Part shown: one piece after another, positions 1-64,000 of the stretch
How the letters are laid out: each line of letters starts with the position of its first letter
Numbering within the stretch: the first letter of the stretch is position 1
Source: Dehalococcoidia bacterium
GTDB lineage: Bacteria > Chloroflexota > Dehalococcoidia > Lucifugimonadales > UBA3495
Direction: 5' to 3'
Length of the DNA: 64,000 nt
Assembly: GCA_022450395.1 (NCBI GenBank)
Contig: JAKUQE010000013.1
Location: forward strand, 395 to 64,394
Program-made: the position numbers and the translations under genes
Notes under the pieces: model-generated
Told to the model about the DNA's origin: nothing
The model's input: only the letters and a program-made list of their open reading frames with translations
The model's database searches: none

Positions 1-2
1 GC

Positions 3-1853
3 AACGGGACCAAAAAGGTCACCATCCGGCACCGGACGAACCGGGGCCGTACCTATAGCTGGGACACCAATTTTGAGGGTGTGATACCCAACCTGGAAAG
101 GCGCTATAAGAACACCGAGTCGGACCACACCCGCCAAGAGATAGAGCGGTACATGGCGGCCCGGCCCTGCCGCGCCTGTCAGGGCAACCGGCTACGGCCT
201 GAAGCCTTGGCGGTGACGGTTTGTGGACTGGGAATCATGGAAGTGTGCGCCAAGAACGTGGGCCATGCCTTGGAATGGGTTCGTGAGATCGATCCTGACG
301 TGCCCTGGAAAGGTCCCCGTGAGACCCTATCCGTCCGGGAAAAGATCATCGGCAATCAGATTCTCAAGGAGATAGAAGGCCGTCTGGTGTTTCTGAAAAA
401 TATCGGCCTTGATTACGTGACCCTGGGCCGTACCGCCCGAACCCTCTCAGGGGGCGAGGCCCAGCGTGTCCGGCTGGCAACCCAGATCGGATCGGGCCTG
501 ACCGGAGTGCTCTACGTTTGCGATGAACCTACCGTAGGTCTGCACCCCCATGACGACCACCTCTTGATCAGCACTCTTACGAACTTGCGTGACTTGGGCA
601 ACACCGTGGTGGTGGTGGAGCACGACGAGGCCATGATGCGGTCAGCCGACTTCATCGCCGACATGGGACCCGGAGCGGGCGAGCACGGCGGCTATGTGGT
701 GGCGTCCGGCACGATCGACGACATAATGGATTGTCCGGAATCGTTGACCGGTCAATACCTCAGTGGGCGCAAAAAAGTTCCGTTCCCCCAAGAGCGCCGT
801 CCCGGCAACGGTCTGTTCCTAACGGTCAAGGGATGCGAGGAGAACAATCTAAAGAAGATTGACGTTGAGCTTCCTCTGGGTCGGTTGGTGTGTATCACCG
901 GGGTTTCCGGTTCGGGTAAGAGCACCCTGATCTACGACATTCTGTACAAACGTCTCGCCCAGTTGATCAACCGCGCCCGCGACTTGCCCGGCAAGCATAA
1001 GGAAATCGTTGGGGTGGAAAACATCGACAAAGTGGTCAACATCGACCAGTCGCCCATCGGCCGAACGCCCCGGAGCAACCCGGCCACCTATACCGGGGCC
1101 TTCACACCGATCCGGGAGCTGTTCGCTAACCTGCCGGAAGCCAAGATACGGGGGTATGCTCCTGGCCGGTTTTCCTTCAACGTCAAAGGAGGCCGTTGTG
1201 AGGCCTGTCAAGGCGATGGCTACAACCAGATAGAGATGCAGTTCTTGCCCGACGTGACCGTGCCCTGCGAGATCTGCCATGGGCGCCGTTACAACCGGGA
1301 GGCCTTGGAGGTAACCCTGCGCGGCCACAGTATCGCCGATGTTCTGGACATGACGGTAGACCAGGCTTTGGAGATTTTTAGCGGCTTCCCTCGGATCCGC
1401 CCCAAGCTGGAGACACTGCGTGACGTGGGCTTGGGGTACATTCGGTTGGGGCAGCCCGCCACCACCTTGTCCGGTGGTGAGGCCCAAAGGGTGAAACTGT
1501 CCACCGAGCTTTCCAAGCGAGCCACCGGCAAGACCCTGTACTTGCTGGATGAACCGACGACCGGGCTGTCTTTCGAAGACTGCGCCGCCCTGCTTCGGGT
1601 CCTGCACCGGTTAGTTGATGGCGGAAACACCGTCATCCTCATCGAGCACAACCTGGATATCATCAAAAATGCCGACTGGATAATTGATCTGGGACCCGGC
1701 GCGGGAGATCTGGGCGGCCGTTTGATCGCCCAGGGGACTCCGGAACATGTAGCCAAAGTTAAAAAATCCTTCACCGGCCAGTACCTTCAGCCGATTCTGA
1801 AAAACGGCCGAGAAACCGTTGGCGAGCCCGTCGGAGCGGCGGCGGGGGATTAG
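3..1853 (+). CDS. uvrA: Excinuclease ABC subunit A, 5'-truncated by the window edge
   Basis: Frame open from position 3. Two [11 protein letters not shown] signatures, Walker [20 protein letters not shown]...CEICHG zinc finger, TPRSNPATY motif. Confidence 0.97.
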
Positions 1854-2016
1854 GTAACCCATCGTTATAGGACCGCGCTTTTCAGTCTGTACTCAAGGGG
1901 ACCCGGCGAGTTCCCAATGATTGCGACGCGCCACCGAGTTTTGTCACCCGCACCCCGTTTTGATAGAATGGCTACCGTAAACTTGTTGCCCCACCGTTAT
2001 CCAAGCGAGGAGAATC

Positions 2017-2652
2017 ATGCCCTTTCATTACGATGGCGAACTGAAAATCACCAAGATAAACATGGGTCCCTACAACAACAATGGCTATATCGTTATTTGC
2101 CCTGAAACCAATGAGGGTGTAATTATCGACACTCCCGCTGAACCGGAAAAGTTGCTAGGCGCCATCGGGGACGTTCAGATAAAAAGCATCCTGATCACCC
2201 ACAAACATCAAGACCACCTTCTCGGCTTTGACGAGATCACCGGGGCGGTTCAGGTCCCCGTGGGCATCGGCACCGACGATGCCGATGGTCTACCCAGGCC
2301 GCCCCAGCTCGATCTGAAAGACGGCATGGTGATAAAGTTCGGCAACCAGGAGATGACGGTTCTGGATACCCCAGGCCACACCGAGGGAGCAACCTGCTTC
2401 TTGATCGGCAAGCACCTATTCTCCGGAGACACCCTCTTCCCCGGCGGGCCCGGCAAAACCCGCAGCCCCGAAGCTCTGCAGCAGGTCATCGACAGCATAA
2501 CTAAAAAGCTATTGGTACTACCCGACGACACCGCCGTCTATCCAGGCCATGGCGACGACACCACCATCGGAAAGGCTCGTGAGGAGTATCAGGTATTTGC
2601 TTCTAAGCCCAGAGACCCCGGCTTGTTCGGTGATGTAGCCTGGTTAGGTTAG
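2017..2652 (+). CDS. Metallo-beta-lactamase fold hydrolase (glyoxalase II-like)
   Basis: THKHQDH, TPGHT, SGDTLF and YPGHG motifs; GAGGAG SD upstream. Confidence 0.9.
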   Translation: MPFHYDGELKITKINMGPYNNNGYIVICPETNEGVIIDTPAEPEKLLGAIGDVQIKSILITHKHQDHLLGFDEITGAVQVPVGIGTDDADGLPRPPQLDLKDGMVIKFGNQEMTVLDTPGHTEGATCFLIGKHLFSGDTLFPGGPGKTRSPEALQQVIDSITKKLLVLPDDTAVYPGHGDDTTIGKAREEYQVFASKPRDPGLFGDVAWLG

Positions 2653-2757
2653 ACTCTGCCCGCCGGACAGATTGTCGCGTCCAGGGAGCGGTCTCCGCTC
2701 CCTGTTTTCTTAGCCGGTACGGGGGTTGCGTCCCGGCATTAAACGTATGAGGTGAAC

Positions 2758-4020
2758 ATGTACCAACGCTCCGTCCTGGATAACCAGCTTCGAGTTTTCA
2801 CGTCCTCCATGCCCCACACCCGGTCGGTTTCGATCACACTGTGCGTCGGCGCCGGCTCTCGCTACGAGACCCCTGAGCTGGCCGGTGTTTCCCATTTTAT
2901 CGAGCACATGCCCTTCAAAGGCACCAAAAGCTGGCCCACCGCCCAGGCGGTTAGCGAGGCCATCGAGGGTGTAGGCGGAATAATGAACGCCAGCACCGAC
3001 CGTGAAATGACGGTTTTTTGGTGCAAGGTGGCCAGGATTCATTTCCGCAAAGCCCTGTCGGTGATGCTAGACATGATTCTCAACCCGATCTTGGACCGGG
3101 AAGAGGTGGAAAAGGAGCGGGAGATCATCCAGGAAGAGCTAAGGATGACTTACGACCATCCCACATACAAAGTGGACCTGCTGATCGACGAGGCGCTGTG
3201 GCCGGACCAGGCCATGGGCCGGGATGTGGGCGGGACCCCGGAGACGGTGGAAAAGATTTCCCAGGAAAGCATACGCGAATACATGGCCCAGCAATACAAT
3301 CCCGCCAACACGGTCCTGGCGATCGCCGGAGACGTTACCCATGAAGAAGTCCTGGACATGGTCGGTGAGGCCACCGTTGAGTGGAAGCCTCGGGAATCAC
3401 TGGACTGGGAGCCGGTCGTAAACGGCCACTATGATCCCGAGGTCCGAATGGAGTGGCGGCGAACCGACCAGACCCACATCTGTTTGGCGGTGCCGGGGCT
3501 GTCCTTAAACGACCCGGACCGGTACAACCTGACCATCCTCAACGTTATCTTGGGCGATGGGATGAGCAGCAGGCTTTTCCAAAGCCTGCGGGAGGTTCAG
3601 GGATTGGCGTACGATGTCAGCAGTTCCAACAGCCACTTCCGGGACTGCGGGGCGCTGACGGTTTATTGTGGCGTAGAACCCAAGAAGAGCCGCCTAGCCG
3701 TTCAGGGGATCGTCCATGAGCTACAAGGGATGCATGAAGAGGCTCCCGAACAGGAAATTACCAAGGCCAAGGAGTACACCAAGGGCCGCCTGCTCCTTCG
3801 CATGGAGGACACCCGTGCGGTATCCGGTTGGCTGGCCAGCCAGGAGTTGCTACAAGGCGAAGTCGCGACCCCGGAAGAAGTTGTCCAGAGATTAGACGAG
3901 GTCAACTCGGAAGATGTCGTCAGGGTCGCTGAGCGTCTTCTCCAACCGGAACAGATGCGCCTGGCGGTGGTGGGACCTCATCGCAGTGAGGCGCGATTCC
4001 TGAAGTTGCTTCACTTTTAA
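2758..4020 (+). CDS. M16 (pitrilysin-like) zinc peptidase
   Basis: HFIEH inverted zinc motif, NAST, GMSSRLF...GLAY; GAGGTG SD before ATG 2758. Confidence 0.92.
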   Translation: MYQRSVLDNQLRVFTSSMPHTRSVSITLCVGAGSRYETPELAGVSHFIEHMPFKGTKSWPTAQAVSEAIEGVGGIMNASTDREMTVFWCKVARIHFRKALSVMLDMILNPILDREEVEKEREIIQEELRMTYDHPTYKVDLLIDEALWPDQAMGRDVGGTPETVEKISQESIREYMAQQYNPANTVLAIAGDVTHEEVLDMVGEATVEWKPRESLDWEPVVNGHYDPEVRMEWRRTDQTHICLAVPGLSLNDPDRYNLTILNVILGDGMSSRLFQSLREVQGLAYDVSSSNSHFRDCGALTVYCGVEPKKSRLAVQGIVHELQGMHEEAPEQEITKAKEYTKGRLLLRMEDTRAVSGWLASQELLQGEVATPEEVVQRLDEVNSEDVVRVAERLLQPEQMRLAVVGPHRSEARFLKLLHF

Positions 4021-4099
4021 TCTCGGGCCATCGTGGATCACGTAAACGCGCCGTCCCGCCCGGTTCTGCCTGAACCCGGCCACGCAGCATGGAGGATAG

Positions 4100-5176
4100 A
4101 TGGACCCAACCAAGTCGATCCAGGTCGACAGCCTGGAGGAAGCCCATGAAGAGATGTACCGGTTGGGTTGGACCGATGGCCTTCCCGTCATCCCGCCGAC
4201 GGCCAAGCTTGTTAGTGCTGCGTTGGACTTCCTGGGACGCGATCCTCAAGACGTGATCGGCGAAATACCGCCGAAAAACCGAATAGCCACTGTGGAGAAA
4301 GTAGTGGTGAACTCGGTGATGGCCGGGTGCTTACCCGAGTACATCCCGGTGGTCATTGCCTCCATAGAGGCGATGCTGCATAACGAGTTCAACCTAAACG
4401 GCATCCAGGCCACCACCAATTGCATCAGCCCATTGGCGATCGTCAGCGGACCGGTTGTCGAGCAATTGGGATTTAACGCTGGTGACAACGTGTTCGGAGG
4501 CGGCTCTAGGGCCAACGCCGCCGTCGGCCGCGCCATCCGTCTCGTGCTGTGGAACATCGGGGGTGGATACGCCGGAGAGATCGACCGGGCCACCTTCGGA
4601 CATCCTGGGAAATACACTTTTTGCGTCGCCGAGAACAGCCAGGATAGCCCGTGGGGGCCCCTGCACCAAGACCTGGGGCTCCCTGCCGAATCATCGGCGG
4701 TAACTGTTTTTGCCTGCGAGTCCCCGCACCACATCGCCACCGGATCCGGCTACGTTCTTACCGGCGGCGATATACTGGCGGTGATCGCCGACAGCATCGC
4801 CACCGCCGGCAGCGCGGCCATGAACGGCGGCGGCCAAGTTCTGCTGCTTATGGGTCCGATGACCGCCCAGAAGCTGGCGTCAGACGGCTACGACAAGCAA
4901 CAGATCCGGGAAGAGTTGCACCAACTGGCCCGCAAACCGGTTCGGTTGATGAAGTCCAACAAATTCTTGAACCCGGAGCACCCGTTCCACTGGGCTAACT
5001 TTATAGACCCGGAAGACGATGACGCGATGATTCCAGCGTTACGGACGCCGGAAGACCTGTTGATAATGGTGGCCGGGGGTTGGGGTTCAGGGTCGGGGTT
5101 TAACGCCGTGTGTCACGGCTGGATGCAAGCCGGAGGACTGGCCCAAACCCGGCCGATCGAATTGATCCCGTCATAA
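4100..5176 (+). CDS. Conserved protein of the family found beside or fused to UGSC (seleno)proteins
   Basis: GWTDGLPVIPPT, NSVMAGCLPEY, ANAAVGRAIRL and ATFGHPGKY motifs; directly upstream of the UGSC gene. Confidence 0.75.
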   Translation: MDPTKSIQVDSLEEAHEEMYRLGWTDGLPVIPPTAKLVSAALDFLGRDPQDVIGEIPPKNRIATVEKVVVNSVMAGCLPEYIPVVIASIEAMLHNEFNLNGIQATTNCISPLAIVSGPVVEQLGFNAGDNVFGGGSRANAAVGRAIRLVLWNIGGGYAGEIDRATFGHPGKYTFCVAENSQDSPWGPLHQDLGLPAESSAVTVFACESPHHIATGSGYVLTGGDILAVIADSIATAGSAAMNGGGQVLLLMGPMTAQKLASDGYDKQQIREELHQLARKPVRLMKSNKFLNPEHPFHWANFIDPEDDDAMIPALRTPEDLLIMVAGGWGSGSGFNAVCHGWMQAGGLAQTRPIELIPS

Positions 5177-5202
5177 TCTCATTGTTCGAAAAGGAGTGAA
5201 CG

Positions 5203-5733
5203 ATGCCACCAATCGAGCTCTTTAGCCCCATCGGGGAAGAAGCACCTCACGCCAAGGGGATCGCTCCCTTTCCCGAGCTAGGGGGAAGCAAGATAGCCTT
5301 CCTCTTCAACGGCCACGTGTCGGTGATTCCCTTCTGGAGGAACCTGGAGGAGGAGATCAAAACCCGTTGTGAGCCGGCTGACACGGTCACCGTCATCAAG
5401 CCCAACACTTTCTCTCCAGCCGGCCCTTCCACTATCCAGGATCTGTCGGATGTGGACCTGGCCTTGGTCGGGGTATGCGCTTGAGGCTCCTGTACTTCCG
5501 GCTCCGTGCGAGACGGTATTAACCTGGAAAACAAGGGTGTCCCGGCCGTAGTCATTTCCCACGATGTATTCGGGAAGGCAGCCCAGGCACAGTCCATCGC
5601 CCTGGGTCTCCCAGAGTTGCGGGTCATAATCTACAACCAGCCCAAGGGCAAACCCGACGAAGTTGAGGGAGCTTGGGCGGCCAAGCAGGTCGTGGACCAA
5701 CTATTACAAATGGTGCGAGATTCCGACGTCTAG
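5203..5733 (+). CDS. UGSC-family selenoprotein, 176 aa, Sec94 (UGA 5482-5484)
   Basis: ORFs 5203-5484 and 5506-5733 are in one frame. Read-through gives VGVCA-U-GSCTSGSVRDGINLENKGVPAV. Hairpin CCGT-GCGAG-ACGG at 5504-5516. Confidence 0.88.
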
Positions 5734-5855
5734 AAGCCAAGCCGAATGGATTCCTTTGGAGCCCAAGTATCGAACTAGAATTAAATCTATGAACAGATGG
5801 CGCCTGATGGTTTGGCTAGAGCCACTTTCAAAATCCGTTGCGGCCCAATGCCGGA

Positions 5856-5922
5856 TCCTTCGACAGGCCCAGGACGAACGGTAATCGGCCCTCCTTCCGT
5901 TTGGGGTGAGCTTGTCGAACGG
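5856..5922. repeat. REP-like intergenic palindrome pair (CCTTCGACAGGCTCAGG family)
   Basis: tccttcgacaggcccaggacgaacgg ... ccgtttggggtgagcttgtcgaacgg inverted pair; relatives at 40810, 50955, 55183. Confidence 0.75.
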
Positions 5923-5983
5923 TATTTTAACAAGGTGCTCGTCAATCGGTCCTGAATCAGCCCTAATTAGGCCAGGTCCACAG

Positions 5984-6817
5984 TTGCAAACACCAGAGCC
6001 GGTTATCGTTCATCATCTATTCCGCCCACTCCTGGCGGAGCTTTTAGACGTCCTGCGTTCTCTCTCTGAGGACGAGTGGGCCGCTTCAACCCCCTGCCCG
6101 GCTTGGTCAGTACATGATTTGGCTCTGCATCTGCTGGACGTGGATATGGGACAACTCTCTCGCGAAAGAGACGGATACGTCGTGTCCATGATCGAGGCAA
6201 CTCAATGGGATGACTTGATTTCCGCTCTGAACCGGAAAAACGAAGCATGGGTCAAATCAGCCAGGGGCATCAGTCCTCGGCTCGTCACCGAGCTGCTCGA
6301 GTTTACCGGCGAAGAAGTAGCATCGCATATCTCATCATTGGACCCGTATTCAGCCGGTCCCGAAGTGAGTTGGGCGGGTCCAGCGCCGGCGCCGGTTTGG
6401 TTACACGCCGCGAGAGAATATACCGAGCGGTGGCATCATCAACAGCAGATCAGGCAGGCCACTGGAAGGCCGTTGCTTACGAGCAAGGAGATGTTTTCTC
6501 CGGTTCTGGAAACGTTCGCTCGCGCGTTGCCCCGCGCCTACGAAGGAGTATCGGCCAGCGAAGGCAGCATCGTAAAAGTGGTTATTCTGGGCGATGCCGG
6601 GAGTAGTTGGTTACTGGTGTGCCAAGGCGGCTCTTGGGCACTCTACGTAGCTGACGATCTCAGTGTACCTGACGCCGAAGTTTCGATTGGGCAGGAAGAT
6701 GCCTGGCAGTTGTTCACCAGGAGCATCACTAAATCCGAAGTCTTGCCCAGGGTCACGCTTTCCGGGAACATGGGGTTAGGGTCGAAGGTCTTGGACACGG
6801 TTGCGGTGATAGCATAA
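5984..6817 (+). CDS. Maleylpyruvate isomerase N-terminal (MDMPI/DinB-like) metal-dependent protein
   Basis: TPCPAWSVHDLALHL and ERWHHQQQIR motifs. Start moved to TTG 5984 because the ORF-track start lies within the REP. Confidence 0.8.
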   Translation: MQTPEPVIVHHLFRPLLAELLDVLRSLSEDEWAASTPCPAWSVHDLALHLLDVDMGQLSRERDGYVVSMIEATQWDDLISALNRKNEAWVKSARGISPRLVTELLEFTGEEVASHISSLDPYSAGPEVSWAGPAPAPVWLHAAREYTERWHHQQQIRQATGRPLLTSKEMFSPVLETFARALPRAYEGVSASEGSIVKVVILGDAGSSWLLVCQGGSWALYVADDLSVPDAEVSIGQEDAWQLFTRSITKSEVLPRVTLSGNMGLGSKVLDTVAVIA

Positions 6818-6890
6818 TCCTGGGATAGAAATTCTAACGGAAGTGGCTGGGCCTCTGTTCCGGATTGGGCGGGCTAATATCAGTGGCTTC

Positions 6891-7691
6891 CTATTGTGCC
6901 GCCGCGTCGAACTCGGCCTCAACGGGGTTGCTCAACACCCCGATGCCGGGAATCTCCACCTCTACCTTGTCGCCCGGTTTCATGGCCTTGGTTGTACCGG
7001 TGGTGCCGGAGAACACCAGGTCGCCGGGATGCAGCGTCACCTGCTGGCTTAGATAGCTGACTATCTCGGAAAATGTGAACAGCATGTCTTTAGTGTAAGC
7101 CCGCTGGACTTCCTCGCCGTTGAGACGGACCAAAATCTCCAGCTCCTGAGGGTTGATATCCGTCTCGATCCAAGGTCCTACGGGAGCGAAGGTGTCCGAC
7201 CCTTTGGCGCGCCAAAAGGTAGAATCCTTTTTCTGCCAGGTCCGCTCGCTAACGTCGTTCCCGCAGGTATAGCCCAGGATATACTTCCGGGCGTCTGTCG
7301 GGGTCACCCGGCGGCAATTTCTACCGATAACCGCCACCGCCTCGCCCTCGTAGTGAACGTCGCCGCTGGAGTCCTTGGGTATGATGATGGGGTCGTTGGG
7401 TCCAGTAAGGGAATTCCGGCTCTTGTGCCAGGGCTCCGGATGTTCGGGCAACTCGTCGGCGCCCTCACCCAGAACCGACGCGGCGAACTCCAAGTGTTCG
7501 GCAAAATTGAGGCCTGGTCCCCAGATCAATGCCGGCTCGGTGGGCGCCAGGATGTTTACGTCCGCCAAGGGATACCGGGTGTCGGTCAGCCTGAAGCGGG
7601 TATAGATACTTCCTCGGATCTCAACAATTTCATCTCCCATCACCACACCGAATGCCACTCGCCTGGCGGCCCTAAATCGCGCGATTTTCAT
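6891..7691 (-). CDS. Fumarylacetoacetate hydrolase family protein
   Basis: HYEGE, GYTCGNDVSER, KGSDTFAPVGP, LHPGDLVFSGT motifs. Confidence 0.92.
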   Translation of the reverse strand: MKIARFRAARRVAFGVVMGDEIVEIRGSIYTRFRLTDTRYPLADVNILAPTEPALIWGPGLNFAEHLEFAASVLGEGADELPEHPEPWHKSRNSLTGPNDPIIIPKDSSGDVHYEGEAVAVIGRNCRRVTPTDARKYILGYTCGNDVSERTWQKKDSTFWRAKGSDTFAPVGPWIETDINPQELEILVRLNGEEVQRAYTKDMLFTFSEIVSYLSQQVTLHPGDLVFSGTTGTTKAMKPGDKVEVEIPGIGVLSNPVEAEFDAAAQ

Positions 7692-7881
7692 GCTTGCCGC
7701 GCCCCTCGTATTTAATTGGATGGGAGACTCGGTGGGGATTGTAACCGTTCACTTGCTCCGTCGCAAGAGGAAAACGCAGGTTGTTTCCGGGGTAATTTTT
7801 CGAATAAAATCAACCGGCTGGTGCTTCATTCGTCATGGACTCTGTTAGCATTGGTACAATCTTATCTGAAGGTGATGCGCT

Positions 7882-8889
7882 TTGAAGCTGGGACTACTCA
7901 TAAACAGCCAGTACGTGGCCGGCGAGTCGATGCCGGACAAGATCCAGGAGAGCGTGGAGCAGGTGAAGGCGGCCAGGGAGGCCGGGTTCGATCTTATCTG
8001 CGCCGCCCAACACTACCTGGCAGCTCCATATCAGATGAGCACCACCATGCCTTTGTTGGCACGGCTGGCAGCCGAAGCCGGCGACATGGAGGTTGCTGCC
8101 ACGATTATTTTGTTGCCGTTGCACAACCCGGTTGAGATAGCCGATAGCGTGGCAACTTTGGACGCGATCTGCGGAGGCCGGTTCATATTCGGCATCGGTC
8201 TTGGTTACCGCGAAGAGGAGTTCGCCGCCTTCGGAGTAGAGCCCAGCGAGCGGGTAGGGCGGATGCGGGAAGCCCTGGAGTTGATAAAACTCCTCTGGAC
8301 TGAAGAGGAGGTGGAATTCAACGGACGATATTATCACGTTCCCAAGGTAAAGCTGGCGACCCGCCCGGTGCAGCGGCCGCATCCGCCGATATGGGTTGCC
8401 GCCAACGGTAACAGGGCCATACGGAGGGCCGCCCGATGGGGCTATCCCTGGCTGGTCAATCCCCATGCCACGGTTTCCATGGTGACCAGCCAATTGGAGA
8501 TGTATCGGGATGCCCTGTCTGAAGCAGGCCAACCGGCGTCCAGCGTGCCTATGATGCGGGAGTTGTACGTGGCCCAGGACCGGGATACGGCCTACAACGA
8601 GAGCAGGCCGTATCTGGAGGGCAAATACGCGGCATATGCTTCCTGGGGGCAGGACAAAGCTTTGCCGGGTGAAGAGAGCTTCTCAGTCCCATACCAGGAC
8701 TTGGCCAAAGACCGGTTTCTGTTGGGGACCGCGGACGACGTGGTTGGTGAGATTAAGCGGTACGAATCGGAGTTGGGGGTCGATTACATGATCTTCCGCA
8801 TGCAATGGCCTGGGATGCCCCACCGGCAGTTACTTCGCCAGATAGAGATCATGGGCGAGGACGTTATACCCAGAGTGAAGAGCGGTTAG
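7882..8889 (+). CDS. LLM-class (luciferase-like) flavin-dependent oxidoreductase
   Basis: ATLDAICGGRFIFGIGLGYREEEF and PVQRPHPPIWVA motifs. Confidence 0.92.
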   Translation: MKLGLLINSQYVAGESMPDKIQESVEQVKAAREAGFDLICAAQHYLAAPYQMSTTMPLLARLAAEAGDMEVAATIILLPLHNPVEIADSVATLDAICGGRFIFGIGLGYREEEFAAFGVEPSERVGRMREALELIKLLWTEEEVEFNGRYYHVPKVKLATRPVQRPHPPIWVAANGNRAIRRAARWGYPWLVNPHATVSMVTSQLEMYRDALSEAGQPASSVPMMRELYVAQDRDTAYNESRPYLEGKYAAYASWGQDKALPGEESFSVPYQDLAKDRFLLGTADDVVGEIKRYESELGVDYMIFRMQWPGMPHRQLLRQIEIMGEDVIPRVKSG

Positions 8890-9041
8890 GAAACCCGGCG
8901 GCTAAAATTAAGCGCCGTTTACCGGCCTTTATTCTAGTCGCGCAATCTTTAGGGTTCCTGGTTAAAAAGCTGCCATCTCTGGCTGGCTGCCACTGGGCCT
9001 GTTAAACTGTTAGCTGTTCCAGGTCAGGAGGGTACAAAAGA

Positions 9042-11072
9042 GTGGTACCACCAGGAGACATCGGGCCGCTACCTATCTGGGTTGGCGTGTATCTGGCTTT
9101 ATTGGTTACCGCCGCCCTTTCCAACTTCGTGCTTTATCAACGGGTGTTCCGCCTGATTCGTCAGGGTAAAAGCGTCGCCCGGTTCGACCGCCCCTGGGAA
9201 AGACTGAAGGGGGCGGTGAGTATCGTTCTTGGCCAGCGCAAGGTGCTGCAACGGGTCCCACAAAAGGACTGGGCCGGCATCGGCCACGCCCTGATCTTCT
9301 GGGGATTCCTCTCCTTTGCCCTAAGTTACCTGATTTTCATCTTCGGCGCCTCTATATGGAGTCACTTCCCGGAATGGCTGCTGCATACCACCGGCGTCCG
9401 GATCTACAGCATCTACCTGGACATTATGGCTGCGGTCATGCTGGTTCTGCTGGGTTGGGCTTTGGCCCGGCGTTGGATCGTAAAACCCAGCCGTCTGAGC
9501 TACGATCTGACCAGACATCTGGACTCCATTATCATCGTTGGACTCATTGGTCTGCTCATGGTATCCACCCTCCTGACCCACGCCTTTTACATAGCCAAGG
9601 GCGGATTAGGACCGGAAGCGGATGTCATTATCGGCGGCGCATTGTCCGGCTTGTTCCAAGGCATGGGTATCGGGCTCGCAGCGTCAAACGTCTTGCATGG
9701 CGTTTTCTGGTGGCTGCACCTGTCCATAATTCTAGGCTTCGCCGTCTATATCCCGTTCACCAAACATATGCACATGCTGGCCGCGCCGCTGAACGCTTTC
9801 TTCCGGTCATTGGAACCCAGCGGCTTGCTACCTACGATCGATTTGGAGAACACCGAGCGTTTTGGCGCTGGAAGAGTTCAGGACTTCACCTGGAAGCAAT
9901 TGTTGGACGGGTACGCCTGCGCGGTATGCGGACGATGTACTTCCGTATGCCCGGCTAACCTGACCGGCAAAGTGCTATCGCCGATGCACATCGTGGAAAA
10001 CCTGAAAGACCACATGGTCGCCATCGGGCACCAGGGAGCTCGAGATCCGGAGCACGTTGAGCCCACGCCTCTCTTTGGCGGGGCCATATCTGAAGAGGCG
10101 ATCTGGGATTGTCTTTCGTGCGGCGCCTGTATGGAGGAGTGCCCGGTAGTTGTGGAACACGTTCCCACGATCATGGATATGCGCCGCAACCTGGTTCTTG
10201 AAGAGTCGAAGATCCCGGAAAGCGCGACGAACGCACTGCTCAACCTGGAGCAAAGGGGGCACCCGTGGCGGGGTACCCAATACTCGCGCACCGACTGGGC
10301 TGAGGGTCTGGATGTACCGACGTTGGCTGAGAAGCCAGACGCGGAAGTCCTTTTCTGGGTGGGCTGCACCGCCGCGTTGGAGCAGCGAAGCCAAGCGGTG
10401 GCCCGGTCCATGGTCAAGGTGTTAAAAGCCGCTGGAGTGGACTTCGCCATTCTGGGCGATGAAGAGACCTGCACCGGTGATCCCGCCCGGCGATTGGGTA
10501 ATGAGTATCTTTACCAGATACTAGCCCAACAAAGTATCGAGACCCTGAATCGCTACGAAGTAAAAACCATCGTGACCATTTGCCCACACTGTTTCAACAC
10601 GATGAAGAACGAATATCCTCAGTTTGGTGGAACCTATGAGGTGCTCCACTATAGCCAATTCGTCGACGGACTGATTAAGGAAGGCAAGATCAAGCCGATC
10701 AAAATGATTCAAACCAACGTGGCCTATCACGACTCTTGCTACCTGGGCCGCCACAACGGAATCTACGATGAGCCCCGCGCCGTGGCTAAATCGGTGCCCG
10801 GTCTTAACCTGATCGAGATAGAGCCCAACTGCCGGGAGCGGGGGTTCTGCTGCGGCGCGGGCGGCGGCCATATGTGGCTGGAGGAAAGCAGGGGAACAAG
10901 GGTTAACCATGCCCGCACCGACCAATTCTTAGAAACCGGCGCCGACACCGTCGCGGTTTCCTGCCCCTTCTGCTTGCAGATGCTCACCGAGGGCATCCAG
11001 GCCAAGGGATTAGAGGGCGAGAAACAGGCCAAGGATGTTCTGGAGATTCTGGCGGATAGCCTGGAAGAGTAG
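9042..11072 (+). CDS. Membrane Fe-S oxidoreductase (FadF/HdrD-like: TM domain, 2x[4Fe-4S], two CCG domains)
   Basis: N-terminal TM helices; CAVCGRCTSVCP and CLSCGACMEECP; ETCTGD, CPHC, HDSC, CCGAGGG, CPFC. Confidence 0.9.
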   Translation: MVPPGDIGPLPIWVGVYLALLVTAALSNFVLYQRVFRLIRQGKSVARFDRPWERLKGAVSIVLGQRKVLQRVPQKDWAGIGHALIFWGFLSFALSYLIFIFGASIWSHFPEWLLHTTGVRIYSIYLDIMAAVMLVLLGWALARRWIVKPSRLSYDLTRHLDSIIIVGLIGLLMVSTLLTHAFYIAKGGLGPEADVIIGGALSGLFQGMGIGLAASNVLHGVFWWLHLSIILGFAVYIPFTKHMHMLAAPLNAFFRSLEPSGLLPTIDLENTERFGAGRVQDFTWKQLLDGYACAVCGRCTSVCPANLTGKVLSPMHIVENLKDHMVAIGHQGARDPEHVEPTPLFGGAISEEAIWDCLSCGACMEECPVVVEHVPTIMDMRRNLVLEESKIPESATNALLNLEQRGHPWRGTQYSRTDWAEGLDVPTLAEKPDAEVLFWVGCTAALEQRSQAVARSMVKVLKAAGVDFAILGDEETCTGDPARRLGNEYLYQILAQQSIETLNRYEVKTIVTICPHCFNTMKNEYPQFGGTYEVLHYSQFVDGLIKEGKIKPIKMIQTNVAYHDSCYLGRHNGIYDEPRAVAKSVPGLNLIEIEPNCRERGFCCGAGGGHMWLEESRGTRVNHARTDQFLETGADTVAVSCPFCLQMLTEGIQAKGLEGEKQAKDVLEILADSLEE

Positions 11073-11088
11073 ACCGAGGGTTTGAGTT

Positions 11089-11325
11089 ATGGCTGAAGGC
11101 GATATGACCGTGGTGCAAAGCTGCGGAGCGTGCGGCGAAGAACTGGGTAGTTTTGACGTGAAGAAAGACAACATGATGCTGATGACCACCGAAACTATAT
11201 GGTGCCCCAAGTGTCAGGCCGACACCCATGAAGTCCGGGACCTGGCCGGGCGCGGCGCCGCGATTCAGCAGGAACAAGGCTCTTACGCCGCGAATAATCC
11301 CTTTGATCCCGAGACGCGGCGTTAG
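11089..11325 (+). CDS. Small putative zinc-ribbon protein, 78 aa
   Basis: CGAC and CPKC pairs; fills the gap between two co-oriented genes (16 and 4 nt spacers). Confidence 0.7.
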   Translation: MAEGDMTVVQSCGACGEELGSFDVKKDNMMLMTTETIWCPKCQADTHEVRDLAGRGAAIQQEQGSYAANNPFDPETRR

Positions 11326-11329
11326 TTCT

Positions 11330-12319
11330 ATGTCCAACCGTAAACCCTTTGCCCTGTTGGTAGTTCCCGACGATGAGCCTCCGGTCCTGTCTGGAACACT
11401 GTATGAGGATCGCGCCCGTGCTTTAGCTGAGACCGTGGAATGGCACTTCGACCGTCCCTTGGACAATGATGAGACGGTAGCGCGTATGCATAACGCTGAG
11501 GCCGTGATCAACATCCGCTCCTCGGTCCAATTCACCAGAGAAGTACTGGCTGCCTGCCCGGCGCTCAAGATTCTGTCCGTTTGGGGCACCGGGGTCGACC
11601 ACGTTGACTTGGCCGCCGCCGAGGAATTGGGCATCACCGTTTCCAACACCCCGGCATATGGCGCGCCCTACGTGTCGGAGCACGCGTTGACGTTGGCCCT
11701 GGCCGTTTCTAGGCAGATCGTGATAAACGACCAGCATATACGAAGTGGCGGCTGGACCAGGGGCTTCATCAACGAGCTCTATGGCAAAACCTTGGGCGTG
11801 GTGGGAACCGGAGCCATCGGCCGGCGTATGATCCAGCTAGGGAAAGGCATCGGCATGAGGGTGGTGGCCTGGACGGTGCACCCCAGCCCTGAGCGGGCCG
11901 CCGAATATGAAGTAGAATTCCTGTCTCTTGACGACCTGCTACGTCAGTCCGATGTTGTATCCCTTCACGTGGCGTTAACCGAGATCACCCGGGGCCTCAT
12001 CGGACGCGCCCAGTTTGATCTGATGAAAGATACGGCTATCTTGGTGAACACCTCCCGCGGCCCTGCCGTGGACGAGGAGGCGCTGATCGACGCCCTGGAG
12101 AATGGGCGCATCGCCGGAGCGGGGTTGGATGTGTTCCAAGCCGAGCCTCTTGCGCCCGGGCATCGTCTTACCCAACTGGAAAACGTGGTTCTGTCTCCCC
12201 ACGCCGGAGGAATGGCCTACAACGGCACCATGCGCGGATTGGAGATGTCGGTGGAAAATCTGGAGTCTTTCGCCGCCGGGTCCCCGATCTATGTCGTGGC
12301 CCAGGGTAGCCGGCGTTAA
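11330..12319 (+). CDS. D-2-hydroxyacid dehydrogenase family (phosphoglycerate/glyoxylate reductase-like)
   Basis: GTGAIG Rossmann motif, NTSRG, LDVF..EP, SPHAGG; start at ATG 11330. Confidence 0.9.
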   Translation: MSNRKPFALLVVPDDEPPVLSGTLYEDRARALAETVEWHFDRPLDNDETVARMHNAEAVINIRSSVQFTREVLAACPALKILSVWGTGVDHVDLAAAEELGITVSNTPAYGAPYVSEHALTLALAVSRQIVINDQHIRSGGWTRGFINELYGKTLGVVGTGAIGRRMIQLGKGIGMRVVAWTVHPSPERAAEYEVEFLSLDDLLRQSDVVSLHVALTEITRGLIGRAQFDLMKDTAILVNTSRGPAVDEEALIDALENGRIAGAGLDVFQAEPLAPGHRLTQLENVVLSPHAGGMAYNGTMRGLEMSVENLESFAAGSPIYVVAQGSRR

Positions 12320-12394
12320 CTCCCTAAGGTCCGCCGTCCGGCTGATGGTCTCAATGGCCGCCTTGTAGTTGGTTGGACCCCTGGGGCACCGATA

Positions 12395-13240
12395 ATGAAC
12401 ACCAGAGTGACCCTTGCCGCCGGTTTTATCCTTGGTCTAGTGGTTGTAGCATTCGTGTTCTGGTCACAGTTAGAAAAACGGTACATATTCTTCCCCACCG
12501 CGGCCATTGAGCAGACGCCGGGCGACTTTGGGATTGAATACGAAGAAGTTTTCTTCACCACCGGGGACGGTCTCAACCTGCACGGATGGTACCTGCCCGG
12601 CACAGGGGACGTAACCTGGCTCTGGTTTCACGGCAACGGCGGCAACATCAGCCATCGGGTTGAAGAACTGGCCCTCTTCCGGCACCGGTTGGGTGTGAAC
12701 CAGTTTATCTTCGATTACAGGGGTTATGGCCGCAGCCCCGGGACACCGTCCGAAAAGGGGACATATCAGGACGCTAGAGCCGCGTTAGAGTATCTGACAT
12801 CCCGGTCCGACTTAGCACCGGAGAAGATTGTCTACTTCGGACGGTCTCTTGGCGCGGCGGTTGCGGTGGAGTTGGCCGCCAGCAAGGAACCGTTGGCCTT
12901 GGTGCTGGTGGCCCCATTCTCATCCATATCGGACATGGCGAAAGTGGCCTTTCCCTTCACACCCTTCCACCTGCTGGTCCGGGGAAGGTACGACTCCATT
13001 ACTACTATCAGGCAGATCCACCGCCCGGTGCTCATCCTCCACGGGGACCAAGATGCGACGGTGCCGCTGAGTCAGGGTAAGAAGTTGTTCGAGGCGGCGA
13101 ATCAACCTAAGAGGTTCCAGCTGCTACCTGGGACGGCCCACAACGACACCTACATCGCCGGCGGCGGGAGTTACTGGGACACGTTGAACGAATTTCTGGC
13201 TTCTCTGAAGGACAGTCCCACCGATTCCAGCCCAAACTGA
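12395..13240 (+). CDS. Membrane-anchored alpha/beta hydrolase (BEM46/ABHD-like)
   Basis: N-terminal TM, FHGNGGN, DYRGYG, GRSLG nucleophile elbow, HGDQD, HND. Confidence 0.9.
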   Translation: MNTRVTLAAGFILGLVVVAFVFWSQLEKRYIFFPTAAIEQTPGDFGIEYEEVFFTTGDGLNLHGWYLPGTGDVTWLWFHGNGGNISHRVEELALFRHRLGVNQFIFDYRGYGRSPGTPSEKGTYQDARAALEYLTSRSDLAPEKIVYFGRSLGAAVAVELAASKEPLALVLVAPFSSISDMAKVAFPFTPFHLLVRGRYDSITTIRQIHRPVLILHGDQDATVPLSQGKKLFEAANQPKRFQLLPGTAHNDTYIAGGGSYWDTLNEFLASLKDSPTDSSPN

Positions 13241-13311
13241 TGCTGGTATCAGCGATCGATCCCGGGCTTGCTGAATGCCGCCAAGGCACCCATTTTCGGA
13301 TGTGTTAGTAG

Positions 13312-13344
13312 AAATTGGCGCCGACTGATCGGCGCCAATTTTTT
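13312..13344. terminator. Probable bidirectional intrinsic terminator
   Basis: AAATTGGCGCCGA-CTGA-TCGGCGCCAATTT followed by a T run, between convergent genes. Confidence 0.8.
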
Positions 13345-13418
13345 ACGTGAGAGCGGTCTTCCTCTCACCATCGGCCAGGCGAACCTGGCGAGGGAGTGAG
13401 AGCATTCAGCGGCCGGAC

Positions 13419-13613
13419 TTAAGTCTTTTCTGCGTAGTCCAGGTTGTGCAGGTATTTGTTCCCTTGCCCTTCTCCGTCGACGATAACCACTTCATGCACG
13501 TTAACTTCGACGGACTCAATGTGTAGGCTCACTCCGGTGGTTTCCACCACCAAGCCCGCCCGGGTTTTGAACCGCAATCCGGCTTCCACACTTGTCATTT
13601 CCGCGTATGCCAA
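13419..13613 (-). CDS. Small hypothetical protein, about 64 aa
   Basis: GGAGGAGG SD shortly before TTG at 13613; own sigma70-like promoter upstream and terminator downstream. Confidence 0.65.
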   Translation of the reverse strand: MAYAEMTSVEAGLRFKTRAGLVVETTGVSLHIESVEVNVHEVVIVDGEGQGNKYLHNLDYAEKT

Positions 13614-13738
13614 CTTACCCTCCTCCGTCTTGTGTACTGCTTTTCCCTTAGGGGTGTTATTTTTCCGCAACCATCACTCTGGTGCGTTCTACCGAAGCCG
13701 ATACCGGGTCCATAATCATTTTCAGGTCCGGTATCAGC

Positions 13739-13767
13739 AGTCTACAAACCAGCAACGTCACCGTCAA
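13739..13767 (-). promoter_or_regulatory. Sigma70-type promoter for the small gene
   Basis: TTGACG-17 nt-TAGACT on the minus strand. Confidence 0.6.
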
Positions 13768-13834
13768 CCCTAACCAGGCAGTTTGATCGTCACAGCCAAA
13801 CTCCCAAGAGTTGAGTTGCCAAGGCCCATCGGAC

Positions 13835-14134
13835 CTAGAGCCCCGAAATTATCTCAGTTTCGTAGTCCAGCAACTCCAAGTCGTCGCGGCTCTTTTCCAC
13901 AAACGCGACTACATTAGACAGAATCTCGTTGGCATGCTTGGTGTCGTTGCTCAAGCAACAAATACCCAAAGTAAGCCGCTGCCACAGGTCGTTATCGTCT
14001 GCCTCCGCGACAGTGACGTTGAATTGGTTGCGGATCCTTGCCGCTACCGACCGGGCAACCTGGCGCTTGGCCTTTAGGCTGTGACTGTCCGGCAAGAAGA
14101 ACTCCATCCGGCAATATCCTATGTGCAAACTCAT
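13835..14134 (-). CDS. DUF503 (YlxP-like) protein
   Basis: SHSLKAKR...RNQFNVTVAE..DNDLWQR family signature. Confidence 0.88.
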   Translation of the reverse strand: MSLHIGYCRMEFFLPDSHSLKAKRQVARSVAARIRNQFNVTVAEADDNDLWQRLTLGICCLSNDTKHANEILSNVVAFVEKSRDDLELLDYETEIISGL

Positions 14135-14380
14135 ATCGTCAGAATTCAGACTTGATTACCGGCGGGCGTGCCGCCTGGAATAAGCCATTCGCCATTTCCG
14201 GATTCGCATTCGTACTGATTTTCACAAATACCTTGACTCATCGTTAATAGTCATTATAGATTATATCTCGGATATTCCTAACTCGGCCTGTCCGTAACGC
14301 ACGAACTAGTCTTTTAGGATCGCCTGGCCGCTTACTCTGGTAGACCCCGCGGTAGCACCGTATGGAGGAGCTGGGACTAT

Positions 14381-15043
14381 ATGGCCCTTGATTCCGCTTC
14401 GCAAAACCAACGCCGGTCCGCCGAGCCAGAAGTGGTGGTAGAACGCCTCCCCCTGTACGTTCGAATCCTCACCCGTCTGCTCCAAGAGGGCGCTGAGGTC
14501 GTCAGCTCCCAGCAACTGGGCGAGAAACTACAGGTGACCCCAGCCCAGATTCGCAAGGACCTGAGCTATTTTGGCCGATTCGGCAAGCAGGGACGCGGTT
14601 ACAGCGTCATTCATCTCTTGGAAAGGCTGAAGCTAATCCTTGGTCTGAACTCCTTCTGGAACGTTGCCGTTGTGGGAGTAGGCCGCCTGGGTAGAGCCAT
14701 CCTCAGTTATCCCGGATTCACGCCTGACGGATTCCATCTAGTTGCCGCGTTTGACTCAAACCCCGATGTGGTTGGGGAAACCGTTGCCGGGTTAACGGTT
14801 AACTCCCTGGAGCAACTGGACGAGATAGTAAGCAGCAAGAAGATCAGTATAGCCATTGTGGCCGTGCCCACGGAGCATACGCAGGGCGTAGTGGACCGAT
14901 TAGTGGCTTGCGGAGTGCGTGCGGTGCTGAACTATGCCCCGATATCGCCTCAGGTGAGGGAAGGGGTCCGGGTGAGGAATATCGACCCGGTGTTGTCCTT
15001 GCAGTCTATGACTTACTACTTGACCGACCATTCGGTTGAGTAG
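14381..15043 (+). CDS. rex: Redox-sensing transcriptional repressor Rex
   Basis: RLPLYVR, QIRKDLSYFGRFGKQGRGY, VGVGRLGRA, LNYAP. Confidence 0.96.
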   Translation: MALDSASQNQRRSAEPEVVVERLPLYVRILTRLLQEGAEVVSSQQLGEKLQVTPAQIRKDLSYFGRFGKQGRGYSVIHLLERLKLILGLNSFWNVAVVGVGRLGRAILSYPGFTPDGFHLVAAFDSNPDVVGETVAGLTVNSLEQLDEIVSSKKISIAIVAVPTEHTQGVVDRLVACGVRAVLNYAPISPQVREGVRVRNIDPVLSLQSMTYYLTDHSVE

Positions 15044-15081
15044 CCCGTTCTCAGCCTCTCCCCTCACCCTGCCTAAATTAT

Positions 15082-15531
15082 TTACGCGGACCCTCCAGCG
15101 TCTCCGGCTCCCGGCCTAGGCGCCCTGGTTCGCCGCCGCCGCACCACGTTTAGCCGCACTTGGGCCCGGCGTACGGAAGCCACGGCCCGCTCCAATTGCA
15201 TGTCGGTGCCCTGGTTGGCCATCCGCTCTCGGGCCCGGTCCACCGCGATCTGGGCCCGCTCTTCGTTTATCTCGTCGGAACGTTCACAGGCATCGGCCAA
15301 GATGGTAACCTTGTTGCCCATGACCTCCAAGAACCCCCCGGTGACCGCCAGGTAGGTCTCTTCCCCGTCTTTACGAATCAGAATTTCTCCAGGCTGCAAC
15401 GCCGTCATCAAGGGAGCGTGGTGGGCCAAGATGCCCAATTCGCCTTCGATGCCGGGAGCAACCACCAATTCCACTTCGTCGTCGTAGACTTGTTGCTCGG
15501 CGGTGATTATTTCCAGTTGCATTGTTGCCAT
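15082..15531 (-). CDS. atpC: ATP synthase F1 epsilon subunit
   Basis: GELGILAHHAP and GGFLEV motifs; last gene of the atp operon. Confidence 0.96.
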   Translation of the reverse strand: MATMQLEIITAEQQVYDDEVELVVAPGIEGELGILAHHAPLMTALQPGEILIRKDGEETYLAVTGGFLEVMGNKVTILADACERSDEINEERAQIAVDRARERMANQGTDMQLERAVASVRRAQVRLNVVRRRRTRAPRPGAGDAGGSA

Positions 15532-15622
15532 GGTTTTTTATCCTTTCAGTCGACGCTTGCCCAGTAGCAATCGGTTAAGCTCATCAACTGGCGAAAAGTT
15601 GTGAGTCAGCCAAAGGCAGTAG

Positions 15623-15862
15623 TCAGATAACGCTCTGCATTTTATTCGCAAAATCACGGCCAGAAGTTGCTGGTGGAAGAGGGTTGCCATCCTTTCGGAA
15701 GAGTTCGACGACCTCTTCAACTATCCGGCAGAGCTCGCGGAAAACCTCTCTTTCGTTGTCCCCATGGCACCCGCCAAAAATCAGTCCCGGGGAACTTCCT
15801 ACATAGCATTGATCCTCGTCGGACCATTCCACGATCTTTATGTACTTCGCGCTATCCTTCAC
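15623..15862 (-). CDS. Short HicB-like antitoxin
   Basis: IVEWSDEDQCYVGSSP...GCHGD...PLP HicB-like RNase H fold; overlaps the hicA stop. Confidence 0.8.
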   Translation of the reverse strand: MKDSAKYIKIVEWSDEDQCYVGSSPGLIFGGCHGDNEREVFRELCRIVEEVVELFRKDGNPLPPATSGRDFANKMQSVI

Positions 15863-16055
15863 TTTTTGACTCCTCGATGGCCAGCCGCACCGCCCTTACT
15901 TGATACTGTTTGGCATCGTCACCCAGGTTGTCTAAAATTGTGATCGGTTTGATAACATTGGGATGAATAAACTTTCTATGACTGCCTCTGCATCCCCGGT
16001 TCACAAACCGGGCGAGTTCGAGGTCGGCGATTAGGTCTCGTATCTTTGGGGGCAC
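15852..16055 (-). CDS. HicA-family mRNA interferase toxin
   Basis: RGSHRKFIHP and AKQYQV signatures; 67 aa. Confidence 0.82.
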   Translation of the reverse strand: MPPKIRDLIADLELARFVNRGCRGSHRKFIHPNVIKPITILDNLGDDAKQYQVRAVRLAIEESKSEG

Positions 16056-16183
16056 TGACTCTTCGGCTTAACCGGCTTCACAGAAGAAAAACAACATCAG
16101 CGGAGCTGAACCGGTTACGGCTTGAGATTTCTTAATCACGGTTGCCTCGCTTCAGATAAGCCGGTGCCCGGCACAACTGACAC

Positions 16184-17596
<1,413 letters not shown>

Positions 17597-17647
17597 CTAA
17601 GTTAGCAAGTCTCTAAAGATTGCGCTCGCGCTTTCCCGCTGATTCGT

Positions 17648-18511
17648 TTAGCCTTCCAGGGCCATCTGTCCTCCGATCAGGTCCAGCAATTCGTTCGTAA
17701 TGCTATCCTGGCGGATCCGGTTCATCACCAGGGTCATGTCGTTCATCAGATCGTTGGCGTTGTCGGTTGCGTTACGCATGGCGACCATGCGGGACGACTG
17801 CTCGCTGGCGTTGGACTCCAGCAGGGCATGGAATACCTCCATCTCAACATATCGCGGCAGCAAGCTCTCCAGCACCGCTAGGCTGTCCGGCTCGTAGATG
17901 TATCCGACCCTTTCCGAACCGGTCAGGGATGCGGGCGCCACTGGCAGCAGCTTCTCAATCACCGGTACCTGGGACAAAGTAGAAGCGAACCTGGTGAAGG
18001 CTAGATGGACCTCGTCCACCTCGCCTTCGGAGTAGGAGTCGATTACCAAGTGGGAAATGGCGATAGTATCGGCCAAGACCGGGCGGTCTGGCAGTTCGGT
18101 AAAAACTGCTTTGACCTCCTGCCCGGAGCGGATCATGAAGTCTCTGCCTTTTCTGCCCGCTACGATGGCAGTGATTGGAACCGTTTGCTCCAGCATGAAC
18201 TGACCCACTACCCGGTTCAGGTTGGCGTGCATCCCGCCGCATAAGCCCCGGTCCGGGCTGATCACCAGAATACCCACCCGCTGCAAGGGTCGTACCTGAA
18301 GCAGGGGATGTACGGTCGCTTCGTCATCGCCGGGCTGGGCCGCCAGGTGGGTGATGATTTCTTGAATCTTCTCAGCGAAGGGCCGTCCTTGGGTTACCGC
18401 CTGTTGGGCGCGCCGCATCTTGGACGCCGCGATCAGCGACATGGCGTTGGTTACCTTGCCGGTATTTTGCACGCTGCGGATGCGGAGGCGCATGTCTCTA
18501 ACGCTGGGCAT
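17648..18511 (-). CDS. atpG: ATP synthase F1 gamma subunit
   Basis: DRGLCG, RMVAMRNATDNA, RQDSITNEL. Confidence 0.97.
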   Translation of the reverse strand: MPSVRDMRLRIRSVQNTGKVTNAMSLIAASKMRRAQQAVTQGRPFAEKIQEIITHLAAQPGDDEATVHPLLQVRPLQRVGILVISPDRGLCGGMHANLNRVVGQFMLEQTVPITAIVAGRKGRDFMIRSGQEVKAVFTELPDRPVLADTIAISHLVIDSYSEGEVDEVHLAFTRFASTLSQVPVIEKLLPVAPASLTGSERVGYIYEPDSLAVLESLLPRYVEMEVFHALLESNASEQSSRMVAMRNATDNANDLMNDMTLVMNRIRQDSITNELLDLIGGQMALEG

Positions 18512-18545
18512 TTATCTCTTTCCCATCGGCCTTATTTCGCATGCC

Positions 18546-20057
18546 TTAAGCGCTGAACCCGGCCTTGAAGTCGTTGATGGCCTGGGTCAAAGCAGATTCG
18601 ATCTCCGGTGTTATATCTTTGACCGTCGCGATGTCTTGGCCGATCTGCGGGTGGGTTGACGACATATGCCGCAACAATTGGTCTTGGAAGTCGGCGCAGC
18701 GTTCCAGAGGAAGGTCCTCAAGGAGCCCTTCATTGACCGCGAAAAGGATGATTACTTCCTGCTCCAGGGATAGCGGCTTGGAATGAGGCTGCTTCAACAT
18801 TTCCGTGGCAAGCTGGCCTCGGGCCAGTTGGGCCCTGGTCGCGGCATCCAGATCGGCGGTGCCGAACTGGGCAAAGGTGGCCAGTTCCCGGTATTGGGCC
18901 AGGTCCAGGCGTAAACGGCCCGCCACCCGGCGGATGGCTCTGGTTTGGGCGGCGCCGCCCACTCGGGACACTGACAAACCTACGTTGACCGCCGGCCTGA
19001 TACCGGCATTGAACAGCTCCGTCTCTAGGTAGATCTGCCCGTCGGTGATTGAAATGACGTTGGTTGGTATGTACGCCGAAACGTCTCCGGCCTGAGTCTC
19101 GATGATTGGTAACGCGGTGATGGAGCCGCCGCCATGGGCTTCGTCCAGCCGGGCGGACCGCTCCAGCAACCGGCTGTGGAGGTAAAAAATGTCGCCGGGA
19201 TAGGCTTCGCGGCCGGCCGGGCGGCGCAGCAGCAAAGACATCTGGCGGTAGGCCCAGGCATGTTTGGTCAGATCGTCGTAGACGATAAGTACGTCCTTGC
19301 CTTGGGCCATGAACTCTTCGGCTATGGCACAGCCCGCGTAAGGGGCGATGTACTGTATAGGAGCAGAGTCGGCGGCGCCGGCGGTGACGACGATGGTGTG
19401 TTCCATTGCGCCGTTTTCTTCCAAAATGTTGACCGCTTGGGCCACCTTGCCCTGTTTCTGGCCGATGCCGACGTAAACGCAGATCAGGTCGCCACCTTTT
19501 TGGTTAATGATGGTATCCAGGGCTATGGTGGTTTTGCCTGTGGACCGGTCGCCGATTATCAGCTCCCGTTGACCGCGGCCGATGGGAATCATGGCGTCGA
19601 CAGCCTTGATACCGGTTTGTACCGGTGTATCCACCGATTGCCGGGACACTACGTTGGGAGCAACTTTTTCAACCGGGCGAGTGGAGGTGGTATTTACGGG
19701 CCCCTTTCCATCCAGGGGATTTCCAACCGGATTTACGACACGGCCGATCAGAGCCTCGCCCACCGGAACCTCAATGATTCTCCCGGTGGAGCGGACCTGG
19801 TCTCCTTCCTTGACCACGTTGGGGTCACCGAGAATAGCCGCGCCGACCAAGTCGGATTCTAAATTCAAGGCGAGACCTAGCACGTCGCTGCCGAAGTCCA
19901 ATAGTTCGTTGTATCCGACGCCCTGCAACCCTTGAATGCTGGCAACTCCGTCGCCCACTTGGACCACGGTTCCAACGTCCACCAAGGTCAGATCGCCTTC
20001 GAACTCTTCGATCTGGCGCTTGATCAACGATACTATATCTTGTCCTCTAGTCGCCAT
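18546..20057 (-). CDS. atpA: ATP synthase F1 alpha subunit
   Basis: [31 protein letters not shown]. Confidence 0.98.
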
Positions 20058-20118
20058 TGGTGACTCCCTTTTCTGGTCCGGCCTGGCCGCGCCCGGGCCT
20101 TCGTAATCGGTTCTAAGA

Positions 20119-20658
20119 CTAGCTAACGCCGGAACGCACCCGCTTCCTTAGCGCTTCCAAGTGTGTCCGGGTGCTGCCGTCGAGCAGTTGGTCTCCTATC
20201 TGGATCACAATGCCGCCGATTATGTCTTCGTCAACTTCAGTGGTAACCACGACCTCTTTTCCAGTCAAGTTGGAGACGAACTGGGTGATACTTTGGAGCT
20301 CGGCATAGTCCAACGCCACCGCTGTCACAACTTCGATCCGTTGGCGTCCATGGTGGATGTCCAACAGCTTGGTGTAAGCCTCACTCAACTCCGGAGCAAG
20401 GTAGGCTAATCCCTTGGTAACTAGAACATTCAACAGGTTGCGAATCAGCGGATGAACGTCGGGCAAGACGGCTTCTACGGATTTTATCTTCTCATCGGCG
20501 GGGACTTCCGCGTGGTTCAGGAAGGTGCGGAACTCTTCGTCCCGAAGCACCTGGCCGGCCAATTCAAGATCGGCGGCCCACTCGTCGGTCTGTCCTTGCT
20601 CCAATGCCAACTCGAAGATTGCTTGGGCGTAACGCTGCCCGGAGACGCGCTTCGGCAT
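20119..20658 (-). CDS. atpH: ATP synthase delta subunit
   Basis: RYAQAIF and [17 protein letters not shown]; operon position. Confidence 0.95.
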
Positions 20659-20665
20659 CGGTTAT

Positions 20666-21175
20666 CTATGCCCTCCCGTTTCCGGAGGCTGAACCGCCCT
20701 CTTCCAGGACTTGAGAGATCAATTCTTGGTGGGCTTGACGGTCCAGAGAGCGGCGTATCACCCGCTCAGCCGCGGTTATGGCCAGTTCGCCAAAATTGGC
20801 CCGGACTTCTTGGATGGCGGCGTCGCGTTCCCGTTGGATGTCGGTATGGGCCCGCTCAATGAACGCCTCGGCCTCACCCCTGGCCCGGTCCATCTCCTCG
20901 CTGCGAAACCGGTCCGATGCTTCCCTAGCTTGGTCCAACAATCGCTGGCCTTCCCGGCGGGCCTCGTTGATCTGCTCTTCGATGGCTTCCCTGGCGCTGG
21001 TCGCCTCTTGTCTTGCCTGGTCCGCGGCGGCGAGGCTTTCCCGTATCCGCTCAGCGCGCTGGTCTAATAGCCGGATGATCGGCTTATAGGCCAATAGATA
21101 AAGTATTCCCAGCAGGATCAAAAAGTTGAGCAGGTAAGCGATCAAGCTGGGAAGGTTGATTCCTAGCTCCGTCAT
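20666..21175 (-). CDS. atpF: ATP synthase Fo subunit b
   Basis: N-terminal TM, YKPI..LLDQR, charged coiled coil. Confidence 0.95.
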   Translation of the reverse strand: MTELGINLPSLIAYLLNFLILLGILYLLAYKPIIRLLDQRAERIRESLAAADQARQEATSAREAIEEQINEARREGQRLLDQAREASDRFRSEEMDRARGEAEAFIERAHTDIQRERDAAIQEVRANFGELAITAAERVIRRSLDRQAHQELISQVLEEGGSASGNGRA

Positions 21176-21176
21176 G

Positions 21177-21428
21177 TCAGACCACGAACAACAGTATGAC
21201 CGCCACGATCAATGCGTAGATGCCCAATGCCTCCGCGAAGGCGATGGCCAAAATCATATTCACTTGAATCTGGGCGGCGGCCTCGGGGTTGCGGCCGATG
21301 GCGCCCATGGCGCCGGCGCCCAGGATACCGATTCCAATGCCGGGACCAACCACACCCAATCCGATAGCTAGCCCCGCTCCGATGAACTTCGCAGCTTCTG
21401 GTGCGAACTGCAAAAGGACGAGATCCAT
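21177..21428 (-). CDS. atpE: ATP synthase Fo subunit c (likely H+-coupled)
   Basis: GxGxG helix, RNPEA loop, AEALGIY carboxylate; no Q...ES/T Na+ signature. Confidence 0.96.
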   Translation of the reverse strand: MDLVLLQFAPEAAKFIGAGLAIGLGVVGPGIGIGILGAGAMGAIGRNPEAAAQIQVNMILAIAFAEALGIYALIVAVILLFVV

Positions 21429-21559
21429 GACCGTTTGGCCTCCTAGAATGATTTTATAGTCTCAAAAACGCCTTGAATCCAGATCACCTGCCGGTCCCGT
21501 TCCCTTCGACGGCCTCGGGACTGGCTATCCAACATTTTTCACCGGGCTTCCCGGTCCGG

Positions 21560-22582
21560 TTAATGCTCCTGGTGGCTCACTGCCACCGACAAGAATACCA
21601 AGGTGAGAGACGCGAATATGACGGCCTGAATCAATCCTACCAGCAACTCCAACCCGAAAACAAACTCCACGGCCACGAATGGAACCAGGAACGTTATCAT
21701 GACCACCAGAATCTCTCCGGCGGTCATGTTGCCGAAAAGCCGGAAGGTGAAGCTGACTATCCGGACAAATTCGCTGATCAACTCTAAAAAACCCACGAAG
21801 GCGTCGATTAAACCCGAAGGGCGGAGCCGCAACAGGCCACCTATGGCGAAGAACTTTTTAAAGTAGCCTAGCCCGTGCGACCTTATCCCCCAGTATTCGA
21901 CGAATACAAAGGAGATCAGGGCTAAGGCCAAAGGGAAGTTTAAATCTGTGCCAGCGGACCGAAGCAGATGGGCTTTGATCTCACCGTCCTTGGTGAATCC
22001 CAAGAATTGGTAAAAGGGCAGCAGCGCTAGCCAGGCGTTGAAAAGCACGAAGAAGAAGATCGTCGCCACAACCGGGAACGCCTTCCGTCCCATCTCCGGG
22101 CCCAGAACACTGCCGCAGAAATTCAAGGCCGCCTCGATGAGCGTCTCTACGAGGCTTTGAAACCGGCCCGGCACCAAGCTTTTCTTCCGGGAACCCAAAA
22201 CGAAGAAAAGAACCAACATCACGGTGGCGAACCATGCCGATAGCAAAGTGTTGGTTACGGCGAATTGCATTATAGGCAGGGGAGTGGAGTGGGCTTCTCC
22301 CTCTTGAGCTTCTTTTGCTGCGGTTCCCTCTTTGTGGTCCGCATCTTTTTGCGGCTCTTCCACGTGATCTTTGGCCGGAGTCAGCCCGAGGTGTCGGTCA
22401 CGAACCGACGCGGGGAACACCGGTTGTGGAGGGAGATGAATCTCCGGCCTGGGCACATAACCGTCGCCAAGGCCCAAGATCTTTTGACCTATGACGCCCA
22501 TTACGGCCCCGGCCAGCAAAAGGGCCAGGAGCCCTAATCCAGCCAACACGAAGAGGTTCCTGGCAGCGCTGCCCGATGGCAC
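21560..22582 (-). CDS. atpB: ATP synthase Fo subunit a with N-terminal extension
   Basis: SFTFRLFGNMTAGE and IQAVIFASLT motifs. Confidence 0.95.
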   Translation of the reverse strand: MPSGSAARNLFVLAGLGLLALLLAGAVMGVIGQKILGLGDGYVPRPEIHLPPQPVFPASVRDRHLGLTPAKDHVEEPQKDADHKEGTAAKEAQEGEAHSTPLPIMQFAVTNTLLSAWFATVMLVLFFVLGSRKKSLVPGRFQSLVETLIEAALNFCGSVLGPEMGRKAFPVVATIFFFVLFNAWLALLPFYQFLGFTKDGEIKAHLLRSAGTDLNFPLALALISFVFVEYWGIRSHGLGYFKKFFAIGGLLRLRPSGLIDAFVGFLELISEFVRIVSFTFRLFGNMTAGEILVVMITFLVPFVAVEFVFGLELLVGLIQAVIFASLTLVFLSVAVSHQEH

Positions 22583-22824
22583 TAACTATTACTCCCGTTA
22601 TCGTTTTTGCCTTGGCTCGCCGCCGCGTTCAAGAGGGGTTGGACCATTTTATAGAGTCCCCAAAACGCGACCACGGAACCCAACAGAATACCCAGCAACA
22701 TAAAGAGGGGTTTGGTTTCTAATAGCCCGTCTAGTGCAAGCCCGCCCACAATACCGAACACGATGCATAGGGCGACATACCAACCCAGGCCCGTGAGCCT
22801 TACAGCCAGGACCCACAGATTCAT
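22582..22824 (-). CDS. AtpZ/AtpI family protein
   Basis: Two TM helices with G..LD...TKP loop; first gene of the atp operon. Confidence 0.85.
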   Translation of the reverse strand: MNLWVLAVRLTGLGWYVALCIVFGIVGGLALDGLLETKPLFMLLGILLGSVVAFWGLYKMVQPLLNAAASQGKNDNGSNS

Positions 22825-22974
22825 CCTTGCCGCCGAGCCTGGTGAATGTTATCAGGATGCTTTTTAAAAGTCAATTGAGGCCCTCACTAGGGGATTCGAC
22901 GGCCGGGAAAACGGAAAACGGCCCTGGCGCTGATAACGCCGGGACCGTCCAATTTTTTTGGGGACTGGGGGACT

Positions 22975-23535
22975 TTACCTACCTGATTGCGACTTGCCGA
23001 AGTCCTCCAGGTCCAATGTGTCGATGAAGTCGGTGAAAGCGGACATGCGCCGTATGTCCTCTTCCTTCAATTCGACGGGCTTTTCATCCGAGGTCTGATC
23101 GCCTTCTCCAGGCATCAGTGGTTTGCCGGTTTCTTTGTCCAGAAGAATCCCCGCTTTGTCGAGCACCGATTCTTCGACGTAGATCGGTACCTGGGCGCGA
23201 ACGGCCAAGGCCACCGCATCGCTGGGCCGGCAGTCTATCTCCTGGGAAGTACCGTTGGATTTAAGTGAGATCTTGGCGAAGAAGGTGTCGTTCTGGAGGT
23301 CATTTACCAAAATGTGCTGGACGGAAGCGCCCAGGATGTCAATCACAGTGCGTAACAGGTCGTGGGTCAATGGGCGGGGAACGCTCAAGTCTTGCAGTTT
23401 GACGGCGATGGCGTCAGCTTCCGCCGGCCCGATCCAAATAGGCAAGTAGCGGTCCGAGTCTTTTTCCTTGAGGATTACAACCCGCTGGTAGTTCATCGGG
23501 CTGACCCGGATGCTATCGATGGTCATCTCAAGCAT
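22975..23535 (-). CDS. Bifunctional nuclease family (DUF151) protein
   Basis: LPIWIGPAEA, RPLTHDL, DCRPSDAVALA. Confidence 0.93.
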   Translation of the reverse strand: MLEMTIDSIRVSPMNYQRVVILKEKDSDRYLPIWIGPAEADAIAVKLQDLSVPRPLTHDLLRTVIDILGASVQHILVNDLQNDTFFAKISLKSNGTSQEIDCRPSDAVALAVRAQVPIYVEESVLDKAGILLDKETGKPLMPGEGDQTSDEKPVELKEEDIRRMSAFTDFIDTLDLEDFGKSQSGR

Positions 23536-23864
23536 TAAAGCTGCCTCCGCTTATCACCCTGTACGCCTAAGGATTGTATTCCTTGGCCAAATTCAATGTC
23601 AACCCAAATAGACCCAGTTTACGTCCGTTTGCCACCGCTGGGGACCTCGCCTATCCCCCGTCCGGACTCCGGTGTCGCGTTTCGTATCGGCGAATCTGTC
23701 GTTCCACAAAACCAACGAGTGGTTGCGTCTCTGAGCGAGGTTGCGGCAACTCATATAACGCCTCGAGTGTATAATTGCCAATCAATCGATAGTAAGTAGG
23801 TAATCACCCCTATTGAATGGCGTCTGACGCCGGTAGCGGCTACGTTGGTCTCCGGAGGCTCTGG

Positions 23865-26321
23865 ATGGATGGATTAGACAAGTATCGGGTTCCCTGGCAA
23901 GAAACACGCTGGACCTGCCAAACGGAGGATTTCAACTTTCAGTGCACCGATGAGTTGATGCCTCTTGACCGCTTCATTGGGCAAGACCGGGCGCTGGCTG
24001 CGATACGGTTCGGTCTGGAGGTGGACAAACCCGGTTACAACTTATTTGTGACCGGATTGACCGGTACCGGCAAAACCAGCGCGATAAAAGCCCACTTGGA
24101 AGGGATCATCGAAGATATGGAACGACAGGAGCGAAGTAAGCCACCCTCTGATTGGTGCTACGCTTACAACTTTGACGATCCAGACCGGCCCTTTGCTCTT
24201 AGCCTACCGGCGGGTGAGGGGAAATCTTTGCGTTCCCGGATGACCTATATCTTGGCCCTGCTTCGAGAGGAGATGCCCAAGGTATTCAAGAGCGAGCAAT
24301 TCGAAGCCGAGCGCCGGGAGATGGAGGAAAAAGGGCGTTTGACCACCCAGGAAATCATGAGCGCGTTGGAACAGGATGCCCGAGATCGAGGGTTCGCAAT
24401 TCAGGTCAATCAGACGGGCGTGACTATTTTCCCCATGGTGGAAAACCGGGCCATGTCTCCGGAGGAATATCAGGATCTTGAAGAGGAGCGACGAAAATCG
24501 ATCGACGAGATTCGCAACCAGTTGATGCAGCAGACCCAGGAAACGATGGCCAAAGTTCGAGAGGCGGAGAAAGAATCCTGGGACTTGATTCGCGACCATG
24601 AACGGTCGGCGGCCGAACACCGCGTTACAGATATCTTCCGTCCGACGGTCAATACTTACCGGGACGTTCCTGAAGTAAACCACTACCTTGGCCACCTGGC
24701 CGAAAAAGTGTTGGACAATCTGGATCTGTTCAAGGAAGAGGAGCCGGGCGCCGCACAATCCGCATCCCCCTCGGCCTCCGGTCCGCCTGCCGGACCGGGA
24801 AACGCGAATCCCTTCCTCGCCTTTGACATCAATCTCCTAGTGGACAACAGCAACGTGGGCAAAGCGCCTATTGTTATCGAACCTAATCCCAACTGGGGAA
24901 ACCTGTTCGGCCGCATCGAACGCCGCGCCTCCATGGGCACGTATTTCAGCGACCACACAATGCTGAAACCGGGTTCGGTCCATCAAGCCAACGGGGGCTA
25001 CCTGGTTTTAAACGCTCGAGACGTGTTGGGTTCGCCCCCGGTATGGGAGGGTTTGAAACGGGTCATTCGCAACCGGGAGATCCGTTTGGAAGACCCGGCT
25101 GAGCAGAGCGGGTTTTTCGTGCCCCAAGGGCTGCGCCCGGAGCCGATCCCGCTGGACATAAAGGTGATAATCACCGGTGATGAGTCTACCTACCGCCTCC
25201 TTACAACGATGGACAATGAAGACTTTTGGGATCTGTTCAAAGTAAAGGCCGAGTTCGACAACAAAGTCGACATCACGCCGGACAACGTCGATGCATATTG
25301 TGCCTTCATCTGCCGGACTTGCGAAGACGAAGGGCTTCGGGCCTTCGGCTCCGATGGCGCGGCCAAGGTGATCGAACATGCGGCCCGAATGGTGTCCGAC
25401 CAGAAAAAGCTCTCGACCCGTTTTGGCCAGATCAAAGACCTGCTGATCGAAGCGGATTACTGGGCCGGTCAGGATTCTAGTTCCTTGGTGCTGGGTAAAC
25501 ACGTGGAGCAAGCGTTGATACAAAAGGTCCACCGGTTGAATCAGGTGGAGGAAAGAGTTCAGGAGATGGTGGAGGATGGGTCGTTGCTGCTGGATTTCAC
25601 CGGCTCCGTGGTGGGTCAAGTGAACGGGCTGGCGGTTTATGACTTGGGCGACTTCAGTTTCGGCCGCCCGTCGCGTATCACCGCTCAAACCTACGCCGGA
25701 AGGGATGGGATGATTAACATCGAACGGGAAGCGTCCCTCAGTGGCCGCACCCACGACAAGGGCGTGCTGATCCTGAGCGGCTATTTGGGCGCCAAGTTTG
25801 GTCAAGAAAGACCATTGACACTATCCACCAGCCTCTGCTTCGAGCAGTCCTACGACGGGATTGACGGAGATAGCGCTTCCTCCACCGAGTTGTACGCCAT
25901 CATGTCTAGCCTGTCCGGTCTGCCGCTGAAGCAGAACATAGCCGTTACCGGGTCGGTGAATCAGAAAGGGGAGATACAGCCCATCGGCGGAGTCAATCAA
26001 AAAGTGGAAGGCATGTATGACGTTTGCCGGATCGCCGGATTGACCGGGGACCAAGGGGTAATGGTGCCACACCAGAACCTGCGAAACCTCATGCTGCGGT
26101 CCGACGTGGTCCAGGCGATCAAAGAGGGCCGGTTCCACATATACTCCGTTAAAACCATCGACGAAGGATTGGAGATCCTGACCGGATGTCCAGCCGGCGA
26201 GCGTGGTCCGGATGGCGCGTTTCCCGAGGGGACCGTGAATTCCCTGGTGGAGAAAAGGCTGGGAGAGCTGAACCGTTCTATGCGGGGTTACTACGAGGGA
26301 TTGCTGGCGCCATTAAACTAG
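23865..26321 (+). CDS. Lon-like (LonC/AAA_32) ATP-dependent protease
   Basis: IGQDRA, GLTGTGKT, Ser-Lys dyad DGDSASS...GGVNQK; GGAGG SD favours ATG 23865. Confidence 0.9.
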   Translation: MDGLDKYRVPWQETRWTCQTEDFNFQCTDELMPLDRFIGQDRALAAIRFGLEVDKPGYNLFVTGLTGTGKTSAIKAHLEGIIEDMERQERSKPPSDWCYAYNFDDPDRPFALSLPAGEGKSLRSRMTYILALLREEMPKVFKSEQFEAERREMEEKGRLTTQEIMSALEQDARDRGFAIQVNQTGVTIFPMVENRAMSPEEYQDLEEERRKSIDEIRNQLMQQTQETMAKVREAEKESWDLIRDHERSAAEHRVTDIFRPTVNTYRDVPEVNHYLGHLAEKVLDNLDLFKEEEPGAAQSASPSASGPPAGPGNANPFLAFDINLLVDNSNVGKAPIVIEPNPNWGNLFGRIERRASMGTYFSDHTMLKPGSVHQANGGYLVLNARDVLGSPPVWEGLKRVIRNREIRLEDPAEQSGFFVPQGLRPEPIPLDIKVIITGDESTYRLLTTMDNEDFWDLFKVKAEFDNKVDITPDNVDAYCAFICRTCEDEGLRAFGSDGAAKVIEHAARMVSDQKKLSTRFGQIKDLLIEADYWAGQDSSSLVLGKHVEQALIQKVHRLNQVEERVQEMVEDGSLLLDFTGSVVGQVNGLAVYDLGDFSFGRPSRITAQTYAGRDGMINIEREASLSGRTHDKGVLILSGYLGAKFGQERPLTLSTSLCFEQSYDGIDGDSASSTELYAIMSSLSGLPLKQNIAVTGSVNQKGEIQPIGGVNQKVEGMYDVCRIAGLTGDQGVMVPHQNLRNLMLRSDVVQAIKEGRFHIYSVKTIDEGLEILTGCPAGERGPDGAFPEGTVNSLVEKRLGELNRSMRGYYEGLLAPLN

Positions 26322-26467
26322 GGCGCCGCAAGCGCGGCGCCTCCATCAGGTTTGACTATCCTAAAGGCGTAATCAAAACCCCCAAGGCTGACCGGCCTAG
26401 CCGGGTAGTACCTTGGGGGATTGTAGCGGCGGATAGCTTGATGCTGGATGTCCTGCCGGGGTTTGAT

Positions 26468-26980
26468 CTAACCTGCGGTGTGGTAGCCGTTGGCGCCGAC
26501 TACGGTCTCCTCGGCCAGCATGTCTATGCCTTTCCGTACCGACTCGGTGATGTTATTTAACTGGCGTTCCAGAGCACGGAGACTGTGCAGGGCATAGGCG
26601 TCGGCATCGACCAAACGTGACTTGGCATCGTTCTCTGTCTGCTTGATGATGCGGTTTGCCCGTTCCTCAGCCTCCGACAGGGTTTCGGTGGCCCGCTTCT
26701 GAGCTATTTCGGTAATCTCATTCTGGTCCAGGCGTTCCCGGTAGTCATCCTCGGCCTGGGCCTTGGTTCGCCTGGCGTCTAGATTGGCTTGGTTGATGAT
26801 GTGGTCTTTCTGAGAAAGAACCTCGGCGGCCGACTTAACCTCTTGGGGTATAGCTAGGCGCAACTGGTCGACCAGCTCCATTATTTTCTTCTTATCGACA
26901 AGGACGTTACCACTAACGGGCACGGCCTTGCTGGTATCGAGTAAGGTCTCCAATCGGTCAATAACGTTTATGATATCTAT
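26468..26980 (-). CDS. Coiled-coil protein conserved downstream of coaD; probable ATA start
   Basis: Frame extends to AGGAGG-acatc-ATA GAT ATC ATA AAC GTT ATT GAC CGA TTG GAG; ELVDQLRLAIPQEV motif. Confidence 0.75.
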   Translation of the reverse strand: MDIINVIDRLETLLDTSKAVPVSGNVLVDKKKIMELVDQLRLAIPQEVKSAAEVLSQKDHIINQANLDARRTKAQAEDDYRERLDQNEITEIAQKRATETLSEAEERANRIIKQTENDAKSRLVDADAYALHSLRALERQLNNITESVRKGIDMLAEETVVGANGYHTAG

Positions 26981-26998
26981 GATGTCCTCCTTGCCCGG

Positions 26999-27493
26999 TC
27001 AACTATTTTCCGTGACCGGCAATCCAAATTTGGCTTGAACAGCCTCGTTGACGTGCGGGGGCACCATGCCGGTGATATCTCCCCCCAGCTTAGCTACCTC
27101 TTTGATCAGGCTTGAACTAAGAAACATGTAGTCTTGGGAGGTCATGAAGGTAACCAAGTCTATATCCGGGGCCAGTTTGCGATTCATAAAGGCCATGTCG
27201 AATTCATACTCGAAGTCTGACCCACTGCGCAATCCCCTGACTATGACGTTGGCGCCGGCCTCCCGGGCGAATCTCACCACTAATCCTTCGAATCCCCTCA
27301 CCTCCACGTTGGGCAGTCCCTCCAAGGATTTGGCAAATAGGCTGATCCTTTCTTCGGCGTCGAATAGCAACGACTTGGATGGCGTGGCATAGACGCCGAC
27401 TATTACTTTGTCAAAGAGCGCTGAGGCACGCTTGGCTATGTCCACGTGTCCCAGAGTTACTGGGTCGAAGCTTCCTGGATAAACGGCAGTCAC
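26999..27493 (-). CDS. coaD: Phosphopantetheine adenylyltransferase
   Basis: YPGSFDPVTLGHVDI, RGLR..SDFEYE, SSSLIKEVA. Confidence 0.97.
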   Translation of the reverse strand: MTAVYPGSFDPVTLGHVDIAKRASALFDKVIVGVYATPSKSLLFDAEERISLFAKSLEGLPNVEVRGFEGLVVRFAREAGANVIVRGLRSGSDFEYEFDMAFMNRKLAPDIDLVTFMTSQDYMFLSSSLIKEVAKLGGDITGMVPPHVNEAVQAKFGLPVTENS

Positions 27494-28050
27494 TCTGATT
27501 CGACCTCGTTACGATAAAAGTCCACGGCGTTATCCCCATATCGGCGTTGGGAAACCCTCCGCAGCGAGCCATGACTCGATTGCAACTCCAGATGTCTGGA
27601 GTGACCCGCCACCACCATTCCCCCTTGAGCTACTAGATCAGGAGTTGAGGCCATCGCTTCCAACACCTCGTCCATCTCTTGCAATTTGTATGGAGGATCC
27701 AAGAGAACCACTTGATAAGGGCCCTCCAGATTTCCCAGAGTCTGCAAGACCGCTCCAGTGCGGACCCTGGCCTGGGCACTGAACCCCGTGGTTTTTAGAT
27801 TTGCCTGGATGACGGCGCATTGCCGCCGGTCTAGGTCCACGAAATCTGCCCATCCCGCCCCCTGACTGAGGGCTTCTATCCCCAGACTCCCGGTACCGGC
27901 GTACAGGTCTAGCACCCGTGCGTCCCGGTATAGGCTGGCTTGGAGAATGTTAAAGATGGCCGCTCTCACACGTGCCGTGGTAGGCCGGACCTCGGAAGAC
28001 ACCGCCCCTTTCAGCAGGCGTCCCTTGGCTTTACCGGCTGCCACACGCAT
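27490..28050 (-). CDS. rsmD: 16S rRNA m2G966 methyltransferase
   Basis: MRVAAG..KGR, RPT, LDLYAGTGSLGIEALS, DPPY. Confidence 0.93.
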   Translation of the reverse strand: MRVAAGKAKGRLLKGAVSSEVRPTTARVRAAIFNILQASLYRDARVLDLYAGTGSLGIEALSQGAGWADFVDLDRRQCAVIQANLKTTGFSAQARVRTGAVLQTLGNLEGPYQVVLLDPPYKLQEMDEVLEAMASTPDLVAQGGMVVAGHSRHLELQSSHGSLRRVSQRRYGDNAVDFYRNEVESE

Positions 28051-28656
28051 AATATTGCTTCGCGGGAATTTCTTGGTCACAATTTAAGCATAATGTCAAG
28101 AAAAATCACTCGTGGCGAACTGCCCGGTTTTGAGCAATTTCCGGGCACTAGGATTCAGCCGAACGCTCCGATATCAACTATCCTACACCATCGGGAGTGT
28201 GAATCGGCGGGAAGTGGGCACACTTAAATCGCCGGGTGGATATCTTACGGATAATTCGGCCGGGAGGATGCCTCAGGCGGACTCTGCCGGAAAATCGCGA
28301 CCGGAGATCGCTGTGTAATTCTCTAACACGTTTCATACATAACTCACCGGCAACGTTAATTTCCCCCTGTGATAATCGCTCTTGAGAGACTGCGGACACC
28401 CGGCCCCGCCGCGGCTTCCGATTCTCCGTGAAAGCCTCACCGATGGGCAGGATCCGGTGCGCCCGATTCGGTTAGGGTGTTGGCGTCAACTATCCCGCAG
28501 GTTCATGCTCGTTCGCTGCCGGCGAATCCCACGCTTGACTACCGGCTGAATTCTGTTGCTATAATGATTCGGGAATCAGAGCGTCGCGATATCGAATGCT
28601 GGCCAACCCCGGTTCAGCCTCCCGAAATCCATAATTTTTAAGAGGTAAATGTATCA

Positions 28657-29778
28657 ATGATTAAGCGCAGATATATTGTGGCACTGGCAGCTGTTTTATT
28701 GCTCTTGGTGGCCGCTTGTACACGTGAAGTAGAGGTTATCAAAGAGGTAGAGGTTATCAAAGAGGTGGAGGTTATCAAAGAGGTGGAGGTGGAAAAGTCC
28801 AAGACCAGCCGCCTGGACACTGTTAAGAAGCGGGGCAAGCTCATCTGCGCCAGCCGCAACGACGTTCCGGGTTACGGTTCCTTGGATGCGTCCGGCAACA
28901 ACGTGGGCTTTGACATAGACCTCTGCCGCGCGGTTGCCTCCGCGGTCTTGGGCGATCCTAAAGCCATCGAGATCCGCTATATCTCGGCATCCGAACGCGG
29001 GCCGACCATCCAGTCGGGCGAAGTGGATCTGCTGGTCCGCACCGTTACCTGGACAACTTCTCGCGACTCCCAATGGGGCAACTACGTCCAGACCATGTTC
29101 TATGACGGACAGGGGTTCATGGTCAATAAGGCCTTGGGTATATCCAGCGCTCTGGAGCTTAAGGACGCCGTGGTCTGTGTCACCCAGGGCACCACGACGG
29201 AGCTGAACCTGCAGGACTTCTCCAATCAAAACAATCTCAACATCTCGGCGCTGACGTTTGAAGATACCGATGCGGTGGTAGCTGCCTACCAGAGCGGCCA
29301 GTGTGATGCCTTCACCAATGACCGCTCGCAGCTCGCGGCTTTGGGTAGCGCCTTCGACAAGCGGGACGACCACATCATTCTCCCGGAAACCATCTCTGAA
29401 GAGCCTCTAGGTCCGGTCGTTCCCCACGGTGATGATCAATGGTTCGACGTCGTAAAAACGGTAATGGCCGTGCTCATCTACGGTGAGGCCTATGGCATAA
29501 CCTCAGGCAGCGTACCCTCCTCCGCTACGGGCGACACCAAGGTCGACCGTCTGCTGGGGATCGAGGGTTCATATGGTCAGGAGAGCTTGGGCATCAGCCA
29601 GACAGCGGCCCAAGACATCCTACGGGCCGTTGGCAACTACGGCGAGATCTACGACCGCAACCTGGGCCCGGGCGGCATCAACTTACCCAGGGAAAATGGA
29701 CGTAACGCCTTGTGGGCCGACGCGACTTGCACCGACTGCCCCAAGGGTGGGCAGATCTACGCCGCGCCCCTGAGGTAG
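28657..29778 (+). CDS. General L-amino acid ABC transporter substrate-binding lipoprotein (AapJ/BztA-like)
   Basis: Lipobox VAAC, GFDIDLCRAVA, FYDGQGFMV, ISEEPLGP, VGNYGEIY. Confidence 0.92.
   Translation: MIKRRYIVALAAVLLLLVAACTREVEVIKEVEVIKEVEVIKEVEVEKSKTSRLDTVKKRGKLICASRNDVPGYGSLDASGNNVGFDIDLCRAVASAVLGDPKAIEIRYISASERGPTIQSGEVDLLVRTVTWTTSRDSQWGNYVQTMFYDGQGFMVNKALGISSALELKDAVVCVTQGTTTELNLQDFSNQNNLNISALTFEDTDAVVAAYQSGQCDAFTNDRSQLAALGSAFDKRDDHIILPETISEEPLGPVVPHGDDQWFDVVKTVMAVLIYGEAYGITSGSVPSSATGDTKVDRLLGIEGSYGQESLGISQTAAQDILRAVGNYGEIYDRNLGPGGINLPRENGRNALWADATCTDCPKGGQIYAAPLR
28726..28797 (+). repeat. 18-nt tandem repeat, about 4 copies, encoding EVEVIK
   Basis: GARGTRGAGGTTATCAAA repeated directly after the lipobox. 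Confidence 0.9.
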
Positions 29779-29821
29779 TGACTTTCGGGTAGTTAGGATC
29801 GATTCAATTCAGGATAAGTAC

Positions 29822-29854
29822 AAGGGGCGGCTGGCGCATTGCTGGCCGCCCCTT
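29822..29854 (+). terminator. Intercistronic stem-loop after the SBP gene
   Basis: AAGGGGCGGCTGGC...GCTGGCCGCCCCTT inverted repeat. Confidence 0.55.
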
Positions 29855-29940
29855 ATAGTTGATGCCGAACATTCCCAATGCGAACCTTCGGCGATGCGCT
29901 AGAATAAACCGACGTTTCAGAGGAGTTTCGCCTGGCGATT

Positions 29941-31146
29941 ATGGCAACAATTCTGCGAAATCTAACCTACCAAGGTATTCCGATCTGGCGGAATATCTTC
30001 GTGATCCAATGGGCTTCGCAGATCTTGTCCGGCGTTCTAGTCGTGGTATTGGTCGGCTGGTTCTTCGTCAACATCGGCAATGCGATACAAGAACGGGACA
30101 TACCCTACGGTTTCAGCTTTCTGTCACGGGCATATCAAACTCCCATCGGTCAGCATTTTTTGGCCTATAAATCCTCAGACAGTTTTCTCTACGCCTTCGT
30201 TGTCGCGGCCACCAACACCATAGTAGTCTCCATCGTCGGGGTGATTCTGGCGACGGTGCTGGGAATTATCGTAGGAATCTCCCGCATGTCGGGCAACTGG
30301 ATCGTTTCCAAAGCGGCGTTGGTGTACATCGAGTTCTTCCGCAACGTCCCCTTGTTGCTGCACCTATTTTTCTGGTTCTATATCGTCCTCGCGCTGCCGC
30401 CGGTTCGGCAAGGATACGTTATCGCCCAGAGGCTCTACATAAATAACGGAGGCGTGTCGTTTCCCTCGCCGTCCCCCACCAACGGCGGTTTGGCGGCAAC
30501 GTGGGTTTTGGCAGCGGTCGTGGCCGTTATCATCGGTTGGGTGATCCGCCGCTGGTTGGCCCGGCGGGAGCGAGATACGGGCGTGGCTTCCTATCCGCTG
30601 GCGGCGGGATGCGCGGCCGCTGTAGTTGTCGGCGCCGCTGCATGGCTGATCCTAAGCGCTGCGGGTGGGGCAGCCCCTTTCGTCATTTCGCAACCGGAGC
30701 CTCACGGAACTTTCGGCCGAATTGCCGGGGGATTCACCGTCCCGGGCGGGCTGATAGCCCTGCTGATAGGACTGGTCACATATACGTCGTCCTTCATCGC
30801 CGAAATCGTCCGGGCCGGTGTCCAGTCGGTCGGCCGTGGGCAGACGGAGGCCTCGCGTGCTGTCGGACTGTCGGCGATGAGTACCCTGCGCGATATAACA
30901 TTTCCCCAGGCGCTACGGGTCATCGTACCCCCGCTGATCAGCCAATGCTTAAACCTCACGAAAAACAGTAGCCTGGCCGGCGCCATCGGGTATTCAGACC
31001 TGACGAATGTGGCCAAAACGATGACTCAGACCGCTCCGGCAGTGTCCATATTCATCCTGATTATGGCGGCTTATCTCGCGATGAGCCTGACTTTCTCTTT
31101 GATCGGCAACCTGTATAACCGGCACAGCCGGTTCACCGCGAGCTGA
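29941..31146 (+). CDS. Amino acid ABC transporter permease (AapQ-like)
   Basis: FRNVPLLL, AEIVRAG...GQTEAS, NLTKNSSLA. Confidence 0.92.
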   Translation: MATILRNLTYQGIPIWRNIFVIQWASQILSGVLVVVLVGWFFVNIGNAIQERDIPYGFSFLSRAYQTPIGQHFLAYKSSDSFLYAFVVAATNTIVVSIVGVILATVLGIIVGISRMSGNWIVSKAALVYIEFFRNVPLLLHLFFWFYIVLALPPVRQGYVIAQRLYINNGGVSFPSPSPTNGGLAATWVLAAVVAVIIGWVIRRWLARRERDTGVASYPLAAGCAAAVVVGAAAWLILSAAGGAAPFVISQPEPHGTFGRIAGGFTVPGGLIALLIGLVTYTSSFIAEIVRAGVQSVGRGQTEASRAVGLSAMSTLRDITFPQALRVIVPPLISQCLNLTKNSSLAGAIGYSDLTNVAKTMTQTAPAVSIFILIMAAYLAMSLTFSLIGNLYNRHSRFTAS

Positions 31147-31149
31147 AGG

Positions 31150-32400
31150 ATGTTAACCAATCCCCAATTGTTCGCCCCACCGATTTTGCCGCCGCCTCGT
31201 TCCGAGACGGGTATGGTGGGCTGGATGCGGGTGAACTTGTTCAGCGCCTGGCACAACAGCGCGATGACGGTCATGGCTGGTATCGCTCTGGCGTTGGCCT
31301 TATGGTTCGGACTGGGCTGGATAATTCTAGAAGCTAACTGGGCGGTTGTTCCCACGCTGGGCGGCCGGATCATCATCGGCCAGTACAACATCGAAGCTGC
31401 CTGTCCGGGACAAAACTGCTTTTGGCGGCCTCAGGCTGCCCTCCTGCTGACAACTGCCCTGCTGGGAATGGCCTGGGCGGTGGCCGGCGGTGGCGTCACT
31501 AAACGCATCGCCTTGGTAGTTGGAGGAATAGCAGCGGCGTTCGCCTTCCTGCCATACGGCTTTGATCGGATGGGTTTGGATGTGCGCCTGCTACTCCTGG
31601 CGAACCTGCCCGCGCTGGCGGTGGGGTGGGCACTTGCCCGTTACACCCGGTTGGGCTCCGCCTCCTGGATCGCTATCCTGAGTGTCCTCGCGTTCATTTT
31701 GACCTTGGTGTTGTTGCGGGGCATACCCGGGGTGCCGTTCTTGCATCCAGTATCGGTGATCTACTGGGGCGGCCTGATGCTCAACCTGCTGCTGGCGATC
31801 GCCGGGATAGCGCTCAGTTTTCCCGTGGGTATCGTGTTGGCGTTGGGACGACGCAGCCGCCTTCAAGTAGTGAAATTTATGTGCATAGTGTTCATTGAGA
31901 CCTTCCGAGGCGTGCCTCTGATAACACTGTTGTTCATGTCCCAAGTGCTGGTGCCCCTGGCGTTTCCAGATAACTTCCCCCAGAACTCCCTGGTGCGAGC
32001 CGCCATTGTGATTACCCTATTCAGCTCGGCGTACATGGCGGAAAACATACGTGGCGGGCTTCAATCGTTGCACCCTGGCCAAGTGGAGGCAGCGCGGGCG
32101 TTGGGATTGCCCGGCTGGCAGACCACGCTGTTCATTTCCCTGCCCCAGGCCATCCGCAACGTCATTCCTCCCATCGTGGGGCAGTTTATATCGCTGTTTA
32201 AAGACACTAGTTTGGTCTACATAATCGGCATGCTGGACGTGGTGGAGATCAGCCGGGCATTCATACAGGGCAACCCCGAATATCTAGCCAACGCGAAAGA
32301 ATTATTTATTTTCCTGGCGCTGGTCTTCTGGGTCTTCACCTACGGCATGTCATATGTGAGCAGACGAGTTGAGCAGCACCTAGGCGTGGGTGAGCGGTAA
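31150..32400 (+). CDS. Amino acid ABC transporter permease (AapM-like)
   Basis: FRGVPLIT, AENIRGGLQ..GQVEAARALG, LFKDTSL. Confidence 0.92.
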   Translation: MLTNPQLFAPPILPPPRSETGMVGWMRVNLFSAWHNSAMTVMAGIALALALWFGLGWIILEANWAVVPTLGGRIIIGQYNIEAACPGQNCFWRPQAALLLTTALLGMAWAVAGGGVTKRIALVVGGIAAAFAFLPYGFDRMGLDVRLLLLANLPALAVGWALARYTRLGSASWIAILSVLAFILTLVLLRGIPGVPFLHPVSVIYWGGLMLNLLLAIAGIALSFPVGIVLALGRRSRLQVVKFMCIVFIETFRGVPLITLLFMSQVLVPLAFPDNFPQNSLVRAAIVITLFSSAYMAENIRGGLQSLHPGQVEAARALGLPGWQTTLFISLPQAIRNVIPPIVGQFISLFKDTSLVYIIGMLDVVEISRAFIQGNPEYLANAKELFIFLALVFWVFTYGMSYVSRRVEQHLGVGER

Positions 32401-32459
32401 ACACGGTTCAGCATTAGCCGTTTTGACAGGTTAGTCGATTAGGATCTACAGAGGATATT

Positions 32460-33230
32460 ATGGTTGCGAACGAACCAACGATTGAACGAACGATAGAGGC
32501 CGAGGACATCATTGTCTGCCGGGATGTGCATAAGTGGTTCGGCAATTTCCACGTTCTTCGAGGCATCACCACCACCATCAAGAAGGGCGAGGTGGTGGTC
32601 GTCTTCGGACCGTCAGGCTCGGGCAAGTCGACATTTATCCGTACGATAAATCGCCTTGAGGAGCATCAGCGCGGCGACATCATCGTTGACGGCATCGCCC
32701 TCACTAATGATACCCGCAACATCGATGCTATCCGCCGTGATGTAGGCATGGTTTTCCAGTCATTCAACCTCTTTCCCCATTTAAAGGTCATGAATAACAT
32801 CACGCTGGCTCCAATGAAAGTGCGAAAATTGTCTGCTAAAGAGGCTGTGGCCCAAGCCATGGAACTCCTGGAGCGGGTGGGTATACCAGAACAGGCGGAC
32901 AAGTATCCCGCCGAGCTTTCCGGCGGTCAGCAGCAAAGAGTGGCCATAGCCCGGGCGCTGGCCATGCAGCCGAAGATCATGTTATTCGACGAGCCGACTT
33001 CGGCTTTGGACCCAGAGATGATCAAGGAAGTGCTGGACGTGATGCGGGAGTTGGCCACATCTGGCATGACAATGATCGTGATAACTCACGAGATGGGGTT
33101 TGCCAAAGAGGTCGCCGACCGCATGATGATGTTCGATGAAGGCGTGATCGTGGAAGAAGGCTCCCCTGAACAGATATTCGAAGCTCCAAGAAGCGACCGC
33201 ACCAAGCTGTTCCTGTCCCAGATCCTGTGA
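32460..33230 (+). CDS. Amino acid ABC transporter ATPase (AapP-like)
   Basis: [35 protein letters not shown]. Confidence 0.95.
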
Positions 33231-33318
33231 GGTAACAGGATTAACGGGCACGGTATCGGGGGTGATATTCGAGCCCATTGCCGTGTCTGACAACGGACTT
33301 CGTTAAGCCTGTCTCAAG

Positions 33319-33347
33319 TTGACGCTCCTAGTTGCCTGTGCTACCAT
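33319..33347 (+). promoter_or_regulatory. Sigma70-type promoter upstream of ribF-tyrS
   Basis: TTGACG-17 nt-TACCAT. Confidence 0.55.
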
Positions 33348-33440
33348 CCCAGCGCATCGGTCCGGCGCTCCAAAGTGCCGGATTACGTAATTAAACAGCA
33401 AATCGAGCGGGGGGCTGGCGCACTCGGTTCCAGAGTCGGT

Positions 33441-34379
33441 ATGAACTTCCACCAGCAGTTGGCCTCCATCGCCCCAGACAAAGGAACCGTCCTCACCGTC
33501 GGAGTTTTCGACGGAGTTCACCAAGGACACCGTCATTTGTTACGCCGCTTGGTTGAGCGGGCCGGGTCCGATTACCTTCCCACCGTCCTCACTTTTACCA
33601 ACCACCCCATATCTGTCCTTCGCCCCGGCGTTGAAATTTCCTACCTGACGTCGCTCGATGAAAGGGTGCGCCTGATGAAGGAGCAGGGCATAGAGTTGGT
33701 GGTTCCTTTGGACTTCACTCAGGAGCTGTCCCAGGTTAGCGCCGACGACTTTACCGCTACCCTCGTAGAGTCCCTTCGCATGAAGGGGTTGGTGGCGGGG
33801 CCTGACTCTACCTTTGGGCGAGACCGGCAAGGCGACATCGGCTTCCTGAAGAAAAAGGGCTCGGAGTTGGGGTTCTGGGTTGAGGTATTGGACCCTTTTA
33901 TGATGGACGGGGAATTGGTAAAAAGCCGGCGGATTCGGTCAAGTTTGGAGGAAGGTAACGTCGCTGCCTGTGCCAGGCTCTTGGGTCGGAAGTACGGTTT
34001 TGAAGGGCTGGTGGTGAAAGGAGACCAGCGTGGCGCCGGGATGGGATTCCCCACCGCGAATCTGCAGATGGCTCCCCAGACGGCCCTGCCAGGAGACGGT
34101 GTTTACGCCACCTGGGTAACCATCGATGGCGTGAAGCGCCCTTCCGCCACGAGCATCGGGATCCGGCCCCACTTTGGCTTGTCGGAGCGGTTGGTTGAAG
34201 TATTCGTGATGGATTTCAGCGCCGACTTGTACGGTCAGCGGCTTAACGTGGAGTTTGTCAGCAAACTGCGAGGCCAGGAATCCTTCCCCGGCCTGGAGGA
34301 GTTGATCGCGCAGATCGACCGGGACGTTGCAGGCGCTAGGGCCGCCCTCGACCAAGACAGGAAAGCGGACGGTGCCTAG
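33441..34379 (+). CDS. ribF: Bifunctional riboflavin kinase/FAD synthetase
   Basis: GVFDGVHQGH, GFPTAN, GVYA, SIGIRP, VEV. Confidence 0.95.
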   Translation: MNFHQQLASIAPDKGTVLTVGVFDGVHQGHRHLLRRLVERAGSDYLPTVLTFTNHPISVLRPGVEISYLTSLDERVRLMKEQGIELVVPLDFTQELSQVSADDFTATLVESLRMKGLVAGPDSTFGRDRQGDIGFLKKKGSELGFWVEVLDPFMMDGELVKSRRIRSSLEEGNVAACARLLGRKYGFEGLVVKGDQRGAGMGFPTANLQMAPQTALPGDGVYATWVTIDGVKRPSATSIGIRPHFGLSERLVEVFVMDFSADLYGQRLNVEFVSKLRGQESFPGLEELIAQIDRDVAGARAALDQDRKADGA

Positions 34380-34381
34380 TA

Positions 34382-35623
34382 GTGCTTAGCGAAGAAGTCA
34401 TCGACAAGATAACCCGTCGTGGCGTTCAGGAGATCATCTCCCATGACGAGTTCGTCCGGATGTTGCAAGAGGGAAAGCCGCTACGCCTGAAGATGGGCTT
34501 TGACCCCAGCAGGCCGGACATTCACTTGGGCCATGTGGTGGGTCTTCGCAAGCTGCGCCAACTCCAACAGTTGGGCCACCAGGTGATTCTTGTCGTGGGA
34601 GACTGGACCGCCCAGATCGGCGACCCAAGCGGCCAGTCGGCCACCCGGCCGGTCCTGACCCACGATGAGGTGGTTTCCAACGCCGAGTCCTACCTGCGCC
34701 AGTTCTTTAAGGTTGTGGACAAGGACCTGACTCAGGTGGTGTGGCAGAGTGAATGGTTCGGCAAGTTTGGTCTCGCGGACGTGATTCGGTTGACCGGAAA
34801 GTTCACCGTGGCCCAGTTTTTGCAGCGTGACGACTTCGCCAAGAGGTTCCAAGAGCAACGGCCCATCGCCATTACTGAGTTGCTCTACCCGTTGCTTCAA
34901 GCCTACGATTCGGTGGAGATCCGGTCTGACGTGGAGTTCGGCGGCACCGACCAACGGTTCAACCTGTTGGTGGGCCGGGAACTGCAGCAGATGGAGGGAC
35001 AACGTCCCCAGCAATGCTTCCTCATGCCCATTCTGGTGGGCACCGACGGCGTTCAAAAGATGAGCAAAAGCCTGGACAATTACGTCGGAGTGGAGGAGCC
35101 GCCCAACGATATGTACGGAAAGCTCATGTCACTGCCCGACGAGCTGATCGTTCCCTACTTTGAGTACCTAACTGACGCTCCCTCGGAAGAATTGGCCACC
35201 TTTTCCAGCGACCTGGCGGCGGGTTCGGCCAACCCCATGGTGATGAAGAAGCGCCTGGCCTGGGAGATTACCGCCCAGTTCCACGAGAGGAGCGCCGCCG
35301 ATGCCGCCCAGGAAAACTTCGAACGGGTGGTGCAACGCCGTGCCCTGCCCGAAGAGATTCCCGAGTTCGCCGAGCCGTCTTTGGCGCCATCTTTCGAGAA
35401 TGAGACGAGACGGTTGAGCAATATCATCGTGGACGCGGGCTTGGCCCCCAGCACCACCGAAGCGAAGCGATTGATCAACCAGGGCGCTGTACAGATAATC
35501 TCTGACCCATCTGGTGACTCCCGCACCGTGGACCGGGACGACCGGGCCGCCGGCCTGGGATTGGAGCACCGCACGGTCATCAAAGTCGGCCGCCGCCGAT
35601 TCATCCGGCTGGTCAGCTCCTAA
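34382..35623 (+). CDS. tyrS: Tyrosine-tRNA ligase
   Basis: GFDPSRPDIHLGH, GGTDQ, KMSKS, C-terminal S4 domain. Confidence 0.97.
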   Translation: MLSEEVIDKITRRGVQEIISHDEFVRMLQEGKPLRLKMGFDPSRPDIHLGHVVGLRKLRQLQQLGHQVILVVGDWTAQIGDPSGQSATRPVLTHDEVVSNAESYLRQFFKVVDKDLTQVVWQSEWFGKFGLADVIRLTGKFTVAQFLQRDDFAKRFQEQRPIAITELLYPLLQAYDSVEIRSDVEFGGTDQRFNLLVGRELQQMEGQRPQQCFLMPILVGTDGVQKMSKSLDNYVGVEEPPNDMYGKLMSLPDELIVPYFEYLTDAPSEELATFSSDLAAGSANPMVMKKRLAWEITAQFHERSAADAAQENFERVVQRRALPEEIPEFAEPSLAPSFENETRRLSNIIVDAGLAPSTTEAKRLINQGAVQIISDPSGDSRTVDRDDRAAGLGLEHRTVIKVGRRRFIRLVSS

Positions 35624-35644
35624 CGGCCGTCCACGCCTCCCACG

Positions 35645-35731
35645 TTCCCGTCCCCCCTACGAACGGTCATTTTCCCCGTCCCCCCTTACGAATGGTCATT
35701 TCCCATGTCCCCCCTTCGTAAGGAGGGGACT
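35645..35731. repeat. REP-like CCCCCTT...AAGGGGG element with about 28-nt tandem duplications
   Basis: cccgtcccccctacgaacggtcattt twice, then gtcccccttcgtaaggaggggac hairpin. Confidence 0.7.
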
Positions 35732-35750
35732 TTGATTGCATCCCTTCACG

Positions 35751-35779
35751 TTGACACCCCTTTCGGGCCAATCTAGACT
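35751..35779 (+). promoter_or_regulatory. Sigma70-type promoter for the acyl-CoA mutase gene
   Basis: TTGACA-17 nt-TAGACT. Confidence 0.65.
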
Positions 35780-35845
35780 GGATACTAGAAACGGTTTCAG
35801 GGATCAGTCCGGACTGATCCTTCTCAGTATTCCTGGAGGTGCCCA

Positions 35846-37510
35846 TTGTCTCCCTCTGAAGATTCGGAGCGGTTGCGTAGCCATATCAGCCAGTGGCGCG
35901 ACAATAACGTTGGCGCCGGGCAACGCCGCCCGGACTACAAGACCCCGTCTCAGATCCCGGTGAAGGAGGTATACACTCCTGAGGACCTGCCGGATTCTGA
36001 CTATCTGCGAGACGTCGGACTGCCGGGGGAGTACCCCTATTTGAGGGGGGTCCATCCCACGGGTTACCGGGCACGCTTGTGGACCATGCGCATGTTCGCC
36101 GGGTTTGGTCTGGCCGAAGAGACCAATGAACGTTTTAAAGTCTTGCTGGGCAACGGCGAAACCGGCCTGAGCGTTGCCTTCGACATGCCCACCCTCTACG
36201 GTTATGACACCGACGACCCCAGGGCAGCCGGTGAGTTCGGCACGTGTGGCGTGGCGATCTCCACTATGGCCGACATGGAGACTCTCTTCGACGGCATCAG
36301 CCTTGAGGACGTCACCACCTCCATGACCATCAACAGCCCGGCGGCTATCATCTGGGCCATGTTCATCGCCGTTGCGGAAAAACAAGGGGCTGATCTGAGT
36401 AAAGTCGGCGGCACCTTGCAGAACGACATCCTCAAGGAGTACATCGCCCAGAACGAGTACATATTCCCTCCCGAGCCTTCCATGCGTCTGGTGGTGGACA
36501 CTGTGGAGTTCGCCACGAGGCACATGCCCCGCTGGAACCCCATCAGCATCAGCGGCTACCACATCCGGGAGGCTGGGTCCAACGCGGTGCAGGAGCTGGC
36601 TTTCACCCTGGCCGATGGATTTGAGTATGTGCGCCAATGCGTTGCCCGGGGACTGGCCATCGACGACTTCGTGCCCAGGCTCAGCTTCTTCTTCAACGTG
36701 CACAACAATTTCTTCGAGGAGATCGCCAAGTTCCGCGCGGCCCGGCGTATCTGGGCCCGGGAGATGACGGAGACGTTCAAGGTCCAGAACCCGCGTTCGG
36801 CGTGGCTACGGTTCCATGCCCAGACTTCCGGAGCCACCCTGACGGCTCAGCAGCCGGACAACAACGTGGCCAGGGTGTCCATGCAGGCATTGGCCGCGGT
36901 CCTTGGCGGCTGCCAGTCGCTGCATACCAACGGTAAGGACGAAGCCTGGGCTCTCCCTTCAGAAGACGCGGCCCTTCTAGCCCTACGCACCCAGCAGATC
37001 ATCGCCCACGAAACGGGAGTCACCGATACGGTTGACCCGCTAGGTGGCAGCTACTTTGTAGAGTCGTTGACCAACCAACTGGAAGCCGCGGCCTACGACT
37101 ATTTTCGACGCATCGACGATATGGGCGGGGTTATGGCGGCTCTTGAGAGCGGCTTCTTACAGAGAGAGATCGCCGACGCGTCGTATATCTATCAGATGGA
37201 AGAGGACCGTAAAGAGCGGATCACGGTGGGCGTCAACGAGCACTGCACCGACGACGCTCTGGAGATACCCCTGCAACGGGTTGACCGGGAGGGAGAGCGG
37301 CGCCAGGTAGACCGGTTGAACGAGATACGGCGCACTCGGGACAATCGCGACGTGGCGGAAAAACTGCGGGCTTTGGAACGAGCCGCCAAGGGTTCGGACA
37401 ATCTGATGCCGCCCTTGTTGGAGGCGGTGAAGGCGTATGCGTCAGTGGGGGAGATGATGGACGTGTTCCGGGGCGTCTTTGGCGAATACCAACCCTCGTG
37501 GGGATTTTAG
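35846..37510 (+). CDS. B12-dependent acyl-CoA mutase large subunit (isobutyryl-CoA mutase-like)
   Basis: [41 protein letters not shown]; no B12-binding domain. Confidence 0.88.
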
Positions 37511-37554
37511 TACTGGTCCATTTTTGTCATGAGTGATGGCCGGCCAATCTCGGC

Positions 37555-37644
37555 ATCATTTCATTCCCAGGAGCGAAGCGACGGGGAACCTAGAGCTGGG
37601 GCCTTTCACCCATCCTGAGATTCCTCCCTGCGGCTGGAATGACA
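37555..37644. repeat. REP-like element (TCATTCC...GGAATGAC family)
   Basis: tcattcccaggagcgaagcgacggggaacct ... agattcctccctgcggctggaatgaca. Confidence 0.65.
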
Positions 37645-37675
37645 AATGTTGCGCTTAACCGGACACGGCAATAAC

Positions 37676-37713
37676 AATTACAAGAGCCCCGGCCACCCGG
37701 GGCTCTTGTAATT
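37676..37713. terminator. Bidirectional terminator, 17-bp perfect stem
   Basis: AATTACAAGAGCCCCGG-CCAC-CCGGGGCTCTTGTAATT between convergent genes. Confidence 0.8.
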
Positions 37714-37742
37714 TGGTGCTGGTTCCTAACCGGACCTTGGGA

Positions 37743-39782
37743 CTAAACCTTTTCCTCTTCTTTGGCCCGTTTGGCTTCCTCGATTACCTTGAGTTGCATG
37801 TCGGGCGGCAAAGGATCGTAGTGGTCGAACTCCAACCGGTAAACGCCCCGGCCTTGGCTGACCGACCTCAGGTCCTGGGAGTAACGTTGCACCGCTCCTT
37901 GAGGTACTTCAGCTTCGATCTCGGTGCTTCCGTCCATGGGGGTCATGCCCAGAATACGGGCCCGTTTGCCTTGCAGGTCGCTCATTACCTCCCCGGTGTA
38001 GGTGTCGGGCACGGTAACGTACAGCTTCATGATCGGCTCTAGCAGGATGGGACTCGCGTCGGCCACGCCTTTGCGCATGGCCTGGTTGCCGGCGATCTCA
38101 AAGGACATTCCCGAAGAATCCACGTCGTGGAAGCTTCCGTCGCAAAGCACGGCTTTCATGTCCACCATGGGGAAACCGGCCAGCACTCCCTCATCCATGG
38201 CCTTTATGACGCCCTTCTCGACCGATGGGAAGTACTCCCTGGGCACCTTTCCGCCAACAACCTCGGTGCCGAACTCGAACCCCGCGGTACGGTCCAGCGG
38301 CTCCAGCCGGATGACTACATGGCCGTACTGCCCGTGTCCGCCCGACTGTTTCTTGTGCCGGTATTCGGACCTGATCGTCTGGGTGATGGTTTCTTTGTAG
38401 GCCACCTTGGGCATCTTGACTCTTAGGTCGGCGCCAAACTTGCGCCGTATCTTGTCCATGGCCACATCGATCTGGGCGTCGCCCAGGCCGGAGATCAGCG
38501 ATTCGGCGGTGTCTGGGTCCCGGGAATATCGTAACGTGGGGTCCTCTTCCACGATGCGGGCCAGGGATGTGGACATTTTGTCCAGGTCGGCTTTGGTCGC
38601 GGGAGACACGGCCACCCGATAGAACCCTACGGGAAAGTCGATCGGCTCGAAGCTAACCGGCTGTTCCCGGAGACATAACGTATCGCCGGTCAACGTCTCG
38701 GAAAGCTTACCGATGGCGCCGATGTCTCCGGCGCTAACTTCGGTCACGTTCTCCTGAGATTTGCCTCGAGGCAGATACAACTGTCCGATGCGCTCATTGT
38801 TCTCCCGGCCGCTGTTCCAAACCTCCGAGTTGCTCTTGATGACGCCGCGATAGACCCGGAAAACGGACAGTTTACCCACGAATGGGTCGGCAGTGGTTTT
38901 GAATACGAAAGCGGCCAGCGGTCCGTTGGCATCGGCCTCGAATCCGTCAGCGCCGCTGGACATTTCAGGCTTGACTCCGTCTTTTGGCGAAGGCAAGAAT
39001 TCCCTTACCAAGGCCATACACTCTTCCACACCCACGTTATCGGTGGCTGAGGCGGCCAAAATGGGCACGAGATCGCCGTTAAGAATGCCGGCCCGGACGG
39101 CGGCCGCTATCTCTTCATTGGTCAGGTCTTCTCCTTCCAGGTATCTGTCGGCCAAGGCGTCATCGGTTTCCGCCACGGCTTCAATCAGACGTTCTCTGGC
39201 AGCCTCCAACTCGGCGGCGATCTCCCCGGGGGCGTCAGCAGGGGGATGAATCACGCTGACGACGCCCTTGAAGTCCTGGGCGCTTCCGATGGGTAGTTGA
39301 AAGGGAACGCAGTGGTTCCCGAAGGTTGCTTGAATCTCGGACACGCAACGGTCGAAGTCCGCATTTTCCCGATCCATCTTGTTGACCAAGAACATCCTGG
39401 GCAAACCCTGGTCCTTGGCCAGGTTCCAGGCCCGTTCGGTGCCAACGTCTACGCCGGAAGGCCCGGCCAGCAGGATCAAAGCTGATTCAACCACCCGCAA
39501 CGCGGCGGTAACTTCGCCTTGAAAGTCGTCATATCCTGGAGTATCCAGGTAATTGACTTTGTATCCGTCTGCTTCACAAGCGATCAGAGTAGTCTGGATG
39601 CTGCTGCTACGCTTGATCTCTTCCGGCTCGAAATCGGAGACGGTGTTGCCATCCTCGATCCGGCCAAGACGCGTAACGTGCTTGGAATTGAAGATCAGGG
39701 CTTCGCTGAGAGACGTCTTCCCGGCGCCGCTGTGCGACAGTAGAACCACGTTTCTGATGTTTCCGACATCTACGTTGGGCAT
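37743..39782 (-). CDS. Elongation factor G paralogue (EF-G2 type)
   Basis: SHSGAGKTS P-loop (not the canonical AHIDAGKTT), DTPGY, NKMD, KKQSGGHGQYG, GSFHDVDSS. Confidence 0.92.
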   Translation of the reverse strand: MPNVDVGNIRNVVLLSHSGAGKTSLSEALIFNSKHVTRLGRIEDGNTVSDFEPEEIKRSSSIQTTLIACEADGYKVNYLDTPGYDDFQGEVTAALRVVESALILLAGPSGVDVGTERAWNLAKDQGLPRMFLVNKMDRENADFDRCVSEIQATFGNHCVPFQLPIGSAQDFKGVVSVIHPPADAPGEIAAELEAARERLIEAVAETDDALADRYLEGEDLTNEEIAAAVRAGILNGDLVPILAASATDNVGVEECMALVREFLPSPKDGVKPEMSSGADGFEADANGPLAAFVFKTTADPFVGKLSVFRVYRGVIKSNSEVWNSGRENNERIGQLYLPRGKSQENVTEVSAGDIGAIGKLSETLTGDTLCLREQPVSFEPIDFPVGFYRVAVSPATKADLDKMSTSLARIVEEDPTLRYSRDPDTAESLISGLGDAQIDVAMDKIRRKFGADLRVKMPKVAYKETITQTIRSEYRHKKQSGGHGQYGHVVIRLEPLDRTAGFEFGTEVVGGKVPREYFPSVEKGVIKAMDEGVLAGFPMVDMKAVLCDGSFHDVDSSGMSFEIAGNQAMRKGVADASPILLEPIMKLYVTVPDTYTGEVMSDLQGKRARILGMTPMDGSTEIEAEVPQGAVQRYSQDLRSVSQGRGVYRLEFDHYDPLPPDMQLKVIEEAKRAKEEEKV

Positions 39783-40023
39783 CTAGCATCCCCCTTTGGT
39801 TTAGGGTACCAAAATGCAGGTTAAGTCACCCAACCAGATCAACCGGCCCGGCCAGTTTTGACCAGGCCTCCGGCGGGATGAATCCCAGCCTTCGGTTCTG
39901 CGGTAATTGTAGCTGTTTAGGTGGCGTTGGTGCAATATGTTTTGGACGAATGACGTCCCTACGGAAACTGCCAGGCATCCGGCAGGCTTCCAGATGCAAC
40001 GCCGGCGCCAAGATTCGGACCGT

Positions 40024-40051
40024 TTGACACCTTGTGACGCCGGGATATAAT
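40024..40051 (+). promoter_or_regulatory. Consensus sigma70 promoter upstream of the RidA gene
   Basis: TTGACA-16 nt-TATAAT. Confidence 0.7.
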
Positions 40052-40128
40052 AAAACATCCTTGGAATCCAGGCTCGAGATTCCAGGCTTGGCGATAGGGT
40101 TCTAGAAGATGTTTTGCGAGGTGTAGCG

Positions 40129-40515
40129 ATGCCGAAGAAAGAGATAATCTCTAGCGATAAACTGGCGCCCGGCAGGGGCCTGCTTTCCCAGGCTACCCGA
40201 TTCGGAAACATGGTGTTCGTGCAAGGGTGCACCGGCCGCCATCCAACCACCAACGACACCGGCAAAGACATCAGAGAGCAGACACGGTTCACCCTGGACC
40301 GGATCAAGCTCATCTTGGAAGCCGCTGGAACATCCCTGGACAACGTGATGACCAACACCTGCTACTTGGCTCGCAAAGAAGACCTGGAGGGGTTCAACGA
40401 AGTCTACGGAGAGTATTTCAAAGATGACCGGCCGGCGCGCACGGCGATCATCGTCGAGTTCGGCGCGGCCGATAACCTGGTGGAGATAACCTCCACGGCA
40501 TGTATTCCGGGATAG
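40129..40515 (+). CDS. RidA/YjgF family protein
   Basis: SQA, IREQT, FNEVYGEYF..RPART, LVEI; GAGGTG SD before ATG 40129. Confidence 0.9.
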   Translation: MPKKEIISSDKLAPGRGLLSQATRFGNMVFVQGCTGRHPTTNDTGKDIREQTRFTLDRIKLILEAAGTSLDNVMTNTCYLARKEDLEGFNEVYGEYFKDDRPARTAIIVEFGAADNLVEITSTACIPG

Positions 40516-40547
40516 GATAGTCTAAATACGCCAGGCAGGAGCATCCC

Positions 40548-40781
40548 ATGGGAACTAGAGCCTACATACTGATCGAAACCCAGGTAGGAATGGCCAGGGG
40601 TGTCGCGGACTCGTTGCGTTCTTTCGACAAAGTTCAGACGGTTGACGTCATCACCGGGCCGTTCGATGTCATCGTTCTGATCGAAGCCCCGGATATGGCG
40701 GCGGTGGCCGATCTGGTAACCGGTCAGGTCCAGGGACTGAAGGGCGTGATCCGCACCATTACTTGTGTAGCGGCGGGGTAA
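40548..40781 (+). CDS. Stand-alone Lrp/AsnC ligand-binding domain protein
   Basis: AYILIET..G, ITGPFDVI, GVIRTIT. Confidence 0.88.
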   Translation: MGTRAYILIETQVGMARGVADSLRSFDKVQTVDVITGPFDVIVLIEAPDMAAVADLVTGQVQGLKGVIRTITCVAAG

Positions 40782-40809
40782 GATTATTTCCGGGATCTAT
40801 TGGGAGGGG

Positions 40810-40875
40810 CCCTTCGACAGGCTCAGGGCTAACGGACAAGAGAACTCCCGCCGTTGGTAGTAGGCTTGTCGAACC
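40810..40875. repeat. REP-like palindrome pair (CCTTCGACAGGCTCAGG family)
   Basis: cccttcgacaggctcagggctaacgg ... ccgttggtagtaggcttgtcgaacc. Confidence 0.75.
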
Positions 40876-40948
40876 ACAGCGCCGGGTAGGAATCCAAGCA
40901 TTGGCTACGGAACAATCCGATTTGGCTCGCCTCGTGACCTGCCGGGAG

Positions 40949-42076
40949 TTACAGGAACCCCAGTTGCTCGAAATTCCCTCCCACGACCGGCTGAGGGTCT
41001 AACCCCAGCCACCTTTCCACCATGGTCCCGTAAACACCCCTGAAGTCGATGTTGAAGCGCAGGTCGCCCTCCAACAGGTCCTCCTCTTTCAACGAGGGAT
41101 ACTCGCCGTGCATGCCGCCTTTCACCGGATCGCCGATGGCCATCGACATCCCGCCGGAGCCGTGGTCGGTGCCGGAACCGTTGTCCTTAACCCGGCGTCC
41201 GAACTCGGTGAACACGAACATCAGCACGTTGTCCGACGCGTCGTGCTCCCGAAGATCGGCGTAAAAGTCCCCGATCCCTTGGGAAAGCTCCCCCAGCAGC
41301 ATCGGCTGGGTGGGCACTTGGTTGGCGTGGGTGTCGAAACCGCTTTGCTGAGTGTAGAAGATACGGGTCCCCAGATCCGCCAATAACACCTGGGCGATTC
41401 CTTTCAGGTTTTGGGAGATGGGGTTGTCGCCATACTCGACTGTCGAATGGTATTTGCCGGGCGCGGTCTTCAAGATGTCCGCGCCTTGCAGCGCGTTCAG
41501 GCCGGTTTGGCCGAGATAATCCATGACCGGGCCGGTCCCAGATACCGGGGCATACATGCGGGCGAAAATGTCCAAAGCCTCGGTCCGGCGCTCCTGGTCT
41601 GATATTCCAGTCAACACGCCGTACGATGCCAAATTTCCTACCGACGCCACGGGGACGCCGGGCAGAGCCAAGGCCCGGGGTAGTCCGCGTCCAAAGTTGA
41701 CTCCCGTCAACACGTTTTCCGCCTTGGGATCCAAGTCGCGGATGACCCGCCCCAGCCAGCCTTCGGTGGCGATCTTTTCCGGCTCGCAAGTATGCCAGAT
41801 GTCCATGGAGCGGAAGTGGGACCGGTTGGGACTGGGATAGCCAACCCCATTGATGATGGCCACCTTGCCCTGGTCGTACAGCTCCTTGATGGGGCCGCAT
41901 GCCGGGTTAAAACCGACCTGATCGTCGATGGGCAAGACCTGGTCCTCGGGTATGCCTACCGTCGGACGATTATCGTGGTACAGCGGATTTGCGTAGGGGA
42001 TGACCGTGTTCATGTAGTCGTTGGCGCCGGTCAACTGCACCACTACCAAAACTGGGTCTTTCTTCGTCGTGGTCAC
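40949..42076 (-). CDS. DUF1501 domain protein
   Basis: LVVVQLTGAND, PNRSHFRS, GFDTHANQ, TEFGRR..NGSGTDHG. Confidence 0.9.
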   Translation of the reverse strand: MTTTKKDPVLVVVQLTGANDYMNTVIPYANPLYHDNRPTVGIPEDQVLPIDDQVGFNPACGPIKELYDQGKVAIINGVGYPSPNRSHFRSMDIWHTCEPEKIATEGWLGRVIRDLDPKAENVLTGVNFGRGLPRALALPGVPVASVGNLASYGVLTGISDQERRTEALDIFARMYAPVSGTGPVMDYLGQTGLNALQGADILKTAPGKYHSTVEYGDNPISQNLKGIAQVLLADLGTRIFYTQQSGFDTHANQVPTQPMLLGELSQGIGDFYADLREHDASDNVLMFVFTEFGRRVKDNGSGTDHGSGGMSMAIGDPVKGGMHGEYPSLKEEDLLEGDLRFNIDFRGVYGTMVERWLGLDPQPVVGGNFEQLGFL

Positions 42077-42151
42077 GGGCTCAGCTCCTGGGCTGGGATG
42101 GAATCACTTTAGCAGCGGGGCGGGAGGCCGTCAACGCAGGCTTGATGCGGT

Positions 42152-42225
42152 CCGTCATCCCGGCGAAGGCCGGGATCCAGTTGACGTGCCCTGGATTCCC
42201 AATCGGCGGAAGAGCGGGACAGACG
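42152..42225. repeat. REP-like element (GTCATTCCGGCGAAGGCCGGAATCCAG family)
   Basis: ccgtcatcccggcgaaggccgggatccag...ctggattccc; relatives at 61617 and 62608. Confidence 0.75.
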
Positions 42226-42286
42226 ATGGTGAGATGTGAGTGTTGCACAATATTCGGCGATATAAAGCTATTCACGAGACCGGACA

Positions 42287-43324
42287 CTAAACCCGGTAGC
42301 AAGCGACCAGATGGCCTCCGCCCCGGTCCTCCAGGGGAGGATGGGGAGTGGCGTGGCACTCATCGCCGGCTATGGGGCACCGGTCATGAAAGCGGCACCT
42401 GGGCGCCGGGTTCAGGGGCGCTGATAAGTCGCCGATTATATCCACCGGTTCTCGCCGGAATCCGGGTACGGGCACGGGCACAGACGATAGTAGGGCCCTG
42501 GTGTAGGGGTGCAATGGATTTGCCAACAGTTCCTCGGTTTCGGCCACCTCGACGATCTTGCCCAGGTACATCACGGCGATGCGCTGGCACATGTACCTGG
42601 CCACCGCCAGGTCGTGGGTGATGTAAAGATAGGTAACACCCAGGCGCTGGGACAGGTCAAGCATCAACATCATTATCCCGGTGCTGATGGACACGTCCAA
42701 CATGGAGGTTGGCTCATCGGCTACTACGAAACTGGGCTCGATAACCAGGGCCCTGGCGATGGCCACCCTTTGACGTTGTCCGCCGGACAGTTCGTGGGGA
42801 TAGCGAAACAGCATGGTGGCCGGAGGTGTTAACCCCACCAACTCCAACAACTTGGTTACCCGGTCCAAGCGGTCCAGGGAATTGCCGATGCCCTGCACTA
42901 ACAAGGGCTCGGCTATCGTATCGAAAATGGTCCTCCGGGGGTTCATCGACTCATAAGGGTCTTGGAAGATCATCTGGACTTTGCGCCGGAAGTCTTTTAG
43001 TCGTTGCCCCTTGGTTTGGGATATGTCGTCCAACTCGCCATCGACTTTCGCGCCATCTTCTTCCGCCCCATCGAGTTCACGCCCGGCATCGCGGAAAAGT
43101 ATTCTCCCGCTGGTGGGCTCCTGAAGCTTCACCAACAACTTGCCGATGGTTGTTTTACCGCATCCCGATTCTCCCACCAACCCCAACGTCTGTCCCGGAT
43201 AGAGGTCGAAGGACACGCCGTCTACTGCGTGGATGTAACCCTTTGGCCCGCGAAACAGGCTTTTGGTAACGGGGAATAATTTGGTTAGGCCATCTACTTG
43301 GACGATGGGTGTCGGCGAAATCAT
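42287..43324 (-). CDS. Oligopeptide/dipeptide ABC ATPase (OppF-like)
   Basis: GESGCGKTT, LSGGQRQR, HPYT, CRFHDRC. Confidence 0.93.
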   Translation of the reverse strand: MISPTPIVQVDGLTKLFPVTKSLFRGPKGYIHAVDGVSFDLYPGQTLGLVGESGCGKTTIGKLLVKLQEPTSGRILFRDAGRELDGAEEDGAKVDGELDDISQTKGQRLKDFRRKVQMIFQDPYESMNPRRTIFDTIAEPLLVQGIGNSLDRLDRVTKLLELVGLTPPATMLFRYPHELSGGQRQRVAIARALVIEPSFVVADEPTSMLDVSISTGIMMLMLDLSQRLGVTYLYITHDLAVARYMCQRIAVMYLGKIVEVAETEELLANPLHPYTRALLSSVPVPVPGFRREPVDIIGDLSAPLNPAPRCRFHDRCPIAGDECHATPHPPLEDRGGGHLVACYRV

Positions 43325-43411
43325 CGGGGGTGCCGGACGAAATCCCTCCAACCCAATTTTTTAAAGGGGGGCGAGGGTGGATTAATCCTGGAGATTTTTA
43401 ACACGATTTAC

Positions 43412-44389
43412 TTATCCCACCGGGTTCCAGCAGGCCGCCCAATGGCCGTCGCGAACGACTACCGGTGGTTCTTCTTGCTGGCAGATAGCGGTGGCGTAAG
43501 GGCAGCGCGGGTGGAATCGGCAGCCTGTTGGAGGATTTACCAAGTTAGGTGGTTCTCCGCCAAGGGTTGTCAAGGGGCGTTTTTCTCCCCGTATGCTGGG
43601 AAACACCGACAGCAGGGCTTTGGTGTAGGGATGAATGGGGCGCTCGAATACATCGGCCGTGTTGCCCAACTCCACCAGCTTGCCGGCGTACATCACGCCG
43701 ATGCGGTCGGTTACTTCGGCCACGACGGCAATGTCGTGGGTGATGTAAAGCATGCTCATGTTCAGGTCGGTCTGGATCTCCTTGATCTGCCGCAGGATGC
43801 GGTCCTGAACGATAACGTCCAGCGCCGTGGTGGGCTCGTCGGCGATAATCACGTCGGGTTGGCAGGCCAGAGCCATTGCGATAACCGCCCGCTGCCTCAT
43901 TCCCCCGCTGAACTCATGGGGATACCGGTCGGTGAGCCCCGGGTCCAACCCCACCAACCGGAATAGGCGGTCCACCGTCTCCCGGGCTTCTTTCATCGTG
44001 GCGGCCATGTCGTGAGCTTCGATGGCCTCGATGATCTGGTCGCCGACCCGGTGGACCGGGTTCAGGGAGTTCATGGCGGCCTGAAAGATCATGGATATGC
44101 GGCGCCACCGGTACTTTCGCAAGGTGGTATCGTCCATCGTCATCAGGTCTTGGCCGTCCAACAGCACTTGTCCCTTAATGATTAACGCGTTGTCTGGGAG
44201 GAGCTTCATCAAAGTGACGGCGATGGAGGTCTTGCCGCAGCCGGACTCTCCCACCAGCCCTAAAACCTCACCTCGCGCCAGTTCAAAACTGATGCCATCG
44301 ACGGCCTTCACCGTGCCCTGACGGGTCTGGTAATGCATGGTGAGGTCTTTCACCTGCAATACTGGGCCGGTTGTTTTCTCTATGGTCAT
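43412..44389 (-). CDS. Oligopeptide/dipeptide ABC ATPase (OppD-like)
   Basis: GESGCGKTS, FSGGMRQR, GCRFHPRC. Confidence 0.93.
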   Translation of the reverse strand: MTIEKTTGPVLQVKDLTMHYQTRQGTVKAVDGISFELARGEVLGLVGESGCGKTSIAVTLMKLLPDNALIIKGQVLLDGQDLMTMDDTTLRKYRWRRISMIFQAAMNSLNPVHRVGDQIIEAIEAHDMAATMKEARETVDRLFRLVGLDPGLTDRYPHEFSGGMRQRAVIAMALACQPDVIIADEPTTALDVIVQDRILRQIKEIQTDLNMSMLYITHDIAVVAEVTDRIGVMYAGKLVELGNTADVFERPIHPYTKALLSVFPSIRGEKRPLTTLGGEPPNLVNPPTGCRFHPRCPYATAICQQEEPPVVVRDGHWAACWNPVG

Positions 44390-45366
44390 CGGCGCCTCAG
44401 CCGAGGGTTGGCTACTTCATCCAATGCCCGGCCAACCAGATAAAAGGTGCTGCACAAAAGGGTTATCGAGGCGCCCGCCGGGACTATTAGCCACCAGTAC
44501 CGCGCTCCACCCAAGAGATAACCGCCCGTGCTGGCGGTGTGGATCATTATCCCCCAACTCATCCGGATGTTCAGCAACCCAAAGAAGGACAACACCGCCT
44601 CTGAGAAGATCGCCGCAGTGACCGTGAACATCATGTAGAGGAAAGACAAGGGCAGCAGGTTGGGGACGATGTGCGTGAAAATGATATGGAAGCGGCCTCC
44701 TCCGGCTACTCTTGCCGCTTCGATGTAAGGCTTTACGGTGATGCCCAGGGCCTGGGACTTGAGGACAATCGCCGTCCCACCGAATCCGCCCAGCAATCCC
44801 AACACCAGGGCCAGCATAAATAGATTAAGGTCGATCAGGGCGCTGAGCACTATCAACAAGGAGATACCGGGCAGGGAGACTACCAGGTCGGCTAGGCGCA
44901 TGAAAAATGTGTCCACCAAGCCGCCGTAGTAAGCGGCTATTGCTCCCACGGTGGTGGCGATGGAGACGGTTACCAACGCCGCCACTATGCCCAGGATGAA
45001 CTCGGAAGAGGTGCTGGACAGCAACTGGCTCAAAACATCCCGGCCCAGCGGGTCGGTACCCAAAGGGTGGCTCCACGACGGGGGCGCAGGCTGCTCTGTT
45101 TGGTCGAACGCGTACCCGGTAACCGGGTCGTAAGTTCTGTCGTCCCATACCGTGGCCATCAGGATCGGGTGGGACACGGCCATGAGGGCAAAGATTATGA
45201 TCACTACCAGGCCGACGACGCCTATCCGGCTTTCAAGGAAGATGGACCAGCCCTCTCGCAGACCCCGCAGGGCCAGGCGCATCTTGGCGGCGCGGATCTG
45301 TCTTGCCGTCATCATTACCGGTCCATCTTGAGGCTGGGGGGAATTCATGCCGGTTGATTGGATCAC
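44386..45366 (-). CDS. Peptide ABC permease (OppC-like)
   Basis: HPLGTDPLGRD, YIEAARVAG, HIVPN. Confidence 0.92.
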   Translation of the reverse strand: MIQSTGMNSPQPQDGPVMMTARQIRAAKMRLALRGLREGWSIFLESRIGVVGLVVIIIFALMAVSHPILMATVWDDRTYDPVTGYAFDQTEQPAPPSWSHPLGTDPLGRDVLSQLLSSTSSEFILGIVAALVTVSIATTVGAIAAYYGGLVDTFFMRLADLVVSLPGISLLIVLSALIDLNLFMLALVLGLLGGFGGTAIVLKSQALGITVKPYIEAARVAGGGRFHIIFTHIVPNLLPLSFLYMMFTVTAAIFSEAVLSFFGLLNIRMSWGIMIHTASTGGYLLGGARYWWLIVPAGASITLLCSTFYLVGRALDEVANPRLRRR

Positions 45367-46514
45367 TGGTAACGTATCCTGGGGTCCAGAAAGGCGTAAA
45401 GTACGTCGGCCACCAAATGTGCTCCCAAAGCGAAGATTCCTATGAACACGAAGGCGCCCATGGCCAAGGGTAGGTCCTCGGACCGTACCGCCTGGAGCAG
45501 GGTCAGCCCCATGCCGGGCCAGGAAAAGATCGTCTCGGTAATGATTCCTCCGTCGATGGCAAAGGCCAGGCTATATACCAGACTGGTCACCACCGGAAGG
45601 AGCGCGTTTCGGGCGGCGTGCTTATCGCGGACCACGCTTTCTGGCAAGCCTTTCGCCCGGGCCGCCATGACAAAGTCTTCCCTAAGGATCTCCAACATGC
45701 TATTGCGGGTCAACAACATCGTGCCGGCGAAAGATATCAATGTCAGAGTGGCTATGGGTAGGACCATGTGTTTGAGAATGTCCAGGGCCAGATACGCGGT
45801 TCCGGAAAGCCCCCAGGCTATGGGTATCACAACCGCGCCGGCGGCCGCGGCGGGAAGCAGCCAGGTGCGCCAACGCCTACCTCCCGCTTTTTTGGAAATC
45901 AGGATGGCCAAGAAGATGAACACAGTGAATGCCCCGGCGGTGAGCAGCATGTCGTTGAATACGCTGTTGGCGGCAACGGGAGCTTCACGCCACACCAATG
46001 GGTCCAAGAATTTGCCTAAGGGAAACCAGCCCAACTTGAAGGCAAAGGTCCAGATCATCATCAGCGCGAACCAAGGCGTGAACACGGTGAACAAAGTCGC
46101 CCCTGAAATGGTGGCGGTGTATTCCATGATTCCGCCGCGGCGCCATGCCATTGCCTTTCCCAACACAAACCCCAGGTAAAACGAGATGACGGTGGCGGTC
46201 AGGAACAGCACGGCGGTTCGGGGAAGCCGTTCCTTGATGACCTCCATCACCGTGCGCGGGTAGTGGCCGAAGGAAACGCCGAAGTTTCCGGTAAAGGAGT
46301 TCTTGATGTGGAGCAAGTACTGTTCGCCCAGGGACTTGTCCAAGCCGAAGGACGCCTGGATCTTGGCCCTGACGTCCGGAGGAAGGTTCGGGTTCTGGGC
46401 GTACGTGGAGGTGTAGTCGCCAGGTTGGGCTTGGACCAGGAAAAAGGCCAAGCTGATAATCATGAACAGGGTGAGCAGCATCTGTCCGAAGCGGCGCACT
46501 AGGTAGCCGGTCAT
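45363..46514 (-). CDS. Peptide ABC permease (OppB-like)
   Basis: FGLD, ARAKGL...HAARNA, ETIFSWPGMG, LDPRIRY. Confidence 0.92.
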   Translation of the reverse strand: MTGYLVRRFGQMLLTLFMIISLAFFLVQAQPGDYTSTYAQNPNLPPDVRAKIQASFGLDKSLGEQYLLHIKNSFTGNFGVSFGHYPRTVMEVIKERLPRTAVLFLTATVISFYLGFVLGKAMAWRRGGIMEYTATISGATLFTVFTPWFALMMIWTFAFKLGWFPLGKFLDPLVWREAPVAANSVFNDMLLTAGAFTVFIFLAILISKKAGGRRWRTWLLPAAAAGAVVIPIAWGLSGTAYLALDILKHMVLPIATLTLISFAGTMLLTRNSMLEILREDFVMAARAKGLPESVVRDKHAARNALLPVVTSLVYSLAFAIDGGIITETIFSWPGMGLTLLQAVRSEDLPLAMGAFVFIGIFALGAHLVADVLYAFLDPRIRYQ

Positions 46515-46602
46515 AAGGGTATAGCTCCTCGGCCAGCGGTTAGCCACCGGCGGTCAGCCGCCAGCACCTTATCTACCGGGGTTGGACGCTGAAAGCTGAT
46601 TG

Positions 46603-48606
46603 CTATTTAATCACCACCGCAGAGGTCATCCCGTTGGTGCTTTGCAGGCCGCCTAGGGTAGTGGTGTAGGGGAAGGTTAGACGGTCGCTCCGGTAGGACT
46701 CCAGTAGCGGCGTGGTAAACAGCACCACGTAGGGCAGGTCGTCGGCCAGAAATTCCTGCATCTTGAAAACCAGATCCCGGGCTGCGTCAAGATCGGTTTC
46801 GATCAGAAGTTGCTCGGCCAGGGCGTCGAACTCCGGATTCGAGTACCCGCCTCGATTGAGTCCGTCCCCCTCGGCATGGCGTGAGTGGAAGAAGGCTTCC
46901 AGATAATCTGGGAAATTGCTCAATCCCCAGCCCAATATCCAGATGTCGAAACCGTCCGGGTCCGCGATCTTTTCCACGATCACGTTAAAGTCGGTGAGCT
47001 TGGCCTTGGCCGGAATGCCCATGTCATTGAGCCACCGCTCGATCCAGATGGCGAAGGTAGACCGCAGGGGATCGTAACCCGGGCTGGGGGAGAGTATCTC
47101 CAGATCAGGCATCGGGTCGCCGTTGGGGAGTTTCAACCCTTTGCCCTCGACCTCAACGGTGCCATTCTCGCTGACCTTGGGTTCCTTTTCCCAGGTGAAA
47201 CCCGCGTCCTTCAGCAGCTTCACCGCCTCTTCGGTGCGTTCGGTCCGGGACAACCCCTTGCCGATCAACGAGACGTTGGGGTTGTACCAGAACCCGTTCC
47301 CTTCCGGCACGGTGGTGTACATGGGAATAGCGACCCCTTGAAGCACGGTACTGGTCAAGAACTCTTTGTCGATCAGGACTGCTATCGCCTGGCGGAAAGC
47401 TTTGATGTTCATGGGAGGATGGCGCATATTGAAGCCCAGATACCGGAACCCGTTGTTGGCGTTTTCCAATGTTTTCAAGCCCGCCTGGCCCTTCAGTTGT
47501 TCCTGTAACCCCCTTTGGAGACCCAGGGGATTCAGCATGAAGTCTATGTCTCCCTTCTTCAGTGCTAGAACCGCCGTTTCCTGGTTTCCGAAGATACTGT
47601 AGATCGTGCTTTCGGCAAAGGGACCCACGGTATAATCCAAGACTTTTTCGCCGGCGAGTTGGCCGTAGGCGTTGAATTCATAAACGCCAGGTTTAGACTC
47701 GGCGTAGGCCCCGTTGGAATATTGGATGATTGACGAGCCTTCGAAGTAGTGGTCCGGGTTCTTTATCTTTTCGGCGAAGGCCCCGTTCTCCCATTTTTTG
47801 AAGATATAGCCTCCGGCGGAGGGTTCATTCTTGGGCACGTGGGCGTATAGTGCCCTCTGTTGTTCGACGGTGGTACCCTCCTTTTTGGCTTCTTCAACCA
47901 CGGGTTCCCAAAATGCTTTGGACAAAATGGGCATGAAGGCCAATCCAAACTGCCAGCGGGCAAGACCGGGTTTCTGTTTGAAGTAGATTTTCAGCTTGTA
48001 AGGGTCGAGCGCTTCGGCGTGGTCGAAGAATTCAGTATCGACCGACGATGACCAGTTTCCCGAAAGTTCCAAATCCCGGACGGTATGGGCGGTGAAGATA
48101 AAGTCCTCGGCGGTCACGTCATTTCCATCGCTCCACTTCATTCCTTTTTTCAGCTCCACCTCGGTGGTCCAGAACGTCGTGCCGCCTACCGCCTCCTCTA
48201 ATACCGGTGTTGGGAAGTCGGTTGCCGCCGATGGGATCCAGTCGAAACGTTGATCGGAAAGACTGTACAGGGCGGGCTTGCCGCCGGACAATACGTACGA
48301 ATTCCAGATCGTGGTGTCCGGGCCCAGGTAGGCCCAATAGTTGGTGGTGGTGAGATCCTCAAAGATACCCAATTTATAGATCTTTGGCCCGGTCGACTCG
48401 GTAGTTTCGGCGGTCTTGGCCGTTTCGCTGGCTTCTTTTTGCTCGGCCGGCCTCTCGATGAAAACCTCTTTGATCACCTCTTTCTCTACGATCCTTTCCA
48501 CGGGCACTTCTTTAATTACTTCCCTGGTGCACCCTGTGGCGAACGCCACAACAAACACTGCGGCGAGGCCAATCATCAGTTTATTGGCTGGTGACCTGAG
48601 GCTCAT
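46603..48606 (-). CDS. Peptide ABC substrate-binding lipoprotein (family 5)
   Basis: Lipobox ATGC, KWSDG..VTAEDF, FRQAIA..IDK, GYSNPEFD. Confidence 0.9.
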   Translation of the reverse strand: MSLRSPANKLMIGLAAVFVVAFATGCTREVIKEVPVERIVEKEVIKEVFIERPAEQKEASETAKTAETTESTGPKIYKLGIFEDLTTTNYWAYLGPDTTIWNSYVLSGGKPALYSLSDQRFDWIPSAATDFPTPVLEEAVGGTTFWTTEVELKKGMKWSDGNDVTAEDFIFTAHTVRDLELSGNWSSSVDTEFFDHAEALDPYKLKIYFKQKPGLARWQFGLAFMPILSKAFWEPVVEEAKKEGTTVEQQRALYAHVPKNEPSAGGYIFKKWENGAFAEKIKNPDHYFEGSSIIQYSNGAYAESKPGVYEFNAYGQLAGEKVLDYTVGPFAESTIYSIFGNQETAVLALKKGDIDFMLNPLGLQRGLQEQLKGQAGLKTLENANNGFRYLGFNMRHPPMNIKAFRQAIAVLIDKEFLTSTVLQGVAIPMYTTVPEGNGFWYNPNVSLIGKGLSRTERTEEAVKLLKDAGFTWEKEPKVSENGTVEVEGKGLKLPNGDPMPDLEILSPSPGYDPLRSTFAIWIERWLNDMGIPAKAKLTDFNVIVEKIADPDGFDIWILGWGLSNFPDYLEAFFHSRHAEGDGLNRGGYSNPEFDALAEQLLIETDLDAARDLVFKMQEFLADDLPYVVLFTTPLLESYRSDRLTFPYTTTLGGLQSTNGMTSAVVIK

Positions 48607-48838
48607 CTTGTTCTCCCTTGGTTTATCGAGAAAATCGGAACTGAGTAAGAAAAATCAGATTTATTTGCGTTGAATCTGGTTGCGGCGCCTTCGGAGATTC
48701 CGCTGGCGCACGCATGAAGCATGATACCCATCGCCCCCTACTGTGGCAAGGCCGGCATGCTTCTCACAGCGGCAACTATATTAAAAACTACGTTGAATCT
48801 CCATCTCCGGTTTGCCGCATAAAAGACTCTCCATTTCT

Positions 48839-49360
48839 TCATGGAATGTGGCGTTTGGCTTCGCAATCTACCGACGCGAAGTCGTCGGCGCCCTCCTGTC
48901 CATCGCATATATCCATGCCATGGCCTCCGAACAACGAGTCGTTCCCTGCGCCGCCGAACAGGACGTCGTTTCCGTTACCGCCGATAAGGGTGTCATTGCC
49001 CAGGCCGCCAACCAAAACGTCTTCGCCAGCGGATCCAAAAAGAAAGTCGCGTTCGCCCCCGCCACTTAAAAAGTCTCGGCCACCCCGGCCGAATATGAAG
49101 TCGTCGCCTGGACCACCCAAGATCGTATCGTTGCCTTGCCCACCGATAAGGATGTCTTTCCCACCCAGGCCCAAAATCACAACGTCGGCAATTGACCCCC
49201 GGCAGTTGATCAGGTCGTCGCCAGCCGTCCCATAGAAGGACCAGCCCAAACTCCTGGCGTGGCCGGTGCAGGTGACCTGTGCCTGCACCGGGTCGCCGTG
49301 GCCGAACAACGTCAGTAACATGAGCAAGATCAGCGCAGCCGTGATCGTGGGTCTGTTCAT
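48839..49360 (-). CDS. Small secreted protein with RTX/hemolysin-type Ca-binding repeats
   Basis: Signal peptide followed by many GGxGxDx(L/I) nonapeptides. Confidence 0.85.
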   Translation of the reverse strand: MNRPTITAALILLMLLTLFGHGDPVQAQVTCTGHARSLGWSFYGTAGDDLINCRGSIADVVILGLGGKDILIGGQGNDTILGGPGDDFIFGRGGRDFLSGGGERDFLFGSAGEDVLVGGLGNDTLIGGNGNDVLFGGAGNDSLFGGHGMDICDGQEGADDFASVDCEAKRHIP

Positions 49361-49485
49361 CGATCAACTCCTCCCCAACTACATTGTAAGCACATTATTG
49401 TAAGCACATTTGGTAGAGTGGTTTCAAGCCGAAGAGGCGTTTCACCTCGACAACCGCGAACGTAGCGGCGTAACATGTTGAGGCT

Positions 49486-50940
49486 ATGGACCGATTAGTG
49501 AAGCAGCCGGTGATCAAAGGAGTCCGCTATCAACTGGGGCATGCACCGGGCTTGGTGCGCCATGGCTCAAAGCCTTCCCGGGAGATCGAAAAAGACCCCG
49601 CTTTGCTGGACAGCATCACGGCCCATCTTCGCTCCTACCCTGAAGCCGTCGCCTATCCCCCCAACCGCGCTTTCCTGGGCGGCATCTATCCCGACCAACT
49701 GTGGGAGATCGAGCGGCCGTGGTTCCACGGCAACGGCGAATCGCAACGTTGGCTCCCTCACGGCGAAATCATGCCCGAGGAAGAACTGATCGGTCTGCTG
49801 AAGATAGCCGACGCATTCAACCTCGTCTGGCTGGAAGAAGGATTCACCGGCCTCGTCCGGAACGCGTTGGCGGACCATCCCCTGATCACGTCCGGCGACC
49901 TGGACGCCCTGGACGGCGCCAAGAGTCAGTCAGACATTGAAGCTGAAGTGGCAAATGGGGCGGGCACTCTGCCTTTGCATCTACGGGACGGTAGCTTGGT
50001 GGGATGTATCAGGCGCGCCCATGACGAGGACGCCACCCTGACCGCCGACGTCATCCTAGAAAACTTGGCCTGTAAAGTCACCGCCGCCATGGCTCTGCGA
50101 ACCCTTTTGCGGGACCAAGGACTGGACGGCTCTGGCATTGATTATGTGCTAAACACCGGGGAAGAGGCGGTTGGGGAGCGTTACCAGAGAGGCGGGGGGA
50201 ACCTGGCCAAGGCGATCGCCGAGATGTGCGGTCTGGAAAATGCCACCGGTTGCGATGTTAAAGCCTTCTGTTGCGGACCGGTCCACGCTCTGGTCATGGC
50301 CGGCGCGTTGGTGAGCTCGGGCCTGTACCGCCAAGTTGCGGTGGTCGGTGGCTGTTCCCTGGCCAAGCTGGGCATGAAATTTCAAGGACACCTGCAGCAC
50401 GACCAACCGATATTGGAGGACATCCTGGCCTCGGTGGCCGTTCTCGTGGGCGAAGATGACGGGACAAGCCCAGTGCTGCGGCTGGACTCGGTAGGCCGTC
50501 ACACCGTGGGGGCTGGCTCCAGCCAGCAGGCCATCTTCGAGCAGTTGATTTCCGTCCCCTTGGAAAACCTGGGATTGGGTTTTCAAGACATCGATAAGTA
50601 CGCCACCGAGTTACACAATCCCGAGGTAACCGAGCCCGCCGGAAGCGGGGACGTGCCCAAGCTGAACTACCGCCTCATCGGCGCGTTGGCCGTGCGCCAC
50701 CAAGAGATTGAAAGAGAAGCTTTGACGGACTTCGTGGAAGTCCACGGCATGCCCGGCTTTTCGCCTACCCAAGGACATATCGCCTCCGCCGTCCCCTTCC
50801 TCGGCCACGCCGTGGAGCGAATGATGGATGGTAGAATGAATCGAGCCATGTTCCTGGCCAAAGGGAGCCTGTTCTTGGGCCGCATGACCCAGATGTCCGA
50901 CGGCCTGTCCTTTATTTTAGAGGCAAATCCAAGCAAATAG
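49486..50940 (+). CDS. grdC: Glycine/sarcosine/betaine reductase component C, GrdC-like subunit
   Basis: AHDEDATL...ENLACK, EEAVGERYQRGGGNLAKAIAE, FCCGP, PGFSPTQGHIAS, KGSLFLGRMT. Confidence 0.88.
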   Translation: MDRLVKQPVIKGVRYQLGHAPGLVRHGSKPSREIEKDPALLDSITAHLRSYPEAVAYPPNRAFLGGIYPDQLWEIERPWFHGNGESQRWLPHGEIMPEEELIGLLKIADAFNLVWLEEGFTGLVRNALADHPLITSGDLDALDGAKSQSDIEAEVANGAGTLPLHLRDGSLVGCIRRAHDEDATLTADVILENLACKVTAAMALRTLLRDQGLDGSGIDYVLNTGEEAVGERYQRGGGNLAKAIAEMCGLENATGCDVKAFCCGPVHALVMAGALVSSGLYRQVAVVGGCSLAKLGMKFQGHLQHDQPILEDILASVAVLVGEDDGTSPVLRLDSVGRHTVGAGSSQQAIFEQLISVPLENLGLGFQDIDKYATELHNPEVTEPAGSGDVPKLNYRLIGALAVRHQEIEREALTDFVEVHGMPGFSPTQGHIASAVPFLGHAVERMMDGRMNRAMFLAKGSLFLGRMTQMSDGLSFILEANPSK

Positions 50941-50954
50941 CGGCGACCCCCCAT

Positions 50955-51050
50955 CCCTTCGGCTGCGCTCAGGGCAGGCGCTAACCTTCCACCGCAAGGG
51001 GGAAAGGGATTTGTCCTCTCCTCCTTTACGGGGGAGAGTTAGAGAGGGGG
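50955..51050. repeat. Composite REP-like elements between grdC and grdA
   Basis: cccttcggctgcgctcagggcaggc, then cttccaccgcaagggggaaggg and ctctcc...ggggagagttagagagggg hairpins. Confidence 0.65.
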
Positions 51051-51072
51051 AACCCATGGGAGGTCTGCACCG

Positions 51073-51528
51073 ATGCAACTCAAAGGTATGAGAGTAATTG
51101 CTCTGGGAGAACGGGACGGGGTCCAAGGGTCCGCCATCGCCAACTGCGCCCGCAGTTCCGGAGCGGAAGTGGTTCTGGAGATGACCCACTGTTTCGTTTG
51201 AACCGCCGCCGGCGCCCTTGACCTGGAGGGTCAAGAAGATATCAAGCGGATCGTCGACCAGATAGGCACCGACAACCTCGTCGTCCTGCTGGGCACCCCC
51301 ACCCCCGAGAGCACCAAGCTCTACGCCACCACCGTTACCGACGGCGACCCCTCGTGGGCCGGAGCTTTGGCGGGCGAGGCCCTGGGTCTCCCCGCCTACC
51401 ACATCACCGAGCCGGAGATCAAAGAACAGATCGACTCGGCCACTTACGACCTGGAAGTTGGCTTGGCCGACATCGCCTTAGACGCCGAGGAGATTGCCCG
51501 CGCCATCAAAGAGGTGCGGGGCGGATAA
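51073..51528 (+). CDS. grdA: Reductase complex selenoprotein A, 151 aa, Sec43 (UGA 51199-51201)
   Basis: Manual translation: MQLKGMRVIALGERDGVQGSAI...THCFV-U-TAAGALDLE...TVTDGDPSWAGALAG..LGLPAYHI.EPE. GGAGG SD; hairpin CTTGACC-TGGAG-GGTCAAG at 51217-51235. Confidence 0.95.
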
Positions 51529-51781
51529 CATAAATTTGCCTTCCAAAGTTTTCCGGACAACGCCTAACGGTGGAGATCAGCGGCAGCGGGAAGATGGCAA
51601 GACCAACTGCAATCTTAACCTATCCCAATAGGCGAAATTGGCCGCATCAAATCAGAACGGTCTTAGTAGTCCGCTACATTGATATTTCAAACAGTACTCT
51701 GCCCCTGTAAAACCAACTCTGTACGTGCCTCCACTTTCCCAGGGCGATGCGGACGAGCGGCCAGCGCTCAAGATTGACCAA

Positions 51782-52042
51782 CTATCTTGCAATCGTGTGT
51801 AACTCTTCTCGAATGACTTTCCGCAGGGTGGTCTCAAGTATGTTGTCTCGATACTGAAGGTACTCGCGCAATGCATCATTGATTAGCGTTTGGTAGTTGC
51901 CGCCTCCCGCCTCATGAACTTGATGGCGAAACTTGTTCAAGATATCCGTATCGATCCGAATCGTGATGCGGGATTTGCCAGGGGATGGCTTCACCACTGC
52001 CCCTTGCTCAGCCTGGTCAAAGTTGTACTCTTTTTCGCTCAT
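51782..52042 (-). CDS. BrnA-family antitoxin
   Basis: EYNF...KSRITIRIDTDIL..F...GGNYQTLINDALREY. Confidence 0.9.
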   Translation of the reverse strand: MSEKEYNFDQAEQGAVVKPSPGKSRITIRIDTDILNKFRHQVHEAGGGNYQTLINDALREYLQYRDNILETTLRKVIREELHTIAR

Positions 52043-52298
52043 AAGTTCTCCGCTCCGGTCTTGTGGCACGGCGTGCCGAAATCAAGCGAATGTCTTCGTG
52101 ACGATAGGTATAGACCACGATCAGCACACGTCCAAGAAAGTCCATACCGAGCGTGACAAACCGCTGTTCGTCTTCTACATAGTGTTCTTTGATGGTCAAT
52201 GCCCATTGGTCTTCGAATACACCTGCCGCATCTGAGAAATCGATTTTGTGGTTGTCCAGATTGGCTTGAGCTTTGTCACGATCCCACTGGAAGCTCAT
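52017..52298 (-). CDS. BrnT-family toxin
   Basis: FQWD..KA..N..H.IDF.DA..VF.D, EQRF, IRLISARRAT. Confidence 0.92.
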   Translation of the reverse strand: MSFQWDRDKAQANLDNHKIDFSDAAGVFEDQWALTIKEHYVEDEQRFVTLGMDFLGRVLIVVYTYRHEDIRLISARRATRPERRTYERKRVQL

Positions 52299-52304
52299 GA
52301 AGTT

Positions 52305-52333
52305 ACTATATGTACAATCGGCGTACAGGTCAA
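52305..52333 (-). promoter_or_regulatory. brnTA promoter (leaderless) with palindromic operator
   Basis: TTGACC-17 nt-TATAGT, 6 nt before the ATG; the spacer is TGTAC-gccgatt-GTACA. Confidence 0.7.
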
Positions 52334-52388
52334 GTGTAGCAGACCGCTATCACACCCAATCAAGTTGTGGATCTATGAGAGCATTCTT

Positions 52389-52532
52389 GAGCCGGAGATC
52401 AAAGAGCAAATCCACGCCGCTAACTACAAGCTTGAATTGGGGCTGGCCGATATGGGGCGAGACGCTGAAGAGATCGCCCGTGCCATCGAAGAGATGCAGG
52501 GCAATTGGCTCATCAATACTCGACACTACTAA
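52389..52532 (+). pseudogene. Orphan 3' fragment of a second grdA allele
   Basis: Encodes EPEIKEQIHAANYKLELGLADMGRDAEEIARAIEEMQG versus grdA EPEIKEQIDSATYDLEVGLADIALDAEEIARAIKEVRG. Confidence 0.85.
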
Positions 52533-53802
52533 GTTTGCTGAACCCGTAGTGGTCGTCGTAGCGCTGGGGGGCGGGTAGAGGGCCGGCGGTGGGGACGTAG
52601 TGGTCCCGGAGGCGACCGCTTATTTTTTGAGGGTTGCCGATGACCCGGTCCACGGGCGGCAGCGGGTCCAGCCCTAGGAGGTCTGCCCGGAAGAAGCTGG
52701 TGGACACGATGGCGTCGGCCTCGGGAACCGGCTCCAACATGGTGGGAGCGCTTCCCGTCGGGTCGTCCTCGCTGGTCAGGAACACGGTCTTGATCCCGGA
52801 CCTCTCACAGGCCTGGAGCGTTCGGATAACCTCGATGAACTCGTTGCCGCCGGCGTCCCAGGTGATCAACGCGCCCTCGGCCCCCAGCATCTTGGCGACC
52901 TTGGCCGTCTGATTGGCGGTCATTTCCTTCTCATGCTGGGTGGTCCATTCGGTGCGGGTGGCGATGACTCCCAGGAAGTTGAAGTCGGTGCCGTGGCGGC
53001 GGTACAGGTCCAACAGCGCCGGATTGTTGGCCATGGTCCAAGACGTGGCGAAGGCGGTGCGGTAAGGGCCGGTTATGGCTCCATCGAGGATCTCGTTGGG
53101 ATGGAACAACCAGGGCGGGGTGAGCTGGGTCAGGCCGTAGGTGGAGGTGCAGAACGTAGCCGGGGAGCCTGACATCGCTTGGGGCGAATGCAGGCACAGG
53201 ATGTACACCACCTTGGGTAATGAGGGGTCCACGTCGGTAAGCTCGAAGGTTTCCCGTTCCGGCGGGTCCAGGCTGGCGGTGGCTGCCGCCAGCCTGTCCG
53301 ATACGGTCAGGACAGCGTTGTGGACGGCATCGTTCCTGGCGTCGACCCCCAGGTTAGGGTCGGGCTCCACCACCACGCACAGGTTGATCAGGGAGCTGGT
53401 GGGGATGATCTCCGACCACGGGCCGGACATGTCCAGGTAGACGAACAGGTGGTCGCCGCCGGCCTCGTGCCACGGAGTTTCGGAAACTTCAACCACTCCG
53501 ACGCCGGACAGCCGGTGGGTGCGTCCTTCGCCCACCGTGGTGATGGAGCGGCCGCAGATGCCGGGGTATACCACCCCAGGCCCTTCCACCTTTACCCGAG
53601 GCTCCACCACGTCCCGCACCGGCCAGATGCGCACGGATTCTCCGGGCTTGGCTAGTTCAAGGTCAGCCTTGGCGATGCGAGGGTCGGATCTCACGGCGTC
53701 AAGAATCTCGTCCCGCGCAACTTCCAGCAGCCCGTCCCGCCATTGGGTTTGGGCCCCGAACACCACGTCGTGAACTGGGAAAGTGCCTATCTCAAGACGC
53801 AT
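52513..53802 (-). CDS. Reductase component B proprotein-like subunit (GrdE/GrdG/GrdI family)
   Basis: MRLEIG, AKPGESVRI.PV.DV.EPR.K, VGEGRTH.L, HPNEILDGA, E..GIKTV. Start at 53802 overlaps the stop of the upstream selenoprotein B gene. Confidence 0.88.
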   Translation of the reverse strand: MRLEIGTFPVHDVVFGAQTQWRDGLLEVARDEILDAVRSDPRIAKADLELAKPGESVRIWPVRDVVEPRVKVEGPGVVYPGICGRSITTVGEGRTHRLSGVGVVEVSETPWHEAGGDHLFVYLDMSGPWSEIIPTSSLINLCVVVEPDPNLGVDARNDAVHNAVLTVSDRLAAATASLDPPERETFELTDVDPSLPKVVYILCLHSPQAMSGSPATFCTSTYGLTQLTPPWLFHPNEILDGAITGPYRTAFATSWTMANNPALLDLYRRHGTDFNFLGVIATRTEWTTQHEKEMTANQTAKVAKMLGAEGALITWDAGGNEFIEVIRTLQACERSGIKTVFLTSEDDPTGSAPTMLEPVPEADAIVSTSFFRADLLGLDPLPPVDRVIGNPQKISGRLRDHYVPTAGPLPAPQRYDDHYGFSKLSSVEY

Positions 53803-55141
53803 GGACCGCCTCCCTAGCCGGAGCCGATTCGTCCGGGTCGAACAGGGTGGGACCACTGACATCGGTCTGGAGGGCTTGCAGCGCCGTTCGGACGATCTGC
53901 AGGCCGTAGGCGAAGTCCTTTTCCGGACCCAGATCCGGGTCGCCGCACACATGCTCGATCCTGGCCCCGCGTATCACCCGGTTGGCGCCCGTGGTGAGGG
54001 CCAGGTTGTAAATGGCGGATATCATGGCCACGGGGATGCCCACCCGTTCGATCTCCTTGCTCACCGTCGCGCCGCAACGGTTGCAGGTGCCTCAAGTCGC
54101 CACCAGGATACAGGCATCCACGCCGGCGTCCTTCAGTTCCTGCGCCATCTCGGCGCCCAGGTGCTTGGATTTAGCCACCGGGGTACTCACGCCGGGCAGG
54201 GTGATGATCTGCGAAGCAACCCGGCCGATCACGCCTTGCGACTCCAGGTGGCGCAAATGACTTAGGGGAAGGATGTAATTCGGGTTGTCGCTGGCTATCT
54301 GGTTGTAGTAGCCGCCGTGGAAAGCTTCCCAGTCATCACCGGTCAGGGATTCCAGCCCGTCAATCGGATATGAGAAATAGCGCTCCGCATTGCCGGAAAC
54401 CTGGCGGTCCGGGTTGCCGATGGGAATCAGCCCCCCGGTTGAGATAAGGGCGATGGTGGCCTGGCTCAGGTCCCGCTGGAGCGACGCCGCCGGAACGGCT
54501 TCCGGGGCTTGGAAAGGGACCTCTGTCTGGAACGGTTCGCCGCGCAGTTTCTTGGCCAGCATGTCCACGGCCCTTTTGTATCCAGGCTCCGATCTCTCGG
54601 AGACTTTGCGTATCCCCCGGCCCAAGTAACCCTCGGTCTCCGCCGGGCCCATCTCTTCACCCGACGTTAGCTTTTGGGCGATCTGGAACATTTGGGAGAC
54701 AACATCGGGCAGGTCCACGGGGCTGGTACCGGTGGGAACGATGTACACCTGCCGCCGGTAGGTCAGCACGCCAGGGTTTTCCGGGTGCATGGCGGTGATC
54801 GCCGGGATGCCCAGATCTTGGGCGGCGGCGCAAACCGCTCCGCAGGCCAGGCCGTAGCGTCCGGCGTCGAAGGCCGGACCAGCGACCACCAGATCGGGTT
54901 TGGCCTCCCGCCACGCCTGAGTGACATCAGCCAGCGCCTGCTCGCGCTGCTCGTTGAAATAGTTGTCGCCGCAGATGATGGTCGCTTCGACGGTTCCACC
55001 GTCCCCCAGCAGTTGCTGGAAGAGACGGGCCGGGCCAATGGGGCCCTTTTTAACCTCGACGGGTATGTTGGCTTTCTCTTCGGCCCCCACGCCACCGAAG
55101 AACTGATTAACGAAGTAGACGACTTTGAGAGATCCGGCCAT
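53792..55141 (-). CDS. Reductase selenoprotein B (GrdB/GrdF/GrdH family), 449 aa, Sec350 (UGA 54092-54094)
   Basis: NQFFGGVGAEEKA, CGDNYF, GPAFDAGRYG, HGGY. Read-through gives ILVAT-U-GTCNRCGATVSKEIERVGIP, joining ORF 53792-54064 in frame. Confidence 0.94.
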
Positions 55142-55236
55142 GTTGGTTCCTCCTGGATTGGGGGTTTGCTCCCAGAGGCGGGTGGTTCGACAGGCTCACC
55201 ACGAGCGGGGTTGGTAGCGCCGTGTTACCGCATACC

Positions 55237-56151
55237 TCATGCAACCGGCGGATTATGCTGGTACCAGTCCACGATCTCCGAGCCGGTGGCCGCCCAAACG
55301 CCTTCGCGCCGGGTCATATGGGCCAGGGCGTCGTCAAGGTAGCCTATGCGGAATGGTTGGCCGATGAGCCAAGGGTGAAGGTTCAGCGTCATCAGCCTTC
55401 CGTTCTGTTGCCCATCTTCATACAGAGTGTCGAAGGCCTCGGTAAGCATGTCCCGGTAACGGCCCACGGTGACCCGCCGTTGCCAAAGGGACACGACGTC
55501 GTCCAGTTCCAGCATGATCGGCAGCGCGAACAAATCGCCGTGGGGGCTTTCCAGCCGGTAGGGTTGTTCGTCGTTGACCCAGTCGCACACGTAGCGGATC
55601 CCGGCCTCGGACAATAATTGGGGAGTCCGGGACGACTCGCCGTACTCGGGGCCCAGCCATCCGGTGGGCGCTTTTCCGGTGGCCTTGGCCAGACTGTCCA
55701 TCGATGAATGGATGTAGTGCCGCTCTTCCTGCTCAGTCATGTTGCCGGTTATCATGCGGCTTACCGATATCCCGTGGCCGATGATTTCGCAACCACGTTT
55801 CAGGCAATGGTCTACCAGGTACGGGTAGTTCTCGGCGGTCATGGCGTCCATGGCCACCGTTGCTTTGATTCCGTGCTTCTCCAGTGTGTCCAGCACGCGG
55901 AAAATACCAACTCGGTGTCCGTACTCCCGGTGGGAGGTGCGGGCGAAGTCCGGATACCCCCGGGAGCCCATGCCGCCGGCCAGAAGGGTGGTGAAACTTC
56001 CCTCCGGTTCAGTCCATTCCATGTGCTCCAGGTTCACGATGACGCAGAGGGCGACCCGGGCGCCGTCCGGCCAACGCAACTTTCCCCGGTTGACGATGGG
56101 AGACCATTGGTAATGTGGGTGATCCATGCCGGGACGGCGTTCTGCAGGCAT
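55237..56151 (-). CDS. Polysaccharide deacetylase-fold hydrolase (PuuE allantoinase-like)
   Basis: WPDGARVA, REYGHRVGIFR, GWLGP, DWVNDEQP, LHPWLIGQPFR; AGGAGG SD before ATG 56151. Confidence 0.88.
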   Translation of the reverse strand: MPAERRPGMDHPHYQWSPIVNRGKLRWPDGARVALCVIVNLEHMEWTEPEGSFTTLLAGGMGSRGYPDFARTSHREYGHRVGIFRVLDTLEKHGIKATVAMDAMTAENYPYLVDHCLKRGCEIIGHGISVSRMITGNMTEQEERHYIHSSMDSLAKATGKAPTGWLGPEYGESSRTPQLLSEAGIRYVCDWVNDEQPYRLESPHGDLFALPIMLELDDVVSLWQRRVTVGRYRDMLTEAFDTLYEDGQQNGRLMTLNLHPWLIGQPFRIGYLDDALAHMTRREGVWAATGSEIVDWYQHNPPVA

Positions 56152-56188
56152 TCGTAAAAGCCTCCTAGGCTCGAGAGGTGATGGGGGC

Positions 56189-56217
56189 GTAGGGGCAGGT
56201 TTCAAACCTGCCCCTAC
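56189..56217. repeat. GTAG-type REP palindrome
   Basis: GTAGGGGCAGGTTT-C-AAACCTGCCCCTAC, perfect 14-bp inverted repeat. Confidence 0.85.
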
Positions 56218-56225
56218 CCGGATGG

Positions 56226-57134
56226 CTACTTATTTAGTTGTCCCGCGTGGGTTACGGCTGCATCGTAGTTATTCGCGATGTAGTAATCGGCGATGTCGTC
56301 GGCCGTGGTTTGCCATACCCCTTCGTGGGACATGATGTAACCCAAGACTTCGTCCAGGTACTTCACCCGGTGGGGTTGGCCGGTTAGGAATGGATGGAGA
56401 GCGATACACATGACCCGCCCGCTCTCGGCTCCCTCTTTGTAGAGCTGGTCGAATTGGGCTTTGCAGATCTCCGCGAAGTAGTCTCCCTCGTAGTGTTGCC
56501 GGTACAGAGGAGCGTCGTTCAGTTCGATAGAGTATGGGACGGAGATTAGCTTTCCCGACTTCACCTTGATGGGCACCGGCTGGTCGTCGTGCATCCAGTC
56601 GGTGTGATAGATCAGGCCTGCCTCGGCCATCAGGTCTGGGGTACGCTCGGTGCCGGAGATTGCCGGGCCTAGCATGCCCTTTAGCTGCTTGCCGGTTTCG
56701 CGGCGCAGGGTTTCGATGCAGTCCACGTAGAACTCTCGCTCCTGCTCCTCCGACATGGGATTCAAGTACCGGGTGTTGTAGATGCCGTGGCTCATGAAGT
56801 CCCAGTTCCTTTCGACCATGGCGTCTTTTATCTCGGGGTAGTGTTCAAGCACCGCCATGTTCAGCGAAACGCAGCAGCGGATGTTGTGCTTATCCAGGAC
56901 CTCCAACATCCGCCAGAAGCCGACCCGGTTGCCGTAGTCCCGATAAGAGTACTGTTGCACGTCGGGGTAAGGCATGCGCGGCCAGGGGTCCCTTTGTCCA
57001 TCGTACTCCGGCTCGTATTCGTAGTGTTCCACGTTGGGCGCTATCCACAGCGCTACCCTGGCGCCATTGGGCCATTTGATGGGAGGGCGGTCGATGATGG
57101 GACTGTAGTCGACTCGATCTGGTTGTAGCGGCAT
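56226..57134 (-). CDS. Polysaccharide deacetylase-fold hydrolase (paralogue of 55237-56151)
   Basis: WPNGARVA, RDYGNRVGFWR, DWMHDDQP, LHPFLTGQPHR. Confidence 0.9.
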   Translation of the reverse strand: MPLQPDRVDYSPIIDRPPIKWPNGARVALWIAPNVEHYEYEPEYDGQRDPWPRMPYPDVQQYSYRDYGNRVGFWRMLEVLDKHNIRCCVSLNMAVLEHYPEIKDAMVERNWDFMSHGIYNTRYLNPMSEEQEREFYVDCIETLRRETGKQLKGMLGPAISGTERTPDLMAEAGLIYHTDWMHDDQPVPIKVKSGKLISVPYSIELNDAPLYRQHYEGDYFAEICKAQFDQLYKEGAESGRVMCIALHPFLTGQPHRVKYLDEVLGYIMSHEGVWQTTADDIADYYIANNYDAAVTHAGQLNK

Positions 57135-57172
57135 GATGAGATGCCTCCTTGGCTAAAGGGATTGCCGGCGGC

Positions 57173-58600
57173 TTAGCTGAGGGTCCCGGCTAGACTGGTC
57201 AGATTCGCCAACTCCGGCGAGGTGTCATCAGCGCCACTCCAGCCGTCGATGGCGTCTTGGAGAGTGGATCTGGCCGGTCCGGTCTCCCCGGTACTGGCCT
57301 GGACGCGCCCCATCCAGAACGTGTCCCTGATTGATGCCCGGCGGCCCAACCGCTCCCGGAGCATGGTTTCGGCTTTGTCGAACTGCTCGGCCCGAAGATA
57401 GGCTTCCAACAGAGTGTCCTCAAACACTTCCCGTTGGGCGTGGCTACCGCCGATCCGTTCTAGTTGTTGCATGGGCGGCTCCATCAATGTTACCGCCGCG
57501 CCATAGTTGCCTTCCGCGAAAGCGGCGATGCCCTGCACCAATGGCAAGGTCATCTCCTTCGCCAAAACGTTGCCCTGATCCGCGATCGTCCGCAGGCCGT
57601 CGATCGCCTTGCCCAGGGCATCCTGGTCGCCGGCGGCGGCGAATGCCAGAGCGGCGTGGGCATCCCGGAAAGGTGGGCCGGGATTTCCCGCGGCGGGCAT
57701 CGCCTGGTCGCGTACTTCGTCCCAGGGCTTGGGAGGGGGAGTGCCGCAGTACAACTGCAACCGCCACAATAGAGAAGCGCTGTCGGCCAGGGAAGCGGCG
57801 CTTTTCGCGATCACCGATGGCCTTATGTATGTCTCGTACCGGTCTAGGGCCTTCTGGTAGCCGCCCATGGCCAGCTCGAATAGAGCTAGGTGCCACGAGA
57901 GGTGGACATGGTAAGCGGCCCGCTTGTCGAAACCCTCCAGCCAGTTGCTCAAGAAATCGCCGCCCGAGACGGCATCCCCTTGCTCGAAGAACACGTGGGT
58001 TATCGAATGGGACGCCACTGCGTTGGTGGGGCGCATCTCCAGCGACTTCTGCGCCAGGCGATAGGCTTCCTCCAACCGGCCGGTTTCGTGGTGAGCGAAG
58101 GCGTAGCTTCCCAGGAAAGCCCAGTCGTCGCTGCAATGTTTCTCTAGACTTTGGCACAGAGCGAATAGCTCTTCAGGGAAATTAGGGACACCGGCGCTGT
58201 GGCAGCCCTGAATAAACAGTCGTTGGGCCAGCCTAAGCATAAAAGTGTCTCGAGGATAGTCGTTGAGGTGCTCGCGTAATAAGGCCAAAGATTGTGGTCC
58301 CTTATTATTGATCCAAAGCGAGAGTGCCTCTATCTGGCGCTTTTCCCGGTCGGACATATCGGACGCCAAAGCCTGGGCACGCCCTACGTTTTCTTTAGCC
58401 TCCGACGCTACGCCGCGCATCATCGACACCCAAGCCAGCCCGGCATGGGGCAGGGCGAAGCCTTCGTCAGCATCGATGGCCTGTTGGAATTTTTCTTCAG
58501 GCCCAAAATTTTGGGAGAGCAGCAGGTCTATACCTTCCGTGCAGGCTTCGGCCGCCACCGTTGATTTGGTGCTGATCGGAAGTCCGAACCGGTCTTGCAA
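57173..58600 (-). CDS. TPR-repeat protein (TTC38-like)
   Basis: HSITHV, HLSWHLAL, SLLWRL, IGGSHAQREVFE motifs. Confidence 0.8.
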   Translation of the reverse strand: MQDRFGLPISTKSTVAAEACTEGIDLLLSQNFGPEEKFQQAIDADEGFALPHAGLAWVSMMRGVASEAKENVGRAQALASDMSDREKRQIEALSLWINNKGPQSLALLREHLNDYPRDTFMLRLAQRLFIQGCHSAGVPNFPEELFALCQSLEKHCSDDWAFLGSYAFAHHETGRLEEAYRLAQKSLEMRPTNAVASHSITHVFFEQGDAVSGGDFLSNWLEGFDKRAAYHVHLSWHLALFELAMGGYQKALDRYETYIRPSVIAKSAASLADSASLLWRLQLYCGTPPPKPWDEVRDQAMPAAGNPGPPFRDAHAALAFAAAGDQDALGKAIDGLRTIADQGNVLAKEMTLPLVQGIAAFAEGNYGAAVTLMEPPMQQLERIGGSHAQREVFEDTLLEAYLRAEQFDKAETMLRERLGRRASIRDTFWMGRVQASTGETGPARSTLQDAIDGWSGADDTSPELANLTSLAGTLS

Positions 58601-58745
58601 AGTGGTTCCTCCTACCCAGGGGGCGCTGCTGCCCCGGTGTTAACCGATGACAAGATCCGAAAGTTGTTGGCTACAAGGACTAGTTCGGAGTGTAATGGGG
58701 GCTCCAATCCCTGTCAACGGCTTCCACCGGCACCCATCTCTCTCG

Positions 58746-58774
58746 TTGACCGCCTCGCCGCCAACACCTACACT
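58746..58774 (+). promoter_or_regulatory. Sigma70-type promoter
   Basis: TTGACC-17 nt-TACACT upstream of ATG 58809. Confidence 0.55.
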
Positions 58775-58808
58775 GACCAAAAATTCGGATGCAAACGGGG
58801 GTACGCCC

Positions 58809-59762
58809 ATGGGGTTCAAGCTGGTGATCTGCCCGCCCAATTATCAAGACGAGTGGCCGGATAAGCTTAGGGAAGCGATTCCGGATATCGACGTACATCT
58901 GTGTCCCACCGTGGGCGAGGCGATGGAGGTGATCGGCGACGCCGACGCCGCCTTCGGAGATATTGTGCCTGAATTACTGGAACGGGCCGGAAACCTCAGA
59001 TGGATCGCCTGTCCCCAAGCCGGTCCCCGGGCCGGCTACTATCACGAGGCGTTGATCGCCAGTGAGGTGGTGCTGACCAACACCAGGGAGATCTACAACG
59101 ACCACATCAGCGCCCACATAATGTCCTTTCTGCTGGCCTTCGCTCGGGGTCTCCACGTCTATCTTCCCCAGCAACTGGAGGGCGATTGGCGGCAAGGCTA
59201 CGACACGATATACCTTCCCGAAGCAACCGCTATTATCGTCGGCGTGGGCGGGATAGGAGGCGAGACAGCCAGATTATGCGCGGAGTTTGGGATGAAGGTG
59301 ATCGGTGTCGACCCGCGTCTAGATCAAGCTCCCCCCGGCGTGGCCGAACTGGTCCGGCCCGGCGACTTGGCATCGGCGCTGCCTCAGGGCGACTTCGTGA
59401 TCGTGACCGTGCCGGAAACCCCGGAAACTCAGGGCTTGTTCGCCGCAACCCAGTTCAAGGCGATGAAAAACACGGCGTTCTTCATCAACATCGGCCGTGG
59501 CGCCACGGTGAAGTTGGACGATCTGGTGGACGCCTTACGGGCCGGTGAGATTGCCGGAGCCGGATTGGACGTGTTCCAAACGGAGCCATTACCTGCCGGC
59601 CATGCCCTTTGGTCCATACCGGGCGTGCTGATCACGCCCCACGTAGCGGGCGACGGCCCCTACTTGCAGGAACGCCGCACCGATCTCTTTATCGACAACT
59701 GTGTCCGGTTCAACGAGGGCCGCCCGTTACGTAACGTGGTCGATAAGGCCAACTGGTTCTAG
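58809..59762 (+). CDS. D-2-hydroxyacid dehydrogenase family protein
   Basis: GVGGIG, PETPET, NIGRG, LDVF.TEPL, TPHVAG. Confidence 0.9.
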   Translation: MGFKLVICPPNYQDEWPDKLREAIPDIDVHLCPTVGEAMEVIGDADAAFGDIVPELLERAGNLRWIACPQAGPRAGYYHEALIASEVVLTNTREIYNDHISAHIMSFLLAFARGLHVYLPQQLEGDWRQGYDTIYLPEATAIIVGVGGIGGETARLCAEFGMKVIGVDPRLDQAPPGVAELVRPGDLASALPQGDFVIVTVPETPETQGLFAATQFKAMKNTAFFINIGRGATVKLDDLVDALRAGEIAGAGLDVFQTEPLPAGHALWSIPGVLITPHVAGDGPYLQERRTDLFIDNCVRFNEGRPLRNVVDKANWF

Positions 59763-59790
59763 AGGCTAGGCGAAAGGTGTGGTTGGCAAG

Positions 59791-59945
59791 TCCCCTCCTT
59801 ATGAAGGAGGGGACTTAGGGGAGGTCGTTTCTCTGGGAGAGCACTATTCCCTGACTCTCCTAGGTCGGGGTGAGGGGCGAAATCCCCCCAACCCCCCTTT
59901 ACGAAAGTGGGGCTTGACGGTATTTGCTAACTACGGGGGATTTTG
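59791..59945. repeat. Cluster of REP-like hairpins (CCCC...GGGG family)
   Basis: tcccctccttatgaaggagggga and aaatcccccaacccccctttacgaaagtgggg...gggggattt; relative at 43340-43384. Confidence 0.65.
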
Positions 59946-59958
59946 GGGAGGATTGAGT

Positions 59959-61506
59959 CTACTTGCCGTCCTTGATGAAGTCGCTGACCCGCTCGCCGAT
60001 CATCATGGTGGTGACGTTGGTGTTGGCCCGGATGCAGTCGGGCATGATGGATGCGTCTACGACACGCAGACCTTCTAGGCCGTGTACCTTGCCGTACTGG
60101 TCCACCACCGCCATCGGATCCGACGACGGGCCCATCTTGCAGGTGCATGAGATGTGCTGGGAGGTGGTTACCGTGCGAGCTATCCACTGGTCCAAGGCTT
60201 CGTCGGACGCCATTTCGGCGTCGGTTGGGGAGATCCGCTCCTGGATGATGTCTTTGAAGGATTCGTGCTCGCCCAGATCGACGCAGATCCGCACTGACTC
60301 CCGCAACCGGCGGACGTCGGACTCCTCTTTCAAGTAGTTGTAGTCCAGGACCGGTTGGGCCGCGGGATCCGCGGACGCTAATTTCAGTTCACCGGCCCCG
60401 GCGGCCAGGTAGATTCCGCTGGTCATGCGTATGCCCAGGGGCTCCATGCGGCCGCCGCCCTGGTTGACGGGCTGGGTGGCGAAGGACTGCATGGATATCT
60501 TCATGTCGTTACGCAGGTCCGAGTCTCCGGCCGTGTAACGAAGGGTCAACTGCATCCTGGGGGCTAGGCCGTCCAGAGGGAAACCTTCCTTAGTGCGCCA
60601 AGTGATCCACACCGCCGGATGGTCTCTTAGGTTTTGCCCCACACCCGGAGCGTCTTTAACCACTGATATGCCCAGACTACCCAGGTGATCGGCCGGGCCG
60701 ACCCCGGAGAGCATCAATATCTGGGGCGAGCCGATGGCCCCGGAGCTCAAGATTATCTCGTCGCCCTCGACGACAAAGGTCTCGCCGCCGCTCTCCAGTT
60801 CCACCCCGGTCGCCCGGTTTCCCTCAAACAGGATGCGGTGAACCAGGCACTCAGGCCTAATGGTCAGGTTCAAACGGTGTCTTGACTGGTCCAAGTAGCC
60901 CATGGCGGTGCTGATGCGGATGCCGCCGGGATTGTTTAGGGGAGTGGGTCCGACCCCCTCGGAGTCGGGATTGTTATGGTCTGGGCAATCCTGATATCCG
61001 GCGTCGATGCAGGCTTCGTAGAATGCCGTCTGGGCGGGCAGCCAGGTTTCCCGCTTGAAGCGGTGCATGATGATGGGGCCTTCGCTGCCGTGAAAGTCGC
61101 CCGAAAAGTCGGGGTCCGTTTCTACTTTGTTGAAATAAGGGATCAGCTTCTGAAAGTTCCACTGATCGTTGCCCTCCGAAGCCCAGGAGTCGTAGTCCTC
61201 GGGCACCCCTCGCAAGAAGACCTGACCGTTGATGGCGCTGGAGCCGCCGGTGACCTTGCCTCGAGGGACCATCATCGGCCCAGCCTGGTCCGTCGACTTG
61301 CCGATGAATTGCCAGTTGTGGTCGCTGGTCATGATGTCCGCCTCGGTGGCGTAGCCGAATTTCACTTCGTCGGGCAGGTCATCGAAGTTCGGGTAGTCTT
61401 TCCCCGCTTCCAATAGCAACACCGAGCGGTTGGGGTCCTCGGTCAAGCGTGTGGCCAATATGGACCCCGCCGACCCTGCGCCAATAATTATCACGTCATA
61501 TTTCAT
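59959..61506 (-). CDS. GMC-family FAD oxidoreductase (choline dehydrogenase/MftG-like)
   Basis: IIGAGSAG, RGKVTGGSSAING, SPQILMLSGVG, VGQNLRDH, LRVVDASIMP..ANTN. Confidence 0.92.
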   Translation of the reverse strand: MKYDVIIIGAGSAGSILATRLTEDPNRSVLLLEAGKDYPNFDDLPDEVKFGYATEADIMTSDHNWQFIGKSTDQAGPMMVPRGKVTGGSSAINGQVFLRGVPEDYDSWASEGNDQWNFQKLIPYFNKVETDPDFSGDFHGSEGPIIMHRFKRETWLPAQTAFYEACIDAGYQDCPDHNNPDSEGVGPTPLNNPGGIRISTAMGYLDQSRHRLNLTIRPECLVHRILFEGNRATGVELESGGETFVVEGDEIILSSGAIGSPQILMLSGVGPADHLGSLGISVVKDAPGVGQNLRDHPAVWITWRTKEGFPLDGLAPRMQLTLRYTAGDSDLRNDMKISMQSFATQPVNQGGGRMEPLGIRMTSGIYLAAGAGELKLASADPAAQPVLDYNYLKEESDVRRLRESVRICVDLGEHESFKDIIQERISPTDAEMASDEALDQWIARTVTTSQHISCTCKMGPSSDPMAVVDQYGKVHGLEGLRVVDASIMPDCIRANTNVTTMMIGERVSDFIKDGK

Positions 61507-61616
61507 TGCTCGTTCTCCCAGTAAAGTTATGATTCCAACGGCTAACGAGTGGCTCTCCCTCCGTAGCCGTGCCCGGACATCTTGTTGATCTGCGATTAGT
61601 CTGCCTGTCAGCGATT

Positions 61617-61704
61617 CGTCATTCCGGCCCTTCCGCCGAAGGGGAATCCAGGAAACGTGTCCACCAGCTAAGTTTCTGGACCCCGATTTCGATCGGGGTG
61701 ACGG
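61617..61704. repeat. REP-like element (GTCATTCCGG...GGAATCCAG family)
   Basis: cgtcattccggc...ggaatccagg ... ctggaccccga..tcggggtgacg. Confidence 0.65.
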
Positions 61705-61750
61705 CTGGACTCTCGGCCTCTCTGCAATCTTAGTAATTTACGGGTAACCG

Positions 61751-62512
61751 CTAGATCAAAGCGGTGGGGGTTACGATGCCCTCGGTGTCTTCCTCTGTAA
61801 CCGGGTTTAGGGGCGTGATCCCCAGGTCCTGCTCCATGTAATAGTAGATCTGTTTCAGGTGGTGGGTACTATGGCTCAGGATGATGTTCAACAACTCGGT
61901 AACCGTAACCTCCCCGCCATAGTGGGCGGGAACTACCCGGTCGAAGGAGGCGGTGTCGCCGCTCTTCAGGAATCCATCGATGTTGGCCAAGACCTGGTGG
62001 CCATATTGGGTGATGGTTTCAACGGTGGCGACGTCCTTGATACGCACATTGGAGGCCGCCATGTCATCAGTGCTCATGCTGCCCTGCTTGTGGCTGAGCC
62101 AGGCAAGCTCCGGAAAGGAGATGATGTGCACGATGCAATCCCGCACGCTCCAGGGACGCCAGGGCACTTCTTGTTGTAATTGATCGTCGGTAAGCTGCTG
62201 GGTGGCCCGAATGGCGCCATTAAGCACGATGTCGTATTTTTCCGCCAGCCAACTGGTCTTGCTGGACAAGTCAATCTTGACGTTCAGCTTCAGGGCCGGG
62301 ATCAGCTTTTTGGGGTAATAGCCGATGATTACTTCAGCATCGTCGATGATGGTGACCGGCACCGACTTGATGTCGCGGCTTCTCAGGTACTCTACGGCTG
62401 CTTGGTCGGTGGCCAGGTCGTGGTGCTCATACTGAACACCGTTAGACGACAGAAACTCTTCTACCGTCCGGCAGCTGAATCAACCAGGGTTGGTATATAC
62501 ATGAACATCCAT
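61751..62512 (-). CDS. Glutaredoxin/NrdH-like (UxxC) plus DinB-domain fusion selenoprotein, 253 aa, Sec11 (UGA 62480-62482)
   Basis: AAGGAG SD then MDVHVYTNPG-U-FSCRTVEEFLSSNGVQYEHHDL...KSVPVTII, in frame with ORF 61751-62362 (WSVRDCIVHI, HSTHHLKQI). Confidence 0.88.
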
Positions 62513-62607
62513 GGCTCTCTCCTTAGGGAGTTACCGGGGTAGATTAAAGGGTTCTCTGGGATGGTGTCAACATAACCATTAGTTCCACGATTTGTGGGAT
62601 ACACACT

Positions 62608-62688
62608 CGTCATTCCGGAGAAGGCCGGAATCCAGGAAATGTTCGCATCATATACGAGTGCGGACACAAACTTCCCACGGTGGGACGG
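62608..62688. repeat. REP-like element (GTCATTCCGG...GGAATCCAG family)
   Basis: cgtcattccggagaaggccggaatccagg plus a degenerate partner hairpin. Confidence 0.7.
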
Positions 62689-62904
62689 TCAGTCGTATTT
62701 GGCCAGCAATTGCTCCATAGAAACCGAACTTAAGCGTCCTGCTTTGTAATCTTCGACCCGCTGTTCCGCTTCGCGCCCCCATTGGGCGTCGATAGCTTCG
62801 TACCGTTGATCAAGGCTTGCTCGAAGCTGATCGATAATAAAGGCCTTATCCGCGTCCGATAGATTTAGAGCGCGGTCCAGAATATTTTGGCTTGCTACAC
62901 TCAT
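62689..62904 (-). CDS. Putative addiction-module antitoxin (TIGR02574-like), orphan
   Basis: AL.LS..DKA..IDQL.ASL...IDAQW.REAE.R...Y.AG pattern. Confidence 0.75.
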   Translation of the reverse strand: MSVASQNILDRALNLSDADKAFIIDQLRASLDQRYEAIDAQWGREAEQRVEDYKAGRLSSVSMEQLLAKYD

Positions 62905-63042
62905 AACGTGGTCCTTATAAAGGGCAATAGATCAAACTGGATATTCGATCAGCTTGCATTTATGCCACTTTACCATCGAATTACGCGGTAGAACTGAGGA
63001 ATTTGACTAGCCCATTTCAAAAATCGCCTTGGCCGGAACCGG

Positions 63043-64000
63043 CTACCCCTCGTACACCGTGTTCCCGCCCACGATAGTCATCTCGACTGGGATGTCCTTG
63101 ATGGTTTCCGGGTCTACTTGGGTTGGGTCGGCTCCCAGAACCACCAGGTCGGCCAGCTTGCCGGGTTCGATGGAGCCCTTTATGTCCTCTTCGAATGAGG
63201 CGTAGGCCCCATTTATCGTGTAGATCTTCAGCGCCTCTTCCACGGTTACCCGCTGGTTGGCGCCCCAAATCTTGCCCGTGCTGTCGATCCTGGTTACGCA
63301 GCTCTGGATGCCCAGGAGGGGTTCGAAGGGGCCGGGTGGGTAGTCGGTGGCGCCGGTGGCGACGACGCCATGATTGAGGAATGAGCGCTGGGCGAACATC
63401 CGTGACAGCCGCTCCTCTCCGTAGAATTTCATCTTCTCACCGTGGTAATAGACGTAGGTGCAGAAGGGGGTTGCCACGGCGCCCAGGGCCTTCATTCGGT
63501 TGAGGAGATCGGTGTTGACCAGGGTGCAATGCTCGACGCGGTGCCTGGGGTCCGGTCGGGGGAAGGCGGCCTGAGCTTTCTCGTAGGCCGACAATACCAT
63601 GTCGATGGTCAGGTCACCGTTGGCGTGGATGCAGACCTGGAACCCGGCTTTGTGGATCTCCATTACCTGCCGTTCAATCTCGTCCGCCGGGATGGCCAGG
63701 ATGCCGTGGTCGCAATCGGAGCCTTCGTAGGGCTCGGATAGGTAGGCGGTGCGGGAGGCGATGGCCCCGTCGGCCACCATCTTTATGCCTCCCAACCGCA
63801 GCCGGTCGTCGCCGAAGCCGGTCTTAAGCCCCGCGTCTCTCAATGCGGGGAAGTGGTCATAGGCCATCAATATGTAGGCCCGCAACGTCAAGTCGCCGTT
63901 GTCCCGTCCCTCTTGGTAGGTCAGCATCTCGTCGTTGGTTACTCTGGCGTCGTGAACGCTGGTCAGCCCAACCGGTGTCAGCATCTGGCAGATGCGTTGC
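63043..64000 (-). CDS. Amidohydrolase (YtcJ-like), 5'-truncated by the window edge
   Basis: GLTSVHDA, K..ADG, HANGD, HRVEH, ATDYP, KGSIEPGKLADLVVL. Confidence 0.92.
   Translation of the reverse strand, partial: QRICQMLTPVGLTSVHDARVTNDEMLTYQEGRDNGDLTLRAYILMAYDHFPALRDAGLKTGFGDDRLRLGGIKMVADGAIASRTAYLSEPYEGSDCDHGILAIPADEIERQVMEIHKAGFQVCIHANGDLTIDMVLSAYEKAQAAFPRPDPRHRVEHCTLVNTDLLNRMKALGAVATPFCTYVYYHGEKMKFYGEERLSRMFAQRSFLNHGVVATGATDYPPGPFEPLLGIQSCVTRIDSTGKIWGANQRVTVEEALKIYTINGAYASFEEDIKGSIEPGKLADLVVLGADPTQVDPETIKDIPVEMTIVGGNTVYEG

Follow-up and report, generated by a model that had tools for sequence, protein, structure and literature searches.

A Grd-type selenoprotein reductase locus without GrdD in a marine Dehalococcoidia bacterium, probably acting on a betaine-like compound

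The closest described systems to the locus reported here pair GrdA and GrdC with exchangeable substrate modules. Firstly, clostridial glycine reductase (GrdABCDE), encoded in Acetoanaerobium noterae in the order trxB-trxA-grdE-grdA-grdB-grdC-grdD, employs a selenoether relay chemistry that is presumably common to the system described below. Secondly, betaine reductase combines GrdH and GrdI with GrdA, GrdC and GrdD, and its genes in the Enterococcus gilvus pCR1A cluster run trxB-trx-grdA-grdC-grdD-grdI-grdH-BCCT. Thirdly, the fluoroacetate reductase of Cloacibacillus is described in Leong 2023 (PMC10838667) as a module for an amine-free substrate, FarE/FarB, mounted on shared GrdA and protein C in an organism that, unlike the system considered here, has grdD. 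At the opposite architectural extreme from our locus are fused GrdC-GrdD proteins (P0124, P0125, P0126 and P0136; 842-861 aa), in which a GrdD domain is covalently attached to a homologous GrdC domain with a conserved FabH-type cysteine.

The window, meaning the whole 64,000-nucleotide stretch of DNA that was analysed, comes from a non-clostridial, Dehalococcoidia/SAR202-type marine bacterium, in keeping with the non-clostridial host proposed initially. It contains homologues of GrdA, GrdB, GrdC and GrdE in an order that differs from that of A. noterae, and all genes named in the initial annotation were present where it had placed them:

49486-50940, + strand: grdC (NF040746, 650 bits against a cut-off of 450)
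50941-51072: one copy of a dispersed short repeat, lying between the genes and outside the enzyme system
51073-51528, + strand: grdA, selenoprotein A (NF040748, 182 bits against a cut-off of 130)
51529-52512: spacer of about 985 bp, poor in ORFs, separating grdA from the E-like gene that converges on it
52513-53802, - strand: GrdE/GrdG/GrdI-family (E-like) subunit of the B module (PF09338, 276 bits)
53795-55141, - strand: GrdB-family selenoprotein of 449 aa, the B subunit (PF07355, 406 bits; TIGR01918, 442 bits)
55237-56205, - strand: PuuE-like polysaccharide-deacetylase-family hydrolase 2 (PF01522; TIGR03212, 120 bits against a cut-off of 424)
56226-57134, - strand: PuuE-like polysaccharide-deacetylase-family hydrolase 1, sharing about 35% identity with hydrolase 2
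57173-58600, - strand: TPR-repeat protein of 475 aa (weak TPR Pfam matches)

Both selenoprotein genes carry in-frame TGA codons, at 51199-51201 for Sec43 of GrdA (motif CFVUT) and at 54092-54094 for Sec350 of the B subunit (motif UGTCNRC). These are not chance interruptions, as alignments with orthologues run through them along the entire length of the B subunit (449 residues) and of GrdA (151 residues), at 61-99% identity. The genome encodes SelB (353 bits) and tRNA-Sec, and SECIS-like hairpins lie downstream of both UGAs, with folding energies statistically no different from those of shuffled sequence. The B gene ends at its second TGA, overlapping the E-like start by about 11 nt, and that start is most likely at 53802 (MRLEIG), rather than at the upstream ATG at 53952. 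The spacer has a GC content of 49.8%, compared with 57.7% for the window; searches within it found no GrdD remnant, no blastn match in relatives or the rest of the genome, and no credible Rfam match. The repeat element has 35 blastn matches genome-wide, and position 50948 within it showed high depth and loose ends in four RNA-library runs.

The arrangement departs from the canonical one immediately after grdC, where grdA occupies the place that grdD holds in canonical loci. As the initial annotation had stated for the window, grdD, trxA/trxB and acetate kinase are missing; indeed no GrdD, TrxB, Trx or AckA match was found on the whole contig. Its treatment of the Trx/TrxB absence as noteworthy did not hold, because Trx and two TrxB-like genes are encoded elsewhere in the genome. 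Its view that the system is non-canonical was borne out by profile searches, which found GrdD neither in the rest of the genome (78.6% complete), nor in any of 41 relatives (GrdC above cut-off in 12 of them), nor in 401 Dehalococcoidia genomes, 43 of them with GrdC. The same was true of five GrdC-bearing genomes from other phyla, and of the 10 kb on either side of GrdC in 53 loci. The model scored 552 and 581 bits on the positive controls, E. gilvus pCR1A and A. noterae, and detected GrdD in 5/301 genomes of another phylum, always directly 3' of grdC.

In a genome of this completeness, split over 359 contigs, one might suspect a canonical glycine reductase with grdD and trx simply missing from the assembly. 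However, GrdD was likewise not found in the single-contig GrdC-positive relatives (G012, G020 and G028), nor among the 401 genomes of the class; canonical grdD directly follows grdC, a position taken by grdA here; and the B/E pair does not pass as glycine reductase in the comparisons given below. This explanation is already contradicted and scarcely credible, and the absence of GrdD, judged across these assemblies, is not an effect of poor assembly.

GrdC itself scores at the equivalog level for canonical GrdC. Its AlphaFold2 model (pLDDT 89.7) finds FabH and OleA as best folds, the FabH match having a Foldseek E of about 1e-11 and a TM-score of about 0.5 on the target, which upholds the FabH-like fold proposed at the outset. 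Cys262, invariant in 71/71 aligned GrdC rows, falls at the FabH nucleophile position in a profile alignment of marginal similarity (E about 1e-5). In FabH structures among the matches (4z19, 3il4), the corresponding cysteine receives its acetyl group from acetyl-CoA. GrdC differs from FabH/KAS III in its DUF5940 and in an additional N-terminal domain of some 160 residues. The FCC motif highlighted initially does exist, at residues 261-263, but Cys263 is clade-specific, and the motif is no general mark of tail-less or GrdD-less GrdCs. A helix some 30 residues long at the C-terminus distinguishes the two groups, being found in 7/7 GrdD-linked GrdCs and 0/64 GrdD-less rows, the window's GrdC among the latter, unlike that of betaine reductase. 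In a tree of 63 GrdCs, the seven GrdD-linked rows form one clan with support of 100, apart from 56 GrdD-less rows, 29 of which are so labelled from their 10 kb flanks only.

These observations bear on whether acetyl phosphate might still be made by canonical chemistry, with the role of GrdD falling either to GrdC, itself using phosphate, or to an unrecognised protein encoded elsewhere, such as a PlsX-like phosphate acyltransferase with a housekeeping role. The equivalog-level score of GrdC would fit such continuity, as would the sole and weak match of seven GrdD queries by tblastn in the genome, a PlsX-like gene (C46, 27 bits); GrdD appears to be PlsX-related, judging by the response of its model to PlsX-bearing control genomes. 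Against this stand the missing helix that accompanies GrdD, and the absence of any additional gene conserved beside grdC-grdA across 42 loci. The users of acetyl phosphate are also missing: Pta was found in none of the 41 relatives, and AckA in one, a GrdC-negative genome, leaving neither in the 12 GrdC-positive relatives. Hence we consider continued acetyl phosphate synthesis unlikely.

The substrate module also diverges from its canonical counterparts. The B subunit scored below every NCBIfam specificity cut-off (GrdF, 447 against 800; GrdH, 401 against 775; GrdB, 401 against 602 bits), mismatched the published GrdB/GrdF motifs, with FHGGYY replacing the AHGGYD of GrdB and PLS replacing PVD, and fell in a separate clade (21 rows, five phyla, support of 100), apart from canonical glycine reductase; grouping with the latter would have told against the initial interpretation. 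The GrdH score also means that it is not an orthologue of the betaine reductase subunit, to which it is 37% identical, yet the two share the UxxCxxC motif, as well as a GrdA (CxxU) and GrdC. Two further B paralogues in the genome (C157 and C293) have no CxxC, resembling FarB in this, whereas the window's B subunit retains it.

The partner subunit had been called proprotein-like, which is correct as to homology but not as to processing. Where A. noterae GrdE has its pyruvoyl-precursor Cys242, it carries an arginine, within the conserved clade motif TGPYRTAFA, and a cysteine at this position was found in 0/40 E-like subunits from GrdD-less genomes. The missing cleavage cysteine argues that it is probably no pyruvoyl enzyme. 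GrdI of betaine reductase and FarE likewise have no processing cysteines (Leong 2023, PMC10838667). The window's subunit scores below the cut-offs of the NCBIfam GrdG (227 against 780 bits) and FarE (130 against 675 bits) models. E-like genes occur in 12/12 GrdC-positive relatives and 1/29 GrdC-negative ones, the exception being a genome that is 67% complete.

The hydrolases and TPR protein raise the question of whether substrate is first prepared, for example by ring opening of a cyclic amide or by N-deacylation, with the B module then reducing the product. Hydrolase 2 has the PuuE allantoinase 3cl6 as its nearest solved structure, the hydrolase/TPR and B genes point the same way and lie close together, both in the window and in G001, G011, L041, L044 and L063, and RNA-library contigs cover both gene sets. 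The initial annotation had expected this linkage to be conserved, but it was found in 8/42 GrdC loci, all from close Dehalococcoidia, three of which have no orthologous B pair. In these (the same-genus G003, 95% complete, and loci L042 and L043), a hydrolase/TPR/HADH/GMC block adjoins grdA, so the window-type B pair is dispensable, while 11 loci of other lineages, from several phyla, carry B/E orthologues without such hydrolases. The TPR protein, present in 6/42 loci, travels with the hydrolases and not the B pair. A preparatory role is hence quite improbable, and the hydrolases are probably neighbours belonging to a separate catabolic island.

Grd enzymes are regarded as oxygen-sensitive, yet the genome encodes a heme-copper oxidase, which counts against a working Grd-type reductase here. 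That oxidase and the description of cultured SAR202 as aerobic (PMC10444878) could suggest redox-defence selenoproteins, or the decaying relic of an anaerobic ancestor, in place of a substrate reductase. GrdB, moreover, reportedly has peroxidase activity. Either alternative is difficult to reconcile with four intact genes whose Sec codons are conserved and whose orthologues are 57-97% identical across phyla, with the conservation of Cys262 and UxxCxxC, or with the 1-5 B modules in each GrdC-positive genome and their near-perfect co-occurrence with GrdC. All four marine metatranscriptome runs contained contigs 95-99% identical to grdC, the E-like and B genes and their neighbours, although these point to expression weakly, being contigs with possible DNA carry-over. 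We regard the absence of any reductase function as very improbable, and infer that the system is active in an aerobe.

Hence the initial interpretation is partly supported, and the reading we favour, on balance and from comparative genomics, is a GrdD-less Grd-type reductase for betaine-like X-CH2-COO- substrates, in which a shared GrdA/GrdC core serves one of three B modules and acetyl passes to CoA or water. Within the core, grdA is single-copy in the genome and adjoins grdC in 11/11 relatives, and grdC-grdA are accompanied by the orthologous B/E pair in five phyla. Sec350 of the B subunit would attack the alpha-carbon of the substrate and, as the E-like partner cannot form a pyruvoyl group, no Schiff base would be involved. 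This would be an architecture of the GrdH/GrdI type, which makes a leaving group of the quaternary or onium kind the most likely X. Examples are the trimethylamine of glycine betaine and the corresponding group of a related N-alkyl or onium acetate. We infer the substrate class from this Schiff-base incapacity and from a loose adjacency to GMC (choline-dehydrogenase-like) oxidoreductases, which lie near the cluster in 6/42 loci and flank it on both sides in G005; the transporter neighbouring the cluster is an Opp/Dpp-type ABC system, and no BCCT or OpuA-type betaine transporter adjoins it. The carboxymethyl group would move onto Sec43 of GrdA and be converted by GrdC into an acetyl thioester on Cys262, from which acetyl, given that GrdD, AckA and Pta were not found, would probably leave to CoA, by FabH loading in reverse, or to water, and not to phosphate. 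Oxidised GrdA would be re-reduced by the thioredoxin and thioredoxin reductase encoded elsewhere. With GrdD and the chemistry needed for glycine both missing, the system probably cleaves a betaine-like compound, through a so far undescribed form of a known mechanism. The GrdD-less branch of the Grd family to which it belongs, as far as these sequences indicate, is large and extends across multiple phyla.

The locus lies on C35, one of the 359 contigs of a metagenome-assembled genome (3.99 Mb, 78.6% complete), and the nearest public relatives carry the titles Dehalococcoidia, Chloroflexota or SAR202 cluster bacterium. Its genes are as follows:

Upstream flank: Opp/Dpp-type ABC transporter
49486-50940, + strand: GrdC, protein C beta subunit (NF040746, 650 bits, cut-off 450; Pfam DUF5940 and an ACP_syn_III segment)
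51073-51528, + strand: GrdA, selenoprotein A (CFVU43T, a CxxU motif; NF040748, 182 bits, cut-off 130; PF04723)
52513-53802, - strand: Gly_reductase-family (GrdE/G/I) partner, overlapping the stop of the B subunit (PF09338, 276 bits, cut-off 22)
53795-55141, - strand: B subunit, a GrdB-family selenoprotein of 449 residues (U350GTCNRC, a UxxCxxC motif; TIGR01918, 442 bits, cut-off 65; PF07355, 406 bits)
55237-56205 and 56226-57134, - strand: two PuuE-like polysaccharide-deacetylase-family proteins (the hydrolases)
57173-58600, - strand: TPR protein
Downstream flank: D-2-hydroxyacid dehydrogenase, GMC oxidoreductase, DinB-family protein, amidohydrolase

Both TGA codons are probably read as selenocysteine: orthologues align straight through them at full length, and the genome encodes SelB and tRNA-Sec. 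The hairpins that sit 3' of both UGAs are not better than those of shuffled sequence (z-scores -0.06 and -0.58). The genome has a single GrdA and a single GrdC. Between the ABC transporter and grdC lies a small protein of 173 aa (48839-49360, - strand), whose N-terminus is signal-like and which carries RTX calcium-binding nonapeptide repeats; it is kept in 6 of the 42 loci compared.

Grd enzymes serve strict anaerobes in Stickland reactions and substrate-level phosphorylation, and are defined by proteins A, B and C, the last consisting of GrdC and GrdD. GrdD, the protein C alpha subunit, reportedly forms an acetyl-thioester and acetyl-phosphate. The initial annotation held that GrdD was lacking here, and this was borne out at every level searched. 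Firstly, the sole match of the GrdD model NF040747 in the genome was a PlsX-like gene, at 27 bits, and tblastn with seven GrdD proteins returned nothing but the same gene. Secondly, GrdD was found in none of 41 relatives, 12 of which have GrdC above the cut-off, three of these being single-contig genomes. Thirdly, it was found in none of the 401 genomes of a class-level Dehalococcoidia sample, 43 of which have GrdC. Fourthly, it was found in none of five distant GrdC-bearing genomes (a deltaproteobacterium, a Desulfosalsimonadaceae genome, Latescibacterota, Entotheonella and a Rokubacteria MAG). The search method works, because the positive controls Enterococcus gilvus pCR1A and Acetoanaerobium noterae, in both of which grdD is directly 3' of grdC, scored 552 and 581 bits, and because GrdD was recovered in 5 of 301 genomes from the phylum of the relative G041, each time directly downstream of grdC. 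In 13 more genomes of that phylum GrdC is present (above cut-off in 12), and GrdD was not found.

Incompleteness of the assembly as the cause of the missing gene is ruled out by the single-contig relatives and the class-wide search. Replacement of GrdD by another conserved neighbour was likewise rejected: when 638 flanking ORFs from 42 loci were clustered, no family beyond GrdC, GrdA, GrdB and GrdE exceeded nine loci. A GrdD remnant was sought in the 985-bp spacer, which gave noise matches only (E of at least 0.014, over an 11-residue match). This ORF-poor spacer (51529-52512) separates the convergent grdA and E-like gene, has a GC content of 49.8% vs 57.7% for the window, and matched neither the relatives nor the rest of the genome, nor any Rfam family; in the relative G011, grdA and the E-like gene are just 9 bp apart.

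GrdC itself is of two kinds. A maximum-likelihood tree built from 63 non-identical rows placed the seven GrdD-linked GrdCs in one clan (SH-aLRT 100) and the 56 GrdD-less GrdCs on the opposite side, the label of 29 of the latter resting on the ±10 kb flanks only. The tree is unrooted, and therefore loss and gain are indistinguishable in it. An extra helix-like C-terminal tail of about 30 residues (...LLDALxxLAxxLxK) is carried by all seven GrdD-linked proteins and by none of 64 GrdD-less rows (eight duplicates among the rows), four of which bear unrelated tails. The proposal of a FabH/thiolase-like fold was upheld by an AF2 model (pLDDT 89.7, pTM 0.92), the best structural matches of which were FabH, OleA and HMG-CoA synthase; Cys262, invariant in 71/71 rows, is set on the FabH catalytic cysteine by profile alignment. 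The FCC motif, to which the same annotation had given weight, proved less general. Its second cysteine, residue 263, is Ala in 7/7 GrdD-linked GrdCs and Cys in 50/64 GrdD-less rows, and FCC occurs in just 2 of 26 full-length GrdC representatives of a global library at 50% identity. FCC therefore marks this clade, not the tail-less state, and as a general signature of GrdD-less GrdC it is ruled out by the FCA of most tail-less representatives.

The same 26 representatives comprise four GrdC-GrdD fusions and two fragments with a GrdD part, three helix-tailed proteins, 12 tail-less proteins, and five whose tails are of other types, thioredoxin-like in two cases. The fusions (public proteins P0124, P0125, P0126 and P0136) are 842-861 aa long. 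The thioredoxin-like tails of the GrdC-like P0208 and P0211 contain WGPRCQPC, and these could be real fusions or mis-called ORFs.

Neither the genome nor any of the 12 relatives with GrdC gave a match to AckA, the acetate kinase that would use acetyl phosphate; its single match among the 41 is in a GrdC-negative genome, and Pta was found in 0/41. Along with the missing GrdD and putative docking tail, these absences speak against acetyl phosphate as the product. As the FabH fold loads its cysteine from acetyl-CoA, we infer that the acetyl group would leave GrdC to CoA or by hydrolysis, not as acetyl phosphate. The reported absence of thioredoxin genes holds for the window but not for the genome, where reductant is available from two TrxB-like genes on contig C101 (338 and 336 bits, just under the cut-off of 343) and a Trx gene on contig C308; just two of the GrdD-less loci have Trx genes in their flanks.

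The B subunit is not that of a canonical glycine reductase, as had been suspected. It scored under every relevant NCBIfam cut-off: 401 bits against GrdB (TIGR01917; cut-off 602), 447 against GrdF (800) and 401 against GrdH (775). Its partner did likewise against GrdG (227; cut-off 780) and FarE (130; 675), and the models of the D-proline reductase subunits PrdB and PrdA gave 90 (300) and 20 bits (700). The control proteins passed, A. noterae GrdB with 946 bits and E. gilvus GrdH with 798. At the sites of the GrdB motif AHGGxD ... RV[IL]PxD ... TxGNxTxV, as given by Nobu et al. 2022 (PMC9751293), the B subunit has FHGGYY, YILPLS and LPGVSTPV, a mismatch, and it also mismatches the GrdF motif of that paper. 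In a tree of 38 rows, with three reference sequences and no GrdF or PrdB among them, it fell in a 21-row clade (support 100) apart from the GrdB and GrdH references. All 21 members have UxxCxxC, and come from Dehalococcoidia, Nitrospinota, Tectimicrobiota, Latescibacterota and Rokubacteria/Methylomirabilota. No solved structure was found to match the B subunit by sequence.

The residue of the partner that aligns with Cys242 in GrdE of A. noterae, reportedly the cleavage and pyruvoyl-precursor residue, is Arg, and the 15 columns around it contain no Cys. In E. gilvus GrdI the residue is Phe, and in none of the 40 E-like proteins compared from genomes without GrdD is it Cys. The pair thus shares with betaine reductase GrdH/GrdI the architecture of a UxxCxxC selenoprotein and a non-processed partner, but fails the GrdH cut-off. 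In fluoroacetate reductase, according to Leong et al. 2023 (PMC10838667), FarE is without the processing cysteines, 'similar to' GrdI, and FarB is without the CxxC; the B subunit of the window keeps its CxxC. The system appears to resemble a betaine-type Grd reductase, yet fails the membership tests for GrdB, GrdF, GrdH, FarE and PrdB. E-like genes accompany GrdC closely, occurring in 12/12 GrdC-positive relatives vs 1/29 GrdC-negative ones, that one genome being 67% complete.

The linkage of the B subunits to the hydrolases and TPR protein fared less well. Of 42 GrdC loci, eight have the deacetylase pair, all from close relatives within the Dehalococcoidia, and six have the TPR protein. Three of the eight (L039, from G003 of the same genus, L042 and L043) are without the orthologous B/E pair, and the hydrolase-TPR-HADH-GMC block still adjoins grdA in them; conversely, 11 loci from several phyla have the B/E pair without the hydrolases. 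The linkage is therefore local. Compared with the window, the B/E gap in these three loci falls exactly between grdA and the hydrolase block, and no window-type E gene is present anywhere in the G003 genome. Gene order across the loci points to the B pair behaving as an insertable module, and the presence/absence polymorphism suggests that it is gained or lost as a unit. The nearest solved relative of both hydrolases is PuuE (3cl6; E 1e-27 to 1e-30), and with the PuuE model TIGR03212 they score 120 and 130 bits, below the cut-off of 424. Six of the 42 loci have GMC oxidoreductases close to the cluster, which they flank on both sides in the relative G005, and these recurrent neighbours are a weak hint of choline or betaine. 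The GMC oxidoreductase of the window (59959-61506, - strand) scores 398 bits with the NCBIfam model of MftG, a mycofactocin-associated dehydrogenase (above the cut-off of 387), and 460 with a choline-dehydrogenase subfamily model (under the cut-off of 605).

Two more B/E pairs, at C157:16652-19352 and C293:7134-9755, have the selenoprotein motif UGTSTRS. One GrdA and one GrdC with several B/E pairs matches the modular Grd design of Eubacterium acidaminophilum. These two selenoproteins have no CxxC after Sec, as reported for FarB, and their contigs are without grdA or grdC. The C157 pair adjoins a 570-aa DUF255 thioredoxin-like protein, with TPR, LUD, FAA-hydrolase, luciferase-like and CoA-transferase genes nearby; C293 has SDH, fumarase and uncharacterised genes, and neither neighbourhood gave a clear substrate hint. 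Four sequences, on C213, C184, C28 and C212, weakly match the GrdB/PrdB family in its C-terminal part; each has one in-frame TGA, and they are possibly additional short selenoproteins. A fourth B/E clade (L116-L119, from G017, G012, G022 and G005) lies far from grdC-grdA, its E subunit having higher Pfam scores (365-390 bits) and Tyr at the cleavage-Cys position, and its B subunit the motifs UGTGTRS and HGGCD.

The genome encodes a heme-copper oxidase, and cultured SAR202 are called aerobic in PMC10444878, where betaine and selenium go unmentioned. Fourteen marine plankton or marine DNA runs pass a threshold of 50% of the words sampled from the stretch, containing 94-99% of them. Six marine metatranscriptome runs contain 20-37%, and in the four of these that were compared, contigs match parts of grdC, E and B and of the hydrolase, TPR and GMC genes at 95-99% identity; as contigs of RNA libraries, they are no proof of transcription. 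Two RNA runs also have a contig joint, 51050->55237, which was not taken for a deletion: on one side it has only 20-28 matching letters, and it lies in a repeat element. This short dispersed intergenic element (50941-51072, also near 59875-59915) has 35 blastn matches across the genome and very high summed depth, and each of the four RNA-library runs has loose ends at 50948 and ~59875-59915. In reverse frame the element reads '...SLTLPRKGGE...CPERSRR', a string that recurs in spurious ORFs of relatives, and it contains the one match, sub-threshold to a miRNA family, of an Rfam scan of 48600-58700.

Literature searches, with supplements and most subscription journals outside their scope, found no paper on a GrdD-less Grd system, and none linking such reductases to SAR202, Entotheonella, Rokubacteria or Latescibacteria. 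The text of PMC9469722 has 'GrdEBCA', with GrdD unnamed; marine surveys keyed to grdH met the pathway seldom or not at all (PMC5537630, PMC12324868), and early selenoproteome work gives only single grdA and grdB reads, from the Sargasso Sea (PMC1088965).

The comparisons point to a coherent Grd-family branch without GrdD, its putative docking helix or acetyl-phosphate enzymes, common in ocean Dehalococcoidia (43 of the 401 genomes in the sample) and known from five or more other phyla. Every B module examined in it appears to lack the pyruvoyl chemistry required for glycine. On comparative genomics alone, the system would be a variant of the Grd complex without one of its defining subunits. 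A specific but rather unlikely reading is that a GrdD-independent, selenium-dependent reductase in aerobic-type marine SAR202, Tectimicrobiota, Nitrospinota, Latescibacterota and Methylomirabilota splits glycine betaine, or other onium or N-alkyl acetates, to the free amine or sulfide, the C2 unit being released directly as acetyl-CoA via the FabH-like GrdC. If true, this would be an unrecognised route of osmolyte catabolism needing neither O2 nor tetrahydrofolate. It would also be an overlooked supply of trimethylamine to the water column, and grdH-based surveys would miss it. The question raised is which acceptor takes over the acetyl group from a GrdC that has no GrdD. If active, such a system would change what protein C requires for function, broaden the substrate range of the Grd family, and bear on the marine cycling of betaine and methylamines.

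Follow-up and report, generated by a model that had tools for sequence, protein, structure and literature searches.

One question raised by this locus is whether the in-frame TGA that stands ten codons behind an ATG ends a reading frame or encodes selenocysteine (Sec) in the active site of a longer protein of two domains. In the window, that is the whole analysed stretch of 64,000 nucleotides from contig JAKUQE010000013.1 of a Dehalococcoidia bacterium, the table-11 ORF list holds only a shorter frame with a GTG start (61751..62362, 203 aa), and because this is the listed frame, the upstream extension of 50 in-frame codons proposed by the first-pass annotation is exact (203-aa ORF against a 253-codon frame). 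The ATG and the Shine-Dalgarno sequence that it had placed ahead of a redoxin domain were also found. The features of the full frame are:

61751..62512, minus strand: complete frame of the predicted Grx(UxxC)-DinB selenoprotein; its 253 codons, translated with TGA as U, are followed by a TAG stop (61753-61751)
62519..62524, minus strand: Shine-Dalgarno-like AAGGAG, read directly in the sequence (62524-62519), 6 nt 5′ of the ATG at 62512-62510
62480..62482, minus strand: in-frame TGA, codon 11, read as Sec (the U of U-F-S-C) on the grounds of TGA in 80/80 sequences, Cys-aligned homologues and Sec machinery in the genome

The 253-residue product of 62512..61751 (minus strand, TGA as U) begins with MDVHVYTNPGUFSCRTVEEFL, passes through SVPVT and ILSHSTHHLKQ and ends with TALI, and a full-length frame with a single TGA is found also in 79 related loci. 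It is very probably a selenoprotein in which UGA 11 is decoded as Sec by SelB and tRNA-Sec with the aid of a downstream hairpin, and in which a U-F-S-C redoxin is joined to a putatively metal-holding DinB domain.

The conservation of the codon itself was established on a set of orthologues, for which 132 relatives were found and 80 kept; one of these (L031) is without the N-terminus, so that 79 loci were scored at codon 11. Codon 11 reads TGA in 79/79 of these loci, at 61-95% identity, just as it does in the window, and the surrounding PG-U-FSC motif is kept in all 79. The ten codons 5′ of the TGA are conserved at the protein level, within a V-Y-T-x-P-G-U-F-S-C-R-T motif that shows synonymous variation at the codons for Pro9 and Gly10 (80 sequences); Pro9 is kept through four codons (CCT, CCC, CCA and CCG), a sign that selection acts on the protein upstream of the TGA. 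Beyond the orthologues, exactly one TGA was found in every two-domain match in even samples of 401 genomes of the class (9/9 places) and 401 genomes of the phylum (7/7 places), at identities down to 25%. That the TGA is a sequencing error for TGC or TGT is ruled out by its presence in 80/80 sequences and by an RNA-library contig (X15 record 4) that spans the codon with 0 differences from the window. The gene is covered by contigs from 4 metatranscriptome libraries, which may contain DNA and whose contigs show neither level nor strand.

Homologues with Cys in place of Sec and the same two-domain layout, suggested earlier as a check, do exist: 25/25 fetched two-domain homologues carry Cys at position 11 together with both domains, and their CxxC aligns with the UxxC of the window protein. 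The two forms come close to each other in places: L103, a Sec form from Dehalococcoidia, shares 43% identity with a Cys protein (P0266), and the Cys-type Grx-DinB family occurs in at least 574 species. The Sec form comprises, as judged from the sequences, several divergent subfamilies, and a second Sec paralogue is encoded in the same genome. This genome also holds selB (352.8 bits), selA (549.4) and selD (380.3), all above curated cut-offs, and one tRNA-SeC (tca) was found by aragorn; its selD carries one in-frame TGA of its own.

Bacterial SECIS elements are hairpins that lie shortly 3′ of the UGA and expose G/U in the apical loop, a rule of spacing and loop known from E. coli fdhF. Two hairpins come into question downstream of UGA 11:

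62444..62469, minus strand: SECIS-like hairpin, beginning 11 nt after the UGA, with 11 pairs and loop GAGU in the window (from folding 60 nt 3′ of the UGA)
62461..62474, minus strand: hairpin CTGCC-GGAC-GGTAG of the first-pass annotation, present in the window, not conserved

The latter is indeed present at 62474..62461 and belongs to the minimum-energy fold of the window sequence alone, but it was rejected as a conserved SECIS: its two innermost pairs are open in 57/70 and 27/70 orthologues and its covariation is not above shuffles. The conserved hairpin is that at 62469..62444. RNAalifold gave no consensus structure (71 sequences, 66 nt after the UGA), after which the named structures were assessed by pair counting. 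Across orthologues the hairpin at 62444..62469 has a lower stem of 5 bp, a variable middle, an upper stem of 3-4 bp and a GAG(U) loop, and 94.8% of cells are paired (70 distinct orthologues). Pair 18-35 is UA instead of GC in 18 sequences and UG in 3, pair 19-34 takes four pair types, and the covariation score was reached by 0/500 shuffles. The apparent covariation is nevertheless modest, because it concerns only two base pairs, inside a coding region and in related sequences; the apex coincides with the conserved E-E-F-L codons, and coding constraint and relatedness confound the pair counts. Similar hairpins follow the UGA in the Sec paralogue and in two further Grx-like genes, and the selD hairpin has the loop GGU. 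An Rfam scan of 61300..62800 gave a chance-level match only (P26, E 4.9).

Two other readings of the codon have to be weighed against Sec. The TGA might be a true stop, with the Grx part left as an untranslated remnant and the product being a DinB-only protein of 203-237 aa made from an internal GTG or ATG, as public gene calls of 203, 214 or 236-240 aa ('DinB family protein') have it. TGA certainly does serve as an ordinary stop in the genome, where it terminates 541 of 1920 open frames with 300 or more codons (28%). Yet a remnant would not be expected to keep its ATG, Shine-Dalgarno sequence, ten sense codons, PG-U-FSC, cis-Pro and whole Grx fold in 79/79 loci of 61-95% identity with synonymous changes; moreover, the internal starts fall within the Grx fold (residue 17, 40 or 51), the Cys homologues are translated through position 11 and the full Sec machinery is at hand, all of which makes a true stop highly improbable. 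Just as hard to credit is that the UGA is read as a standard residue (Trp, Cys, Gly or Arg) through a reassigned code or near-cognate suppression. Such a residue does appear in database entries, with Trp at position 11 in P0090, P0098, P0140 and P0184 and Arg in P0087 (the fragment P0196 has Ser), but the Trp entries are most simply gene calls made with a TGA=Trp table, and the very share of long frames that end in TGA means that it is a normal stop here and that the code is not reassigned. In addition, position 11 is the catalytic Cys of CxxC in the homologues, selA, selB and tRNA-Sec are present next to a selD with its own in-frame TGA, and the hairpin stands at canonical spacing after the UGA. 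The apparent stop at codon 11 thus almost certainly encodes Sec in the redox-domain active site of a real gene, although this judgement is drawn from sequence comparison, from which we infer the insertion of selenium itself.

The N-terminal part of the chain was described in the first-pass annotation as NrdH/glutaredoxin-like, with a UxxC site and a cis-Pro, and this description holds:

62288..62512, minus strand: N-terminal NrdH/YruB-like glutaredoxin (thioredoxin-fold) domain, residues 1-75, assigned by Pfam PF00462 and by PDB and Foldseek matches

Residues 3-58 match Pfam Glutaredoxin (PF00462) with E 2.3e-9 and 37.7 bits against a cut-off of 22.9. The redox pair consists of U11 and C14 (62473-62471), and the cis-Pro, P52, lies at 62359-62357; position 11 (U or C), C14 and P52 are invariant across 59 Sec and Cys sequences. 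In the AlphaFold model U11-x-x-C14 directly precedes helix 12-23 and P52 directly precedes strand 53-56. The sequence matches of the domain in the PDB are cGrx1 (7c10/7c12) and BC3987 (3zij/3zit), on whose chains Foldseek gave TM values of 0.85-0.96. The best NCBIfam matches of the domain are TIGR02196 (YruB; 61.6 bits vs 88.55) and TIGR02194 (NrdH; 47.9 vs 85.75), and since both scores are below the curated cut-offs, the protein is not an NrdH or YruB member by NCBI's rule.

A linker of about 10 residues leads from the redoxin domain to the second domain, in which the predicted DinB-like helical fold with candidate metal-binding His residues was recovered as well:

61754..62257, minus strand: C-terminal DinB-type four-helix bundle, residues 86-253, assigned by Pfam DinB_2 and DinB, AlphaFold and Foldseek
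62128-62126, minus strand: H129 of the His triad
61873-61871, minus strand: H214 of the His triad
61861-61859, minus strand: H218 of the His triad

Residues 103-222 match Pfam DinB_2 (PF12867; E 4.5e-11, 43.7 bits vs a cut-off of 24.8), and DinB (PF05163) is also above its cut-off (33.4 bits vs 23). Across the 59 sequences of the Sec and Cys families H129 and H218 never vary and H214 is kept in at least 90%, which makes the triad a candidate site for a divalent metal. The structure prediction of the two-domain chain, suggested earlier as a check, is confident (pLDDT 93, pTM 0.88) and shows the four long DinB helices at residues 86-105, 123-143, 164-182 and 204-228. Foldseek matches of the DinB domain are 2p1a, 1rxq (YfiT), 6iz2, 3dka and 2nsf, with TM 0.67-0.82 on the target, and include YfiT, DinB and the maleylpyruvate isomerase MDMPI. 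The DinB-fold enzymes BstA and MST are metal-dependent thiol S-transferases and most members hold the metal on three His (PMC10950700); metal-dependent activation of a low-molecular-weight thiol is described for the DinB/YfiT superfamily (PMC10950700, PMC5815605). Models of thiol transferases score far below their cut-offs (MST NF047843 22.4 bits vs 170; YfiT PRK13291 13.5 vs 160), which lowers the case that the protein is an MST or Bst, not that it works like one. Of the earlier proposal, a Sec redoxin and a thiol transferase in one chain, the redoxin and the DinB-superfamily domain therefore stand, while the word transferase holds at the level of the family, with NF047843 and PRK13291 unmatched.

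How could the two domains work together? For the chemistry and the reductant we infer the following course, which together with the identity of the protein forms a probable explanation of the locus as a whole. SelB and tRNA-Sec would decode UGA 11, aided by the hairpin 11 nt downstream; H129, H214 and H218 would hold a divalent metal, at which substrate would be bound and activated as in the DinB/YfiT-type S-transferases of low-molecular-weight thiols. The tethered selenolate of U11 would either make the nucleophilic attack or serve as the immediate redox partner, C14 would resolve the intermediate to a selenenyl-sulfide, and re-reduction would come from an enzyme of the thioredoxin-reductase type rather than from glutathione. 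Two TrxR-like genes were found (338 and 336 bits vs a cut-off of 343, in a 78.6%-complete genome). A search of the same genome for gshB, bshC and mshC returned no match for the first two and none over the cut-off for the third, and because the genome is 78.6% complete, this apparent lack of genes for glutathione, bacillithiol and mycothiol synthesis is weak evidence. That the protein is a self-contained detoxifying or reducing enzyme dependent on thiol or selenol chemistry is put forward tentatively, at somewhat less than even chance. Still less likely, and best called an unlikely but specific elaboration, is that it corresponds to a DinB-type S-transferase that needs no thiol cofactor. In bacteria such as this one, for which no genes for small-thiol synthesis were found, the tethered selenolate of U11 would stand in for the small thiol at the metal site of the DinB domain, and TrxR would recharge it. 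A complete cycle of attack, resolution and release would then take place in one chain, acting on electrophiles, peroxides or substrates that resemble organohalides; these may be products of the neighbouring MftG-like flavoenzyme. If true, this would be a new catalytic logic for the DinB superfamily and for selenoproteins, and one operating in SAR202, which is among the most abundant deep-ocean lineages.

The flavoenzyme is encoded next to the selenoprotein gene, whose other neighbours are an antitoxin-like gene and an amidohydrolase:

59959..61506, minus strand: MftG-like FAD oxidoreductase of the GMC family, assigned by Pfam GMC_oxred_N and GMC_oxred_C; lies downstream of the selenoprotein gene on the same strand, 244 nt from its stop

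It reaches 398.4 bits with TIGR03970 (MftG; cut-off 387.45), and the best match to the MftC maturase in the 78.6%-complete genome has 52.6 bits vs 265. A promoter and terminator scan of 61400..62750 gave counts at the level of shuffles; within it, one terminator-like site (62685-62673) lies upstream of the Sec gene and no such site lies between the Sec and GMC genes. Across the Sec family the sole other recurring neighbour, in 17/80 loci, resembles dienelactone hydrolase by eye.

Two further explanations accept a real selenoprotein and give it another task. It might be the dedicated partner of the GMC enzyme, with which it would exchange electrons or whose reactive product (peroxide, aldehyde or quinone) it would scavenge. 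A GMC homologue lies within 3 kb of the Sec gene in 56/80 loci, in 41 of them it follows the Sec gene directly, in the same orientation and with a median gap of 97 nt, and in 9 more (L075, L087-L095) it directly precedes it in the same orientation; the lack of a terminator-like site between the window genes points the same way, as does a 2214-nt RNA-library contig (X17 record 14) that joins both, although one contig does not prove one transcript. Against this, the adjacency is found mainly among closer relatives, is missing in 24/80 loci, and no GMC gene was seen within about 2 kb at any of 8 divergent paralogue loci; nor has the Cys family of Proteobacteria a conserved GMC neighbour (80 loci). 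With about 16 GMC paralogues in the genome, of which 8 exceed the MftG cut-off, the adjacency may be plain synteny. The GMC oxidoreductase is a possible functional partner; a dedicated partnership appears quite unlikely. A slimmer chance is given to a site for soft metals or metalloids (Hg, As, Cu or Zn), formed by Sec11/Cys14 and the three His, with the protein serving as a sensor, chaperone or sequestering protein. The UxxC pair and the conserved His triad do lie together in one compact predicted model, and several catalogued selenoproteins are metal-binding or related to mercury or arsenic (Table 1 of PMC13188914); but no metal-resistance genes adjoin, the neighbours being the three named above, and the nearest relatives of the N-terminal domain, cGrx1, BC3987 and NrdH, are catalytic redoxins. 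The two-domain redox enzyme stays the preferred reading.

In public databases the protein is mostly shortened. Among the best 120 of 994 database matches all but three have 201-240 aa and so fall short of the 253 aa of the full frame; nine from this size range were fetched, and each of them begins within the Grx domain. Source names listed with the matches are 'DinB family protein', 'hypothetical protein' and 'damage-inducible protein DinB' ('/glutaredoxin' in four). In genomes of ocean Dehalococcoidia (SAR202-type) gene callers thus remove the catalytic N-terminus including the Sec, and therefore inventories of marine Dehalococcoidia/SAR202 miss this selenoenzyme and under-count selenium dependence. 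The first-pass annotation could not recall the architecture as a characterised selenoprotein, and it is in fact absent from the 119-family selenoprotein table (Table 1) of a 2026 review (PMC13188914); 'DinB' occurs 0 times in PMC13188914, PMC12013277, PMC2398784 and PMC9312934, no NCBIfam model reaches its cut-off on the 253-residue protein, and a literature search found no publication on a Grx-DinB selenoprotein. The GOS 'Grx-like' selenoprotein class, defined by pfam00462 and UxxC with 42 sequences, might include fragments of the family. What is new here are the divergent Sec subfamilies, the second Sec paralogue, the frequent GMC neighbour and the coverage by metatranscriptome contigs. Two well-studied modules, the UxxC redoxin and the DinB domain with its His triad, are joined here in one chain, which hints at how chemistry of the thiol-transferase kind might proceed in bacteria without classical small thiols.

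Among known systems, the closest to the N-terminal domain is cGrx1 of Clostridium oremlandii (7c10, 7c12). It gives the best PDB match for residues 2-73 (E 7.5e-10) and aligns in Foldseek at TM 0.90-0.96 and 40-41% identity; its family stands in selenoprotein catalogues as 'Glutaredoxin (Grx), PF00462, UxxC'. Native cGrx1 is a selenoprotein whose U/C-P-X-C site has a catalytic first residue and a resolving second one (PMC7642778), and the window protein likewise has Sec first in a U-x-x-C site and a putative resolving Cys. cGrx1 is a stand-alone protein of about 84 residues with U-P-x-C that is said to be reduced by glutathione; the window protein, unlike it, has U-F-S-C and a fused DinB domain of 170 residues, and no glutathione synthetase was found in its incomplete genome. 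The NrdH, YruB and BC3987 redoxins (TIGR02194, TIGR02196; PDB 3zij, 1h75, 4fiw) share the fold and the layout of CxxC and cis-Pro, but are single-domain Cys proteins, unlike the fusion.

On the side of the second domain, the DinB/YfiT superfamily (bacillithiol transferases YfiT/BstA, mycothiol transferase MST and the mycothiol-dependent maleylpyruvate isomerase) has the four-helix bundle and the three conserved His of the window protein. We know of no characterised member with a fused redoxin or Sec. Cytosolic GSTs and E. coli Grx2 are analogues in architecture only, being built of a thioredoxin-fold N-domain followed by an all-helical C-domain, as is known for Grx2. Many GSTs appear among the Foldseek matches with probability 0.9-1.0, but since the whole-chain TM is 0.26-0.31 and the rmsd 13-17 Å, only the N-domain truly matches them; the helical domain is a DinB bundle with a predicted metal triad, not a GST C-domain.

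The nearest relatives of the whole chain are the Cys-type fusions, uncharacterised proteins mostly of Burkholderiales and Alphaproteobacteria (e.g., Paraburkholderia, Caballeronia, Ramlibacter and Acidovorax), on which a literature search found no paper. Their neighbourhoods gave no functional lead, as the commonest real neighbour, a periplasmic solute-binding protein named by eye, occurs in 23/80 loci only. They have in common with the window protein the two-domain layout, a similar length (245-276 aa in the Cys type), the alignment of CxxC with UxxC, the cis-Pro, the His triad, R119, Q221 and a C-terminal G-x-x-x-P tail, and differ from it in their 20-28% identity, the motif PGC[ST]SC and the phyla in which they occur. 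Since these Cys homologues are found in cultured Paraburkholderia, Caballeronia, Ramlibacter and Acidovorax, the function of the fusion is directly testable.

The gene is read from the minus strand, and its main features are as follows.

62512..61751, minus strand: Grx(UxxC)-DinB coding frame, 253 residues when translated with TGA as U
62482-62480, minus strand: in-frame TGA, codon 11, read from the sequence
62469..62444, minus strand: SECIS-like hairpin, first nucleotide 11 nt past the UGA, GGACGGUAGAA-GAGU-UUCUGUCGUCU in the window

The fusion protein, translated with TGA as U, begins with MDVHVYTNPGUFSCRTVEEFL, contains SVPVT and ILSHSTHHLKQ and ends with TALI*. The table-11 ORF list holds only a 203-aa frame with a GTG start (61751..62362), therefore the 50 additional upstream codons proposed in the first-pass annotation are an exact count; the SD and ATG it claimed were also found, with AAGGAG 6 nt ahead of the ATG. 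Its Grx-like domain joined to a DinB-like one was recovered by Pfam as Glutaredoxin (residues 3-58) and DinB_2 (103-222), both exceeding gathering scores. The top NCBIfam matches were the YruB and NrdH glutaredoxin-like families, below curated cut-offs, and none of the NCBIfam models reached its cut-off, including Uxx-star families and HUGP/GUXX-star (Grx-like selenoproteins). Of the suggested Sec redoxin coupled to a thiol transferase, the two-domain chain stands, but the NCBIfam models of DinB-type mycothiol and bacillithiol transferases stayed below their curated cut-offs as well.

A one-genome-per-species scan found 132 relatives, of which 80 were kept and 79 have the N-terminus. Codon 11 is TGA in the window and in all 79 of these loci (identities 61 to 95%), within the motif V-Y-T-x-P-G-U-F-S-C-R-T, which argues against the TGA being a sequencing error for TGC or TGT. 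The Pro9 codon is CCT, CCC, CCA or CCG across orthologues, and such synonymous change before the TGA points to selection acting on peptide that is translated ahead of the apparent stop. Nor is the genetic code reassigned, since TGA terminates 541 of the 1920 open frames with 300 codons or more in the window's genome. This genome (359 contigs, 78.6% complete) encodes selB, selA and selD, each above cut-off, and one copy of tRNA-SeC, and its selD (contig C254) has an in-frame TGA of its own. Very probably, then, this is a genuine selenoprotein gene that has been mis-annotated.

The protein database search returned 994 relatives, and among the best 120 of these 994 all but three are 201-240 aa long. 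Nine of the 12 relatives examined start within the Grx domain, eight at the Val codon of residue 17 and one at residue 40; the other three are full-length, with R at position 11 in one and W in two, the latter most simply reflecting gene calls under a TGA=Trp table. The Arg of that full-length relative, P0087 (HPG-R-FSC), and the Ser at the Sec position of P0196, a 55-aa database fragment, may be single-base TGA variants, sequencing errors or inactive alleles.

Cys homologues were sought exhaustively and without a profile over 1.84 billion representatives, giving 422 matches, 29 of which were examined. Twenty-five are full-length two-domain proteins (20-28% identity), and each of them aligns a CxxC, in most cases PGC[ST]SC, with UxxC, so that homologues of the layout the first-pass annotation had asked for exist, with Cys at position 11 and the N-terminal domain in every one. 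When 34 Sec and 25 Cys sequences are aligned together, six columns are invariant (U/C11, C14, P52, H129, G199, H218), and conservation at H214, R119 and Q221 is 90% or more over the same 59 sequences. The Cys family covers at least 574 species, chiefly Burkholderiales and Alphaproteobacteria, with Paraburkholderia, Caballeronia, Ramlibacter and Acidovorax as cultured genera. A class sample of 401 evenly chosen genomes gave a match in nine, and all nine two-domain places, 100% down to 25% identical, have exactly one TGA; so do all seven two-domain places (six genomes) in a phylum sample of 401 genomes, whose tally of 16 genomes counts the unpublished genome G604, which supports no claim here. 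Eight divergent loci, when translated, have the active sites G-U-FTC, G-U-FHC, G-U-AEC, G-U-ATC, G-U-HSC and G-U-SSC. The one closest to the Cys family, L103, is 43% identical to the Cys protein P0266, therefore Sec and Cys alternate inside one subfamily.

The window's genome (G000) also encodes a second Sec Grx-DinB paralogue, 37% identical (G000:C90:38740-39486, plus strand; locus L096, 2001-2732), with the active site RPG-U-FTC, one in-frame TGA, a similar hairpin downstream of it and no GMC gene within about 2 kb. In two further glutaredoxin-like frames, G000:C110:4006-4254 (plus strand, EG-U-HFC) and G000:C124:11095-11229 (minus strand, PR-U-SSC), an in-frame TGA stands at the CxxC position; both are probably stand-alone Sec redoxins or Sec redoxins of another kind, and the genome seems rich in selenoproteins. 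Two of the 80 loci, L036 and L064, come from records titled Candidatus Entotheonella or Entotheonellaceae, a phylum other than the window's; they are 66-69% identical, keep the TGA and lack a GMC neighbour, which points to transfer between bacteria associated with sponges or to mis-binning.

The hairpin named in the first-pass annotation (62474..62461) is present in the window but not conserved, and it was rejected as a conserved SECIS: among 70 distinct orthologues its two inner pairs are open in 57 and in 27, and its covariation is not above shuffles. RNAalifold proposed no consensus structure downstream of the UGA. The two-helix version of the hairpin at 62469..62444 has 94.8% of cells paired across orthologues, and its covariation score was reached by 0 of 500 shuffles; at pair 18-35, GC is replaced by UA (18 sequences) or by UG (three), and pair 19-34 occurs as GU, UA, CG and AU. 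Downstream of the UGA, the paralogue and two other Grx-like genes of the genome have comparable hairpins whose apices are GAGU-like, and the selD hairpin has the loop GGU. The spacing of the hairpin at 62469..62444 and its G/U-containing loop would fit a bacterial SECIS element as worked out on E. coli fdhF. Judged from aligned sequences, there is a modest case for this hairpin as a conserved SECIS, given that variation is confined to few pairs in sequences that are related, and that the apex overlaps with the conserved E-E-F-L codons.

Fourteen DNA runs contain 97% or more of the words sampled from 61400-62700, and six metatranscriptome runs from six studies contain 24-41%. In four RNA runs the examined contigs cover the selenoprotein gene: record 4 of run X15 (161 nt, 62372-62532) includes the TGA with no differences from the window, and record 14 of run X17 (2214 nt) starts in the 5' end of the GMC gene and stops at 62573, a break common to three RNA runs. 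Such contigs say nothing about expression level or strand, nor do they prove one continuous transcript, and the libraries may include DNA. The surroundings are as follows.

59959-61506, minus strand: GMC oxidoreductase, 515 aa, downstream of the selenoprotein gene across a 244-nt gap
62689-62904, minus strand: 71-aa protein with a match to Pfam Unstab_antitox (putative addiction-module component), E 1.5e-11
61617-61657 and 62606-62640, both sides of the gene: short hairpin repeat, GTCATTCCGG-loop-CCGGAATCCAGGAAA

In 56 of the 80 loci a GMC homologue is no more than 3 kb away, immediately downstream on the same strand in 41 (median gap 97 nt), immediately upstream on the same strand in nine and on the opposite strand in six. 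Adjacency tracks relatedness, being absent from 24 of 80 loci and from all eight divergent paralogue loci, and the link between selenoprotein and GMC oxidoreductase is offered as a lead. The neighbour scores 398.4 bits against the MftG model (cut-off 387.45). About 16 GMC paralogues at least 48% identical occur in the genome, and eight exceed the MftG cut-off (59959-61506, minus strand, and those on contigs C168, C310, C146, C77, C74, C115 and C55), while a search of this 78.6% complete genome turned up no MftC maturase above cut-off. The MftG model over-reaches in this lineage, or else the GMC enzymes serve another redox cofactor. The upstream antitoxin-like and amidohydrolase genes recur in 0 and 2 of the 80 loci, respectively; the former is followed by a terminator-like hairpin (62685-62673), with no obvious toxin gene adjoining in the part read. 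The repeat, whose 12-nt core has 5 copies in the genome (about 0.5 expected), is the sole match of many short RNA-library contigs, and related strains have 117 other letters in place of 61523-61642; it resembles a dispersed element of the REP type, sited at junctions that vary between strains.

The most likely mechanism, held tentatively and at somewhat less than even chance, is a self-contained enzyme, all of whose chemistry we infer. The predicted DinB metal site would handle the substrate, the tethered Sec/Cys pair would provide the nucleophile and the redox cycle, and a thioredoxin-reductase-type enzyme would recharge the pair. The 78.6% complete genome gave no matches to gshB or bshC and none above cut-off to mshC, and two thioredoxin-reductase-like genes in it score slightly below cut-off. 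A 415-codon frame, G000:C101:24597-25760 (minus strand), joins a Grx-like N-terminus without a stop to a thioredoxin-reductase-like body (336 bits), with another TrxR-like gene 1.4 kb away, and could serve as the reductase of the Grx-like selenoproteins.

Among the catalogued and experimentally verified selenoprotein families are the Sec-glutaredoxins (PF00462, UxxC), and the DinB superfamily is well known; what the listings lack is their fusion and the Sec in it. The architecture, which the first-pass annotation did not know as characterised, is missing from Table 1 (119 families) of a 2026 review (PMC13188914), where no entry is for DinB, the word DinB has no occurrence in PMC13188914, PMC12013277, PMC2398784 or PMC9312934, and full-text literature searching gave nothing on a Grx-DinB selenoprotein fusion. 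In the GOS paper there is an unresolved 'Grx-like' class with UxxC, and fragments of this family could be among its members.

The AlphaFold2 model (59-sequence alignment; pLDDT 93, pTM 0.88) has a thioredoxin fold at residues 1-75 and a four-helix bundle (86-105, 123-143, 164-182, 204-228). With Foldseek, the C-domain matched 2p1a, YfiT (1rxq), DR0053 (6iz2), YjoA (3dka) and 2nsf, a mycothiol-dependent maleylpyruvate isomerase, and the N-domain matched 7c10/7c12 (cGrx1), 3zij/3zit (BC3987) and NrdH; the cGrx1 and BC3987 chains are also the closest solved ones by sequence. No solved chain among the Foldseek matches spans both domains, and GST alignments are confined to the N-domain. According to the accessible text, BstA and MST, of the DinB fold, are homodimeric, metal-dependent thiol S-transferases, and three His hold the metal in most members of their family (PMC10950700). 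The part consulted of the cGrx1 report describes a native selenoprotein whose first active-site residue is catalytic and whose Cys is resolving (PMC7642778), and this protein is the best PDB sequence match of the N-domain, matches it in fold and has, as proposed for the N-domain, a Sec in first place of a UxxC-type site with a resolving Cys.
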